From positions 191,345-255,344 of the forward strand of contig CAJNYD010000596.1 in assembly GCA_905331295.1 (NCBI GenBank): DNA of 64,000 bases. The letters are read 5' to 3'. Below the pieces are notes generated by a model, which was not told the origin of the DNA, ran no database searches, and saw only the letters and a list, made by a program, of their open reading frames with translations. Both the position numbers and the translations under genes were made by a program. This DNA comes from Rotaria socialis. Lineage: Eukaryota. Below are positions 1 to 64,000 of this stretch, piece by piece (the first letter of the stretch is position 1; the number at the start of each line of letters is the position of its first letter).

Positions 1-503
1 TTTTTGTGATAAATGATAACGAGAACTATTTTGGATAGTTCAGTCCTGTATATTCAAATCAACATAGAAAAATAACATGAAAAATTATGGAGTCAATGTA
101 GTTTGTGCGATTTATCAAAAATCATAAAGTACGTGCCATCTTGAAGCTTTTAATTTTGTTTATAAATAAATATGGCATGCAGAATATCTGTATCGATGCT
201 TTTGCTTTCAACGATACTCCTTTACAATATATTGGCAGAACTGATAGTATGCATCAAAGTTTAGTCATAAGAAAGTGCACGCATCAGTAATTCAAATTCT
301 ATAATGCTTTATCTATTCAGATGAGTATTCATTGATGTTTTAAGATAGAAAAGTAGGAACACGGGGAATGATCAACAAATGCAAAGTCCTATTTATTTTA
401 TTATTTTGTGAGACATTCGCAAGCTGTTGAGCTCGATAGTTGTCGATGAATCAAAGGAAAATGATGAGTAAATGCAAGTCACCCTATTTTTTCGTAACAT
501 ATC

Positions 504-1211
504 CAGAGATGTCATAATATCCTAACACCGGGTATCGTCGACATACCAGTCACGATATCCATTCAAGTGGATATCTAAAATGGATACTATAATGAATGCC
601 CATGTTCCTCATAGCTGAGGAATTTGAGTGCATTTGGTGTAACGAGAATGGGTATCCATTTTTATGTATCCTCAGAACTCAGGAATTTGAAAGCATTTGG
701 TGTAACGAGATTGGGTATCGGAAATGGATACCCTATTCTCGAAATACGTGACTTTATAATTATAAATAAGGAAACGTGATACTATGTTAAAATTTATTCT
801 ATTCATGTAGTCCGCTTTATGCCAATTTTTATCGATATGTACAGATCTGTTTAACGAGTATTGCAGATAGCGTGCAATTCCAGGTAAATGTTCGTTGAAG
901 AACTTCATTTTTACCTGATAACAATTTATTACGACGTTCATCACAATGACTCAAGGAAGTCGGGTTGAAACTGTAGCATGCTGTGTAGTTGGTGTTGTTG
1001 TGGATCGTCACATGTATGTTATTTGAATTGTGGCTTATATTAATTTGTTTGAAGTAGGACCTGACAGTAGGAAAATTTCCGATACTCAATCTCGTTACAC
1101 CAAATGCACTCAAATTCCTCAGCTCTGAGGATACGTAGATATCCATCCAACTGGGTATCCTATCTGGGTATTCATCTCGATACCCAAGTTGTGGATATTA
1201 TGACATCCCTC
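504..1211. mobile_element. MITE-like non-autonomous TIR element
   Basis: Terminal inverted repeat agagatgtcataatatcc (505-522) / ggatattatgacatccct (1193-1210), 1 mismatch. Sub-terminal ~50-bp inverted pair (gctgaggaatttgagtgcatttggtgtaacgaga ~614-650 vs its reverse complement ~1090-1125) and many ggtatcc/ggatacc motifs. No clear TSD. Confidence 0.7.
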
Positions 1212-2659
1212 CAGTATCGCGACTTTCGTGAATAGTGGAACTGTGAGGGAACCTATAGTTGATTCGCATTTCCTTTAGGAATTACCACAGCGACACTGAC
1301 AATTCCTCGGCACATTGGGAATTCCTATTTCTCAGTCATTGGACACTGCTGGTTCACGATAATAAACATTTGAACACATGGAAGCGATTTCCTCTTTTGA
1401 ATAACAAAACAAAAAAGAAATCATATTTTTTATGATTTTTTCATTTAAGTGGCATTCTAAAAATTTACTGTAGAACAAATAGTTGTAAATGTGTAACAAT
1501 GAAATTATTTTCTCTTCTGCGCGTTAACGTATTATATGAATAAGTGAGGAAATAAAAAGAAAAAAGATTACTCTGTTCAATTCTATTATAATATTTGATG
1601 CACAACTTCTGATGCATAGTTGCTGATGTAGAACGAACGACTATGAGAACAGCCATCGTAGCTGTCTAATTTTAACCTTGAGACATGTGTTTGTGATATT
1701 CACTGTTTTGTGTGTACTACGAAGCTTGTCAGATGAAGATTTATGTGTTAATTGCAATGAGTGACATAATCTCTTTGACGTATTTTAAATAAAATTTTCG
1801 TTCCGTAACTTAAGAAAGATGTTTGATAATTTTAACATTGAAATTTGAAGAAATATACAACAATGCATTGGGTATTCTATTATACACCATAAACGAACTT
1901 TTTTCATATTCTTAACCTGTGTTGATCTCAAGATTTGTCCCACAGCTCATGACTTTCTTACTTCAGAGCTTCAAGAAACTGATGCACTTGAGCAAGACGT
2001 TGCTACTAGAAATATAAGTTGGGTTTGCAGACTTAGATGCAGCTGTTATCATATGCACCCACACCCCGAAGCGAGAAACATTTACAGATGCTTATCAATA
2101 TCTCCTTTATGATTTTTCGTTTCGTCTTATGATTGAGGATATGGAAAAGCATCTATGGCGATATAAATATAGATTTCTCTTTAAAGTGAACGATTTCTAT
2201 AGAAGAAGCTATTGGATATTTATTTTTCACAGCCATGTTTGAATTAGTGTCGGAGGTGTGCTTGCCTTTTTTCGGGTAAAAGCACTTCTGCTGATAAAGG
2301 AGCAATTTCCTGATTTTTGGGATGCGGGCCAGCCCTCACTATAGAGTCGATCAATACTCATATTCATATATAATTGGATTCACTTGAAAAAATATATCTG
2401 AGTATGATTTCGCAGCTTAATTATTGGCACTTTCAAAGCTAATCAATACGAGTATGAGAAATAGAAGATCTTCTTTATTCATTAAGCATGCACTATTTTA
2501 TTGAAATTTTGCTTGGTAAGAGATAACTATAATTTTCTGTTAAATTGTCTGCTTTTATTTCCTTAAATAAATCAAATACTGTGATAAATTTTGATCGGAG
2601 AGGTCACTGTAAAAGCCAAAAATATTACAGATTATCAAGTTTTGTTAATTTTCCAAATT

Positions 2660-4166
2660 TTATATCTCTACTAGCTCTAAGTCATGATTCGAATCACCAA
2701 TGACCAGACATTGCCGATTGACTACAGCGATGGTATTGCCTGAATATTCTATAGCAATGATGCTTTTCTTTCCAGGCACTGAAACGCAATGAACACTTCT
2801 TTGTCCAGTAGTAATAAAAAATTGGTTGTATCCGTCTGTACGAATCTGTACCAAACCAGTACAGCTACCTAAATCTTGTGATTTGAGACGCTTCATATCA
2901 AGATCTAAGACATTGATCTGCACTACTTCCCCATTATTTTGTGGACGAGTATTAATCGATGCTACGCAGTTATTTGCCACAGAAAAACTTATTCCACGTC
3001 TGAACGAATCTGGTATCGATCCTCCGAATTTAATCGTACGCGTATGTTCAAAAGTGTTTGAATAGATTTCAATGGAATCGGAACCACGCTTACCAGGATT
3101 AAGCCATACCCACAGATCATTATCATTTGCCGCCACGCGTACATCGTCCCAAGTATTGCTTCGAATCGCATGTAGGATTTTGAACTTCCCGTTATTATAC
3201 TCGACCGTATAGACTCCTTTGTTGGTAGCACAAACAAATCTGTCGATAGTTTTCCAGTAGATCATGTCAAGAACACGCGGTTGATACCAAACACGATGTG
3301 GATCTTCTTCTTCATTGTTTCCCAAATGGCAGTAGGCAATTATATATGGAGTGTCAGTACTTGTGTACATCACGTTGAATCCGTCACTAGCCAAGCAATC
3401 GACCGGATATGTTGTTGAAATAAGGTCAACTGGTAAGCTTTCATCTGCAAGAGAATTTTCGTTCCATGGACTTAAGTTAATCGGATCATCTTTGGCTGCT
3501 GTCTCATTGTTATCATTGAATGGTGTTGTTAAGCAAGATTGAACTAAGCCTTCTGTATTTATAGTTGGACCAATAATGCTTTCGAATTGCAATTCACCTT
3601 TGGGTGTTATCTCTGGCAGATCCAATTTTTTAGTAATCACTAGCTTATTTAGATCTAGCTCAATTGTACCAAGCTCTTCCAATATGTTAGCCGTTCGCGT
3701 TGGCTCATAAATGATTTGTTTGGTAAGACCTTGAATGTCAGCAGATACCACTTGTAAGTTCGACAGAAGCTTTGAAACACGAGCCTATAAAATGAATTTC
3801 AAAAACTCGAACAATGAGGAAACTAAAATATGTGAACATTACCTGGCCATCTTTTCTTGATTGTTCAATATTTTCAACAACAGTCTTTTTCGTCTCGAGT
3901 AATCTACTATACCAGTGGTCAATTTCAATGACTGTTTGTAACGCTTCATTCTCAATCATCTGCTGTTTTGCCTTGCACAGTTCTTGCACTTCATTAAATC
4001 GATGGGAAAGTTGAGTGATATTTTGAAGCAACTCATCATGGTGCTCTTTGATGCAGTCGAAGCAAAGTGCCTTCGAACAATGATTACATCGACACAGAGA
4101 CGAACGCGTTCGACTATATGTTTCAGTGCATCGTACACAAGCTTCGACATGCAGAGCAGTAGCCAT
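2660..4166 (-). CDS. B-box-like Zn finger + coiled coil + C-terminal beta-propeller-like domain (TRIM/NHL-like architecture), 2 exons
   Basis: ATG at 4166 (MATALHVEACVRC...CRCNHCSKALCFDCIKEHH). A GT-AG intron at 3842-3785 joins RKDGQ|ARVSKLLSNLQVVSADIQG in frame with the 363-aa ORF. The C-terminus is rich in short hydrophobic beta-strand segments. Confidence 0.75.
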
Positions 4167-4858
4167 ACTCGTTTCTTTATGCAACCATATAGTTCTGAAG
4201 ATAAAAACTGATAAAGGCAGTGGATATCGATGAGGTCTTCAAACACAGCAGATATGGTTCCTCGTGAGGGTACGGATTGGTGAGCGTGAGTGGGCCTGTA
4301 AATGTATCTTCCTTTAGCGTGCACTCCCAATCCTACACTGATCAAAAAAGCGCCGAATGATAAACGTTAAAAGCGTTTATGAAAATGCAACATATGATAT
4401 ACCTTTTTCAACCGTTTAGTAGCATGCGATAAACCCTCTTATCTACCCATAAAAAGACGAAATAAAAAGGTTTATCAAATGGGTACACCACGTGCCGAAA
4501 GGTTTATCATAGTGTTTATACGACTGAACAACTTTAAAAGGGTGTATCATACGTTGCATTCTCATAAACCCTATCGAATGTGTTAGAGAGTACTCTAACA
4601 AGCTATTTATTTATTTATTCTTATACATTCTTGTTTCGTCTTTATACTTTATGCATTTCTTATACGTGTAATCCAACTCGAGATGCACATACATCAACCG
4701 CTCTTTTTCATTCTTTCTTTCCTCCCATGCATGACGACGTAAATAATGGCATCGTTTCCTCGACTGAAATTTTAAGTGCATTTATAGAATGATGCACCAT
4801 CATCTTTATATACAAAATAGTCTAGTCGAAGAAACAAAAGCCTTTTCTTCCTTTGTTT

Positions 4859-4889
<31 letters not shown>

Positions 4890-5712
4890 TGTGTGGGTTG
4901 TACAGTATAAATAGGAAAAAAAAAGAATAATGAAGAAAAGATTAAGATTCGGATTAGGAACGGAAAATAGGAAATTTGTTGTTGATTGGTTAAATAGAAA
5001 CATAAATTTATATTTTGTGAATTGATTTAAGTTACAGTGGGGCCTCTGTAACATTTTCTATCTCAGTTTTTTCAATATCTTCATATTAAACACAAAAATG
5101 CATGTTTATCATTCCTCATTTTTGCTGTCATTATTATCTACACTGCTATGTTGTAAAAATCAAACACATTCGCTAATATAAAAATATCGATGATCAAATA
5201 AGACTACTTACCAGCCGATATCAAAATGCTTATTTTTTAATGTGAGTCTGCAAGAAGTATTACTTTGTATATATAGGGGTTACATATTTTTTCTTTTTTT
5301 CTAACATAAAATGTTGGTATGATGGAAAAAGGAAGAAAGGAGAAATGTCGAAGAAAATGATGGAAAATATCGAAAGGGAAAATATCGAAAGGAAAAGAAA
5401 GTCCTAAGAGACCGCCATAATAGAATGAGTAAATATTTCTCGTTTGATTGGCTCCTATCATTTAACTTGCTCATAATTTAGTCGAAGATACACTAATTGG
5501 TTTTCATTATTTTAGATATAATGACTACTGTCTAATGCAATTTCATTCGGTAAGTCTCAAAAGAGGAAAAAAACCCTGAATATCGACAATTACATCTTTA
5601 AATTGAATAAAACGACAAGTACAAAAGAAAGATTACCGATGTGTAGATCCACATTGTACTGTAACCGTACATACAGATGTTGATGATGTTATGTTAAACA
5701 TTAATGGTGACA

Positions 5713-7140
5713 ACTCTCTAAAAAAAGGTATTCTCGGAAACTCAAAATAGGTTTCCGATAGTAACAAAATCGGAAACCCTTTAAGGGTTTCCCAGACACG
5801 GTTTCCGAGGTCTCGGAAACCGAAAAACCAAATAAAAATTTTCTTCGGATACCAATATCGGAAACGAATTAAAGGTTTCCGAGATTTCATTCGTCCCGTC
5901 CTGCATCGATAATCACCAGATCGCTATTGCCCGGGCAGATCGTTACGCCCACCGGAAGCTGCAGAAACCGACAGGAAAACGCCTGAAGATTACCGTACCC
6001 TGTAGGGAAACACACGTCATCGCTGTAACATGGAAGCAGTATCCCACCCGTAAATTTTTCCAAGTTTTTTCTCATGATTTCCGGTGTATCTTGCCGAAAA
6101 ACACAGCAAGTTGGTCAGAACTGATCAGAAAAAAATCTAGAGAGTTTGTGACTGGGACACTGCTACCATGTTACAATGAGATCATCTGTTTTACGACAGG
6201 ACACAGTGACTTTCAGGCATCTTTTCTGTCAGTGTCTCCAGGACCTAGTGGATAGAACATTCGACATGGGACGTTGGATCTAAAAAGAAATAACATATTT
6301 CATCGGCTTTTTACTTTCAAAAAATCGAACTCACCATAACCATTAACATTTGCTCATCTAACAATTGATCTAAACTGAAACAAAACAAACAAGTAGCCAT
6401 TGCCACTTCGACTCACTTAACCCACGACTGCACAATGCAGACGCATTTTCTGTGGATACGGATATCGATAGGACTGTTCTATTAATTCTGTCCCTCAATA
6501 GCGATGGAAATTTCTCTCGAATTCTAAATCTAAAAGAAAGCACATCATCAATGCCCACATCATCTTCAATTATTACACTCCTCTGCTGCAAAAAATACTA
6601 CCAGATTATGAAATGATAATATATACTCAGCCAATCTATACACGAATCCGAGAAAAACATTTCAATATAAGGATAAAAAAATCTCATTTCCGATCAGTCC
6701 AATTTCTGACCGATGGAAACTTGAATCAAAAAAATGATGACGGATTCTGATTCTTGGACCTCGATAACCTATTTCAAGCTTTCATCAAAATTGAGAACGG
6801 AGTTGAAATAAAATGTGTAACTTTGTAGTCTGTACAATTTGGATCTCCCAAGGTTGATCGCAGAAAATGTCCTTCTGAGATATTTTGAACTTGGATCATG
6901 TTCTATTTCTGAAATATTGAACATTTCAGAAATATGAAAACCTTTTACAAATTAAAAAAACTCGGAAACCGATTTTGGTTTTCCAGAATACTTTTTTGAC
7001 ATTCATTAGACTTGGAAACCGAAAAGGTATTTTTGAAAACGCTTCGAGTCCTCGCAAACCCTTTCTGGAACCCTTTCAGGTTTCCGAGAGGGTTTCCGAA
7101 TCGGTTTGAGTTTTCTAGGAAAAGTTTTTTTTTAGAGAGT
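5713..7140. mobile_element. Nested MITE with ggaaacc/ggtttcc sub-terminal arrays
   Basis: Ends actctctaaaaaaa (5713) / tttttttagagagt (7140). Inverted sub-terminal arrays of cggaaacc/ggtttccg at 5735-5885 and 6960-7110. Confidence 0.65.
5930..6270. mobile_element. Short palindromic MITE (CCC..GGG-ended family), nested
   Basis: Internal inverted pair catggaagcagtatccca / tgggacactgctaccatg. The same ggaagcagtatt-like core is seen at 20038-20304. Confidence 0.5.
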
Positions 7141-7764
7141 ACGTGCACATTGTTTTTATTTTCAGAAATTTTAACTTTCGATATTTTTCTCTTTCGACGT
7201 TCTTTCTTGCCTATATTTTATTTTCGATATTTTTCTTCGACATTTATGCTTTCGATATTTTTCCTTTCTTCCTTTTCGCATCCATTCAAAATGTTTACCT
7301 GAGTCAATGAAGTGTGACTCTAATTTCGCTACTTCTTATTTTCGCATATCAAAACATTGTTTAATGTACGCCGCAAGTTCACCAACTAAGTGATCCATAT
7401 TTTCCTTTCGGTTGTGACCAGTGCAAAAAAACAATGGGTATCTTACTATTTCTTTTCATCAAGTTAGCGCGTGGGTGACTGTATAAAATAATATTAACAA
7501 AATCCAGATCCTCGCACCGACATCCTAAGAAACCATTTTTGAAGCAAAAGATCAAATAATCAACCCCTGTGTGTAGAGTAATAAACATTACCGATCAAAC
7601 AGTAGAACAATCAATCTCTGTACATAGGATGATAAACCGTTTCAACGAAAGAGTGGAAAGATCAACCACTATACGATGAACAATGAATTTCTTTCAACAA
7701 AAGAGAAGTAGAATCAACCATCAATCGACGATGAAACTATACCTTGAGATGCCAAGGTAGATAA

Positions 7765-7980
7765 CCCAGTCAGACAAGTAACGGAAAAATCGATGCTTTT
7801 ATGCGTTAAAAGCACACATTTTAACGCGTTAAAAAATACTTTTTTGTGAGAAAAAAACGAATCGATACATTTTAATGCTTTTAAACTTGTTTTTAGTCAA
7901 AATAATTTTTTTTTAACACGTTAGAATGTGCGCTTTTAACGCATAAAAACATCAATTTTTTCGGTACTTGTCTGACTGGA
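7765..7980. mobile_element. Fold-back MITE (~215 bp, almost fully palindromic)
   Basis: ccagtcagacaagtaacggaaaaatcgatgcttttatgcgttaaaagcacacattttaacgcgttaaaaaa is matched by its reverse complement ending gtacttgtctgactgg at 7979. Confidence 0.8.
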
Positions 7981-8751
7981 AAGCTAATATTTGTCAGTAG
8001 AATAAAAAAACCTGCCAATGAAGAGGCATATAATCAAGCATTCACGTACAGTACGAAACCCTTTTTTTTATTAAGATGTAGATGAATCAAGTGTTGAACA
8101 TGGAATACTAAACCCTTAACAGGAATTGCCAGCAGAATCTACCCTTAGGCGTAGAATAATGAACTGTTTCTGAGAAAGGGTACTCACTCTACCCAGAAAG
8201 GCAGAGTGATACACCCTTTTAACGAAAAAAAGAAAGTAGTAAACCCGATAACGAAGAATAAAATACCCCTACTTTGAAAGCGAACAGCAATCTACTATCA
8301 TTCGTTGAAGGATATACTCTTATCTTAAAATCGTAGAATAATGAATCCTTATGTACCCATCATATACCTCTTGAGTTTTCGTAAACTCATAGCGTCATAA
8401 GCCCTTCGATTAATAAATGCTAAAAGGGTTCATCATATCGGAATAAACTCTTCAAGGGTTTAATGGCGACTTTTTTAAATGCAGGGGTAGCTCATTACCT
8501 GGATTTTTTATCAGTGTAACCAATTGTTTGCTTTGTGCATAAAAAGTCATTGAACGACTAAGAACAGCTTATGAGTTACTGATGGGCTCAATATGTTTGA
8601 CTAATATCATATTCATTTTAGACTTTGTTTTTTATGAATAGTAAAATATTAATTTGTACTGTTGTATGACGTTGAAAAAAAAAATAAAAATCTAACTAAC
8701 TAATTAATGAATAGCATGAAGTATTGCCAAATGAAAAGTAGGAAAGGAAGT

Positions 8752-10142
8752 TTAACTGCTGATGATACCATTGATCCAAGGTAAATAAGCTGATACTCGA
8801 GTATAAACAACCGGGATTTTGTGATCTAGTACTTCACACTGTCTGTGACCAAAACTAGTCACACCTTCGATTACCCATTGTCCATCGTGTAGTTGAAGTG
8901 CAGGACCACCGCTATCACCTTGGCACGAGGATGATGTTAATTTCGGATCCCTGAAGCAAAGCTGTTTTTCACCATTAATATCTGACCAGAATTCTTTGCA
9001 ATTATCAATGACAAGAACCTCTGTTTGTTTCAATACAGGAGAGAGTTCTCCACCTGTACTTACCGTACCCCAACCGATTAAAACTACTTCAGAATCAGGT
9101 TTAGGATCAGGACCAGGCAAACAAACTGGTTGTATATATTCATTGAAGTTAACAGGCTCACTAAGGCGAAGAATAGCTATATCATTTTCAATTGTGTCCG
9201 AATTCCAACCTGGATTAACAAAGATCTGTGAAACACTTCGCTGTTCCCATTTATTTGCCTTTTCATCAGCATCGTCCTTATTATGAATTCCGGCTGTGAT
9301 AGTTATTCCCTTTGGATCATTGGAATTGAGGCAGTGAGCAGCTGTCAAAACATAATCTGCACTTATCAACGAACCACCACAATTACTTGTGCAATATCCC
9401 GCCTGAGGTCCACAAGATACTGATTCTTGATATAAAATTTGCTAATAATTGTAAAAAATATTCGAAATTTATTAACTTTAATTAGACACTTACCCATGGC
9501 CATGAATGTGGCACAGCTTCATGACCACCAACAATACGTCCACCGAACTGTGGCGCATTTTCTTGACGACCACATGTATCACTCTCGATTGGACGTGAAA
9601 AATCGACTCCCTCTGGCTCATCATGGAGCGATCGTTGGAAAAAGTATGGAAGATACTGCAGTTGCATCCAGCTACGTCGAGTGTTTTCAAACTTGTTCGA
9701 GTTACTTCCATCTTTGTATGCTCTTACTGAGCCAATTGCTTTCATCCATGGATCAGCAACTATAAGTACAAATGATAACAATAAAAATTCACCGAAAAAC
9801 GTTTATGAATGAATTGTATGCAATAACCAAAGGAAGTCATGCATGGAAATCTATATCGGACAAAATTGTAAGCAAGCAATACTCATGCCAATACCGTCTA
9901 CTCATATTATGTAACAAAACAGATCATTCTCACTTACATTTTCGCTCATTTAATGATTGACTTGCTAATGCATTGTTCCATAGTTGTTGTTTTTGTTTTT
10001 GTTTTTGTTGATTATTCGTGTAAAAATCTCGTTTCTTGAACATTTTTTCACGGAAATCTTGAGTAGTATCATATCGACTTTGAACTATTGTTATACACCA
10101 AACGACGAGGAAGACAACAGTAATTAAGTTTGTCCAACGCAT
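8752..10142 (-). CDS. Secreted chymotrypsin-family (S1A) serine protease zymogen, 3 exons
   Basis: Signal peptide MRWTNLITVVFLVVWCITIVQS. Introns 9937-9760 and 9493-9442 restore the frame. Activation site R|IVGG, HSWPWQ, CGGSLI and catalytic TAAHC / NDIA / GDSGGP are all present. Confidence 0.93.
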
Positions 10143-10902
10143 GCCTATCGGAGAACGACACAAAGGTGTTCGAATAGAAAAAATGTTTTCTTTATTATAG
10201 TGTTGAAACTGGAACTTGAATGTTGGTAATATGTAGTTTACTTGTAATATTTATAGGTGAGCAAAAAGGAAATGAAAAAACAAACCATTCATATTCTTAA
10301 TAAATGTTTTAATGAAAGAAAACAATTTGAAACAAGAAACATAGTTTTTAATTGCAAAGTTTATCTATAGTTTTTGGACACGCTTCAGTGTTGTCTATGT
10401 CTTGTAATAAAGATAAACATCGATTTGGAGGCGTTTCAATTATGAACTAACAATCTATCAGTTACTAATTAAGTCATGCCAATATAGTATGTCATGTGCC
10501 GTTTTCATCAATACTAATTAATAGAAACAACAAGCAGGGGAAAAGTTTTTTTATTTTCAATTTTAGCGGTAACCACTGCTCAGGCTTCCAAAATAGCAAA
10601 CGTCCTTATTTTGAAAATCTCTAACATACTTTAATAGTACGCTTTGTCTTCATACAAAAAACAAATCACAACAGTAATATGGCGCAATTTTTCGAGCAGC
10701 TTATGAACTCTGTATGGCTCAATTATTTTTCACTCATTTCTTATTATTGCTAGGCTGTGGGTGTGATTACCCATTCGTAACTTTATCATTTATTAATATT
10801 CGATTTAAATAGAAGTCAACATGATAAATAAAATACGACCAAGATGTCTCAATTTCGATTATAAACTTTATTTAGCAAATCAATACAAAAAAAAGCAATA
10901 AA

Positions 10903-11784
10903 CTAAGATGCTGTTCTTTTATTCAGATGTTCTTCATCATCCTCATCATCACCTTCTTCTTCGCTTTTGCGTTTTTTTATTTTCATCGATCGTTCCCATC
11001 GATCTGTTATTTCCTTTAATAATTCGTCCAGATCGTCTATGTCCTTCTTTATTTGACCCTTACTGTTTTTTGGCCGCACCAATATCCATTCACCATTTTC
11101 ATTTTCTGGTAGATCTTTTTGATTATAAAGTTTTACATTTCCAACGCCTTTTTTCGCATTTCGAAGCATCTTTGCAATTTGTTCACTTGTACTCGATGTG
11201 ATCATATTGATGTAAACATCGTGTTGTGTTTCTAATGTTGCAATATAGCCTTTTCTACCAATGAATCTACCACGTTGCAGTCGTTTCTTATCGTCGACTG
11301 GCAAAGTTTCTTGCAATAGATCTTCAGACTTATATGGTAAAAATACAAATTTTCCGGTTTTAGCTATTTTTTTCGGCTTCGTTTTTGGTTTGGATGGGCG
11401 CACTTTAACAGGTATGACCGATTCGCTTGAACTACTAGAATCATGTTCAGAATTATTATCCAGTTCAATATTGAATAATAAATTTGAATCGGAAGTTCGA
11501 TTTTCTCTGATAAAATTTTCTAATTTATTTAATGATTGAATAAGCTTGGGATTGCCGTTTTTATCTCGATCTATTTGATCAGTAAGTTTTTTTAAATTTA
11601 TTAGTTTATCTTTTCCATCAAGAATAACAGTTATTAATGTTTGATTATCAACATTAGCACATGTACAACATTGATGTGGCATAGTTCGTAATACATTTAC
11701 AGGTATACGATTTTCATTCCGAAGTTCATTAACAACAGCATGAAATAAGCCACGATAACGTGCATTGTGCACTAAGCAAGTCAT
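10903..11784 (-). CDS. Intronless 293-aa protein with putative KH-type GxxG motif and basic NLS-like segments
   Basis: Clean ATG-to-stop ORF. RGRFIGRKG followed by helix and strand (IATLETQHDVYINM) resembles a KH domain. N-terminal C/H cluster. Confidence 0.65.
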   Translation of the reverse strand: MTCLVHNARYRGLFHAVVNELRNENRIPVNVLRTMPHQCCTCANVDNQTLITVILDGKDKLINLKKLTDQIDRDKNGNPKLIQSLNKLENFIRENRTSDSNLLFNIELDNNSEHDSSSSSESVIPVKVRPSKPKTKPKKIAKTGKFVFLPYKSEDLLQETLPVDDKKRLQRGRFIGRKGYIATLETQHDVYINMITSSTSEQIAKMLRNAKKGVGNVKLYNQKDLPENENGEWILVRPKNSKGQIKKDIDDLDELLKEITDRWERSMKIKKRKSEEEGDDEDDEEHLNKRTAS

Positions 11785-12884
11785 TGGTTATTTTCAGCAA
11801 GTGACGAATGAAAAATATTCGAAGAAAAATCCTATATATAAAAGAAAATATTGTGCAATTACATTATGTTTCACCATCACACGCGATTTCGAATGAAAGA
11901 ATATGAATCACTGCAAATTACCCAAGTAGTGGGGAAAAATTAACGTCAACATAGATAAGTAGTGATTTATATCCTAACGAATTATAAGAAAGATATATGA
12001 CAGATTGTTTTAGAAATTATTCGTGGACGTTAAATTGGCTGTCATTTCGTAATTTTGATCTTGCACAATAAACGTTTGTGTTGGTTTGTTTACGGAAATA
12101 AATATTTGCTCCGACTACGCAAGTTTATCATCGTTCCATTTGGGTAACAACGAGTAAATAATAAACTAGTAGGATTGATCTACGACTATGCAATATTTTT
12201 TACTTATTTGCCACCTGAAATGCGGCTGATAATGTTTGAGAAGATTTTTCATAAAAATAAAGTTTTTTCAACGATTTATCATATATAATCGAAGAGCAGC
12301 ATTGATTCATAGTAATTAGGATTGTCCAACAGTAGCATAGTGTCAGTGGCTCAATCGATATAATATATTTTGTCTGGAGATGCAGAAAAGTTTTTAAAAT
12401 ACTTGACTACAAAATCGTTTTGATGCAATTGAATACGAAAACTCCTACGGACCACCTCACCAACATCTGTCTGCGTAGTATTGTGACCGAAATAGTACTA
12501 GATCTCAAGTAATTTATGATGCTATATTAGTGATCAATGAATTAAAGAGAGCATTCGTTCATGCTGTCAATGATAAAAGCATGATGTTGCATCTACAACC
12601 AAAGTTAAATAACTTTCAATACGCGTAGGGCAATTTACAATTCATCAAGAGTAACATAACGGTAATACAACGTGAGCAACAGATGTTTGACCTCGCCAAG
12701 TTTTTAAATAGGACAAATAATTAAAGTATGTCCCTTTTATAATATCATTTTTCATGTGAACGAGTGTGACATCTATGAATGATTGAATAATGACTGGCCA
12801 ACAGATACAAACTCTTTTCTACTTCATATATAATTTAATAAACGGAAGATTGAATCGACAAGACGAATTTCTTCATCTAAAACA

Positions 12885-13583
12885 ATGCTTCGATTACGTT
12901 TTCATGCATCGTGGTTACCCTCTGATCATAATCAATTTTGGACACTATTTGATTGTGCAAACAATATAAAAACTATCCATGATTTAATTGAATATTTCAA
13001 TGAACAACAAAAATCTCTTGCTGATTGTTATAATTTTGATATACCAAAACGTTCGACAAAATTAAAATATCTTAAAGCATTTATTAATGATTGTGTTTTA
13101 CCTCCTAATGCTCAGGCAAATCATATGCTTCGAGATAATGATGAAATCCAGTAAAGATTAAAGCAAATTATTTAAATCAATTGATTTGTCTTTTAGCTTT
13201 CGTTTAGAAATTGATGCACAAAACGAATGGCTTCTTGTTAAAGCTCCCCCAAGTTTAAAACGGAAACGATCTATTGAACCTGACATTGCTCCTTCTTCTC
13301 CTCCACGGGAATCAGCACCAGCACCACCTTCGACCAATGATCTCGATTCTATTCTTCGAACCATGGCGAAACCAATAGAAACAAATTCACCCGAACAAAG
13401 TTCGTTTACATTTCGATTTGGTAATAAACGCGGTCGTCCTATTCCACCACGTCCACAAGTCATCTCAGCAGTCAAAGTAAACAACAAGGCTAAACAAAAT
13501 CATTGTTTTATCTCTACAATTCTTTTTAGGTTAATTCATTAGTTCCACGACAAGTAATAAAAAGAATAGACAATAAAACATAA
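12885..13583 (+). CDS. Coilin N-terminal domain protein (short coilin-like), at least 3 exons
   Basis: MLRLRF...FWTLFD...TIHDLI...LPPNAQANHMLRDNDEIHFRLE matches the coilin N-domain pattern (RLRL.F...FW.L.D...LPP.ES..L.RDND...V.LE). Introns at 13151-13196 and 13477-13529. NLS-like KRKR. The 3' end is uncertain. Confidence 0.65.
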
Positions 13584-14340
13584 TTTCCCTCTCTTCTGTT
13601 AATTCTTTATTTGTTTTTTTCTTGTCTCGAAAAAAACTGAACATCGACAATAGTAAAATTCGACGAAAAGAAAAACAACACAAAGAAAAGATTGTGTGCA
13701 TGTGTAATTGAGAAGAAAAACGCAAGAAAAAAAAGAAAACAATGAGCAAAACAACAGAGAAGAGCAAAACTAATAAGGTTCGTTATACGATAAAAAGAAA
13801 ACAGAACGGACAAGTAAAAGACATGACTATTGTCTATTTACATTTAAAAAAACCAATAAAAAGCCATCATTGTATGCTTAAACATTCGTACTGAAACAAA
13901 AAGAAACACATTGATTGGAGTTTAACGAATACTTTTTTCTGATTAGTAGTGAGCATGATTAGAGACAAATTTTTAGAACGTCCTTATAGGAATTTTGTCA
14001 ATTATTTTAGACCCATCGAAGGAATCGTTTTTACTACATTAAAACCTTTCTATTGTGAATACTATCGAGATCACGGAAAGATTAATCCTAGAATTATTTA
14101 AATAGTTCACTTTTCGTTTTAAAATAGTTCATTAAGAACGAATCGAAATATCATATTTTTGAGCCAGTTTACGTGGTAATAAACAATTACTATCATAAAT
14201 TCATTACACTTTTTCTTGCAAAGTGCGCTCATGAGGAGGCAACATTCTTTATTTCATACAAATAAAAGAGTACTCTTTCGTAGTTGACTAGAGAAGGAAT
14301 AACAAGAGGTCAAAAAAATAGGATCCAATTAGAGGTTTTA

Positions 14341-15587
14341 CCAAGGGGAAAAAATGATTTCTCCTTATTTCTGGTGATTTCCATTACAGGAAATCAGTTT
14401 TGTATGTAAAAGTCACATTGTCGAAAGTCGTTGAAAATGTTTAGACATTAATAAAGTCGATGATAGGCATGCACCGAACCCGGGTACTTCGGGTCAGTAC
14501 TACCCGGGTTCGGTCATACCGGGTACCTGATACTACCCGGGTTTCATCATACCCAGATTCAGTACTGGGATTCTGTGGTCTACTTATTCGTATCCTTCGA
14601 AGCATAGAAATGAATAATAAATAGCACCTATGGATATATATAGTAGGTGATAAAAGATGAATTCATGTCAAAGATCCTCTACCTTGCTCAACGTATCATA
14701 GTTAATCTCATTTATCAGGAACGGATACAGTTAAATGAGCTTCTCTTAATATTTGTATGGGACTCAACTACAAGAAATCGTCGAATGGCTCTCCTTATTA
14801 AGTTTTCAGAAAATGCAGATGTATGATTTTTTCCATCGGTCTACTAACAATATCAATACTAATAATGCTAATATCGGTATCAAAAGTACTAAATTGTATT
14901 GGTATTGGTAGTATTCGAATTCTGAGATCCCTACTTAGACTATCAGACGGATCATTTCAATAAGAAGAACTATTCGATGATTTCCTGTAGCTGAGTCCAA
15001 GAGAAATATTCATAAAAGCTCATTTAATTGTATACTGTCCTGGTAAATAAGATTATCTATGATAGATTGAGGAAAAGACCATGAACCTTTGAAATAAAAT
15101 CATTTATTATTATCGACCTATAGGTACTATTTTTTATTCATTATGTATGCTCCGAAGGATACAAATAAGTAGACCCTCGAATTCCAGTACCGAATCTGGG
15201 TATGATGCAACCCGGGTAGTACCGAATACCGAGTAGTGCCGAAACCGGGTACTACCGAAACCGGGTATGACCGAACCCGGATATGACCGAATACTGGGTA
15301 GCTCGGGTTCGGTGCATGCCTAGTCGATGAGAAATCGATGGAATTTAATAATAGTCACCAAATGTGGGATCCTCATAGAAAATCGTCAATAATCACTAGA
15401 AAGCAATGTTCTTTTTTTACTGTATATTTGGAGAATTTTTGTAATATGAAATGATTTTTAGTGATTTCTAATGACTTCTCATGTTTTCCTAATAGTCAAA
15501 ATCGATATTCGGATCTCATTTTCATCCGATCGCCTTTTAATGATTTTTGGTGATTTCTAGCACAAGAAATCAGTTTTTCCCCCTTGG
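14341..15587. mobile_element. TIR element (ccaagggg...ccccttgg) interrupted by a nested hAT MITE
   Basis: ccaaggggaaaaaatgatttct (14341) / agaaatcagtttttcccccttgg (ends 15587). Confidence 0.7.
14464..15322. mobile_element. hAT-type MITE with 8-bp TSD
   Basis: TIR taggcatgcaccgaaccc / gggttcggtgcatgccta. Perfect TSD gtcgatga (14456-14463 and 15323-15330). Sub-terminal acccgggt/taccg arrays and extended inverted arms. Confidence 0.9.
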
Positions 15588-15730
15588 ATTTTATTGTATA
15601 AATATTTTATAAAAAATGTGTTACAAGCAGAATGAAAATCATCTTTAGAAACTATTTCCTGTGTTCAAAACGATATGAAACTTCCGAATATATAGGAATA
15701 AATTCTTCGTACGATTTCAAAAAAAGTAAC

Positions 15731-17506
15731 TTACGAGAGTCTTGTATGTCGTCGATTTGTTGAATGCATATTCATAGGATGTTTTCGAGTATTCGGATAT
15801 GAACGATACGATGTTGAAGGTTTGATTGATACCATTCTATAGAAAATCAAACAGGTTTAAATATATATATTAGTTAATCTTGATGTCAAAGAGTACTTAC
15901 GGTGATGTCGCTCTCAATACAAGATTTGATTGTAAATGATTATTCAACGTAGATGTCACGACACTACAATTTTCTTTCTCCAATGGTCGTTTCTTTACAT
16001 GTGATGAGTCAGACACACTACGAAGAAAAAATAAATGAAAGTTTGTTTATTTATTTGTCTTTTTCTTCAAGTACGAATCGCACATACTTCATATGTATAG
16101 ATTTTTGACGATGAAATTGCTTTCTAATTGTGATTGGCGTTGAGATTTCATTAGTTGCACTTAAAAGAGAAGATAATTATATTGCAAGGATAGATAAAAA
16201 TTTAATTCATTCTTACATTCGACTATGTTGGTTGTTGTTAGTCAATAATAAAACATTTTGAATGCATGTTAAATGTTGTGAATTACTCATCCGTAACGGA
16301 TCATCAATAAATCGTACAATTGGCAAACGAGATACTATACTTGTTGGTGTTGTTATATTCATTCTTGAAAAAACAATATTAAATTTTTTTGTCATTAGAC
16401 ATTTTTGACCTACGATGATATAGTTGAATTGATTTCATTGGATTGTATCTCATTGGAATTCGTGAGATTAACCGGAATTGTTGCTGAAGTTGCTAAACGT
16501 TGTTTTTGTCGTTCATGAACAGATAGACGTGGTTTTAATCTAATAAATAAATAATTAAATATGTATGTATAGCTATAGCAAAGAAAAAGAACTATTTTAC
16601 ATTGATGTTTTTGACGTTCGCATCACTCTCTTTAAATTATTAATCATCACGTCTAATTGATGTATAGTATCGAAATGTTTCTGTCGAGGTATTTCATTTT
16701 CAAGTGTGGTCCAATTCATTGGTTCATTAGAATTCAAATGAGATCCATGGCGAAATATAATTGGATGATTAGCAACTAGAATATTAAATATACATTTTTT
16801 GACATATTTTACTTTTATCAACACTAGTTTACATACGATGAGTACAAATTTGTTCTTGAACAGTATAACGACGTTCACGTTCTAATTCACGTAATAAACG
16901 TGTACGCGTTGCTTCATTTAAATGTGCTGTATGAGTACGACGACATTGTAAACGACGAAGAGTTCGTTGACCACGTACATATCGTTCATAAAGTCTAAAT
17001 AATGGAACAAAACCATTAACAAATTTTATTTTAGATTTTATTTTCTTACTTTCGATCCTTTTGTTCTTCAAGCATATGACGATGATGACGTGATAGTAAT
17101 TCATCATAGTTATCGTTTTCATCATTGTTTGATGCAATTTCTTCCATATCATCTTTTTCTATGGCATCTAATTTTGCCTCTAGATTAAATATATATGAAA
17201 ATATTCATATATTCTTCAGTAAAATTGTCATATTTACGAGTTTCATGTATGACTGTTCGAGATTTTGTTGTTGATGTTAAACGAAGGCTATGACGGCGAT
17301 GGTGTTTATTTTTTAACCCGGTTGAATGCTGTAATTTTGTTTTTCTTGAACTAAATTCAAAAAGAAAAAAAAACTTAGTACCTTGTTCATTCGAATCGAA
17401 GAATTAGGTAGACAAACATTGGAGTAGATGATATTGAAGGACTAATTTTATTGGTTGTTGAAATAAGTTTAGCTGGGTGAGTACGAAGATTATAACGCGG
17501 TTTCAT
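15731..17506 (-). CDS. Multi-exon basic nuclear protein with a PEHE-like (MSL1-like) segment
   Basis: Hand splicing gives MKPRYNLRTHP...NYDELLSRHHRHMLEEQKDRKLYERYVRGQRTLRRLQCRR, resembling the MSL1 PEHE region (F.KRH.K.EL.EK.RKRWDI.R.REQR.LQRL). The last exon ends ...RRHTRLS* at 15731. Internal exon borders were only partly verified. Confidence 0.6.
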
Positions 17507-17932
17507 TCGAGTAAAATGTTTCCAAGTGACAGATAATCTACAGTAAAATAGTCATTTAATTGAACATACCAACTGATGAGTTCAACAATCGAAGAGAAAA
17601 AAAGCAAAACGTAAGCTACAGTAGCCATTTATGTTGACAGATATATGATTCATCCAATAATAATGACTAATGAGATGATGAGAAACTATTTCAATCAATT
17701 TTTATACAGATCAAATTTTAGTTAATTCTATTTTCAAAACTCAGAGTAAGAAACGAATGCTAAAAAAATGTTGCTATATACGGGCGACATCTATCACAAC
17801 TGGCAAAAGTATAGTTTTCAATATAAACATGATAAAATTACAAATGCAAAGTAGTAATACTTTGTATAATTTGTCGAAGTTTGTTCCTCTGTTCTTTGTT
17901 TCAATTTTTCTTATAAACTTGAATCTCATGAT

Positions 17933-18765
17933 CAGGTTGACCAGATCAAAAATTGAAAAATCAGAAAATCTTTTTTCAAAATCAGAAAACGATCAGAAAA
18001 AATCTCTGAAAAATCAGAAATTAATCAGAAAATGGCAGTTCTTGGCAAATTAGTAGACCTTCTGCTAAAATACTGGCATCCAAAATTCTGGTGCATTTCG
18101 GTACACTGACTGGAACTTTATTTTCAAAGATATTTAAATAGAACGAAAGAAACTATAGTGAATATATCGTTTAGTTAATACGCAAACATCAATAAAAGAT
18201 ATTTTATGTTGAGCTTCTTTTTAAATTTAAAACTTGTAGAACTAAATCACATACATTCTGCGTAGATTAAGAAATCCAACGAGAAAAAGAAACGTTAAAT
18301 TCCATCATCTCGGTATTATTATTCATATTTCGTATCTTTTTGAATTTGCTCTAGAAAGTTTGTTTAAGATAACATATGCTAATAAAAACATTCTCAAGAA
18401 TTATTGCCAGCCACTTTTATATTAAGTTAAGCATTATCTGGTTTTATATTACTGGATTACGATAATCGGACTATAAATGCTTCATATAACAGAAAATCAA
18501 GTCTACTCCAGAATTCGAATGCAGAATATAAAAGATGATTAATACAGAAAATTGATGAAACACTGTTGATTTATTCCCTCGACTGAAGGGAGGATCATAC
18601 GAAATAAAATGCGGTTGTTTGTTTGCTTTTATAGTAATGGGTTATAATCGTATCTAATTTCAGTGACAAAGCAACGATCTGAAAATATTCCAAATTCAGA
18701 AAAAATCAGAAATATGTTCAAACTTCAGAAAATTTCCCTAGTTTTCAGAAGATCTGGCCACCCTG
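17933..18765. mobile_element. hAT-type MITE with 8-bp TSD
   Basis: TIR caggttgaccagatc / gatctggccaccctg. Perfect TSD ctcatgat (17925-17932, 18766-18773). Sub-terminal tcagaaa repeats. Confidence 0.88.
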
Positions 18766-19119
18766 CTCATGATCATTATTCTCTTCTATTGGCAAGTCTT
18801 GATACTGAAAGATTCATGGATTATATTGAGTGTAAGCCTTGCTACAGACGCTTTTTCTTCGGTTTGTGGATAGCTAATAATTTTAACATTTTAAAAGTAA
18901 GTTTCCTTTATTCTTTTTTGGAGTTAGTAGAAATGTTAAGTAAAAATTGAAAGGTGCTTAGTAAACGTTTTTCTAGATATTGTTAGTATACGAAAGTGTC
19001 TTCAACGATGAAATTACAATCTTGTGTATTTTATCACTTCGTGACCAGCTAGAAGTACGTACAAGCTGATATTTGAACCGAATATAATATCCATGGATGC
19101 ACTGGGCAGTGGTGTAAAC

Positions 19120-19916
19120 AAGAGACGTGCACAGGGCAGGACGTCCTGTTGTCCTGTCCTGTCCTGTCCTGTCCTGTCCTGTAGGACAGGATGAGATTTA
19201 GATTTTGTCCTGTCCTGCCGCCCGCCAAGACCAAGGTAGCCAACAGGACAGGCAAGGACAGGAGAAAAAATTATGTCCTGTGCACGTCTCTGGTAGGAAC
19301 TTGTTTTTGTGTATTTTTCATTTGTTTTTTTTTGTTTTGTGGTAAAATACTGCCTATTTGTTATTGTTTCTTTAAATAGTATCAGGTTTAAGTTATCACA
19401 TTCATGCTACAATCAATGTTGTTCATATTTTTTATATTTTTTCTTGTCGTGAAAATTAAGATAGTTTTCTATTTTATTGTATTTATAAATTAGTGATAAT
19501 TTAAAGTGTATTTGTTGTATTTGAAAATGATGTCAAATAAATTAAGCCTAAGCTTACTAATACTAATATTTACTTTGATCGACAACAGCTAGGGTTCGGA
19601 GTCCGAACTTCGGACTCATAATTAGTTTTCAGTCACTAGAAAAATCGGAATAAATCAGTAACGCTAACCAGGACAAGGCTTTAACGTATTGTCCTGCCGT
19701 CCGCCATGACACAAAAAGTCAGCAGGACAAAGAAGGACAGGTCGAGATTTAGATTTTTGTCCTGTCCTGCCGTCCGCCAGGACGAAGATTACCAACAGGG
19801 CAAACACGCACAGGAGAAGGTTTCGATTTTGTCCTGTCCTGCCGCCCGCCAGGACCAAGGTAGCCAACAGGACAGGCAAGGACAGGAGAAAAAATTATGT
19901 CCTGTGCACGTCTCTG
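19120..19916. mobile_element. hAT-type MITE with tgtcc/ggaca arrays, 8-bp TSD and an internal duplicate right end
   Basis: TIR agagacgtgcacagg / cctgtgcacgtctctg. TSD gtgtaaac at 19112-19119 and 19917-19924. The right-end sequence occurs twice (ending 19292 and 19916). Confidence 0.85.
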
Positions 19917-20037
19917 GTGTAAACAATACCCTATGGTTGGTTCAGCATACTTCTAATACTATTGACATGAACAAGTGTTTTTTATGGAGCTGTTTGGCCA
20001 AGTGTCGATAAATATACACAATTTTGGCTCTCATCAA

Positions 20038-20304
20038 CTCAGGTCGTGGAGGTACGGCTTGAAACGGCCGGAAAACACGAAAATGCGCTGGAAAGTGGAA
20101 GCAGTATTCCAGTCGAAAATAGCCGGATTATTTTCCGGCGGATTCCGGTCAGTTTTCTGTGATTTCCGGCTGGAAGTTGACCGGAATACACAGGATAAAA
20201 TCCGGCAGCTCCCGACCGGAATACTGCTTCCACTTTCCCGCCAGATACGGTGATCTTTCCGGCCGATTCTTACAGTATCCGTCCTCCGGAACCATTGGCG
20301 TGGG
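20038..20304. mobile_element. Palindromic ccgg-rich MITE
   Basis: Inverted pair ggaaagtggaagcagtattcc / ggaatactgcttccactttcc. GC-rich compared with its flanks and related to 5930-6270. Confidence 0.65.
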
Positions 20305-21582
20305 AATCAAAATAAAACGCACCTGTTATGTTACGAACAATTAGTTTTCCAAGTACACGACTGCTATGAACGTTACTAATCGTAACAACACCCACTGCTC
20401 CATTCGAAGCCTATTTCATCCACCGTTGATTTTCTGAATTATTAATTTAAAGATTAAACTTATAATCAACAACTAAACCTGATGGTGCATTGAGTTGACA
20501 AAGTGCGATTTCTGAAATGCCAGTTACAGTTTCTGTGGTACCAACGATTGAATTCGGGGGAAAGCATAAAAAATTTCATTGGCACGAAGTCCAGTGACAT
20601 ACATCTATCCAGCTTTATCAAAAGCAAGATATTGAGAATGTAACAAGGGATTTGCATTAATCGGTGTATAAACATGATGGATGTTTAAACTGAGTAACAT
20701 CGGAGCCTAATTCGTTATCGCTGATGAATTATGGTGAAACCCTACAACATACATCTCGTTGCCGTAGTTGTTGTTGTCTGGGTGTGGATGTGATGAACCT
20801 CTTTGCCGTTACACAATCACACCCACATCACAGAAAGAGTATCATTTCTACACAGAGAGAATGGGTGGCCAATTCGAGTTCCTTCGACAGGAACTGGTTA
20901 GGAAATATGAGTACAATTCTCAATTCTGAACTGTTGCAGACGTAAACGAAATCAATAGAGCAGCAAATTTCATGGAAATTAGATAACATCCATTGTTGGT
21001 TCATCATTTTGCTAGAAGTTAAAATTTAGTTTTTAACAACGTTATTTTCGTATTCATATATTTTAAAGAAGTATATCTATGGACAGAGGGTTAAATAATC
21101 CCAGAGGCTATTGAAAATAAAAGAAATTTCAATGCAATTTATTTGAATTGATGGGAAATTAAATCGGTAACTTGCTAAATATTAATGATGCGTATTCGGG
21201 TGTGCGTAGGGGTATGCGTATTCTTTATACTCCTCCCCTCTCCAAAACTCTTTTCCAGCAAAATATTATTTAAAGAACAAACAATCGAAGAGAGGAGAAC
21301 ACATACAAAAAAAAGAGCAATTTATAGTTGTTTCCTTCCTTTTTACTGCCAAAGAATTGCAACAGAAGTAACCAACACGTGAATTATTTTTCACAACAGT
21401 CAGATGCTAGTCAATAGAATTGTTGTGTCAGAATGAACAACACAACAATACATGAGCAATTAGAACTGTTCGATAAAATAATCAACACAACGGCATATAC
21501 GTATAAATCGCGATAATAACTTATTTGAAGAATATTCTTAAGCGAAATAAATCTCATTAGGTGTTATAGACACAGACTATTC

Positions 21583-23703
21583 ATGGATGAGAAAGAGGTA
21601 AATTGTACTTCTCAATGCTCTAAACAAACAAGTATCGCTGATGAAATCTCGGTTTGTACACGAGTCCAAAAACAAAATATTTCTATTCGAGACTCGCATC
21701 TTAGCTGTCAAAATCGCATCATTGAGAACTTTATGATAATTTGGCTAGATCCAAATCTCAATCAATCTGATGAACAAACTCGAACCGTCATCATGCATCT
21801 TCGTTGTATCGTCAATTGTGTTGAAACATTCGCTGACTTCGATAGATGTATTAATTATATAACAGAAATCAAAGATGAAGAATTCTTCCTGATTGTTTCG
21901 GGATTACTCGACGATCATATTATTCTTCTCATATCTGAAATGACTCATCTTTTGGCGATCTATCTTCTACGGCATAGTAATCAATCGGATTACGAACGTT
22001 TGGCTCAACAGTGTAATAAAGTGAAAGGCAATTTCACATGCATCGAATCTCTCTGTGATGCACTCAAAAAGGATGTCAATCATTTCGAAAAAGACCTTAC
22101 GCCCATCAGCACTATTACTTTCTCGTCGATTAATAATATGAACGAACTAGAACCCTCGTTTATGTATTCACAATTACTAAAAGAGATTCTTCTAGAACGC
22201 GAATATGAAGACAAAGACAAGACAGATTTTGTTCAATTTTGTCGTCTTTTCTATGACAACAACCGACACGAACTACCGACAATCGAAGAATTCGAACGAA
22301 ACTATACTCCTAAATCGTCCATCTGGTGGTACACTAGAGGGTGTTTCATTTATGCCATGATCAATAAAGCTTTACGAACACAAAATATTCATGTAATCAT
22401 GAAGATGGGCTTTTTTGTTCGAGATCTTCATAGACAAATCGAAGTATTTTATCGTCATGCAAATCATTGCTCTCCATTCGCAGTATATCGCGGGCAAGGG
22501 CTCTTGCATAGCGAATTTGTGAAAATGAAGAAAAACAAAAATGGTCTTGTATCATTTAACAATTTCTTATCGACAAGCACTGATCGACAGGTTGCGTATC
22601 TCTATGCCGATAGCGCAGCTCAAAATCCCAATATGATGGGCATCCTATTTCGAGTAGAGATCGATCCATCAATTTCAACTGTTCCATTTACATCTTTGAA
22701 TAATATCAGCTACTTCGGTGATACAGAAAAAGAAATTTTATTCTCAATGCATACCATCTTTCGGATGATAAGTATAGAACAGATCGAAAATAGATTGTGG
22801 CAAATTAATTTGATGTTGACTGATGATAATGATCAACAATTGATTTTGCTTAAAGAAAACATAGGAAAGGTTACTCAAGGACCAACTTGGTTACATAGAA
22901 TGGCGCAATTGATGTATTACATGGGAGAATTCGACAAGGCCGCGGAGACATTCACTTCGCTTCTTGAGACAACGTCTCTTGATGATTGTCAGTTAGTCGC
23001 TGAGATTCATCATCAACTTGGTTATATCAATGAGAAAAAAGACAACTTAGTGGCAGCTTTCTCACATTATCAGCAGTCTTTCGATATCTTCTCAACTCAT
23101 CTATTGCCAAATGATCCTCGACTAGCTGTCGCCTATACTGCAATTGGTACCGTACGTCAAAAGCAAGGAGATACTAAGGAAGCAGTAAAATATTTGCAAA
23201 AGGCTCTTGAGATTGACAGTATTGCTTTAGAGTCTGATTCAGTGACGATTGCAACTCGATATAATAATATCGGATTATTGTTAAAAGAACAAGGAAAAAC
23301 CGAAGAGGCACTCACAAACTTTGAGCATGCACTCGGGATCTACCTCGCGCATCTTCCACCTCGACATCCATCACTGGCAACCATCTACAATAATATTGGT
23401 CTTGTACATCGATCAATGGGAGAAAATTCGAAAGCACTTAATTATTATGAGAAGACGCTGGATGTACGGCAAAAATCTCTTCCACCAAATCATCCTTTGT
23501 TAGCTCAGATTCACGGTAATATCGCATGTGTGCTAGATGACCTGCGGCAAACTAAAAGCGCCATTGAACATCTCGAACGAGCTGTCGATATTAATTGTGC
23601 TGCATTTGGCTCTGATCATCCGCATGTTCAAGCCTATCAGATACTTGTCGAAAGATTTCGATCCAAACTGGCCTCAATTAGTGATGTTGATAACTCGAAA
23701 TGA
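21583..23703 (+). CDS. Receiver-like domain + toxin-type (R-S-E) mono-ADP-ribosyltransferase + TPR repeat protein, intronless CDS
   Basis: 706-aa ORF. IIWLD-type N-terminal alpha/beta domain. WWYTR..F.Y.M.N.ALR helix, VYRGQ, FLSTS and EKEILF ART motifs. Kinesin-light-chain-type TPRs (ATRYNNIG, HPSLATIYNNIG). Confidence 0.9.
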   Translation: MDEKEVNCTSQCSKQTSIADEISVCTRVQKQNISIRDSHLSCQNRIIENFMIIWLDPNLNQSDEQTRTVIMHLRCIVNCVETFADFDRCINYITEIKDEEFFLIVSGLLDDHIILLISEMTHLLAIYLLRHSNQSDYERLAQQCNKVKGNFTCIESLCDALKKDVNHFEKDLTPISTITFSSINNMNELEPSFMYSQLLKEILLEREYEDKDKTDFVQFCRLFYDNNRHELPTIEEFERNYTPKSSIWWYTRGCFIYAMINKALRTQNIHVIMKMGFFVRDLHRQIEVFYRHANHCSPFAVYRGQGLLHSEFVKMKKNKNGLVSFNNFLSTSTDRQVAYLYADSAAQNPNMMGILFRVEIDPSISTVPFTSLNNISYFGDTEKEILFSMHTIFRMISIEQIENRLWQINLMLTDDNDQQLILLKENIGKVTQGPTWLHRMAQLMYYMGEFDKAAETFTSLLETTSLDDCQLVAEIHHQLGYINEKKDNLVAAFSHYQQSFDIFSTHLLPNDPRLAVAYTAIGTVRQKQGDTKEAVKYLQKALEIDSIALESDSVTIATRYNNIGLLLKEQGKTEEALTNFEHALGIYLAHLPPRHPSLATIYNNIGLVHRSMGENSKALNYYEKTLDVRQKSLPPNHPLLAQIHGNIACVLDDLRQTKSAIEHLERAVDINCAAFGSDHPHVQAYQILVERFRSKLASISDVDNSK

Positions 23704-24567
23704 AAAACACACAATCCCTAATTAAGGGGAGAAACTGCGATTACACAGTTCGACAGAAGTCATATTGATAAAAATTGATTTTCGAATGTGGACTTAGCTA
23801 TTGCAGTGGGTACCGATATATATATATATATATGATATCGCTTCCACCCACACCCGTCTAATCTAATACACATAGCTCGATGGCAATTTTCAAAAATTAT
23901 AGGTAGTAGTCTCAAGCTTGGCAGATGTCAATTCGCTAATATTCAGCAATATTCCATTAAAACTTTTGATAAACAAGGAGCAAGTTGTATAAAGAGTTTC
24001 CAGAAGTACCTCTCATGTCAAATATTAATTAATTACACGAAGAGCCTTCATGAAAGCTTTAATATTATCAGCAGAAGTCCTGCACAACCATACATTACTC
24101 TGAAAAGAAGTTTTTATATTTGACACTAAATTACGGGAATGATATTTTTTAACCAATTACTGTCAAAAACTATAATCAAAGGTCGGATGAATAATTTTCG
24201 AAGGAATGATTTTGAAAAATAACAACATCAGAAAGTATCATACTCTTTTCATCATTAACAATCGTAGTTCACTAGTTGCTCATATTTCATAATTACTGAG
24301 TTCGCGCCGATACAACTTTCATTTAGGCGCATATACTTGTGCCAAGCATCTATTTCGATTACTTGTGACATCTACAGAAAATAAATTAGAAACCAATCTG
24401 TACGCACTTTTTACGTCCAGTCGATAGCAGAGCTGAGCTGCTGCTGCTGCTGCTGCTGTTGCTTCATCGTCATATTTTCTTCCTCTTCAAATACATGTAT
24501 TTATAAACGCCTCGGATAGCTTCGTCAGCTGATTAATGTTGTTTTAATTTTTAGTCATTTATTTACG

Positions 24568-24827
24568 ATGAGTGCAACAGCAGCGCAATGTAGCGATACA
24601 ACAAATTCGACTTCTGAAGGTGATGACGTTTACATGTTTCATGCAGCTCGACAAAATGGTCGACGGAATGCATTACCAGATCTGGGAGCACAGTTTACTC
24701 CACGTAAATTTGTTTATTTGCTTTCAATGGAATAGTTTTTATTTTAATTTTAGCTGAAACTACAATAGGGAGCTGTGACGTTGATCAAATTACGCCACAC
24801 TTTCAAACCATGCTCATTAAGCCATAA
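24568..24827 (+). CDS. cAMP-dependent protein kinase inhibitor (PKI)-like peptide, 69 aa, 2 exons
   Basis: MSATAAQ...YMFHAARQNGRRNALPDL contains the PKI pseudosubstrate F-x-x-x-R-x-x-G-R-R-N-A-L. The phase-1 intron 24704-24753 leads to a TAA at 24827. Not in the ORF track. Confidence 0.8.
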
Positions 24828-25151
24828 AGACACAAAATGTCTCATGCAGATGAACAAATTATTAATAGACATTTATTGTTTGTCCTGTGATATAGATTTT
24901 CGTTGTTTGTGTGTTTCGTGTTTTTCGTATACTGACGCAACAGAGAATTTGTTTTGAATGATCTCAAGGAAGAACAGAATTGTGTGTTTTAAACAGGCGA
25001 ATAGTTTCGTACAATGGAATATTTTAAAAAATAAATTTTTAATAGTCATTTAATTGTTGTTCTAGACGACAAGTGATCAATTGGAATAGATAGTCGACAA
25101 TTGAATCTTCTTTTTTCGAAAATTTTTATTTTTTCAAGTGTTCTAGTTTCG

Positions 25152-26147
<996 letters not shown>

Positions 26148-27166
26148 TATTATCATGATTGAGTTTTGTTTTAAGCTTTCTTGTATATTTATTTTGTATT
26201 GATACAAACAGGTATAAGAATAAATATTTTATATTCCAATCTTGTTTTTAATTTTAATTCAAGAAAATGGTCCAAGGCTTTTTTTATTAGGAAGTGCTAC
26301 AGTTTTCGTTTGAAATGAAAAGAGAAAAGCTTATATGCTCTTCATTTTATATTCTCATAGTGCTGCCCAGACCCTTCATCTCAAGATTATAAATGCAAGG
26401 AATTAATAAAGTAACAATGCCGAGCCAATGAAAACCTATGGCAGTATTCAAGTGAAAATTTTAATGATGAATTCACGGATGACATATAAATTTGGTAAAA
26501 TCCAAATAAAACGATCGGATTCAAAATAATTTAGCAATAGATTGAGCAAAACTATTATTGACATGCTATGCATAGTTTGGGGGTTTCAAGGCCATTGAAC
26601 TGCAGTAAAAAAATGAGTATTCATAGTTTTGCCGGGTTAAGTTGATCTTGTTCTCATTTGGGGTACCTTTTGAGAATGATTCGATAGAAAAATCTCCAGC
26701 CATTCCAGTTAGATAGTTGTTAATGAGCTTAACAAAATTTTTTAATTAACTCAAACTTGCCAACTTTCTTCCAGAAGAGATCCGAATAATAGAGGTTACC
26801 AGTACCGCCTGTAAATTTTCTGCTCTCAAACTTTTAATAATTCTCCAGGTTTTATTTTGTCGCTTTTGTATTTGAAGAAAAACATCAAAATACTCGTGAT
26901 TATAAATTCCAGCAAATAAAAGCACCTAGGAGCATTTAATACTTAGATTAATTATGACTGATGAATCGGGATAATTCTCAATATAGTTTTCTGAAGGAAA
27001 AAACAAGCGTCTTGTTCTCGGTTTCGACTCTAATGTTACTATTTAATTTATTTAAAGGAAAGACAATACCAATTTGTTTTTATCAAAGGATTAATTAATT
27101 TTTACAAAGGAATTTTTATACATTTTTCTCTTATAAGATAAAAAACGGAATTATATTGATCTCAAA

Positions 27167-28310
27167 ATGTCATCAGAATTGACACTTGAACTAAGTTCAA
27201 AATCTTTTGACGGTTATCAATATGTTTATAGTCACGACAGGTATTAATTTAAAAAATGAATTTACTAATAATTCAGTCTTAGTAGATGTTTAGTTTCACA
27301 GTTGATTGTACAATGAAATTTGGTGTTTATGTCCCAACAATAGCTGATAACGAATGTGTGCCCCTATTAATATTTCTGTCTGGTTCGTTAGATTTACTAA
27401 TTTAATGAAAGAAAAAAGTGCGTTTGTGTTCTTAGGTTTAACTTCTAATGAACAAGATTTTATCACTAAAACTGGCGTTCAACGTTTAGCATCGAAATAC
27501 GGTTTTATTGTAGCCAATCCAGATACTAGTCCTCGTAAGAGCAAAGCAAACTCAGTTGATCGTTTTAGTTTAAAAAAAAAATTTGCCATAGGTGGCTGTA
27601 ATATCGAAGGCGATCATGACCAACGGGATTTCGGTGAAGGTGCTGGATATTATATTGATGCAACTGAAGATAAATGGTCAAATAATTATCAAATGTTTTC
27701 CTATGTGAATGATGAATTTTATGAATTAATTATAAGAAATTTTAATGTTGATATTAATCGTATTGGAATATTCGGGTAAAGAGACAAGTTTACTAATAAA
27801 AGATCGAACTGATGATTCTTTTTTCTGTCTTTTATTAAGGCATAGCATGGGTGGTCATGGTGCATTAATTAGTTTTTTTAAATGCCCCGGTCAATACAAA
27901 TCTGTGTCAGCGTTTGCACCGATCTGTAGTACATTGAAATGTGAATGGAGTAGAAATGCATTTACGAAATTTTTAGGACAAGGTTTGATCTATTTGTTTT
28001 CGTGAAATTCAAAACAACGACTTCATTCTTTTCAGATGAAACCCTTTGGAAAGAATATGATGCTTGTGAACTTGTTTCTTTATATCATGGTCCAATGCCG
28101 TATGCGCCAGTTTTAATTGATCAAGGTTCAAATGATCAATACAAAGATGATTATTTGTTTCCAGATAAACTTCTTGAAGCTTGTTGCAATGCTTCTTTTC
28201 CAATACAACTACGTCAACAAATCGGTTATGAGCATGGCTATTGTTTTGTTATGACTTTTTTAGAAGATCATTTTAAATACCATAAAAATGAATTTGAGCA
28301 TTTGAAATAA
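27167..28310 (+). CDS. ESD: S-formylglutathione hydrolase / esterase D, multi-exon
   Basis: [64 protein letters not shown], nucleophile [20 protein letters not shown] and GYEHGY motifs, spread across short introns. Confidence 0.95.
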
Positions 28311-30013
28311 GAAAAATAAAGCATAATACAAGGACGACCTCTACTCTACTATTAAACTGCTTTTGGTTCTTGAACAGAACATTATTTTTTCAACTCAAAC
28401 TTTATCATAGATAAGATTCATCGCGTTTCAAAATTGTGAGAAACGTATAAAACCGATGAAAATAAGATTTCAGAACTTGATGTTAATAGGTAATTTTGAC
28501 AACAAAAAATTGAAAGCAATATAACGCCGCCATCGAAATACGAGTAACATAATTATCATGCAAGGAAAATAGTTCCTTCGTATATATGTGCCTAACTTAT
28601 TAGAAACAAGTAGCATCATTAAATTTTGATTATACTATTCGATAGAGCGAACATAATGCGTATGTCTAATGTGTCTAAAAAATAAAGTCGTCAATATATA
28701 AGCGGGAAAATATAGTTACGAAAAACCCTGAGAAACATTGTGCACAATATGTGCCCGATTAATCTATTCGAATTCTCCACGAATATTTCCTGAGTGGACA
28801 TGAATACCTATGATGTTCAAGTTAAAATTGAAATATGTATCCTCTTTTTTTTCGTCATAGAAATGTGCTGCTTTCGCAAGTTTTGCAGATTTTTGCTGTT
28901 GTAAGCTTCATGACAAGGACGACTGAAAAGCAAAATTATATTGCGCAGTATTTAATGAAGGCATTTACTTCAAGCATAACGTATTGAAAACACATAGGAA
29001 AATATTGAAGAAGTATAGCACGTTTTTTAACTAATTTAAATCAAAAATAGTAATAATAATTCATGCCGCTTTTTAAAAGAAATTGAATTGATGAAGCGAA
29101 AACAGAATGTTTATTTCATGATTAGTTCTTATTTATTATAACTCATTAATTTTTCGAGTGTTGAAATTTTGGGAACTCTCTGAATTTTAATAGGATAACG
29201 AGTTTTGCACTGAACTGAAAAGTCACTAGTTCGATAGTTTCAGTGAATGCGAAAGTACCGATATATCTATTACAAGCATTCACGAAAGAAAAAAATGATT
29301 CCTTCATTACAAATCGTATGGAATGCTTAGTGATAATTGTACAGTCAGTTTTCGTTTGTCTTAGATTAGGCTTTATTTATAGAAAATTTTCATCTCTTTC
29401 AAAAATGATTTGTCATAACAAACTTCTGTATTATATATATATCACTAGTTCAAATATTTACTCTACGGATTGTAAACTTTTGATGATGTAAACATAAACA
29501 CATGTTCTAATTTTCTATTCGAAGCCAAATAACATTCGTGTTGAAATACATTAATATTATTAAGGAGACATTTTGTTTATGTTTATACTAATTAATATGA
29601 TGCATAGAACTGATTCCGAATGCTCTCATGATAAAATATTGTTCGCCATTAATAATTTATTTCTTGAGTTTCATAAACATAAGTATGCTCTCGTCAGATA
29701 ATTCACCAACTCCCATCTTAATAATATGACATCAAGAAAAACATGAAATAGAGTCTATACTAGAAAACCTTGAAATTCATTATCTGAAACGATGAAGACA
29801 AAATAGCTGTTCCATTATCTAATGGTTACGGGGTGTGGGTGTGAGGTGTCAGTGTCTGGCAGCAGAAGAATTAAACTCACGCCGTTTTTTATTGGTTTCT
29901 ATTCATTAAAAAGAATTCCAAATTCGTCTGGACGAATTCCGAATAGGGCTGAATTCTAACTTCGACCATAACACATATATATATATATATATATGTCGGA
30001 ACTCGAATAGTAT

Positions 30014-31636
30014 CTACCATAATGGAACTTTTTCATCCACGCCCTCAAGATCATCTAATACAATTGATGTTGCACGACACAATGGTATGATTTCATAAGA
30101 TTTATCAATAATTGTGTTCATAACCGGTAATGAAAATCCAACAAGATCCGATCCCTCCTATTGTAGTATAGTCGAAAAGATTTTATTTACATTTGATAAC
30201 AAATAGGCAGCTTTTTCACGGCCATTCATTGAACAACTACGTAACAATGAATGTATACGAACCCATCCTGGACCACAGAATAATACATTGAAATACGACA
30301 GAAGATTTAATAGAATATTGAGGCCAGTTAGTGATGTTTCCGTCCAATGTTCATCACGAGAAGCAAGTGTTAATACTGGTTGATCACGTGTACCATTTTC
30401 TTCGAAGATAAGCATTGTGTCTGATATTGGAAGAATGCCATTAACAAAAATTTCCTTCACTCGATCATTAATGTCCGTTGTTCGTGAAAGAAAATCATCG
30501 ACTTTAATTAATTCACGACAGCTACTGTCATAGTCTGTTGTCGTTTTACCTAAATGCAGAAATCAATCATAATTTCTTGTTTTTGAAATATTCAGGAAAC
30601 AACACAACATTTAAGAAGAAGAACAATTTTTTTCGTGAATGACGCAACAGTGTTGTGCTATGTATCACTTACGTATATCGCTCATACGCCATCGATATAG
30701 GCGGTCGTAACCATGATATGCTTTAGAGTAGTTTTTATAATAAATATGAATGAAAAACACAAATGTATATCATACCTCCGTTTATTTTAAGTTCATTTAA
30801 ATATGTCTCCATGCTTAATTCCAGTATCCGTCGTTTAATGTAAACCAACGGTAGATAAAATTCGAAATCATGATGAAGATAACGAAGTGCAGAAAACACT
30901 TGACCACGAATCTAGAAGAAAGACAAACGATAGAAAGAAAAAGAAACAAATCATTAAGCATCTAATTCAAGCTTCTTCAACAGGACCGGCGATGCCTTTC
31001 CACATTATCATAACAATTGTTAACATCAGTGTTTCGCAGAGCTTTTCAAGAAGACCACCATCTTCTGGATTCCTAGACGATAAAACAGAATACGATGCAT
31101 CTTCCGTACTCGTCATACCTGTAAAATAGAACTGCGTAGAGTAACTGATCATAAGTAAATGATGAAATGTGAACTATATATAGTTTCTTCCCCAGATTGA
31201 AGGTTTTCTAGAGAAAAATAAGAGAATCTTAAGAGCAGCAAAACAAGTCGAGTTTTCGATTATGTCATGGTGATAAAGCAGACTAATCAGCGAACCTAAG
31301 ATCTGTCTGACTTCGGGACCGAATCGACCAACCTGCTCATTGTTTTCTTCATCGCTATAAAGATGCTTTATGCTTGTAGTAGTTGTTGTTCTTGGTACTG
31401 ACCGTAGAGCATCGTTGCTACTAGTCATAGAAGTTAAATCATCCGTTGAATTTTCTATTTTAACTAACAAAATCAGAACTTCTCGACTCGACGATGATTG
31501 CAATCGTGTTGTTCTTGCTTCCGTTACATTTGAGTCTTCGCTGTTTTGTTAAAGAAATTCTGGTGTTAGATCTTTAGTATCGAGTAAAATACCAGTCAAT
31601 ATTAATGACAGTCTTCGCGATGAAAATGCCTCACCT
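30014..31636 (-). pseudogene. Neurobeachin-like (NBEAL1/2) internal fragment, intron-containing and truncated
   Basis: Exons translate EKLCETLMLTIVMIMWKGIAGPVEEA*..RGQVFSALRYL...IKRRILEL...GLNILL...VRIHSLL....REKAAYLLS...LPVMNTIIDKSYE, colinear with the NBEAL region preceding the PH-BEACH domains. There is an in-frame TGA at a conserved Trp and the adjacent splice donor is missing. No start and no BEACH domain in the window. Confidence 0.7.
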
Positions 31637-32004
31637 AGATATTTGTTTTATTCATATGTATATATATATATATATATTCAAAAGTTTTATACTTGAAAGA
31701 AAACAAAATCAGTCGAAAAGAATAAGTACAGAAAGCAAGAATAAGACGTTTTCGTTTTTTCGTTTCCGCATATAATCGAACAATATAGAAAAGTATTCGG
31801 AAAAAACGAGAGAAAAAAAGTAACGCAGAAGTAATGTTTGATTTTCTTGCATTAAATTATCTTCGTGAAGTAAAAAAAATCGAACATTATCAAAAGTATA
31901 GAGAGACAATGACTAAAAGAAAACGATAGGGATATTTATTATATATTGTTGAAAATAACGGAATGTCAATGGAAGAAATAGATTTGTAGATAATTGTATG
32001 TTAA

Positions 32005-35000
32005 TCAAGTAGCACTCGTAGACAACACAGGTGGTTTACTCAAATGTGATATTGGATCATAACGAAGTACCATATCATGTGCTTCAGGATGCAAGCGAAG
32101 ATATTCATTTTTCGCATTTCGATATGCTTCTAACATTTCTTCATAATGTATTTTTTCACTTTGATTTGATAATGTACATCTGTTAAAAAATGAAAAAAAT
32201 AACAACATTTGAAAAACTATATTTTCGTTTTACTCTAAATCATACCGTTCATTATTTGTAAAATGATCATATCCATTTATTGTCTCTCGACAAACATAAC
32301 AAATAAATAGACCACAAGAGGAACAGGTCATTTTATTACATCCTTCAACTTTGTAAAAACGCTTAAAAGAAAAGAAGATAAAAGCATTCGATTATGACCA
32401 GAGAAAAAAATATTGAATCTATACTTGTGTACAGCGAGGACATTTACGTATCATTGCTTCCGTTACATGTTCTTCAATGAATTTACGCATTTCAAGTTCA
32501 ACACCTTTTTCAACTTCATTACAACGTAATGGAATATGGTTAGGTTCTTTACACAATCTAAATTGGCAAAAACAAAGCAAATAACAATACAGAATGATTA
32601 TTAAAAGACAAATTTACCTGCAAGTTTCTTTCATACATTCGGGATTTAAACAACGAAAAACTTTATCATCTGGATTATCAACAATAACAGCATATGGACA
32701 ATAAGAACAACATTCAAGACCATCAATTTCAGCTACAAAAAAAAACTCATATACAACATGTGGATTCCGCTTTATATTACTACTATGAATAAGTGCTTTT
32801 AGTAAGATTGATGAAAGTTTAAAATGATTCAGGATTTGGGACTATGGATGAAGTGTAATAGTGGTGCACATTAGCTTCTTAAAGTTAATTATTTGGGAAA
32901 GTCAAAGTGAACATCCGTTTTTGAAATTTTTATTGAACTAAATACTTTCTGATAGGCGATGACTCATCAAAAATGTTACCATTGTCTTTAACGGAATAGG
33001 CGAACATTTTTATTTTGCTTTCGTAAACTATGATTTTCTTACTAATATTCTCTCCTTGAACTACTAAATATGATGGTCTATTCTTTTTTTTTACCTTGTC
33101 GAATATTTTCTTCTTGTATTCGTCTATTCAAACGATTTAAGTCTTTTGGTGGTAAAAGTTCACTAACAAGTCGCATTGTATATTCACCCGGACACAAATT
33201 TTCAACACAAACAAAACGACATTTGCCTTCTTTGAAGCACAAATCAATATGTGTTCGAACACAATTACTAAATAGATCAATAAATTTAACAAAAAATGAA
33301 TTTCTAAATATCGAATCCAACCTACCGACAATAAAGATGTCCTACACTACATTCAACCATATCATCAATTAATAAATCTTCACGGCAGCATATATTGCAG
33401 TCAAGTGTTTCATTGTCTTTTTTTGCTCGTTTTACACGTTTTTCATGATCTTTAGAGACTTTACCAAGAAAACCTGAAAATTTGAATTAGTGTAAAATAA
33501 CATTCTTAAAAAAAAAGAAAAATCTTACGTCGAATTCTAATTTCATTTTTAGCAAAACGGAGTTCATCATAAAATTCTTCGCATGGTGTATGTGGAATTG
33601 CATAAATAAATTTATTATTTTTAATTAACCATGATGTAGACGGCACTCGGCCAACACCACCAATTGCAGCATCTAATAAAAGAAATGTATAATGTAGTGA
33701 GAATACATTCTATCCTTGCTAAAATATCGAATAGTTTCTTAATTTCTCATGATTATAAACCTGATATTTATAAATGATGAATAACGATTTCGAAAGATTA
33801 AATTTAACCAATTCTCTTCTCATTTGAAAAGAATTATCTATTAAGTTATACTTTAATATTTATGTCGAATATGTAATGATCTTAAGACGATTATTTTCTT
33901 TTTCATCGATACGAAATACAAAACAATTTCTGCCAAGGCTTTGTATTAGTCAATGGTAAAAATTTCTCTTTACATACCAAGCATATCTAATGATTTTCTA
34001 ATTGCTGTTCGTTGCAAGAATGCATTTGTACGAATATTGAATTGTCTTTCTAATTTTCTTACAGTTGATAGAAAATGATGATTTTCTTCTTGTAAAGTTT
34101 GTTCTAGAATACTTTTATCTATTGCCGGAAAAGCACGTACAATAAATGCTTTAGCATGATTTATATACGATTCCGATTGTTTTCGTTGTGTATCAAAGAA
34201 AAAAGTCACTGGATCGGAATAAGTCGATAAAAATTTCGGTACATCATCCATTGTCTCTGACCATGAACGTTTTAATGATATATTTCGCTCGTGATCAAAT
34301 GATTTTTTCGCTTTTTTTGTATAACCATTATCAAGAAAACTTGTTACTATTTCATTAATTGAAGGTATTGGATTCATTGCTGTTATTGTACGACGTGCTG
34401 CATCAATATCAATATCAGGTATAACCGCCTCAATATGTTCAAGGATTTCTTCCAGGTCAGTTTCAGGCACAAGAATAAGTTCAGCTTCTATCTGTGGCTG
34501 TTGTTGAGTAGTAGTCGGTTCAGACACTTGTAGTGGAGGTATTGGATTTTGGTACGGAGGTACAGGAGGTGTCAAATATGAATATGGATGTGGTTGAACA
34601 GGAATAAAACCTCTAAAATAAAAGAATAAGATAATTTAAAAAAATCAAATTCACCTGATACCAAGAAAAAAACAACGTTCTACCCAAGTAAGCAAAAAAT
34701 GAAGGGAGACTGCCGACATGACTAGTCAGAAATGTCCGCAGCTTCCGTCAAATCTAGTCTGAAGCGTCTTGTATACCAGTCTTGTCTAGTCAGCTAAATG
34801 AGAAGTGTCTTACAAACACGTCTGTACTAGTCTGAAATGTCCTTGAGCCCAGTCATGCCTAGTCTGTGTTGTCTGTTGACCCAGTCCAGACTAGTCAGGA
34901 TATTAAAAAAAGAGGTTACACAGTGGATTTGAACATCCAGTCCAACAGTGTTCGAGATATGACGGACATCCTGACGGTAGACTAGGACACTGAGATAGAC

Positions 35001-37498
35001 TGCCGTAAGTATATATAGTCTAAACTTATATATTGACTCCCATCCTTGCATAGAAAATCAGAAACAAACCGACGTAAACGGTATTGACTAGTCTGAAATG
35101 TCTTCAACAGCTATTAGGGCTAGTCTAAAGCATCTGCTGGGCACCTCATGGCTAGTCTTTTTTAAGAAGTGTTTATTTCACTCAATGTTTATCGAACTTT
35201 TTTCTAGCTAGAAGGACAATTAGAGAGTCTGCTGTAATCAATAGTGCATTCGAAAAGATTTAATATATTGCGTGCATCCCTGTCTTGATATATTTTATTT
35301 TATTTTGCATTAGCTTATGCTAAAAGTTTAAGAGTGTATCAAAACATAAAATAGTAGGAGCTAGTACTAACAACAAAATTCATCTCGCATCTAGGAGTGT
35401 TAATTTATATATATATTTTTTGAATTGTGATAGGTAATAATTTAAAAAAAAATTGAGAAGCACCTAAATCGTTTCATATCAAAATATAATGTTAGTTTAT
35501 GTTAAATATCAATTGTAATAATTCTAAATTAAGCTAAGATAATTTCTTTATTAGATGAATGTACGGAGATTTGAGTATGAGATTAAATTAAAATAGTATG
35601 AAAAAATCTAGTTTCTTTTCGGAATAAATAAAATATTATTTTTATACTCAAATTAATGTTTTTAAAGTTCAACTAATTAATCGCACTTACTTATAAATCA
35701 AAATATATTTGTCGAAAAAATTATAAAATCTTCTTAATTTATTTTTATTTAATGTTATCTAAAGTAATTTCGTTTCGGTAAAAGATAATTTTTATTGATA
35801 CATAAAATTAAAAATTTGGAGTAAAAATTGTATTAAATAGCATCTTAGAATGATCATGAGTGTTTAGAATATGACTTCTCGATCATATGGCTCAATGGTT
35901 TTGGCGATGGGTAAATGTCACATTGTATACATGTTCGAATCTAATCTTCATCCTTACATATTTCCATTCAGACTAGTCCAGACTCGTCCACTATATAAGG
36001 CTACAGCTGGCTGTATACTCGTCCCAGACGCCCTTAATTTTTCATTCATAAACCATTTTCGGACGAGCAACAGGGACACTCGCCACGACTACTCTTGTTA
36101 GATTTTATGACTAGTCGTCAATCAGAGTACTAAGACGCGTATCCATGATGGTCAAGACCTCGGACTAGTCCCAGACGAGGACTTTTTGAGACAAAGACTA
36201 GTCGAGACGGGGCGACACGACTAGAAAAGAGACTAGTAATTTAACCAGTCTTTTGCTCACTTGGGATAGACGTAACGCTTTTTTAAATTAGTTCTCTTAT
36301 CCTAAGAACATGAGTCTTCCAAAAATTTGATCAGATTATGAAAATAAACTTCACGGATTTTTATGTCCTAGAACGATGAATTTAATTTTTCTATTATTTC
36401 GAAATGTTTCATAAGGATCTCTACGATTAAGAAGAGCTTTTAAGATTTTCCATTCGCTTATAAGAAGATTTGTTTTTTCTCGTTGCTCGATTCATATTCA
36501 GATACGTTGTTAATAAAGAATATGATTTAATTTTTTATTTTCAAAAATCTATACATATCGAATAAAACACTTGGTAAAGTGATTGTATAGCTTGGAGGAC
36601 CCTTTACGAAATGCATTATTTCATTTTCAAAAGTACTTTTTGAACTTAGAATTTCGTTATTTTGAGTATCTAGATTCACTTAACATCCATTAGATATTCG
36701 AAATGTTGTTTATACAAAGTTCTGTTAAATGTACATTCTTATTTCGATTAATCATGTATGTCATTATAATGAAAGATTTTAGTTATAAATTCTTATAGGA
36801 TTTTTTAAAATTTCCAAATAATTAAGTTTTCTCTCGCTCGTTGTTTATGTCATAGCCGATTATATTGTATAATATTATTTGTGACTCATTTTCCATTAGT
36901 AATATTAGATTTCATATTTTTTCTTTAATATTATTAGTGAACAAAGGCTTTCTTGAGGGAGAAAACCATATGTGAAATTTTCTTTTATCTTTTAACATCG
37001 GTTTAGTTTAGAAAGAAATAATTATCTTGATTATTATTCATTCCATTGAAATTAAACGAACCTAACTGGTGTTGATAAGTTTACTATTGTATTTGTAGTT
37101 AAATCTATAATATCATTTGTCGTATCTGATGGAGTAAAACTCTGTTGTGGAGAATCAAAATTAATAAACGGAAGTGTGGTATTGGTTGGAAATGTTGTCA
37201 TAGGCCATGATTGATTATTAATTGAAGTTGTCCATGGATATGTAGATGTTGTCTGTTGATTATAAGGAGATGGATAGACTGGGGTATTAGGTGTTGTCCA
37301 AGAATTCATTGTTGTTGGCATCCATAATCGATCAAATATAGTTGATGCTGTGCCCAATTGAATATTTCTCCAATCAGATAAGTCTTTACTTTGTTGATTA
37401 ACAACTGTAGACAGGTTAGCTGTTGTTGTTGTTGTTTGTGTATTTGTCAATGCATGATCTATTTCATCCAAACCATCGTTTAAATCCAAATAGTTCAT
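32005..37498 (-). CDS. RNF216: RBR E3 ubiquitin ligase, RNF216/TRIAD3-like, multi-exon
   Basis: RING1 ([10 protein letters not shown]...[16 protein letters not shown]...CVE..C), IBR ([51 protein letters not shown]) and RING2 ([44 protein letters not shown]). The N-terminal exon assignment is less certain. Confidence 0.85.
34683..36265. mobile_element. Non-autonomous TIR element (CCC...GGG ends, gactagtc motifs) in an RNF216 intron
   Basis: cccaagtaagcaaaa / ttttgctcacttggg termini. Many ctagtc/gactag motifs near both ends and a very AT-rich core. Confidence 0.7.
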
Positions 37499-38252
37499 TA
37501 TAAATAAAGATGGTCTAAAGATTAAATAAAAGAAAAAACAAGCAATCAATATTAGTTATCTTGTTCTTTATAAAAGAAAAAAATAAACGACGCGTGGGAG
37601 GAGTTGACCGAATGTGTATGTGCATATATCGGCTAGTAAACGTACGTAACAAATGAACAAATCATACAGTAAGAAAAAACACAAAAAAAAAGATTTTTTT
37701 ATAAATACGCCTACATAGTAACAACAGCAATTTTCTATCTCACAACAACAACAACGTCGTAGCTTGCAAAAAAAGAAAAAGGCAAAATAAGTGTGTATGT
37801 TAGGAGAACGAACACAGCGTACGACGCCGCGGCGTGAATAACGGAAGAGGAAAATGAGAGAGAGAGAAATGTGCGAGAGCTTGGGGGACCGACCGATCGG
37901 CTATCTCTTATTTCTTCTCGTCGATAACGAACATTAATAAATGTTCGAGTGTCTAACCTATTGAACGTCTTTTTTCATGTACTATTACTTTTTTTTGTTT
38001 TATATAATTTCATAGACTAGATATTATTCGTTTTCTGCGCAGAATTGTTCGAAAGAATATTTCCTATGAAATTTCTTTCGATTTAAAAAATGATTGTTAT
38101 TTCAGCGATAACAAACAGGAATATTCATTATTTTATTTACGTAAAAAAAAACAAGATTCATGTATGTGTCAATTTATTTACCGAACAGTTTTAAACAGCA
38201 GCATATATTTTCATAGATAGTTGCGACAATCAATTGATGATATAATGTGCTT

Positions 38253-39173
38253 TGTGGGCACGAGTTAAGGGAAAATGTGGACGCCATCATGGAGGCACAT
38301 GCAATTCATTAATGTGAAAAATCTAATTGGTTGTTTTGTATTGCTAATAGAAATTATTTCTTTCAATGGTGATTCATAACGCAACTCAATAAATATTTCT
38401 GTACATGAAATCTACATGAAATAGGATTACTATCTTTGAATTTGCTATACAAAACCAAACGTAAGTATTCTTATTCTTTTATCTTCAAACTTACGACGAA
38501 GCTGAAATATTTCTGGTTGATTTAGATATTGATTGTTTGCGACGACAAGTCACATTCCTGGTCATTTTATTGGTATGATAACGTGTCATGATCATAAGCA
38601 AGATACTGTTGTAGATGATTTGTTCGAAACATCTGAAGGTGTTCATATTGTTTCAAGGGCATTTTATAATCAATCCAAATAGATCATATGCAATAGTTTA
38701 TTTTTTCTATCCTATTTTTGTTAATGACTAATGATTTCTTTTTACCATTTTTCTGTAATTGATTATTGTTTTACTTTTTCTATTTGTTTGATTTAGAGGA
38801 AATTATCTTGTGATAATAAAAAGAAATTTAAAAAATCATTTCAATGCTTGTACTTATTGCAATCAGTTTCAAAACATAACTAGACTAAAATAGACGACTT
38901 CCACGATTATTTTATGCTTTGACGAGTAACATATATTAATTTGAGTAGCCCGTGTTAGCTTCAACTTCTGATTGTAGTAATGTTTTACATAAAAGAACTA
39001 AAAAACTATCGTTTTCAATCAAATTCTTTTCAAATTCGACAAGTCTCCTATGAATCATTCTTCGATTAGATAATTTCTATTAGCAATACAAAATAACCAA
39101 TTAGATTTTTCACATTAATGAATTGCATGTGCCTCCATGATGGCGGCCACATTTTCCCTTACTCGTGCTCACA
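38253..39173. mobile_element. MITE with ~105-bp terminal inverted repeats and apparent 6-bp TSD
   Basis: tgtgggcacgagttaagggaaaatgtggacgccatcatggaggcacatgcaattcattaatgtgaaaaatctaattgg... is mirrored at ~39070-39173. gtgctt flanks both sides (38247-38252, 39174-39179). Confidence 0.85.
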
Positions 39174-39349
39174 GTGCTTTCGATTATTGAGGATAAAAAA
39201 AGCCACATTGAAAATAAATATTGATGATATTCTTGTATATATTGAAGAATAATTTTCTCTAAATAATTTTATTGGATCAAATGTCAGCTGATGATAAATA
39301 GTATTTTTATTATTATTACAGAATATTTCGTTTGTTGATTTTTACATGC

Positions 39350-41325
39350 ATGTTGAGGAATTCTCAACAATATTATTTGTTGACGAAAAGGAGTCGGCGT
39401 AGTGAACGATTGCATCCATATGGCTTCCTCATAATATCTAATTTTCAACCGAATCGGTAATTTTTGTTTTCTATTTAAAAAATGATTTATGCATCCACTT
39501 TATTTTTTCCTGTTTCAATAAAGATCATTTGTATTAACCAAAGGTCGATATAAAAAACCAGATCTTAATGCTCGAAATTATTATGATATTTTGGGTATAG
39601 AATCAACAGCTACACAAAAAGAAATACGTAAAGCATTTCTTAAATTATCAAAAGAAGTTAGTATATTGAAGGAATAAATATTCAAGTTATACGAAGAAAA
39701 ATTGCTTTGATTTGATTTTGTTAACGGAAAAAAAACAACTCGAAATTTCCAAGTAGAATCAGCATAATTATTCCTCAACTTCCTTATTATCATCATGTGA
39801 AGTTTAATAGTGTTTGAGACTTCTATCGGAAGGAGTTTCTCACTAAGCAATCATCAAAATCGTCTGTTCATGTTGACTTTTTGGATACGTGATGAGTTAA
39901 GTTGAATAATTGCATTAATAATAGCTGTATACTAAATATAAGAACCGAGTCGGTGTTTCCGTCTGGCGAAGGATAGACGAAGAAGTGAATAAGAACGACG
40001 ATTTATACCTATGTGCAATTACACAGTAGACTATTGTAAGTGAATCAGTAGAAATAGAATAATAGGTATATTCCAAACTTGATAAAAAAAGGCGTTTATC
40101 ATTTTGTCAAAATTTCTCATCGGGAATAAAATATAAATAGTGAAACGAAAGATTCCATTGAAGTTCTCCTTTAAATGCAAAAGCCTTGAAGATTTCCTGG
40201 CAACTGTTCAATCGATTCGATAGAATAAGTACCTGTGAAGCCACAGACATCCTATTAAGCTTTGATTTTTTCGAAGGCACCGCTTTTCACATGTGCTCAG
40301 CATTTATACCTAACTACCTTCATATTTATTTGTAAAACATGTCGTGTAATTAACTATGTGTGTTCATTGAGTTTGTCTCAAATGTAAAACTTTCCCATCC
40401 GACATTCTCTCTCTCATCTGTATGATATTCATTGAGGACTGTATCCTTTTTTATTCATATTGAATTTACTCTGATTTTTATGAAATATGAAGCAAAAAAT
40501 AAATCTTGCCTTTTGTTTTATGTAGTATCATCCGGATTCTAATGCAACTGATAAATCTCTTCATTCAAAATTTGTAAAAATCAATGAAGCTTTCAGTATC
40601 CTCAGTAAACAATCTACACGTACTACCTATGATCAAAGTAAGAAATTAGAAAAAGAAAATATTATTATTGGAAATAAAATATTTTCTCCATGGCAGATCT
40701 TAACCCTTCAACTACTTCTCGGTATCGACCTCATTCCGAACAATATTCATCACCCCGTCAACAACCATATGGATCTCCATTTGATTGGACATCTACAAAC
40801 TCCAGTGATCGAGGTGCCAATCAACAACGATGGAACACAAATGAATCAGACTGGTAAGAAGGTGCGTTTTTTGTCAATAATATTATGAAAGTAAAAACTT
40901 TATGTTTGATGTTTCTATTTTTTTTGCAGGGGACCACCGAAATTCGATAAAACGTTTTTCGATATGCTTCGTCGAAAAATGGAACAAGATCGAAAACGTG
41001 CAAATGAACATTCATTCAGATCATCATCGTCCAGTGCACTAGCTCATAGATATTTTGGTCCATTTTCCATTATTTCATTTCTTATTGGATTCGGGATTCT
41101 ACTACATGCATTGCAATGGCGGTAAAGAAAATTCGAACTGATTACTTTTTTAGAAATGATTAGTTTTTTTCTAGTATTGCAAGATACAGTGATCCGACAT
41201 TTGCTGTTGATCCACGAACTCGCAGTTATCATGCTTATCGTGAATGGCAACGATTGAGTGCGCTTGAAGGTGCTGAGTCAATACCGATGCGCGATAGTTC
41301 GAAACGGCGAGAGGAAGAAAAATAA
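39350..41325 (+). CDS. DnaJ (J-domain) protein with putative mitochondrial presequence and C-terminal TM helix (DNAJC4-like), 6 exons
   Basis: NYYDILGIESTATQKEIRKAFLKLSKE|YHPD...FVKINEAFSILSKQSTRTTYD. Arg/Ser-rich N-terminus MLRNSQQYYLLTKRSRRS. Hydrophobic FSIISFLIGFGILLHAL. Stop at 41325. Confidence 0.88.
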
Positions 41326-42116
41326 ATTTTCTTTTTTATATTATATTATTTAAACAAATGAAATGAAAATAAAAACTGTGCTAGCCCTATATTTTTGGAA
41401 AAAATAACTTCATACTTTTCTATTTCTGATTCAGCGTGATACCGCTGTTCAGTATCGTATGAGACCGCACAAAAATCTAGTGATTATGGAGTATTGCTTA
41501 CTCCCTGTTCAAAACTGTACCATTTTCCACCAGATAAAATCACTGTTTCTATAATAGATGCATATTGGAAAAAAAGATACTAAGACACGAACGGTTTTTA
41601 GGACTTATTTTTGTTTATGAATATTTCTATTGATTTTCGTAATTATCATTCACTCGAAATCAAAGTCATTTTAAGGGCTGTTTGCTCGCACCATTCAAAA
41701 CTTAACTGCACGCAAGCTAAAAAATTTATAGAGTAAGAAACTCGGATAAATTGATCAAAACAGTCATGGATGACTCACGAAAATATGTGATGTAGAATGA
41801 ACTCTTAGTTAAAATAGTAAATATTTGAGAGCGTCGCAGTATGAATTGCAAGTTTCCTTTTTCTCTTCCTTCTGATACAAAATGTTGGAGAATTCCAACA
41901 TTGTTACTCATATATATATATATATATCATAGCAGTCTCAGTACTTCTTCACATTTCTCCACGGTCAACTCATACTGCAAATAGAAATTTTGGTTGCTAA
42001 AGTAGGTACTCCTCTCGAATGCATTGGAGATAGAAAATAGTGAAATTGATCTCACAACTAAATGTTCGTCAATATCAGGTCACTATAATTTCGATTTTCA
42101 ATTTGCAGCAGTGAAT

Positions 42117-42458
42117 ATGTCGTATACGTATCATCAAGGTTCAGGCAAGTTTTGTAATGACAATAATGGTCAGTGCACACCATCCTACAGCGGATTCAAG
42201 GGAGAAAAAGATCAAAAAAAATCAAATCAAGGTCCGATTCCAGAAGGAAAGTATACAATCGCAAACGGTTGTGGTGATGCGCATCAGAGATGTAATTTGA
42301 CACCTGATTCATCAAATAATATGTTCGGACGGTCGGCTTTCCAAATTCATGGTGACAACGGCAAAGGGGACCAATCAGCGAGCCATGGGTGTATAATTTT
42401 AAATCAAGGTGATCGAGCTGGCTTGAAAAAAGATGACAAAATTACAGTTAAGAAATAA
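42117..42458 (+). CDS. Tlde1/DUF2778-like (YkuD L,D-transpeptidase-fold) protein of probable bacterial origin, 113 aa
   Basis: From ATG 42117: YTYHQGSG, YSG, GPIPEGKYTI, L.PDSSNNMFGRSAFQIHGD, SASHGCIIL. These are the characteristic DUF2778 motifs with the catalytic His and Cys. The ORF-track extension to 42024 overlaps a likely 5'UTR intron (gt 42006 ... ag 42108/42111). Confidence 0.82.
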   Translation: MSYTYHQGSGKFCNDNNGQCTPSYSGFKGEKDQKKSNQGPIPEGKYTIANGCGDAHQRCNLTPDSSNNMFGRSAFQIHGDNGKGDQSASHGCIILNQGDRAGLKKDDKITVKK

Positions 42459-43870
42459 TTACTCGATCAATGTACAAGAAAAAAAAAGAATCCATTGAAT
42501 AATTCTACTGTTATTTTCTTCATTAATAAATCAAAACTAAAAACATGTAGACCGGATTGATATTCTTCTATAATCCAATAAACAGAAAGAATAAAAATTA
42601 GTTCCAATCTAGAATCTGATAAATCGGAACAAAATTGAAGCCATAGTGTCTTGAAAAACGATGGAAATTTGAACATTTTTTAAGAAGATGTTGAATACTG
42701 AATCATGCATTGACCGTACATGATTTTGTGTTTCATTTGCTTCGAGAAATTTTCGACTAAATTTACTGCTATCGTCGTTATTGCAATAATACACACTATA
42801 GATGAGGGTGCTGCCATTTTTATGGAATATGTACTAAGAACGGATACGCGACAACCATTTATCATAGACAGTTAGTATGCGAAGTGGTGTGTACCTTAAG
42901 TTCTCATTCGGATGCCAATTTATAAGAGTATGTAGAGAATTCTCGAATCGAATTCAAAACAAATATCAAATATACATTAGAAGGTTGACGAGATTAAAGT
43001 AGCTCCTCTCGGGCAACGTTTTATTGAATACATGTGCGCGGTATAATTTTCAAGTTAGATGTCACTGATTGTCATTTTCCTTCTCGAATACACAGTGTTG
43101 CATTATTTGTTTTTGGAGAATAATTCAAATTAAAAAAGCAAGCAGTGCTGAACGAATAGCAGACGCAAAATAGGTGGTATATTGACTTCTTTTTCTTAAT
43201 TGTTTGCCTGAAGCTAAGCATGCAGAATTAATTTGAAAAGAAGAATACAATAAGTAGGCAAACAAGTATTTAACCTGTAACATGCAAACAAATTCAGAAT
43301 GTTGTAAAAGTCAGTTATCCTCCGTAACCAATCAAAACATTCACACGAGATTTTTACGACTATACGACCGAATGCATAACTTTGAATAACTAGGCAAAAT
43401 AAGACTGTTATTATTATTCATATAAAAGTAGACCGTTCTTTTTATACTACAGTAAAAAAATTGCTACTTCCTTTTTTTCTTTTGTGCCACTGGTTACTAT
43501 GTAAATTACCTATTTAAATTGCATGGAATGATCTCAAGAGAAAGCGAACATCAAACAGTAGGAAGGTGAGGACATGCGACGTTTTACTTGTATTTTTTTT
43601 ACAATACAAAAGTATAGAGAAAGGTAAGAATTTTCGTCACACAAGTTAAAATTTTACAATCCATAGTTAAGTGTTTTTCGTGATGGGTTCATAATTATGA
43701 GAAAAACCGACAATTTTTGAAGACATCTAGTCACTCCAATATCATAGCACAAGAAACACAACTTGCCAGTCATCAATAACTCCTTCGACATGTCTGAAAG
43801 CATATAAATAGAAACGTTTCTCATGCAGAATTGTTTTGATTTTAGATTTTCATACACTTACTTCAGCGAC

Positions 43871-46262
43871 ATGGGCGTCATACTTCCAAAGCCACGTGGA
43901 CAAAGAAACTGCGCAAATAAAAAAAATTCAATTAAATATTGCGAAGGAAAGATTGTTCAAAATTTTGTTCTTATTTGGTTAGATACAGGTATAACTGAAA
44001 TGCAAAAAGATTGCCCCTATACTATTTCTGAATTGAACAAAATCTATAATTCAATTACACTATATACTGATTTGGATGATTGTCGCAAATTCATTGAAAA
44101 GCCACGAGATGAACAAATATTTCTTATTGTATCCGGAAAACTTGGAGAAAAACTAGTACCACTTGTTCACAAGTACGCTCGACTCGATTCCATTTATGTA
44201 TTTTGTGGCCAACCGGATGCTCACAAATGGACTCAACAATGGAAAAAGATAAAACTTGTTGTCAATCAAATTGAACCTATTTGTGAAGCCCTCGTAATCG
44301 ATGCTGCANAAATTCATTGAAAAGCCACGAGATGAACAAATATTTCTTATTGTATCCGGAAAACTTGGAGAAAAACTAGTACCACTTGTTCACAAGTACG
44401 CTCGACTCGATTCCATTTATGTATTTTGTGGCCAACCGGATGCTCACAAATGGACTCAACAATGGAAAAAGATAAAACTTGTTGTCAATCAAATTGAACC
44501 TATTTGTGAAGCCCTCGTAATCGATGCTGCACAATGTGAAGAAGATTTAACCCCAACCAGTATTTTGCCGTTGAACGAATCTTCGAGTCAATCGTTAGAA
44601 CAAATTAATGCGTCATTTATGTATTCGCAATTGATAAACGAAATTCTTTTGCAAATGAACTATAATACACGAGAAATAGACGTCCTGGTTGATTTTTGTC
44701 GACAAATTTACAAGGAAAATGAGGCTCAACTAAACATTATAAATGAGTTCCGAATTCATTATCAAAAGGAAACATCTATATGGTGGTACACTCGTGAATG
44801 CTTTGCATATCGAATGCTCAATCGTAGTTTGAGAACGTTTGATATTAATATTATTTCTATGATGGGCTTCTTCTTGAAAGATATTCACAATCAAATCAAA
44901 GACATAAATTCAAAAATATCCAAGCGAACCGGACCATTCGTCGTTTATCGAGGTCAAGGAATGTTAAACGAAGAATTCGAAACAATACGCAATAGCATTG
45001 GTGGTCTATTGGCATTCAATAGCTTTCTTTCAACCAGTGAGGATATGAATGTTGCTATGAAATTTGCACAAAAGTCTGCAGGTCGAGAGGGTAAAGCCTC
45101 TGTTCTATTTGAAATAGAAGTTGATCCAGCGTTAACATTGACTCCATACGCTTCGCTAGATAATGTTATTACGTGTCAACCCAAGGAAAAAGAAATTCTC
45201 TTCTCAATGGATACCGTGTTTCGCATCTATGAAGTCAAGGAAGATAATGATCATATCTGGAAAATTAAGCTGAAATCAGTAAGCGATAAAGACTTGGCAA
45301 TAACACGATTAACCGAACAAATTAGATCAGAAATTGGCGAGGGGAGCCCAATCGATCGATTAGGTCGACTAATGATTAAATTAGACGAGTTTGAAAAAGC
45401 TGAAGCATTCTATCAAATATTAGCTGAATCGACAACCACAGATGATAAGAAAAAATATGCTTGGATACGTAATCAATTTGGATATATTAGATATAAACAA
45501 GGCAGGTATAAGGACGCTCTCTCATTGTATCAAGAAGCAATGCAAATTCAAGAGAAATTGAATGATGGAAGGAATCTTGATCTAGCAACTACATATAATA
45601 ATATGGGACTTCTGTATACAGAATTGAATGACACTTCTAAAGCACTTTCATATCACGAAAAGGCACTTTCCATACGAGAAAGAGATTGCGATGTAAGCCT
45701 TGCAGATTTAGCCTCAACTTATAACAATATCGGACTCGTATATGATCAACGAAATGATTTTTCAGCTGCATTATCACACTATGGAAAGGCACTCCCAATA
45801 TATAAAAAATGTCTCCCAGTCAATCATCCTTGGGAGGCGACGCTTTATTATAATATCGGCCTTGCTGAAGTATTATTGGGGAAACACATGGTGGGACTTG
45901 AAAATCTGCAGAAAGCAAGAAACATACGGAAAATATCATTACCATCTAACCATCCATCGATAGCATCTGTATGCAATAGCATCGGTGATACATATCAAGA
46001 AATAAGAGATTATCCAAATGCACTCAAATTTTATGAAGAGGCATTAGATGTTGGAAGTCGGGTTTCACATGTCAATTACTCAAATTTAGCTTTAACTTAT
46101 TACAGAGCGTCAAAAATATTGGACAATCTCAAACAACTTGATAAAGCGCTAGAATATGCTGAACTTGCTGTGAAAACAGTTGACAAGTCATGCACACCAA
46201 ATGATACAGATAAAGTAAGGTTTAAAGAACATTTGGAACAACTTCAAACAAGACAATCATGA
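43871..46262 (+). CDS. Receiver-like + ART + TPR protein, tandem copy 1 (frame broken by an assembly join at N44309)
   Basis: ATG 43871 (MGVILPK). Motifs VLIWLD, VYRGQ, FLSTS, EKEILF and TPRs. Removing the duplicated 222 bp plus the N joins the two ORFs into one protein colinear with 48967-51132. Confidence 0.85.
44087..44531. other. Assembly artefact: exact 222-bp direct duplication around a single N
   Basis: 44087-44308 is repeated at 44310-44531 with N at 44309, typical of unmerged contig overlap. Confidence 0.85.
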
Positions 46263-48966
46263 ATAAGTATCAGATATACTACTTATGATAATAAATGTGG
46301 ATGTTATTTTTCTCCTCATCCAAACATTCGTTTGCATTTTGAATTTTTTGGAATACTTTTCATTTAAACGTAAGAGTCTTCATGAAAAAATAATGATAAC
46401 TTGTAATTACAAATGATTGTTTCCTTTTTTTTTGGTGTGATATCAATTTTTTATTAATGTGTTGCAAAGAAAGGCATTTATGTATCCGTCCATTTTGCTT
46501 TTTTTTGGATGTATACATCAATAATTCTTGTGTTGGGCCTCGATGGTTTTGAGAGTAGAAAGCCAGAGAATATTGCATTAAGAACAGGAATAAAATTTGA
46601 AGGTTAAAGCATACAAATTAGTTTCTTCACTCATCAGATGTGGTGTTCGATTTCTTTACCAATTTTCATGTAAAAACAGTTGATTCGACAAAATTGCTTA
46701 CAAAGTACTGGTAGAGAAAAAAGTTTCAATACTTCAATGATTTTGAATGCCCAACTGTGAATAAACTAAGACAATGTCCTGAATTTGACAAAAGATTTAT
46801 TTGTCTCGAAGTCGAATTGGTGAACTTGGCATAGTTGCAGAACGATTAAAATCTCGTTCTGGTTTGAGTTGTGAAATATCATGAACAACTCAAAAAATTA
46901 GTGGTATACCATCCTCTTTAAAATGCTGATCATACACATTCAACAACAGTTTAAAAGGATATTTTAATACATTTTCCGGAATCAATTAATGGTTTCCCAT
47001 TAATAAGTAATTATCTTAACGCAACTGATGTAATTGGGTACATTAAATTATCAAAGGAGTTTGTCTGGGACAAGAACTTATGACTAAAGAAAATCGTTTA
47101 CTACCCCTCATGAAAGCGTTTTCCTATTAAGACTCCAACGTTGCCAGGGGCGGCTGAGCGTCATTAGGCTAGGTGAGGCCATAATATTTTTTTTCTGCAG
47201 TGGAATTTTATCAAAGTATCAAGCAAAAACTAAGTCTCCTTTTTATTGAACTTCAGTAAAAATAAAAACAGTCAGCACGAAAAGAAGATTAGGAAATACC
47301 AAAAAATACTGTTCCTTGCTCCTGCTTTGATGCAAAAGTCGAACACTAACTTTTCAAGTCAATAGAACGGCTTATCAACGTAATGTCATGTTTAGATGAG
47401 CAAATTATTCAAAATTCTTTTCCAGACTAAGCGATCTTTACAGATCATTAGATGCTTCTTTTAAGCTGATTATGTATCAAGTAGTATTTTCCTAGAAAAA
47501 ACGCAACTTTGGCTTCGTAAATTGTATTTGAGGCTTTCAAAATTCGTATTTTGAATTTTTAAACATAGCCTTTTGGGCAAATGCTACTCACTATGCCATT
47601 CGCTACGAAATTGCCAGGAATAGGTGGGAATTTGTTTCGGCAATTCCGGAGCTGTGCCGGAAGTAATAAACGGAATTCCGGAAATTAGATGTAATTTGTT
47701 CCGGAATGTTCAACATTGCGGAATAGGATGTATTCTCACCTCACGGGTCTCAGTGGCTCCGCCGCCGCTGGGTTTCGTAGCTTATGCAAAACTTAAAAAG
47801 GTTTCGTAGAGTTCCTATTTCTTTTAGAGTATACAACGAAAGAGTCATAGTGGCAATATCAATAAGTCGAACGGCTTTCAAGGATATATGCACTACACTA
47901 GGGAGGGGGGGGGCTTTGATCAAGCGCTCACACCCATTCATCGTAAACAGCTAGCATCTGAAATCTTTTTTATCGGAAAGAGCTGCGTCTTGTCTCGATC
48001 AATGGGATTGCTTAGAAAGTTCTGCTAAATCAAATCATCGTACGATAGAAGAACCAAAATTCATCATCGCTATAAACATGTGCTCCTGTTTGTGTTTGTT
48101 GTATTCAATTCATAAAGACGAGAGCGATTCGCCGAGTCATTTGAAATTCATCGACCATTAACTTTACCTATTCGCGTGCATTTTTTTTTCTATAAAAATC
48201 TAAATGAAAAATGCAGACACTCCAAAACAATGTACAGCTGCAACATAGATGATATTGTGAAGTGTTTTGCTCCATTATTTGCCTCAAAATATGAAGCTAC
48301 ATGGGAAAGGGAACATTTGATGGGGCGCGAAGATGTATAAATTTGAATATACTATAGAATTTGAAATATTTTATATTTCAATTCGTCATTATAAGCAATC
48401 AAATTAGTCTTCGACGTTTTGTTGTAAAGCACAAGAGTGGGTGTGAATTTGATCGTCTTTTACGTAAAAATGAGGCACACATTCACACCCAACCATTCAC
48501 GCACACGAAAAACAAATTCACTCTGTGTTGCAAAAAGCAACACAGTCACTTATTTTTCTATTCTGAACTTTATGTTTCAATGGTGTATAAGAATTCAGTG
48601 AAATGTGTGCGATGCTTTCAAGAGAAAGTCAACGCCGACTATTTCAAGGTAGATGCATCTCAAGTTGTTTTTGCATTTCATTTTCTACGACACGCTGCAG
48701 AGAAAGGCAGAATTTTTTCTCGCATCAGTTACCATTTTAAGGTTTGTAGTACTGTCTTTTTTTGCGATGGATTTAATACTTGACAGTCATAGATTCTCGT
48801 TCTTCTATACTGATAAATAGAAAGCGTACGTATGCAATCGATTCTACGATAAAAATGAATCGAAATATTCATTTGACGTGATCGAGAAGAACATATTATC
48901 ATTCGCAAACTGTAGTACCATTGTTCTTTTTTTAATTAGAGATATTAATACCTCAAGTGTGACGAT

Positions 48967-51132
48967 ATGGGAATGGGAAACAGTACACCAAAACCAGTTT
49001 CACGGAGAACGCGTGCAAATACAAATAATTCAATTAAATATTGCGAAGGAAAGATTGTTCAAAATTTTGTTCTCATTTGGTTAGATTCGACTATCGATAT
49101 GATGCAACAAGACTGCCAGTATACTATGGCTGAATTATACAAAATCTGTAATTCAATTACATTATTTACTGATTTGGAAGAGTGTCGTAAATTCATTGAA
49201 AAGCCACGAGATGAACAAATATTTCTTATTGTATCCGGAAAACTTGGAGAAAAACTAGTACCACTTGTTCACAAGTACGCTCGACTCGATTCCATTTATG
49301 TATTTTGTGGCCAACCGGATGCTCACAAATGGACTCAACAATGGAAAAAGATAAAACTTGTTGTCAATCAAATTGAACCTATTTGTGAAGCCCTCGTAAT
49401 CGATGCTGCACAATGTGAAGAAGATTTAACCCCAACCAGTATTTTGCCGTTGAACGAATCTTCGAGTCAATCGTTAGAACAAATTAATGCGTCATTTATG
49501 TATTCGCAATTGATAAACGAAATTCTTTTGCAAATGAACTATAATACACGAGAAATAGACGTCCTGGTTGATTTTTGTCGACAAATTTACAAGGAAAATG
49601 AGGCTCAACTAAACATTATAAATGAGTTCCGAATTCATTATCAAAAGGAAACATCTATATGGTGGTACACTCGTGAATGCTTTGCATATCGAATGCTCAA
49701 TCGTAGTTTGAGAACGTTTGATATTAATATTATTTCTATGATGGGCTTCTTCTTGAAAGATATTCACAATCAAATCAAAGACATAAATTCAAAAATATCC
49801 AAGCGAACCGGACCATTCGTCGTTTATCGAGGTCAAGGAATGTTAAACGAAGAATTCGAAACAATACGCAATAGCATTGGTGGTCTATTGGCATTCAATA
49901 GCTTTCTTTCAACCAGTGAGGATATGAATGTTGCTATGAAATTTGCACAAAAGTCTGCAGGTCGAGAGGGTAAAGCCTCTGTTCTATTTGAAATAGAAGT
50001 TGATCCAGCGTTAACATTGACTCCATACGCTTCGCTAGATAATGTTATTACGTGTCAACCCAAGGAAAAAGAAATTCTCTTCTCAATGGATACCGTGTTT
50101 CGCATCTATGAAGTCAAGGAAGATAATGATCATATCTGGAAAATTAAGCTGAAATCAGTAAGCGATAAAGACTTGGCAATAACACGATTAACCGAACAAA
50201 TTAGATCAGAAATTGGCGAGGGGAGCCCAATCGATCGATTAGGTCGACTAATGATTAAATTAGACGAGTTTGAAAAAGCTGAAGCATTCTATCAAATATT
50301 AGCTGAATCGACAACCACAGATGATAAGAAAAAATATGCTTGGATACGTAATCAATTTGGATATATTAGATATAAACAAGGCAGGTATAAGGACGCTCTC
50401 TCATTGTATCAAGAAGCAATGCAAATTCAAGAGAAATTGAATGATGGAAGGAATCTTGATCTAGCAACTACATATAATAATATGGGACTTCTGTATACAG
50501 AATTGAATGACACTTCTAAAGCACTTTCATATCACGAAAAGGCACTTTCCATACGAGAAAGAGATTGCGATGTAAGCCTTGCAGATTTAGCCTCAACTTA
50601 TAACAATATCGGACTCGTATATGATCAACGAAATGATTTTTCAGCTGCATTATCACACTATGAAAAGGCACTCCCAATATATAAAAGATGTCTCCCAGCC
50701 AATCATCCTTGGGAGGCTACGCTTTATAATAATATTGGCCTGACTGAAGTATCACTGGGCGAACACATGGTGGGACTTGAAAATCTGCAGAAAGCAAGAA
50801 AAGTACGAAAAAGATCATTACCATCTAATCATCCATCGATAGCATCTGTATGCAACAGCATCGGTGATGCATATCAAAAAATAAAAGATTATCTAAATGC
50901 ACTCAAATTTTATGAAGAAGCATTTGATGTTGAAAGTCGAGTTACGCATGTCAATTACTCATATTTAGCTTTAACTTATTACAGAGCGTCAAAAATATTG
51001 GACAATCTCGAACAACTTGATAAAGCGCTAAAATATGCTGAAGTTGCTGTGAAAACAGTTGACAAGTCATGCACACCAAATGATACAGATAAAGTAAGGT
51101 TTAAAGAACATTTGGAAAAACTTCAAGCATGA
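48967..51132 (+). CDS. Receiver-like + ART + TPR protein, tandem copy 2
   Basis: 721-aa intact ORF with the same motifs (VYRGQ, FLSTS, EKEILF) and about six TPRs. N-terminus MGMGNS. Confidence 0.92.
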   Translation: MGMGNSTPKPVSRRTRANTNNSIKYCEGKIVQNFVLIWLDSTIDMMQQDCQYTMAELYKICNSITLFTDLEECRKFIEKPRDEQIFLIVSGKLGEKLVPLVHKYARLDSIYVFCGQPDAHKWTQQWKKIKLVVNQIEPICEALVIDAAQCEEDLTPTSILPLNESSSQSLEQINASFMYSQLINEILLQMNYNTREIDVLVDFCRQIYKENEAQLNIINEFRIHYQKETSIWWYTRECFAYRMLNRSLRTFDINIISMMGFFLKDIHNQIKDINSKISKRTGPFVVYRGQGMLNEEFETIRNSIGGLLAFNSFLSTSEDMNVAMKFAQKSAGREGKASVLFEIEVDPALTLTPYASLDNVITCQPKEKEILFSMDTVFRIYEVKEDNDHIWKIKLKSVSDKDLAITRLTEQIRSEIGEGSPIDRLGRLMIKLDEFEKAEAFYQILAESTTTDDKKKYAWIRNQFGYIRYKQGRYKDALSLYQEAMQIQEKLNDGRNLDLATTYNNMGLLYTELNDTSKALSYHEKALSIRERDCDVSLADLASTYNNIGLVYDQRNDFSAALSHYEKALPIYKRCLPANHPWEATLYNNIGLTEVSLGEHMVGLENLQKARKVRKRSLPSNHPSIASVCNSIGDAYQKIKDYLNALKFYEEAFDVESRVTHVNYSYLALTYYRASKILDNLEQLDKALKYAEVAVKTVDKSCTPNDTDKVRFKEHLEKLQA

Positions 51133-51812
51133 TGATCATGACTATACTTTATAGAAACACGTATAAATCTGATTTTCCATCTTATCGCTATTCTCATATT
51201 CGCATGGAAATCTTAATTTTATTCATAAGTAAAAGAAAATGATCTTGTAGTTTTACACACTGATGTAAATAAAATTATGTCTAGAAAAAGCTTATGTTGC
51301 TTCAGCATTTCCAAAACTATTTTAGCTTTTTTTGCATCCTGTTTTCTGCATTAATTTGAAACGTAACATGCTTATTGGACTCTCACAGAACATGCATTAT
51401 TTAGATGAGCGTGTGATGGTAACCATCATGTATATTGGCGTGCGAAGATGAAGCGGAAAGATCAAGAAAAAAATTGTGAATACAATCCCGTATTTTTTCA
51501 TGCAGATGTATCCATCAGGCCTATTTGAATATCTTTCACAACTAAATGCTGAGGTTTTTTCCTACAATATATTTTTTATACATTTGAATGTTTTGGCGTA
51601 CGTCAAGCACATGCGTATGTTACTTCTTTCTTTTCTCGATCAAAGAAAAAAAAACTGTTTCTAAAAAAAGAAACAATTTTCTCTCTTTCTTCCGACTTCC
51701 AGTCGATGTGGCTACCATTGACATGACTCCAAAAGAGCACATTATAAATGATGAAATCGTTGACGATTAAATTTGCCAAAAAAGCAAGATCAGAAATTAT
51801 TCTTTGTTAGAT

Positions 51813-54800
51813 ATGGATCATGTTAACTCAATAACTAACGACAATAGTGTATTTAATCGTCAACCATCGATTTATAATGGTTCCACAACAAATTCTAACT
51901 TCAATGAAGCACTAATTGTCGTATGGTTTCGAACGAATTCTGCAGCTTCAAATGTAGACTTAGAATCGATTGAAAATAAAATTGAAAATAGCGCTGATTT
52001 CTTGAAAAACTATTATTCAGCAGAAGAGTGTAAAAAATATGTTGTTTCTTCTGGCAAAAATATCAAAATATTTTTAATTCTTCCGCAAGACTATCCTCAA
52101 GGTTTTCTTGAAAGTTTACACGATCTACCGGTATTGGAATCGATTTATGTTAATGGTGAAATTGATAAGAACGAAGATCTTAATCGCTACCAAAAAGTAA
52201 TCATTAGTAGTCAGATTTCCTATATCATTTTAAAAAGTCATACACTTTAGATAGTCAAAACCGATACGGATATTGTAAAATTGACAGATGAATTATGTTC
52301 TGAAGTTTACAACTACATTCAACATATACAATTGCCTATGACAATTTTCAAACAGCAATATCAACAAGATCAATCGACCAATGTACTTAATAAATTTGCT
52401 TATTTTGTTGAATTTTGGAATCCTTTATTTATTGATTTGTTATTCGATCTGCCTCAAACAGATTATGATCAGCAAAAATACAAATTTCTTGAACAATGTC
52501 GCATATATTATCGAGCTAACGAAGCTATGCTGAAAAGTATCGATGAATTTAAAGATACTTACAAACCTGAATTTGCAATTCAATGGTATCAAGGAAACGG
52601 ATTTGTATATCGCCTATTGAATAAAGTAATGCGGCAACAAAATATCGAGGGAATTCTTATGTTTCGTTTCTTCATCTTGGATTTATGTAATGCATTGAAA
52701 AAGATTTACCATGAATTCATTCGTTCACGTTTGTATGAAGACGATGAATCTATCACTGTTTACAGAGGACAAAAAATGTTCATCAATGAACTTGGCATAT
52801 TAAACGAAACTTTTAAGCAAGGTTCGTTTATAATATCTATCAATAGTTTTTTCTCAGCCTCTCGAACCAAAAACGTAGCATTGACATTTTCTGGCGTTAT
52901 TGGGTCTAATAAAAAATCCCTGGATTTGCAGCCTGTTCTGTTCGAAATTGAAGTGGAAATCAATCAAAAAATGCAGGGACAAAGAAAACCATTTTCGGAT
53001 ATATGTCATTTGAGTACTGGACCGAAAAAGGATGAAATAGAAGTAATATTCATGGTCGATTCTTTCTTTCGAATTGATAAGATTATTGAAAATCACGAAA
53101 TTGAAACGTCATTCGAAGGCAAACAGGTGAAAGTTGTAGTAACACTGATTAAATTAACATTCATAAATGAAGATGATGTAAATATACCGATAATGCAAGA
53201 TTATCAAATTTTAAAATCAACAAAAACAATCGAAGGTAAATTGATTCGAATTGGAAATTTACTCATCGATCAATCTTTATCTTGTGGATCGTCACGTTCG
53301 AAAGCAGATGCATACTATAGGACCTTTCTCAACGAACCAAAATTTCTCATGACTGCAGCATGTTTGGCAGGTCAAGCCTGGATGGCATTGAAGCAAGAGC
53401 AATACGATTCGGCTATCAAATTAGCACTCGAAGCGTTTTCCATCGTTGATGCATCCAACGTTGAAGTGAAAATAACTATTTTAAATTGCCTTGGTGGAAT
53501 TTATTCAAAATTAAAACAATATCCCACAGCATTGAAGTATTACAAAGAAGCATATAATCTATCGAAACCAACCGATGATAAGATAGCCGCCAACAGCTAT
53601 TCAGGCCCATGCGTTCCTATCGATAAATTTGCCATGTATGACAATTATAGAAACATATCGTCAATCAATATCGCTCGTATTTATCAAATAAATGGAGACA
53701 CTCAGCAGGCATGGAACGTGTACAAAGAAGCCATAGATTGTGAAATGCGCGATACTACGGATTTTCATTGTCATACGTGTATGACAATAGCTGAATCGGG
53801 CACTCATGAAAAGATAAGTAATCCGAAAGAGAAAATTCGCGCATGGGAGAATGAGAAAAAATTTCTCGATCTTGGCCTTGATGATATTCTTAAATATCGT
53901 AGCTCAGCTTTAACGGGCTATTTATCACTCAATTATCAATATGATTTTTCTTCGCGTCGATATAACAATAATTATTGTCGAACGTTGGCAATTAATTATT
54001 TTCGAAAAGTTGAAAAGCAATGTTTACCATATGCAGCAAATCAGGATTATTATCTGTATACTTTACAATGCTATGAACGTCTACCAGAACTATACAGAGA
54101 CCGTGGTAATCAAACCATCGATTATTACGAAAAGATGATTCAATTATGCCTTAAATATCATCCAGATGATTTAGAAAATATTATCATCGGTTACCAAGGT
54201 ATGAGAGAGAGTTACACACGGCAGCAGTCAAGAAGTCCGGAAGAGTACGAAGATATATTAACGAAATTATGTGCTGACGATAATGATCCAATAGTCACAC
54301 CGCTAATAACGCCACCGATCACTCCGTGGAAACCTCCAGTATTTGGAAAACTTTTTCAAAATATAAATCATCTACATTTCGCATTTGATTACTATGACAA
54401 ATGGATAGACTCTCGATTGAACAATGAATCGGATTTACGAAAGAGAATTATCTACTGCAATATGAAATTAGCCGCTTTATATTATGATCACAATAAAGTG
54501 AATGATGCTAAAGACTGTTTAACAAAAACTATTCTATTATGTCAACCGCTCGGTACAGATGCGCATGATATTCGATGCATTTGTAATGAAAATTTGTCCT
54601 TCATCTGCATGAATTTCGATGTCACAATCGAATCCTACAAAAATCGATTAACAGCAATTAAAAACATCGCCGGGGAATGCACTGGCGAAAACAATTATTG
54701 TTACATCGCACACTTATACGAGAAAAAGAATGATTTCAATTTAGCATTGGAATTTTTCCGAAAGCCAATTGAATATTTTGAACAATATGATTATATCTGT

Positions 54801-56513
54801 TCGCACACAATTGAATGCTATAGCAAATTAGCAAAGCATTATCAAATAATCCAAAATGATAAAGAATCCACGGCTGATACATATCAAAGAGCGATTCATC
54901 TTGTCGATCAACATCGGTCATATCCAATGACAACGATTATTTCGATAGTCGAACAAAATTTAATTAATTATTTCAAAAATATCAATGATTTAGACACAAC
55001 TATTCTTATTTATGAAAGACTTTGTGAAACTGTTCAACACGAAACGAGCGATATTACGGTATTATATAAACATTTGAAACAAATTTTAAAACTATTAGTT
55101 GATAAGCATGATGCACTCGCTGCAGTTGTTGACACGTACGAAAATTTTCTAAATTTAACTTTACAAATAATTAGTCCATTAACTTCGCAAATGACTATGG
55201 TATTAAGTCATTTTCGAGATCAGTTTATTGCTGAATGCAAAAAACGCCATTGCTTACGTTTAGTAATTCAAATATATCAAAAATTAATTTTGCTTCTTTT
55301 TCAACATCAATATGATACAATGAAAATCATTGATGAATATGAAATAATAGCAGCTAAGTTAAATGTAAAGCATTTGTTAGAAGATGCAGTGATAGGATAT
55401 GAAAATCTACTAGAGTTCGTTTGTCTTCATCATACGACTGGTTATTTCATTGAAGATGATAAAATTGCTTTTGTTTTTTGTATCTGGAAAGACGAAATAA
55501 TTAAAAAATATTTATCGGAAGACAAGTTCGATTCAGCCATTAATTTACATTACAAAATGATTCGTTTTCTAGAGCAATACCGATTAAATATCAATACGGA
55601 GTATGATTTCCGTGAATTCACACAACGCATATTACAGAATTATGACGATATAGCTATAATCTATCAAATGAAAAAAAATGATTTCGATCAAACTATGAAT
55701 ATTTACCAAGAGCAGATTGAATTCATGGCGAAGTATCAACTAGGAACTATTCAAAGCTTTATTAACACAATCATTCTCAATTGTCAACAATTTGCTGCAG
55801 CTCATCAGGAACAAGCTCTAGAAGTATACTTGAAACTTGCTAATTTCATTCAAAAGAATCGTCTAGAGTATTTATCTCATTTATCGCTTGCCTGCCAAGA
55901 ATTCAATCGATTAAAACTCGTTAGTGATAAAAATCAGCAGTATCTAGATTCAAGTGATGATGTTACCAATGGGAATGATTTGCCAAATTCATGGCGAATT
56001 GTTGATCTTAAACAGCGTGTTTTTGACTATAAAGAAAAGACTAACTATTATTTCAATAATAATGAATTAGATAAGGCAATTAAAGTTTATCGAACTGAAT
56101 TGTTACCATTTCTTTTAGAAAATCATGGCCGAGATGATGAGCAAATGGCTACATGTTACAAGCAAATAGCAACATTATACTACGGAGAAAATGAAAAGGA
56201 TGCTCGAATGGCGCTGAATTATTATCAAAAAGCTATTGATATATATGAAACACAAGAAGACAATTTCTATACAGAACATGTCTTTGAATTAAATACGAAT
56301 ATTTGTCGTCGTTACGCAGGAATACTTTTTACTTGTTATAATTTCATGAAAACAATTTTTATCCTTTTAAATGATGAAAATTCGTCGAAGATTTGCCAAC
56401 AAAAAGGAATTGATATCTATGAGAAACATAAGGATCAATTTCAGTTTTACGGTAATCTTCTAACGAACACAGTTACAGTTGAAATACGTCCTTTTGTTGA
56501 ACTAAATTATTGA
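51813..56513 (+). CDS. Giant (~1550 aa) receiver-like + ART + long divergent TPR/helical solenoid protein, 2 exons
   Basis: Exon 1 (IVVWF..., IFLILP, LESIYV) is joined by GT-AG intron 52197-52250 in frame to the 1410-aa ORF. Motifs WY..NGFVYRLLN, VYRGQ, FFSAS and DEIEVIF, with TPR-like helices to the C-terminus. Confidence 0.88.
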
Positions 56514-56759
56514 TGTCGACTTGTTTAATAAATGTCTAATCAAAATATTGAAATTTATTCTATATGATCACTTGACGGACTCTTTTATAATATCTCTGGC
56601 ATTGCCTAACCAAATATTCATCTAATATTATAAGTGCTAGATCGTACGGATATTTTTCCAAAACATTACAATTATAAATAGTATATTTTATTTCTAGAAT
56701 AAATATCATACAAAGCAATTCCATATTAGAAGACCAACATGTGTGCTGATGTTGATATT

Positions 56760-57128
56760 TTATGATTCTGCTGCCTCCTGTTCACTGAAACATGGTTCAC
56801 CATCATCATCCTTTATCGCTGTTGGCATTATTGTGCGTTCAGGATTTAAATCTGGTGATTGCATTTTACCATATTTGATATCTCTAGCTGTCATATACAT
56901 ATGCCATCTATCTGCATCGTGGTACCAAACGGTTTGATCCATTTTAACAGCAAATAATTGTGGTCCTTGTGCACTGATTGTTTTATAATACTTTGCGCCT
57001 GGTAACCCCTCTCCTCGTCTATTGAACTCAAGCTTTAGATCGAACCATGTACGTTCAATACCTGTAGCTATTTTAGGACAACAATCTTTTACAGCAATAT
57101 ACGAATATGTGCAGGTGTCGTCCGTCAT
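56760..57128 (-). CDS. Hypothetical protein (orphan; may be the last exon of a longer gene)
   Basis: 122-aa ORF with protein-like composition, convergent on the large ART gene. No family recognised. Confidence 0.5.
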   Translation of the reverse strand: MTDDTCTYSYIAVKDCCPKIATGIERTWFDLKLEFNRRGEGLPGAKYYKTISAQGPQLFAVKMDQTVWYHDADRWHMYMTARDIKYGKMQSPDLNPERTIMPTAIKDDDGEPCFSEQEAAES

Positions 57129-58859
57129 GATAGAGATGAAGGAGTAAATAGTTGTAAATGACGTTATTATAAATGTTCTGCAGTGTTAAACAAATTTTTC
57201 TCTTGCCGTTCTTTTACTTTTCTTCCTACTGCTATAGGAAGGAAAAATGTATTTCTAAGTTGGTAAAAAAACAACTTATAAGAAACTAACGTCAGTATGA
57301 GCTTCTGATATAAAATTTACTTTCCAACCGCTTGATATTTTCCTGGAGGGAAACTGATGTTAAGTTATGGAAGCGTGTACGATATGTGGTTGTGACTCGT
57401 GTCGTTGCACGCACCCGTATTCAAAATGTATAGTCTAGCATCAAGGTCGATATGTTCTATTCTGATATCTGTTATAACATTGTCTCTATATACATTATCA
57501 TGATGGTTTATTTGAAAAAGAAAGATATGACTGTTTGTATACGTAGAGGGAACCCTATAATTCATTCATATATTCTCAGGTGTTATTATCGAGAGAAAAG
57601 TTTCATCTCGATTTTTGAAATCAGATGACACATCCCACTGCCGATGCAAAATTATGTGTTTATATTCAATCATCACACGCATTCATCATGCGAAAGTTAC
57701 GTTTAAGTATCAATTAATACTGGAGCTCGTAATTACTTTGTCGATGAAACTTTCAGCCACTTTCTGAGCCACGTTAAATCCAGGAAAGTTGTATTGAGCT
57801 CCCTTCGTATACCATTCGACAATACTTTGTGTGCTGATACATTGATAATCAAGGAAGAATTGGAACACAGTTGCTATTGTTTGAGCTATATTTCAAGCGA
57901 ATTATTTCATCATAAATGCCTTTTTTTCTACCTGAATCGTTTTTATTGCAGCGATTATTCACAAAAATTTGCACAGCAAACACAACCGTCAGTTTTTCAT
58001 CATCGTTGGTAATAATTTTCTTAAATACTGAGAGACGCTGAAGTATAATATGAACACTAGGCGAAGATTTGTTCTTATACCATGCTTCGAGAAATGACAG
58101 CACACTTCTTCTCAGGTCTGTACAAATTTTCTTTCCATGGAAATATGGAGCTAACTAAATCAGAAGAAAAATGAAAAGAATGATAGGAATGTTACAAGAA
58201 ACTGGATTAGTTTTGTTGGCGAGAAAGTGTCATCACTGTCTTTTAGAATCTAGATTGAAGCCGAGGGATTATCTTCTGTCAGACTGATTAAGGATATAGG
58301 CGAAGCGAGCGATCTCAACTGCGCTTCGATCACATGTATAATTCGAGATAGCCGACTAATAGAATGGGTCTAGATATACATAGAACTCACGCACAGCAAT
58401 GCGTTATGTGCGTATATTAAAATACAACAAATCGGAAAATTCTCATTGGATAAAGCTCTTCGTATGATACTACAGTTGGAATTTTATTTCTCGAGTAGTT
58501 TTTCTTTTATATCAGTCCAACAAGAAAATGATCTGGTTCGACTGTATTCGACTTACATTAGTAAATTATATCCAGATCACAATAAACTCTTTGACATCTT
58601 ACTTTAAGATAATCTTCGAGACGTTTATCACCGGCAGCAGAAACATCTTGAAAACGAGTGACCATCTGTTTGAAAGGTTTGTATTGGATTTGTTTCACGA
58701 TCTGAGTCTGCATTGTTACGGTTGCTGAAAGTGGCATGTTCTGTGGCGGTAACTCACGAACGGCTACAATAAAAGTAACGGAAAACAATCTACTGTTGTC
58801 GATTATATAAGAGTACTGATTCTAGTGGATATGAGATGATGAAATCCCAGCTCTACGTT

Positions 58860-59702
58860 CTACGATATACTCGTACTTTTTTTATTCTTTTCGCGCTCAT
58901 TGGATGCTGATAATATACCAGCTGTTGGTTGTGTTTGCAAAGTCGTTACACTAGTTGCATTATCAGCACTAGAACTATTCAATATAATTTGTTGAAGTCT
59001 TTTATGATCATTTTCCATTCGTATTTTCCATGGTATGGGTTCATCAGACTCAGAACCGACATGCAATGATGTAGACGTTGTATTGTCAGATTCAACTTTC
59101 AGTAGCACTGGGGAAGACTGAACATTTTTATTTTTAGTCTTGGGTAAGACTGGTTGTGTTTCCTTTTTATTCTGAGCTAATTTAATCTTGATCGGTACAG
59201 AAAAGGGCAGCTTTTTTGGCCATTGAAGTTTTTGCATGTTGTTTCTCACATTTTCCAATACTAATTGAAGGTCAACAAGAGCTTGTGAAGTGCATATGGG
59301 TTGTGTTCTCAAAGTTTTCAGCTTTTGTTGTACTTCAATCGATAACTGTGTAGTAAGTTCTTTTCTCACTTTATCCAAGCGTTTTCGTTCGGACTGAATC
59401 GATTTTATCATTGAAGAATATTCTTTCTCGATTTTTTCGAGTGCTACTGTTTTCCATGCGTGACATTCAGCTTCAGCACTTGTGCATCCTTCGTCTACAG
59501 ACTGTGAAGCGATCGCAAGCGAGTCGGCAAGTTCGTCAGCTTTCTTCCTGAGTTCAACAGTGCTTTTTTTTAACAATGAACATCCATGTTCAAAGACATG
59601 AGAAATACAAAGACGCTTTTCACAATGTAAACAAATGGCTGCTTGTATACTTTCACAAGTTTCTTCTTCACACACCACTGTACTGAGGTTTATTGTCCGC
59701 AT
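58860..59702 (-). CDS. B-box-like Zn finger + coiled-coil protein (first exon; may continue toward ~57.3 kb)
   Basis: CEEETC...ICLHCEKRLCISHVFEH followed by heptad-rich helix. Same N-terminal type as the gene at 2660-4166. Confidence 0.7.
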   Translation of the reverse strand: MRTINLSTVVCEEETCESIQAAICLHCEKRLCISHVFEHGCSLLKKSTVELRKKADELADSLAIASQSVDEGCTSAEAECHAWKTVALEKIEKEYSSMIKSIQSERKRLDKVRKELTTQLSIEVQQKLKTLRTQPICTSQALVDLQLVLENVRNNMQKLQWPKKLPFSVPIKIKLAQNKKETQPVLPKTKNKNVQSSPVLLKVESDNTTSTSLHVGSESDEPIPWKIRMENDHKRLQQIILNSSSADNATSVTTLQTQPTAGILSASNEREKNKKSTSIS

Positions 59703-60137
59703 GATAATTTCACCTTTAGAAAGAAAGAAAGTATTTCAGTATTTGTCAATTGAATGTTGTTTGTGATAAGACTCTCTTTTTTTTTGATTACTTTCTTTTC
59801 GTCCAGAACAGACAACCTCTATTTCGTAACAAAAATCCACCGAATCAGATTGTTTTTCTTGTTATGCTATCGCCATCTGAATATGACAGATACTTCACCT
59901 TGTAACTATTACAGCCCACACATACATTAGATTTATCTGACAAGTAACAAAATGCCGTCTGCTCATTTTTCGGAGTTTTTCCTATGTTTCAGCTCGTAAA
60001 GTGTAAGCGCATGTGGCGCCATCGATGTTACATGCATACGCTAGTTTCGTCTGCGTGCGTATTGTGTATTAGTGTCTTAATTAGAGCTCACAATCATACA
60101 ATTAACAAACTCATGTTATATAATGAAGTTCATTATA

Positions 60138-60483
60138 CCCAGGTGAATCAATCCGATACCGAATCCCATCGGATTCTATGGGGTCCTACCATCCAACGAA
60201 ATCCTGTTGGATTCCAGGTTGAAGAATCAATGTCGGATCCGATAGTCGTATTTCCAATGATATCCGATTGTCGGAACCAATGAAATCCGAAGCATTCCGA
60301 TTCCGATTGACGGTTATTGTCGGATTTTATTAGTTTCCGATATTAGAATCCGATATCGATTCCGGAACCAGGAATCCGACGATAATCCGATAGTTTCCTT
60401 GCGCCTTCCGAAGAGCTCCATCGGATTCCAATAGGAACCGATTGTAACTCATCGGATCCTAGACTAGGATTCATTCTCCTGGG
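60138..60483. mobile_element. MITE with atccga/tcggat arrays
   Basis: Termini cccaggtgaat / attctcctggg, with dense ccgat/atcgg motifs in both orientations. Confidence 0.75.
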
Positions 60484-60589
60484 ATAGTTCAAAATTTAAT
60501 ATTATTTTATTTGAAATTAAAAAAAAAACGAATGAATCTAAAGAAACTATTAAAAGAAAAATAGTTCAAAGAGATGCCGATAATAAATT

Positions 60590-63500
60590 TTATCGCACTG
60601 TCATCATTCTTTGTCGCTCGACAATATCAGCAATGACAATTTCTTTCTTCGCCTGCACGGTTCCATCGCCGACATACGGTACAGATTCTGGATGATCCAT
60701 ATGGTATTGTCGTTGTGCTTTTGTTTTTGTCCAACGATCCTGAAGATCAATTAATTTCCATTGTTTAACACGACCGTCGGCAGTTCGACCAAATCTTGGA
60801 TCGCTATCTTTCATTGATAAATAACTTTCATCGAGACTTAGTCGTGAATCTTGCATCGATGGTATATTTTCATGAAAAGCTAAATCTTTATAGGATTGTT
60901 GATAAGTTGAATGTTTTGCTAATTTTGGATCAACAAAACGTGCAACTATTTCTGGGCCAGGAAGACGTACTGGCGTTTTAACTTCACGTGAAAGTGGATC
61001 TGCTACTTGTAGATAGGGTGCAATGGATGTTTGTTTTTTCTCATAAAATTTATAGGCAAGCATATCACCTTTATTTTTAAACGGTGAATCATAAATACGA
61101 TTCTCTGATCGTCGAGAATAACCATTTGTATGTTCAGTTATATGGTTTGTCGCATATAATTCATCGTACGGTGATGGATGCAGAAGTGGACCAACAGTAA
61201 TATCATTTGATTTTTCTTTATTATTATTATTATTATTGTTATGATCATTAGTGTCAAGTGATAGACTACGCGTTGCTTTCATAGGATAACTATTCATGCT
61301 TCGTGCTCGTTCAATATTCGTATTATATCGTGTACTCATTAAACTAGTTGGATCAGAACGTGCGTCAGAAGACAAAATATTTTCTTGAAGAAACTTTCGC
61401 GTATTATACGAGTCACCATAGGTTGATTCGCGTTGAATAAATGGTGGATTACCTTCTTGAATACGAGTATTCACAGTATTGGCATCTTGTGGAACACGGC
61501 ATTTATTGAGAAGACGACTCTGAAAAGAAGAATAATCATGCTTTGTTTTTTGTCATTAATTAAATTATCTAAACAAACCCGCATTTGTTGATAATCTTGA
61601 AAAGTTTTATATTGAAATAAATTTGGTTTTGATTTGTCTTGTGTTTGTTCACCGTAGTCTAATAGATCACCAAGATGATTGTCGTCTTTTAATAAGTGAT
61701 CATTTTCTTGTTCGTTATTTTCTGATTTTTCAATATCCGGTATTGCTTGTACTAATGCATTGGGATCATAGGTTACTGTTTGATAGAGACCGGACCTTTC
61801 TTGAACATATGTACCAAGTTGATCATACAAGGTATTAACGTATGGATCTCTATATTGTGGTAATATGGGTCGACCATGGCGTGGAGATTGAAGAACACGA
61901 AATTTAAGATTAAGTAACTTAAGATTATCTTCTGGTCGAATAAGTTCTAATTGTTTAAGGCGATTTTCAGCTTCCATTTGTTGATTGCTTGCTTGCCGGT
62001 CACGCGCTATTTGTGGAACTCCTGAAGATGGCCGAAGATGATGAAGATAACGAATTTCAGATTGTGGTTCGTTATTATTAGTATTGGAATTTTCGGATCG
62101 AGCTGAAATGAAAATGATAGAATATAGTAGGAGAAGATAAACAAAAGGGCACATCTTTGTTTTCTTAAATCCTGAATAAGAGCAGACTAGAAATATGTGG
62201 AACTATATTTTTTTCGGTCCCGATACGATGATTTTAGATTATTCTATTGTCTGTGCCTATTTAGAGAAAATTGTAATTCAGGTCTACTTCATTGTACTCC
62301 AGAGTACGGAGGTATCGACCATAAGACCAGGGCTGGTTTTACATGTGTTACATATTATTTATTGGTAATTAGTCCTTCTTAACTTACGAATCCATGTTGG
62401 TGCTCGTTCTTTTGGAAACATATGAGCCGGTAAGTTTACATAATCAGTTCCGTTTCGCAATTGATCATCAAATTTTTCAGTTTCACTCATTAGGCTAAAG
62501 CACAAAAATTCCATAACGATAAATCTTTGATATATTTATGTTTACTGTATTGTTTCTGTTGATCCGTATTGTGGTAATGCTTTCTGTTTTTCTAATGCAC
62601 TTGGTATGCGATGATTTCCATGAATTTGAGCAGCTTGTACGCCATCAATAGGTCTTGCTGGATCAAGTGTTTTTTTGAAATGTGGTTTCTATTTTAAATT
62701 ATATCAAAACTCATATTATTTTTTCTTTTGTGTTAATTTAAATAAAAACAAATATTACTAAATATTCCGTTGGCTGAAGTTGTGCTGTTGTATCAAATAC
62801 AACATGTGTACCAATACCTTCACCATAGGTAAAATCATTTTGATACGATGTTTCAAATGAAGCTCTTTCTTTATTTTTAACTATATGTGAGCCAGAATTT
62901 TCACAAGCACTATCATCATTTGGTACGAACATTTTTCTTGGCCAAGGATATATCGGGGATGAACTAACATCGCTTGATGAACGAGGTAACTAATAAAATC
63001 ATAAGTAAAATATTTGATCGGGATCTTTATTATTATTTCAAATTACCTGCATATATTGTTTATCCGGCCATTTTGAAGTTTGATATCGTTCTCGTTGTAG
63101 TCCTTGATAATGCACTTCACGACGAAATGGATTACCTCGATGAAGTAAAAGCAATATTGACATATAGAACTCGTTGAAGTGAATACGAGAAAGAGAACGC
63201 AAGATAATGTCTTACCACGAACTTTTTGTGGCACCATATACGGATCCATGCTTGTCGAAGGATGATCATCAAAATTAGCACTTGAATTAGGAAATAGTGC
63301 TTTTTCGCTAATATGTGATGAAAACGGATGATTGGCTGGAAATTGCAATGGTATTTGGTGAGGCGTTACATCAACTGTTTGTGGTGCAGGTATTCTAGAG
63401 TATTACATAAAATTATAAATTGAGATTTAGGCGAGAGAGAGAGAGAGAGAGAGAAGACAACGATAGACCTACAATTCATCATTGATTCGAACATTGCTCA

Positions 63501-63742
63501 ATGTAATATCAGTATTTCGATAATTTTGCTCGATTGGTTCACCTCTACAATTATTGTTTTAGAGTCGTGCTGTTTTTTTGCTGTCGAAATTCTTACTTGT
63601 AAAGATATGTTCCTGCTGGATGAGTGTGACTTGGATCACTAGCCAATCGATTGCGTTTCTTAGCAGTACCCCAATCCACGCCCGGCTTGACGAAATCATC
63701 TGCTGGTACTGGCTCAGAATTAAACAATACTAAACTTGTCAT
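60590..63742 (-). CDS. C7orf31/SPMIP4-like (ciliary/sperm microtubule inner protein family) multi-exon gene
   Basis: Ordered motifs FPANHPFSSHISEKALFP, PRKMFVPN, KNKERASFETSYQNDFT, PARPIDG and C-terminal LIDLQDRWTKTKAQRQYH parallel human C7orf31 as I recall it (YPIEHPYHTHI, PKTFAPN, RNLERSHWLTSYTHDFT, PPRPLEG, LLELKNSFSKTGAQKRFH). ATG at 63742. Confidence 0.7.
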
Positions 63743-64000
63743 TGTAAAGAAACACACATTCGAAACAGAAACTGTTGCTTTAATGTTAACTTTTATTGTT
63801 TGAATATAAAAACAGAACTACAACGTTTCCATTACAACAGTAAATGGCGATGTTAAATAACAATTGGATTAGTTAATAGCGAGAAAAATAATAAGAAGAA
63901 TAGAAGAAGAAAAAGAATTCTTTTAAAATAGATTGATTTTTGCTAAACAATTAGTAGAATATTTTTTTTGTAGAACGCTCGAAGAGAAACATGATTTGTT

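What the first reader, a model, noticed from the sequence alone, without database searches (positions are those of the whole stretch)
42117..42458. Bacterial T6SS-type anti-peptidoglycan effector (Tlde1/DUF2778 family) apparently domesticated in an animal genome
Seen: an intact, intronless 113-aa ORF with GPIPxGxY, GRSxFxIHG and H-x13-C (SHGC) motifs. It sits between an intron-rich metazoan DnaJ gene and ART-TPR genes, with a (TA)n/TATA-like tract upstream and a plausible spliceosomal intron in its 5'UTR. Known: DUF2778/Tlde1 proteins are L,D-transpeptidase-fold toxins delivered by type VI secretion that corrupt peptidoglycan stems. Animals make no peptidoglycan. Domesticated amidase effectors (Dae) are a precedent from a different effector family. 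Inference: this is a horizontally acquired antibacterial or bacterial-food-digesting enzyme. Four extra Cys (CNDNNGQC, GC...RC) could form disulfides. No signal peptide and no immunity gene are visible.
Basis: partly seen in the sequence, partly recalled or inferred. Interest (0 to 1): 0.88.

Follow-up and report, generated by a model that had tools for sequence, protein, structure and literature searches.

The report
Bacterial wall-cutting enzyme domesticated by rotifers
A bdelloid rotifer carries, splices and expresses a foreign gene of the Tlde1 (L,D-transpeptidase-fold) family that is shared across bdelloid genera and likely trims the cell wall of bacteria the animal eats or harbours, probably working inside its cells rather than as a secreted toxin.

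Summary
Window 42117-42458 encodes a 113-aa Tlde1/DUF2778 protein (Pfam 41.5 bits, cut-off 30.1; predicted fold closest to Tlde1a, Z 12.3) with an intact His78/Cys92 dyad. It is a real rotifer gene. One DNA contig joins it to the intron-rich DnaJ gene. RNA-type contigs from two studies splice the 107-nt 5'UTR intron, and one ends in poly(A). dN/dS is 0.09-0.24. Relatives in Rotaria, Adineta and Didymodactylos form one clade, so one old transfer is likely.

The 'T6SS' label is unproven. The gene belongs to a compact ~120-aa subfamily found as Rhs tips, Hcp-linked effectors and beside phage holins, and the trees cannot pick the donor.

New here: (1) a bdelloid sister class whose 21 of 21 full-length rows end in a CaaX-like box; (2) no signal peptide is possible in this transcript (in-frame stop upstream); (3) a conserved TTGGARWWTTCCAA palindrome beside the TATA tract; (4) homologues in Dictyostelium and a marine protist transcript. 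Best reading: a leaderless peptidoglycan L,D-carboxypeptidase acting inside rotifer cells. Activity is untested, and Tlde1a's capping tryptophans are missing. My searches found no paper describing it; one supplementary table lists it without comment.

The parts
41885..41898 (+). Palindromic upstream element TTGGAGAATTCCAA (consensus TTGGARWWTTCCAA), inside a longer inverted repeat at about 41881-41902; likely a transcription-factor site (kappaB/NFAT-like by recall, factor unknown)
   Evidence: Only exact match in 64 kb; shuffles mean 0.04, 3 of 100 with a match. Present in 3 of 195 fetched loci, all three carrying this gene. About 1e-4 expected per 400 bp.
41910..41927 (+). (TA)n tract in TATA-box position, about 25-40 nt before the first transcribed base seen
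   Evidence: Sequence; transcript contig begins at 41951 (contigs cannot fix a start site). TATA at the same 24-nt distance from the element in L172.
41951..42001 (+). Non-coding exon 1 (no ATG; holds an in-frame TAA)
   Evidence: X9 record 8 and X10 record 3
42002..42108 (+). 107-nt spliceosomal intron in the 5'UTR (GT..AG)
   Evidence: Joint 42001>42109 in X9 and X10, two studies; unspliced in DNA contig X8; a 92%-identical poly(A) transcript in run X19 (organism D) begins at 42110, at this acceptor
42117..42458 (+). CDS of the 113-aa short Tlde1/DUF2778 protein (P0001): R72, H78-G79-D80, S89-H90-G91-C92; Cys pairs 13/20 and 52/59
42459..42547 (+). 3'UTR with AATAAA at 42525 and poly(A) site at about 42547
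   Evidence: Poly(A) loose end at 42547 in X9 and at 42544 in X19
39523..41404 (+). Flanking host J-domain (DnaJ) gene, part covered by transcripts; a separate polyadenylated transcript (context only)
   Evidence: Four GT..AG joints and poly(A) at 41404; adjacent to the Tlde1 gene in R. magnacalcarata too, where one gene model, P0091, fuses the two
43823..46262 (+). Flanking ART-TPR gene copy 1, interrupted by an assembly N at 44309 with a duplicated stretch (context only)

Best explanation
This is a spliced, polyadenylated rotifer gene of foreign origin, conserved across bdelloid genera, whose product is predicted to be a leaderless L,D-carboxypeptidase/transpeptidase that likely trims D-Ala4 from the peptidoglycan stems of ingested or invading bacteria inside the animal's cells. 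Shown: integration, intron, poly(A), purifying selection, a bdelloid clade split into a 113-aa class (this gene) and a 121-aa CaaX class, and no leader. Predicted: L,D-transpeptidase fold, with the catalytic residues conserved in sequence. Inferred: (1) one transfer before Rotaria, Adineta and Didymodactylos split, from the compact Tlde1 subfamily (Rhs/T6SS toxin tip or phage lysis-region gene; donor unresolved); (2) Cys92, activated by His78, attacks the mDAP3-D-Ala4 bond and the acyl-enzyme is resolved by water or a D-amino acid held by Arg72, as in Tlde1a; (3) because the protein is made without a leader and its sister class carries a cytosolic prenylation signal, it meets peptidoglycan on the cytosolic side (imported muropeptides, or bacteria in or escaping from vacuoles), serving wall breakdown and defence; (4) the upstream palindrome links it to a stress or immune regulator.
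For: Pfam over cut-off. AF2 pLDDT 88. Top PDB matches are Tlde1a: Foldseek ranks 1-3; VIA Z 12.3, rmsd 2.4, 104 aligned. R72, H78, G79, D80, S89, G91, C92 invariant in 67 of 67 rows; by motif offset they match Tlde1a R115, H121, S128, G130, C131, and Tlde1a mutants at these positions lost toxicity. Splicing and poly(A); linkage. dN/dS 0.09-0.24 in 5 of 6 pairs, 1 saturated. Bdelloid clade 100/99. Named members in R. socialis, R. magnacalcarata, R. sordida, R. sp. Silwood1/2, A. vaga, A. ricciae, A. steineri and D. carnosus. CaaX-like end in 21 of 21 full-length class-B rows, 3 of them N-extended near-duplicates. Prokaryotic kin sit in contexts that imply wall targets: beside holins or lysozymes, Hcp, or as Rhs tips. 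Rotifers hold other foreign wall-turnover genes: anmK, alanine racemase in A. vaga and peptidoglycan-catabolic enzymes.
Against: No activity data for any member of this short subfamily was seen. P0001 has no Trp and is 113 aa against 172, so Tlde1a's capping subdomain (W90 needed for toxicity; W93, R99) has no counterpart. H90 (= H129) varies: H in 15 of 24 bdelloid-clade rows. Cys52/59 are kept in 24 of 24 class-A rows and 0 of 43 prokaryotic rows, and Cys13/20 are kept or lost together (18 both, 4 neither, 2 rows with poor N-terminal models set aside). That pattern suggests disulfides and so an oxidising, non-cytosolic place. One environmental model (P0025) has a hydrophobic N-terminus (1 clear case of 45 screened), probably a gene-caller artefact but not excluded. 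Two A. vaga genes are modestly expressed (baseMean 50 and 17) and unchanged in spaceflight; no induction data. The CaaX argument comes from the paralogue, not from this gene.
Confidence: 0.45

Rival explanations
1. Dae-like antibacterial: the same enzyme is released without a leader (unconventional or holocrine secretion) into the gut lumen, forms two disulfides there and weakens the walls of living bacteria. This is closest to the first reader's view.
For: Two independently varying Cys pairs; Cys52/59 present in class A and absent in the CaaX class. Tlde1a also has two disulfides and was toxic only when given a periplasmic leader. Basic pI 8.8. kappaB-like upstream element. One tree places the clade with Rhs toxin tips, 85/90.
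Against: No leader, whereas dae2 encodes a secreted protein. The CaaX class keeps Cys13/20, so that pair does not mark export. Without an injection system the enzyme must cross the outer membrane; Dae2 kills only in the periplasm or after permeabilisation.
Confidence: 0.25
2. Re-purposed enzyme: the Cys/His site now acts on a non-peptidoglycan substrate, such as D-amino-acid peptides made by the rotifer's own foreign synthetases, or serves as a beta-lactam sink or protein cross-linker.
For: Capping subdomain absent and the loop re-engineered with a Cys pair. Long stem branch to the bdelloid clade (0.45-1.0). Rotifers have D-amino-acid metabolism. LD-transpeptidases form beta-lactam adducts (entry titles).
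Against: The substrate-pocket Arg and the whole motif stay as in prokaryotic kin (67 of 67). Prokaryotic members of the same subfamily also lack the Tlde1a-length insert yet sit in wall-targeting contexts. Homologues appear in other bacterivorous eukaryotes.
Confidence: 0.2
3. Contaminant or decaying pseudogene.
For: Intronless CDS of prokaryotic type; the window has an assembly join at 44309.
Against: Spliced, polyadenylated transcripts in two studies; contig continuous with DnaJ; same neighbour in a second species; GC3 0.33 close to the host ART-TPR gene's 0.28; dN/dS far below 1; orthologues in three genera.
Confidence: 0.01

Closest known systems
Tlde1a (Tae5, STM14_0336) of Salmonella Typhimurium SPI-6 T6SS; PDB 7UMA/7UO3/7UO8
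   Same: Pfam PF10908; best structural match (Z 12.3, rmsd 2.4, 104 aligned); His/Ser/His/Gly/Cys motif and the exchange-pocket Arg by offset; no signal peptide; two Cys pairs in each.
   Different: 23-24% identity; 113 vs 172 aa; H-x13-C vs H-x9-C; no capping-subdomain Trp; no immunity gene or T6SS. A profile of this subfamily does not find Tlde1a in PDB sequences at E<=1.
Compact (~120 aa) DUF2778 subfamily of bacteria and phages (Rhs tips, Hcp-adjacent effectors, phage genes beside holins; e.g. Erwinia phage Yoloswag gp187)
   Same: 32-51% identity, shared GRSAFQIHGD...SASxGCIIL signature; best viral model TM 0.86.
   Different: Bdelloid proteins have a deletion after YSG, a shorter C-terminus, new Cys pairs and, in class B, a CaaX-like tail. 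No functional study of these prokaryotic members was seen.
Dae2 (domesticated Tae2 amidase effector) of ticks and mites
   Same: Bacterial wall-targeting effector family fixed in an animal genome (passages; original paper not read).
   Different: NlpC/P60 amidase fold, secreted, shown antibacterial. Here L,D-transpeptidase fold, leaderless, with a CaaX sister class, and untested.
Trichomonas vaginalis NlpC/P60 peptidoglycan hydrolases; tick and rotifer AnmK
   Same: [quoted passage not shown]
   Different: Different folds and bonds; five of nine Trichomonas proteins have predicted signal peptides and NlpC_A1 is on the cell surface.

Membership tests
Tlde1/DUF2778 domain (PF10908), L,D-transpeptidase fold | Score above the curated Pfam cut-off | tested here: met
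   41.5 bits vs 30.1
Tlde1/DUF2778 domain (PF10908), L,D-transpeptidase fold | L,D-transpeptidase beta-sandwich fold | tested here: met
   Predicted model pLDDT 88; 7UMA Z 12.3, rmsd 2.4, 104 aligned; other LDTs Z 9-11
Tlde1/DUF2778 domain (PF10908), L,D-transpeptidase fold | Catalytic motif H...[S/T]HGCh with shortened His-Cys spacing | tested here: met
   H78, S89-H90-G91-C92-I93; H, S, G, C invariant in 67 of 67 rows; motif defined
Tlde1/DUF2778 domain (PF10908), L,D-transpeptidase fold | L,D-carboxypeptidase or D-amino-acid exchange activity on muropeptides | not testable with these tools
   Needs an assay
Tlde1a-type enzyme | Exchange-pocket Arg (R115) six residues before the catalytic His | tested here: met
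   R72 invariant in 67 of 67; equivalence by motif offset, not by residue-level superposition
Tlde1a-type enzyme | Capping subdomain with W90/W93/R99 | tested here: not met
   No Trp in P0001; 113 vs 172 aa, 104 aligned; W90 needed for Tlde1a toxicity
T6SS effector Tlde1 (effector-immunity pair) | Encoded with a cognate immunity gene near T6SS/Hcp genes | tested here: not met
   Neighbours are DnaJ and ART-TPR
T6SS effector Tlde1 (effector-immunity pair) | Descent from a T6SS- or Rhs-delivered effector | tested here: inconclusive
   Sister group: mostly viral (SH-aLRT 94; 70/90) or Rhs tips (85/90). AU p 0.857 with long T6SS types and 0.294 with Hcp-clade rows
T6SS effector Tlde1 (effector-immunity pair) | Toxic in the target periplasm | not testable with these tools
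   Needs expression in laboratory E. coli
Domesticated antibacterial effector (Dae-type) | Integrated, expressed and under purifying selection in an animal | tested here: met
Domesticated antibacterial effector (Dae-type) | Secreted via a eukaryotic leader | tested here: not met
   In-frame stop upstream of the ATG in the spliced mRNA; CaaX-like tail in the sister class
Domesticated antibacterial effector (Dae-type) | NlpC/P60 amidase (Tae) family | tested here: not met
   Pfam and fold are Tlde1/LDT
Domesticated antibacterial effector (Dae-type) | Limits bacteria in vivo | not testable with these tools
   Needs knock-down and challenge

The most novel reading that the evidence does not exclude
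Bdelloid rotifers turned a bacterial or phage L,D-peptidase into a two-part, cell-autonomous anti-peptidoglycan system: a soluble disulfide-braced form (this gene) and a farnesylated membrane-targeted form, both under a conserved kappaB-like promoter element. It would attack or process bacterial walls from the cytosolic side, possibly feeding a salvage route with other foreign genes (AnmK, alanine racemase). The same subfamily was taken up separately by other bacterivorous eukaryotes (Dictyostelium, a marine protist). It would be the first L,D-transpeptidase-fold enzyme working in an animal, and a handle on rotifer immune signalling, which a 2018 review described as unreported.
Probability: 0.25. 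Interest if true: 0.85.

Novelty: new variant of a known kind. Interest (0 to 1): 0.62.

Why it matters
Animals make no peptidoglycan, and the cases of bacterial wall-attacking genes fixed in eukaryotes that I read about (Dae2, Trichomonas NlpC/P60) are secreted or surface amidases. This adds a different chemistry (L,D-peptidase fold), kept across bdelloid genera, duplicated and given eukaryotic controls: an intron, a conserved promoter element and a prenylation-like tail. It is small and easy to assay, so the question of how bdelloids digest or fight bacteria becomes directly testable. Foreign genes are common in bdelloids, so the transfer itself is not surprising; the apparent intracellular targeting is.

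Tried and rejected
No whole genome is held, so copy number in this species and the presence of a class-B gene here are untested. phmmer of P0001 against PDB sequences: 0 hits; the profile gave only weak LDT hits, E 0.2-0.3. No listed run was on record as RNA; expression rests on splicing and poly(A) in contigs. X17 laid nothing on the gene: no finding. X12 and X16 gave short pieces only. A phage donor looked supported in the first tree but was not retained: the constrained search found a tree 60 lnL better, and adding 11 Rhs-type tips, which I picked because they scored high against bdelloid-only profiles, moved the clade. Separate acquisition in protists is suggested by topology and indels but not shown: AU p 0.364; contamination of those records was not tested. 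The DnaJ-Tlde1 fusion model P0091 is rejected, since the two are separate poly(A) transcripts. N-terminal extensions in P0002, P0008, P0017, P0090 and P0343 are treated as gene-model artefacts (shown only for this locus). A heat-shock-element reading of the palindrome is disfavoured: the first unit is GAG and there is no third unit (sequence). The sigma-70 scan was at chance level, 9 vs 6.2 +/- 2.0, and is not relevant to a eukaryote. No paper on NF-kappaB in bdelloids was found. The search of earlier findings returned nothing. The wide structural search was not run. No complex prediction was run.

Full report
Observation. It scores 41.5 bits against Pfam Tlde1_dom (cut-off 30.1); YkuD is below cut-off. 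An AlphaFold2 model from a 67-row alignment has pLDDT 88. Its top PDB matches are the three Tlde1a structures, with Z 12.3, rmsd 2.4, 104 residues aligned and 23% identity; other L,D-transpeptidases follow at Z 9-11. The best viral model is closer still (TM 0.86).

It is a host gene. Contigs of runs X9 and X10 (two studies; 'RNA?' by the tool's guess) skip 42002-42108 at GT..AG. The X9 contig covers 41951-42547 and ends in poly(A); the upstream DnaJ gene is a separate spliced poly(A) transcript. DNA contig X8 record 9 runs unspliced from 40400 to 43447 with one mismatch (possibly the source sample). Run X19, from another organism code, holds a 92%-identical poly(A) transcript that starts at the same acceptor. 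GC3 is 0.33, against 0.28 for the neighbouring ART-TPR gene. Nei-Gojobori dN/dS among the window and three environmental loci is 0.09-0.24 in 5 of 6 pairs, with one saturated. In the spliced mRNA the first ATG is 42117 and an in-frame TAA lies four codons upstream, so this isoform cannot carry a signal peptide.

Distribution. A search with P0001 gave 84 hits among 109 candidates: 29 at 60-99% identity, then 55 at 32-51%. Named members of the close group come from Rotaria socialis, R. magnacalcarata, Didymodactylos carnosus and Adineta vaga, A. ricciae and A. steineri. The window is therefore a Rotaria, by inference R. socialis. The other close hits are unnamed metagenome proteins that I assign to bdelloids from the tree and from the AT-rich, eukaryote-like DNA of L172-L174.

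A second class. A bdelloid-only profile (217 hits, 120 listed) found a 121-aa class in R. sordida, R. sp. Silwood1/2, A. steineri and environmental contigs. All 21 full-length rows end CVLS, CILS, CTLS or CTIS (3 rows are N-extended near-duplicates; three 189-aa Silwood1 models that lack the catalytic Cys and the tail were left out). That this is a CaaX prenylation box, processed in the cytosol, is established knowledge recalled, not tested. Both classes share a deletion after YSG and form one clade at 100/99, which points to one transfer followed by duplication. Eyres et al. date the Rotaria crown alone at about 29 My (passages). Cys52/59 occur in 24 of 24 class-A rows, 0 of 43 prokaryotic rows and no class-B row shown; Cys13/20 are kept or lost together in class A (18 vs 4; two poor gene models set aside) and kept in class B. 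They behave as two independent pairs, not one four-Cys metal site (inference).

Promoter. TTGGARWWTTCCAA occurs once in 64 kb, at 41885-41898, just before the TA tract (3 of 100 shuffles had a match). It occurs in 3 of 195 fetched loci, exactly the three with a class-A gene. The pattern was drawn from the window, L172 and L173, so L174 (one exact and two looser sites) and the class-B locus L180 (one loose site) are the only hold-outs. Expectation is about 1e-4 per 400 bp, and dS between the window and L172 or L173 is about 1.7. Its likeness to kappaB/NFAT sites is recalled; the factor is unknown, and I found no paper on NF-kappaB in bdelloids.

Donor. The nearest prokaryotic kin are a compact ~120-aa subfamily (2,032 representatives at E<=1e-10), distinct from the ~150-175-aa Tlde1 forms that score 99-125 bits on Pfam. 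They occur in viral contigs (191 of 222 stretches), bacterial genomes (84 of 94) and 58 phage records. Among 88 crudely called neighbours from 29 loci near the rotifer clade in the first tree, holins hit in 4 loci, a lysozyme in 1, and virion genes in many. Among 45 hand-picked ORFs from the other loci (chosen mostly from 148 listed), Hcp hit in 4 loci, Rhs repeats in 2, a holin in 1 and muralytic enzymes in 3. Many longer homologues are Rhs tips. The trees disagree: mostly viral sisters (weak) or Rhs tips (85/90, with rows chosen for high score). AU tests reject neither long T6SS types (p 0.857, where the free search was poor) nor the Hcp-linked clade (p 0.294). About 120 columns cannot settle it. 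Dictyostelium purpureum (P0356) and an MMETSP transcript (P0148) carry prokaryote-type versions that fall elsewhere in the tree, though a shared origin is not rejected (p 0.364).

Mechanism. By motif offset R72, H78, S89, H90, G91 and C92 correspond to Tlde1a R115, H121, S128, H129, G130 and C131. All but H90 are invariant in 67 of 67 rows. Tlde1a cleaves mDAP3-D-Ala4 and exchanges D-amino acids, and needs these residues and the capping W90 for toxicity. The rotifer protein has no Trp and lacks that insert, as do its compact prokaryotic kin. I conclude it is likely an active L,D-peptidase on bacterial stems (about 0.7 summed over the first two explanations) and commit to intracellular action (0.45), over leaderless release to the gut (0.25), a new substrate (0.2) or contamination (0.01). 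The Cys pairs argue against the cytosol; the missing leader and the CaaX sister class argue for it.

Prior knowledge. Read: Lorente Cobo 2022 (10.1101/2022.08.05.502956, parts 1-4 of 7); Sibinelli-Sousa 2020 (10.1101/2020.02.18.954545, passages and section 8; 'rotifer' 0 times). Passages or term searches of PMC4632278, 10.1101/2021.09.04.458992, PMC5169069, PMC6043800, PMC11432056, PMC9144972, PMC12220480, PMC13342648, 10.1101/320382 and 10.64898/2026.03.13.711553. The Tlde1/DUF2778 search found 39 papers, 30 listed, none on eukaryotic homologues by title or abstract start. Searches found no report of this transfer. The supplement of PMC12220480 (cut when stored) lists two expressed A. vaga genes with PF10908 and an empty HGT cell, and the main text never mentions them. 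PMC11258130 supplements: 0 hits in 15 of 16 files. PMC4632278 lists one foreign 'ykud' transcript of R. tardigrada with an R. sordida orthologue, whose identity with this family I could not check. The supplement of the metazoan HGT compendium PMC13342648 and those of bioRxiv preprints could not be seen and may list it; most subscription journals are outside the library, and the original Dae paper was not read. UniRef already auto-names these proteins 'Tlde1 domain-containing'.

Verdict. Real, domesticated and apparently undescribed: a new variant of a known kind (foreign wall-targeting enzymes in eukaryotes), with a different fold and signs of intracellular rather than secreted use. Interest 0.62; 0.85 if the two-class cytosolic system is confirmed (probability 0.25).

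Noticed in passing
P0348-P0352, P0426-P0449; L180:1035-1395: Second bdelloid class (121 aa) of the same family ending in a CaaX-like box; the L180 copy is frameshifted in its contig and has a loose copy of the palindrome 38 nt before a TATA.
   Followed up: partly
P0356 (Dictyostelium purpureum), P0148 (MMETSP transcript): Compact Tlde1-like domains in two protists, prokaryote-type in indels; possible separate acquisitions by bacterivores, contamination not tested.
   Followed up: partly
L002, L012, L059, L076, L024 (holin neighbours); L057, L040, L080, L161 (muralytic neighbours): Phage members of the compact subfamily sit in lysis-like cassettes, suggesting an endolysin-type or accessory role for DUF2778 proteins; a 4.4-kb ssDNA phage (MG214764) also carries one.
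   Followed up: partly
L091, L101, L113, L116 and other genome loci: Compact members followed by a ~135-190-aa gene with a hydrophobic N-terminus and no Pfam hit (candidate immunity family), often beside Hcp.
   Followed up: partly
P0122/P0200 (Adineta ricciae), P0346/P0453 (Didymodactylos carnosus): Gene models with N-terminal extensions (Gly/Ser repeats; a possible MGxxxS start) that might hide further lipidation signals or be model errors.
   Followed up: no
window 44087-44500, N at 44309: Assembly join with a duplicated stretch that breaks ART-TPR copy 1; copy 2 at 48967-51132 is intact and nearly identical.
   Followed up: partly
window 39523-42458: A public gene model (P0091, R. magnacalcarata) fuses DnaJ and the Tlde1 gene; transcripts show two separate genes.
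   Followed up: yes
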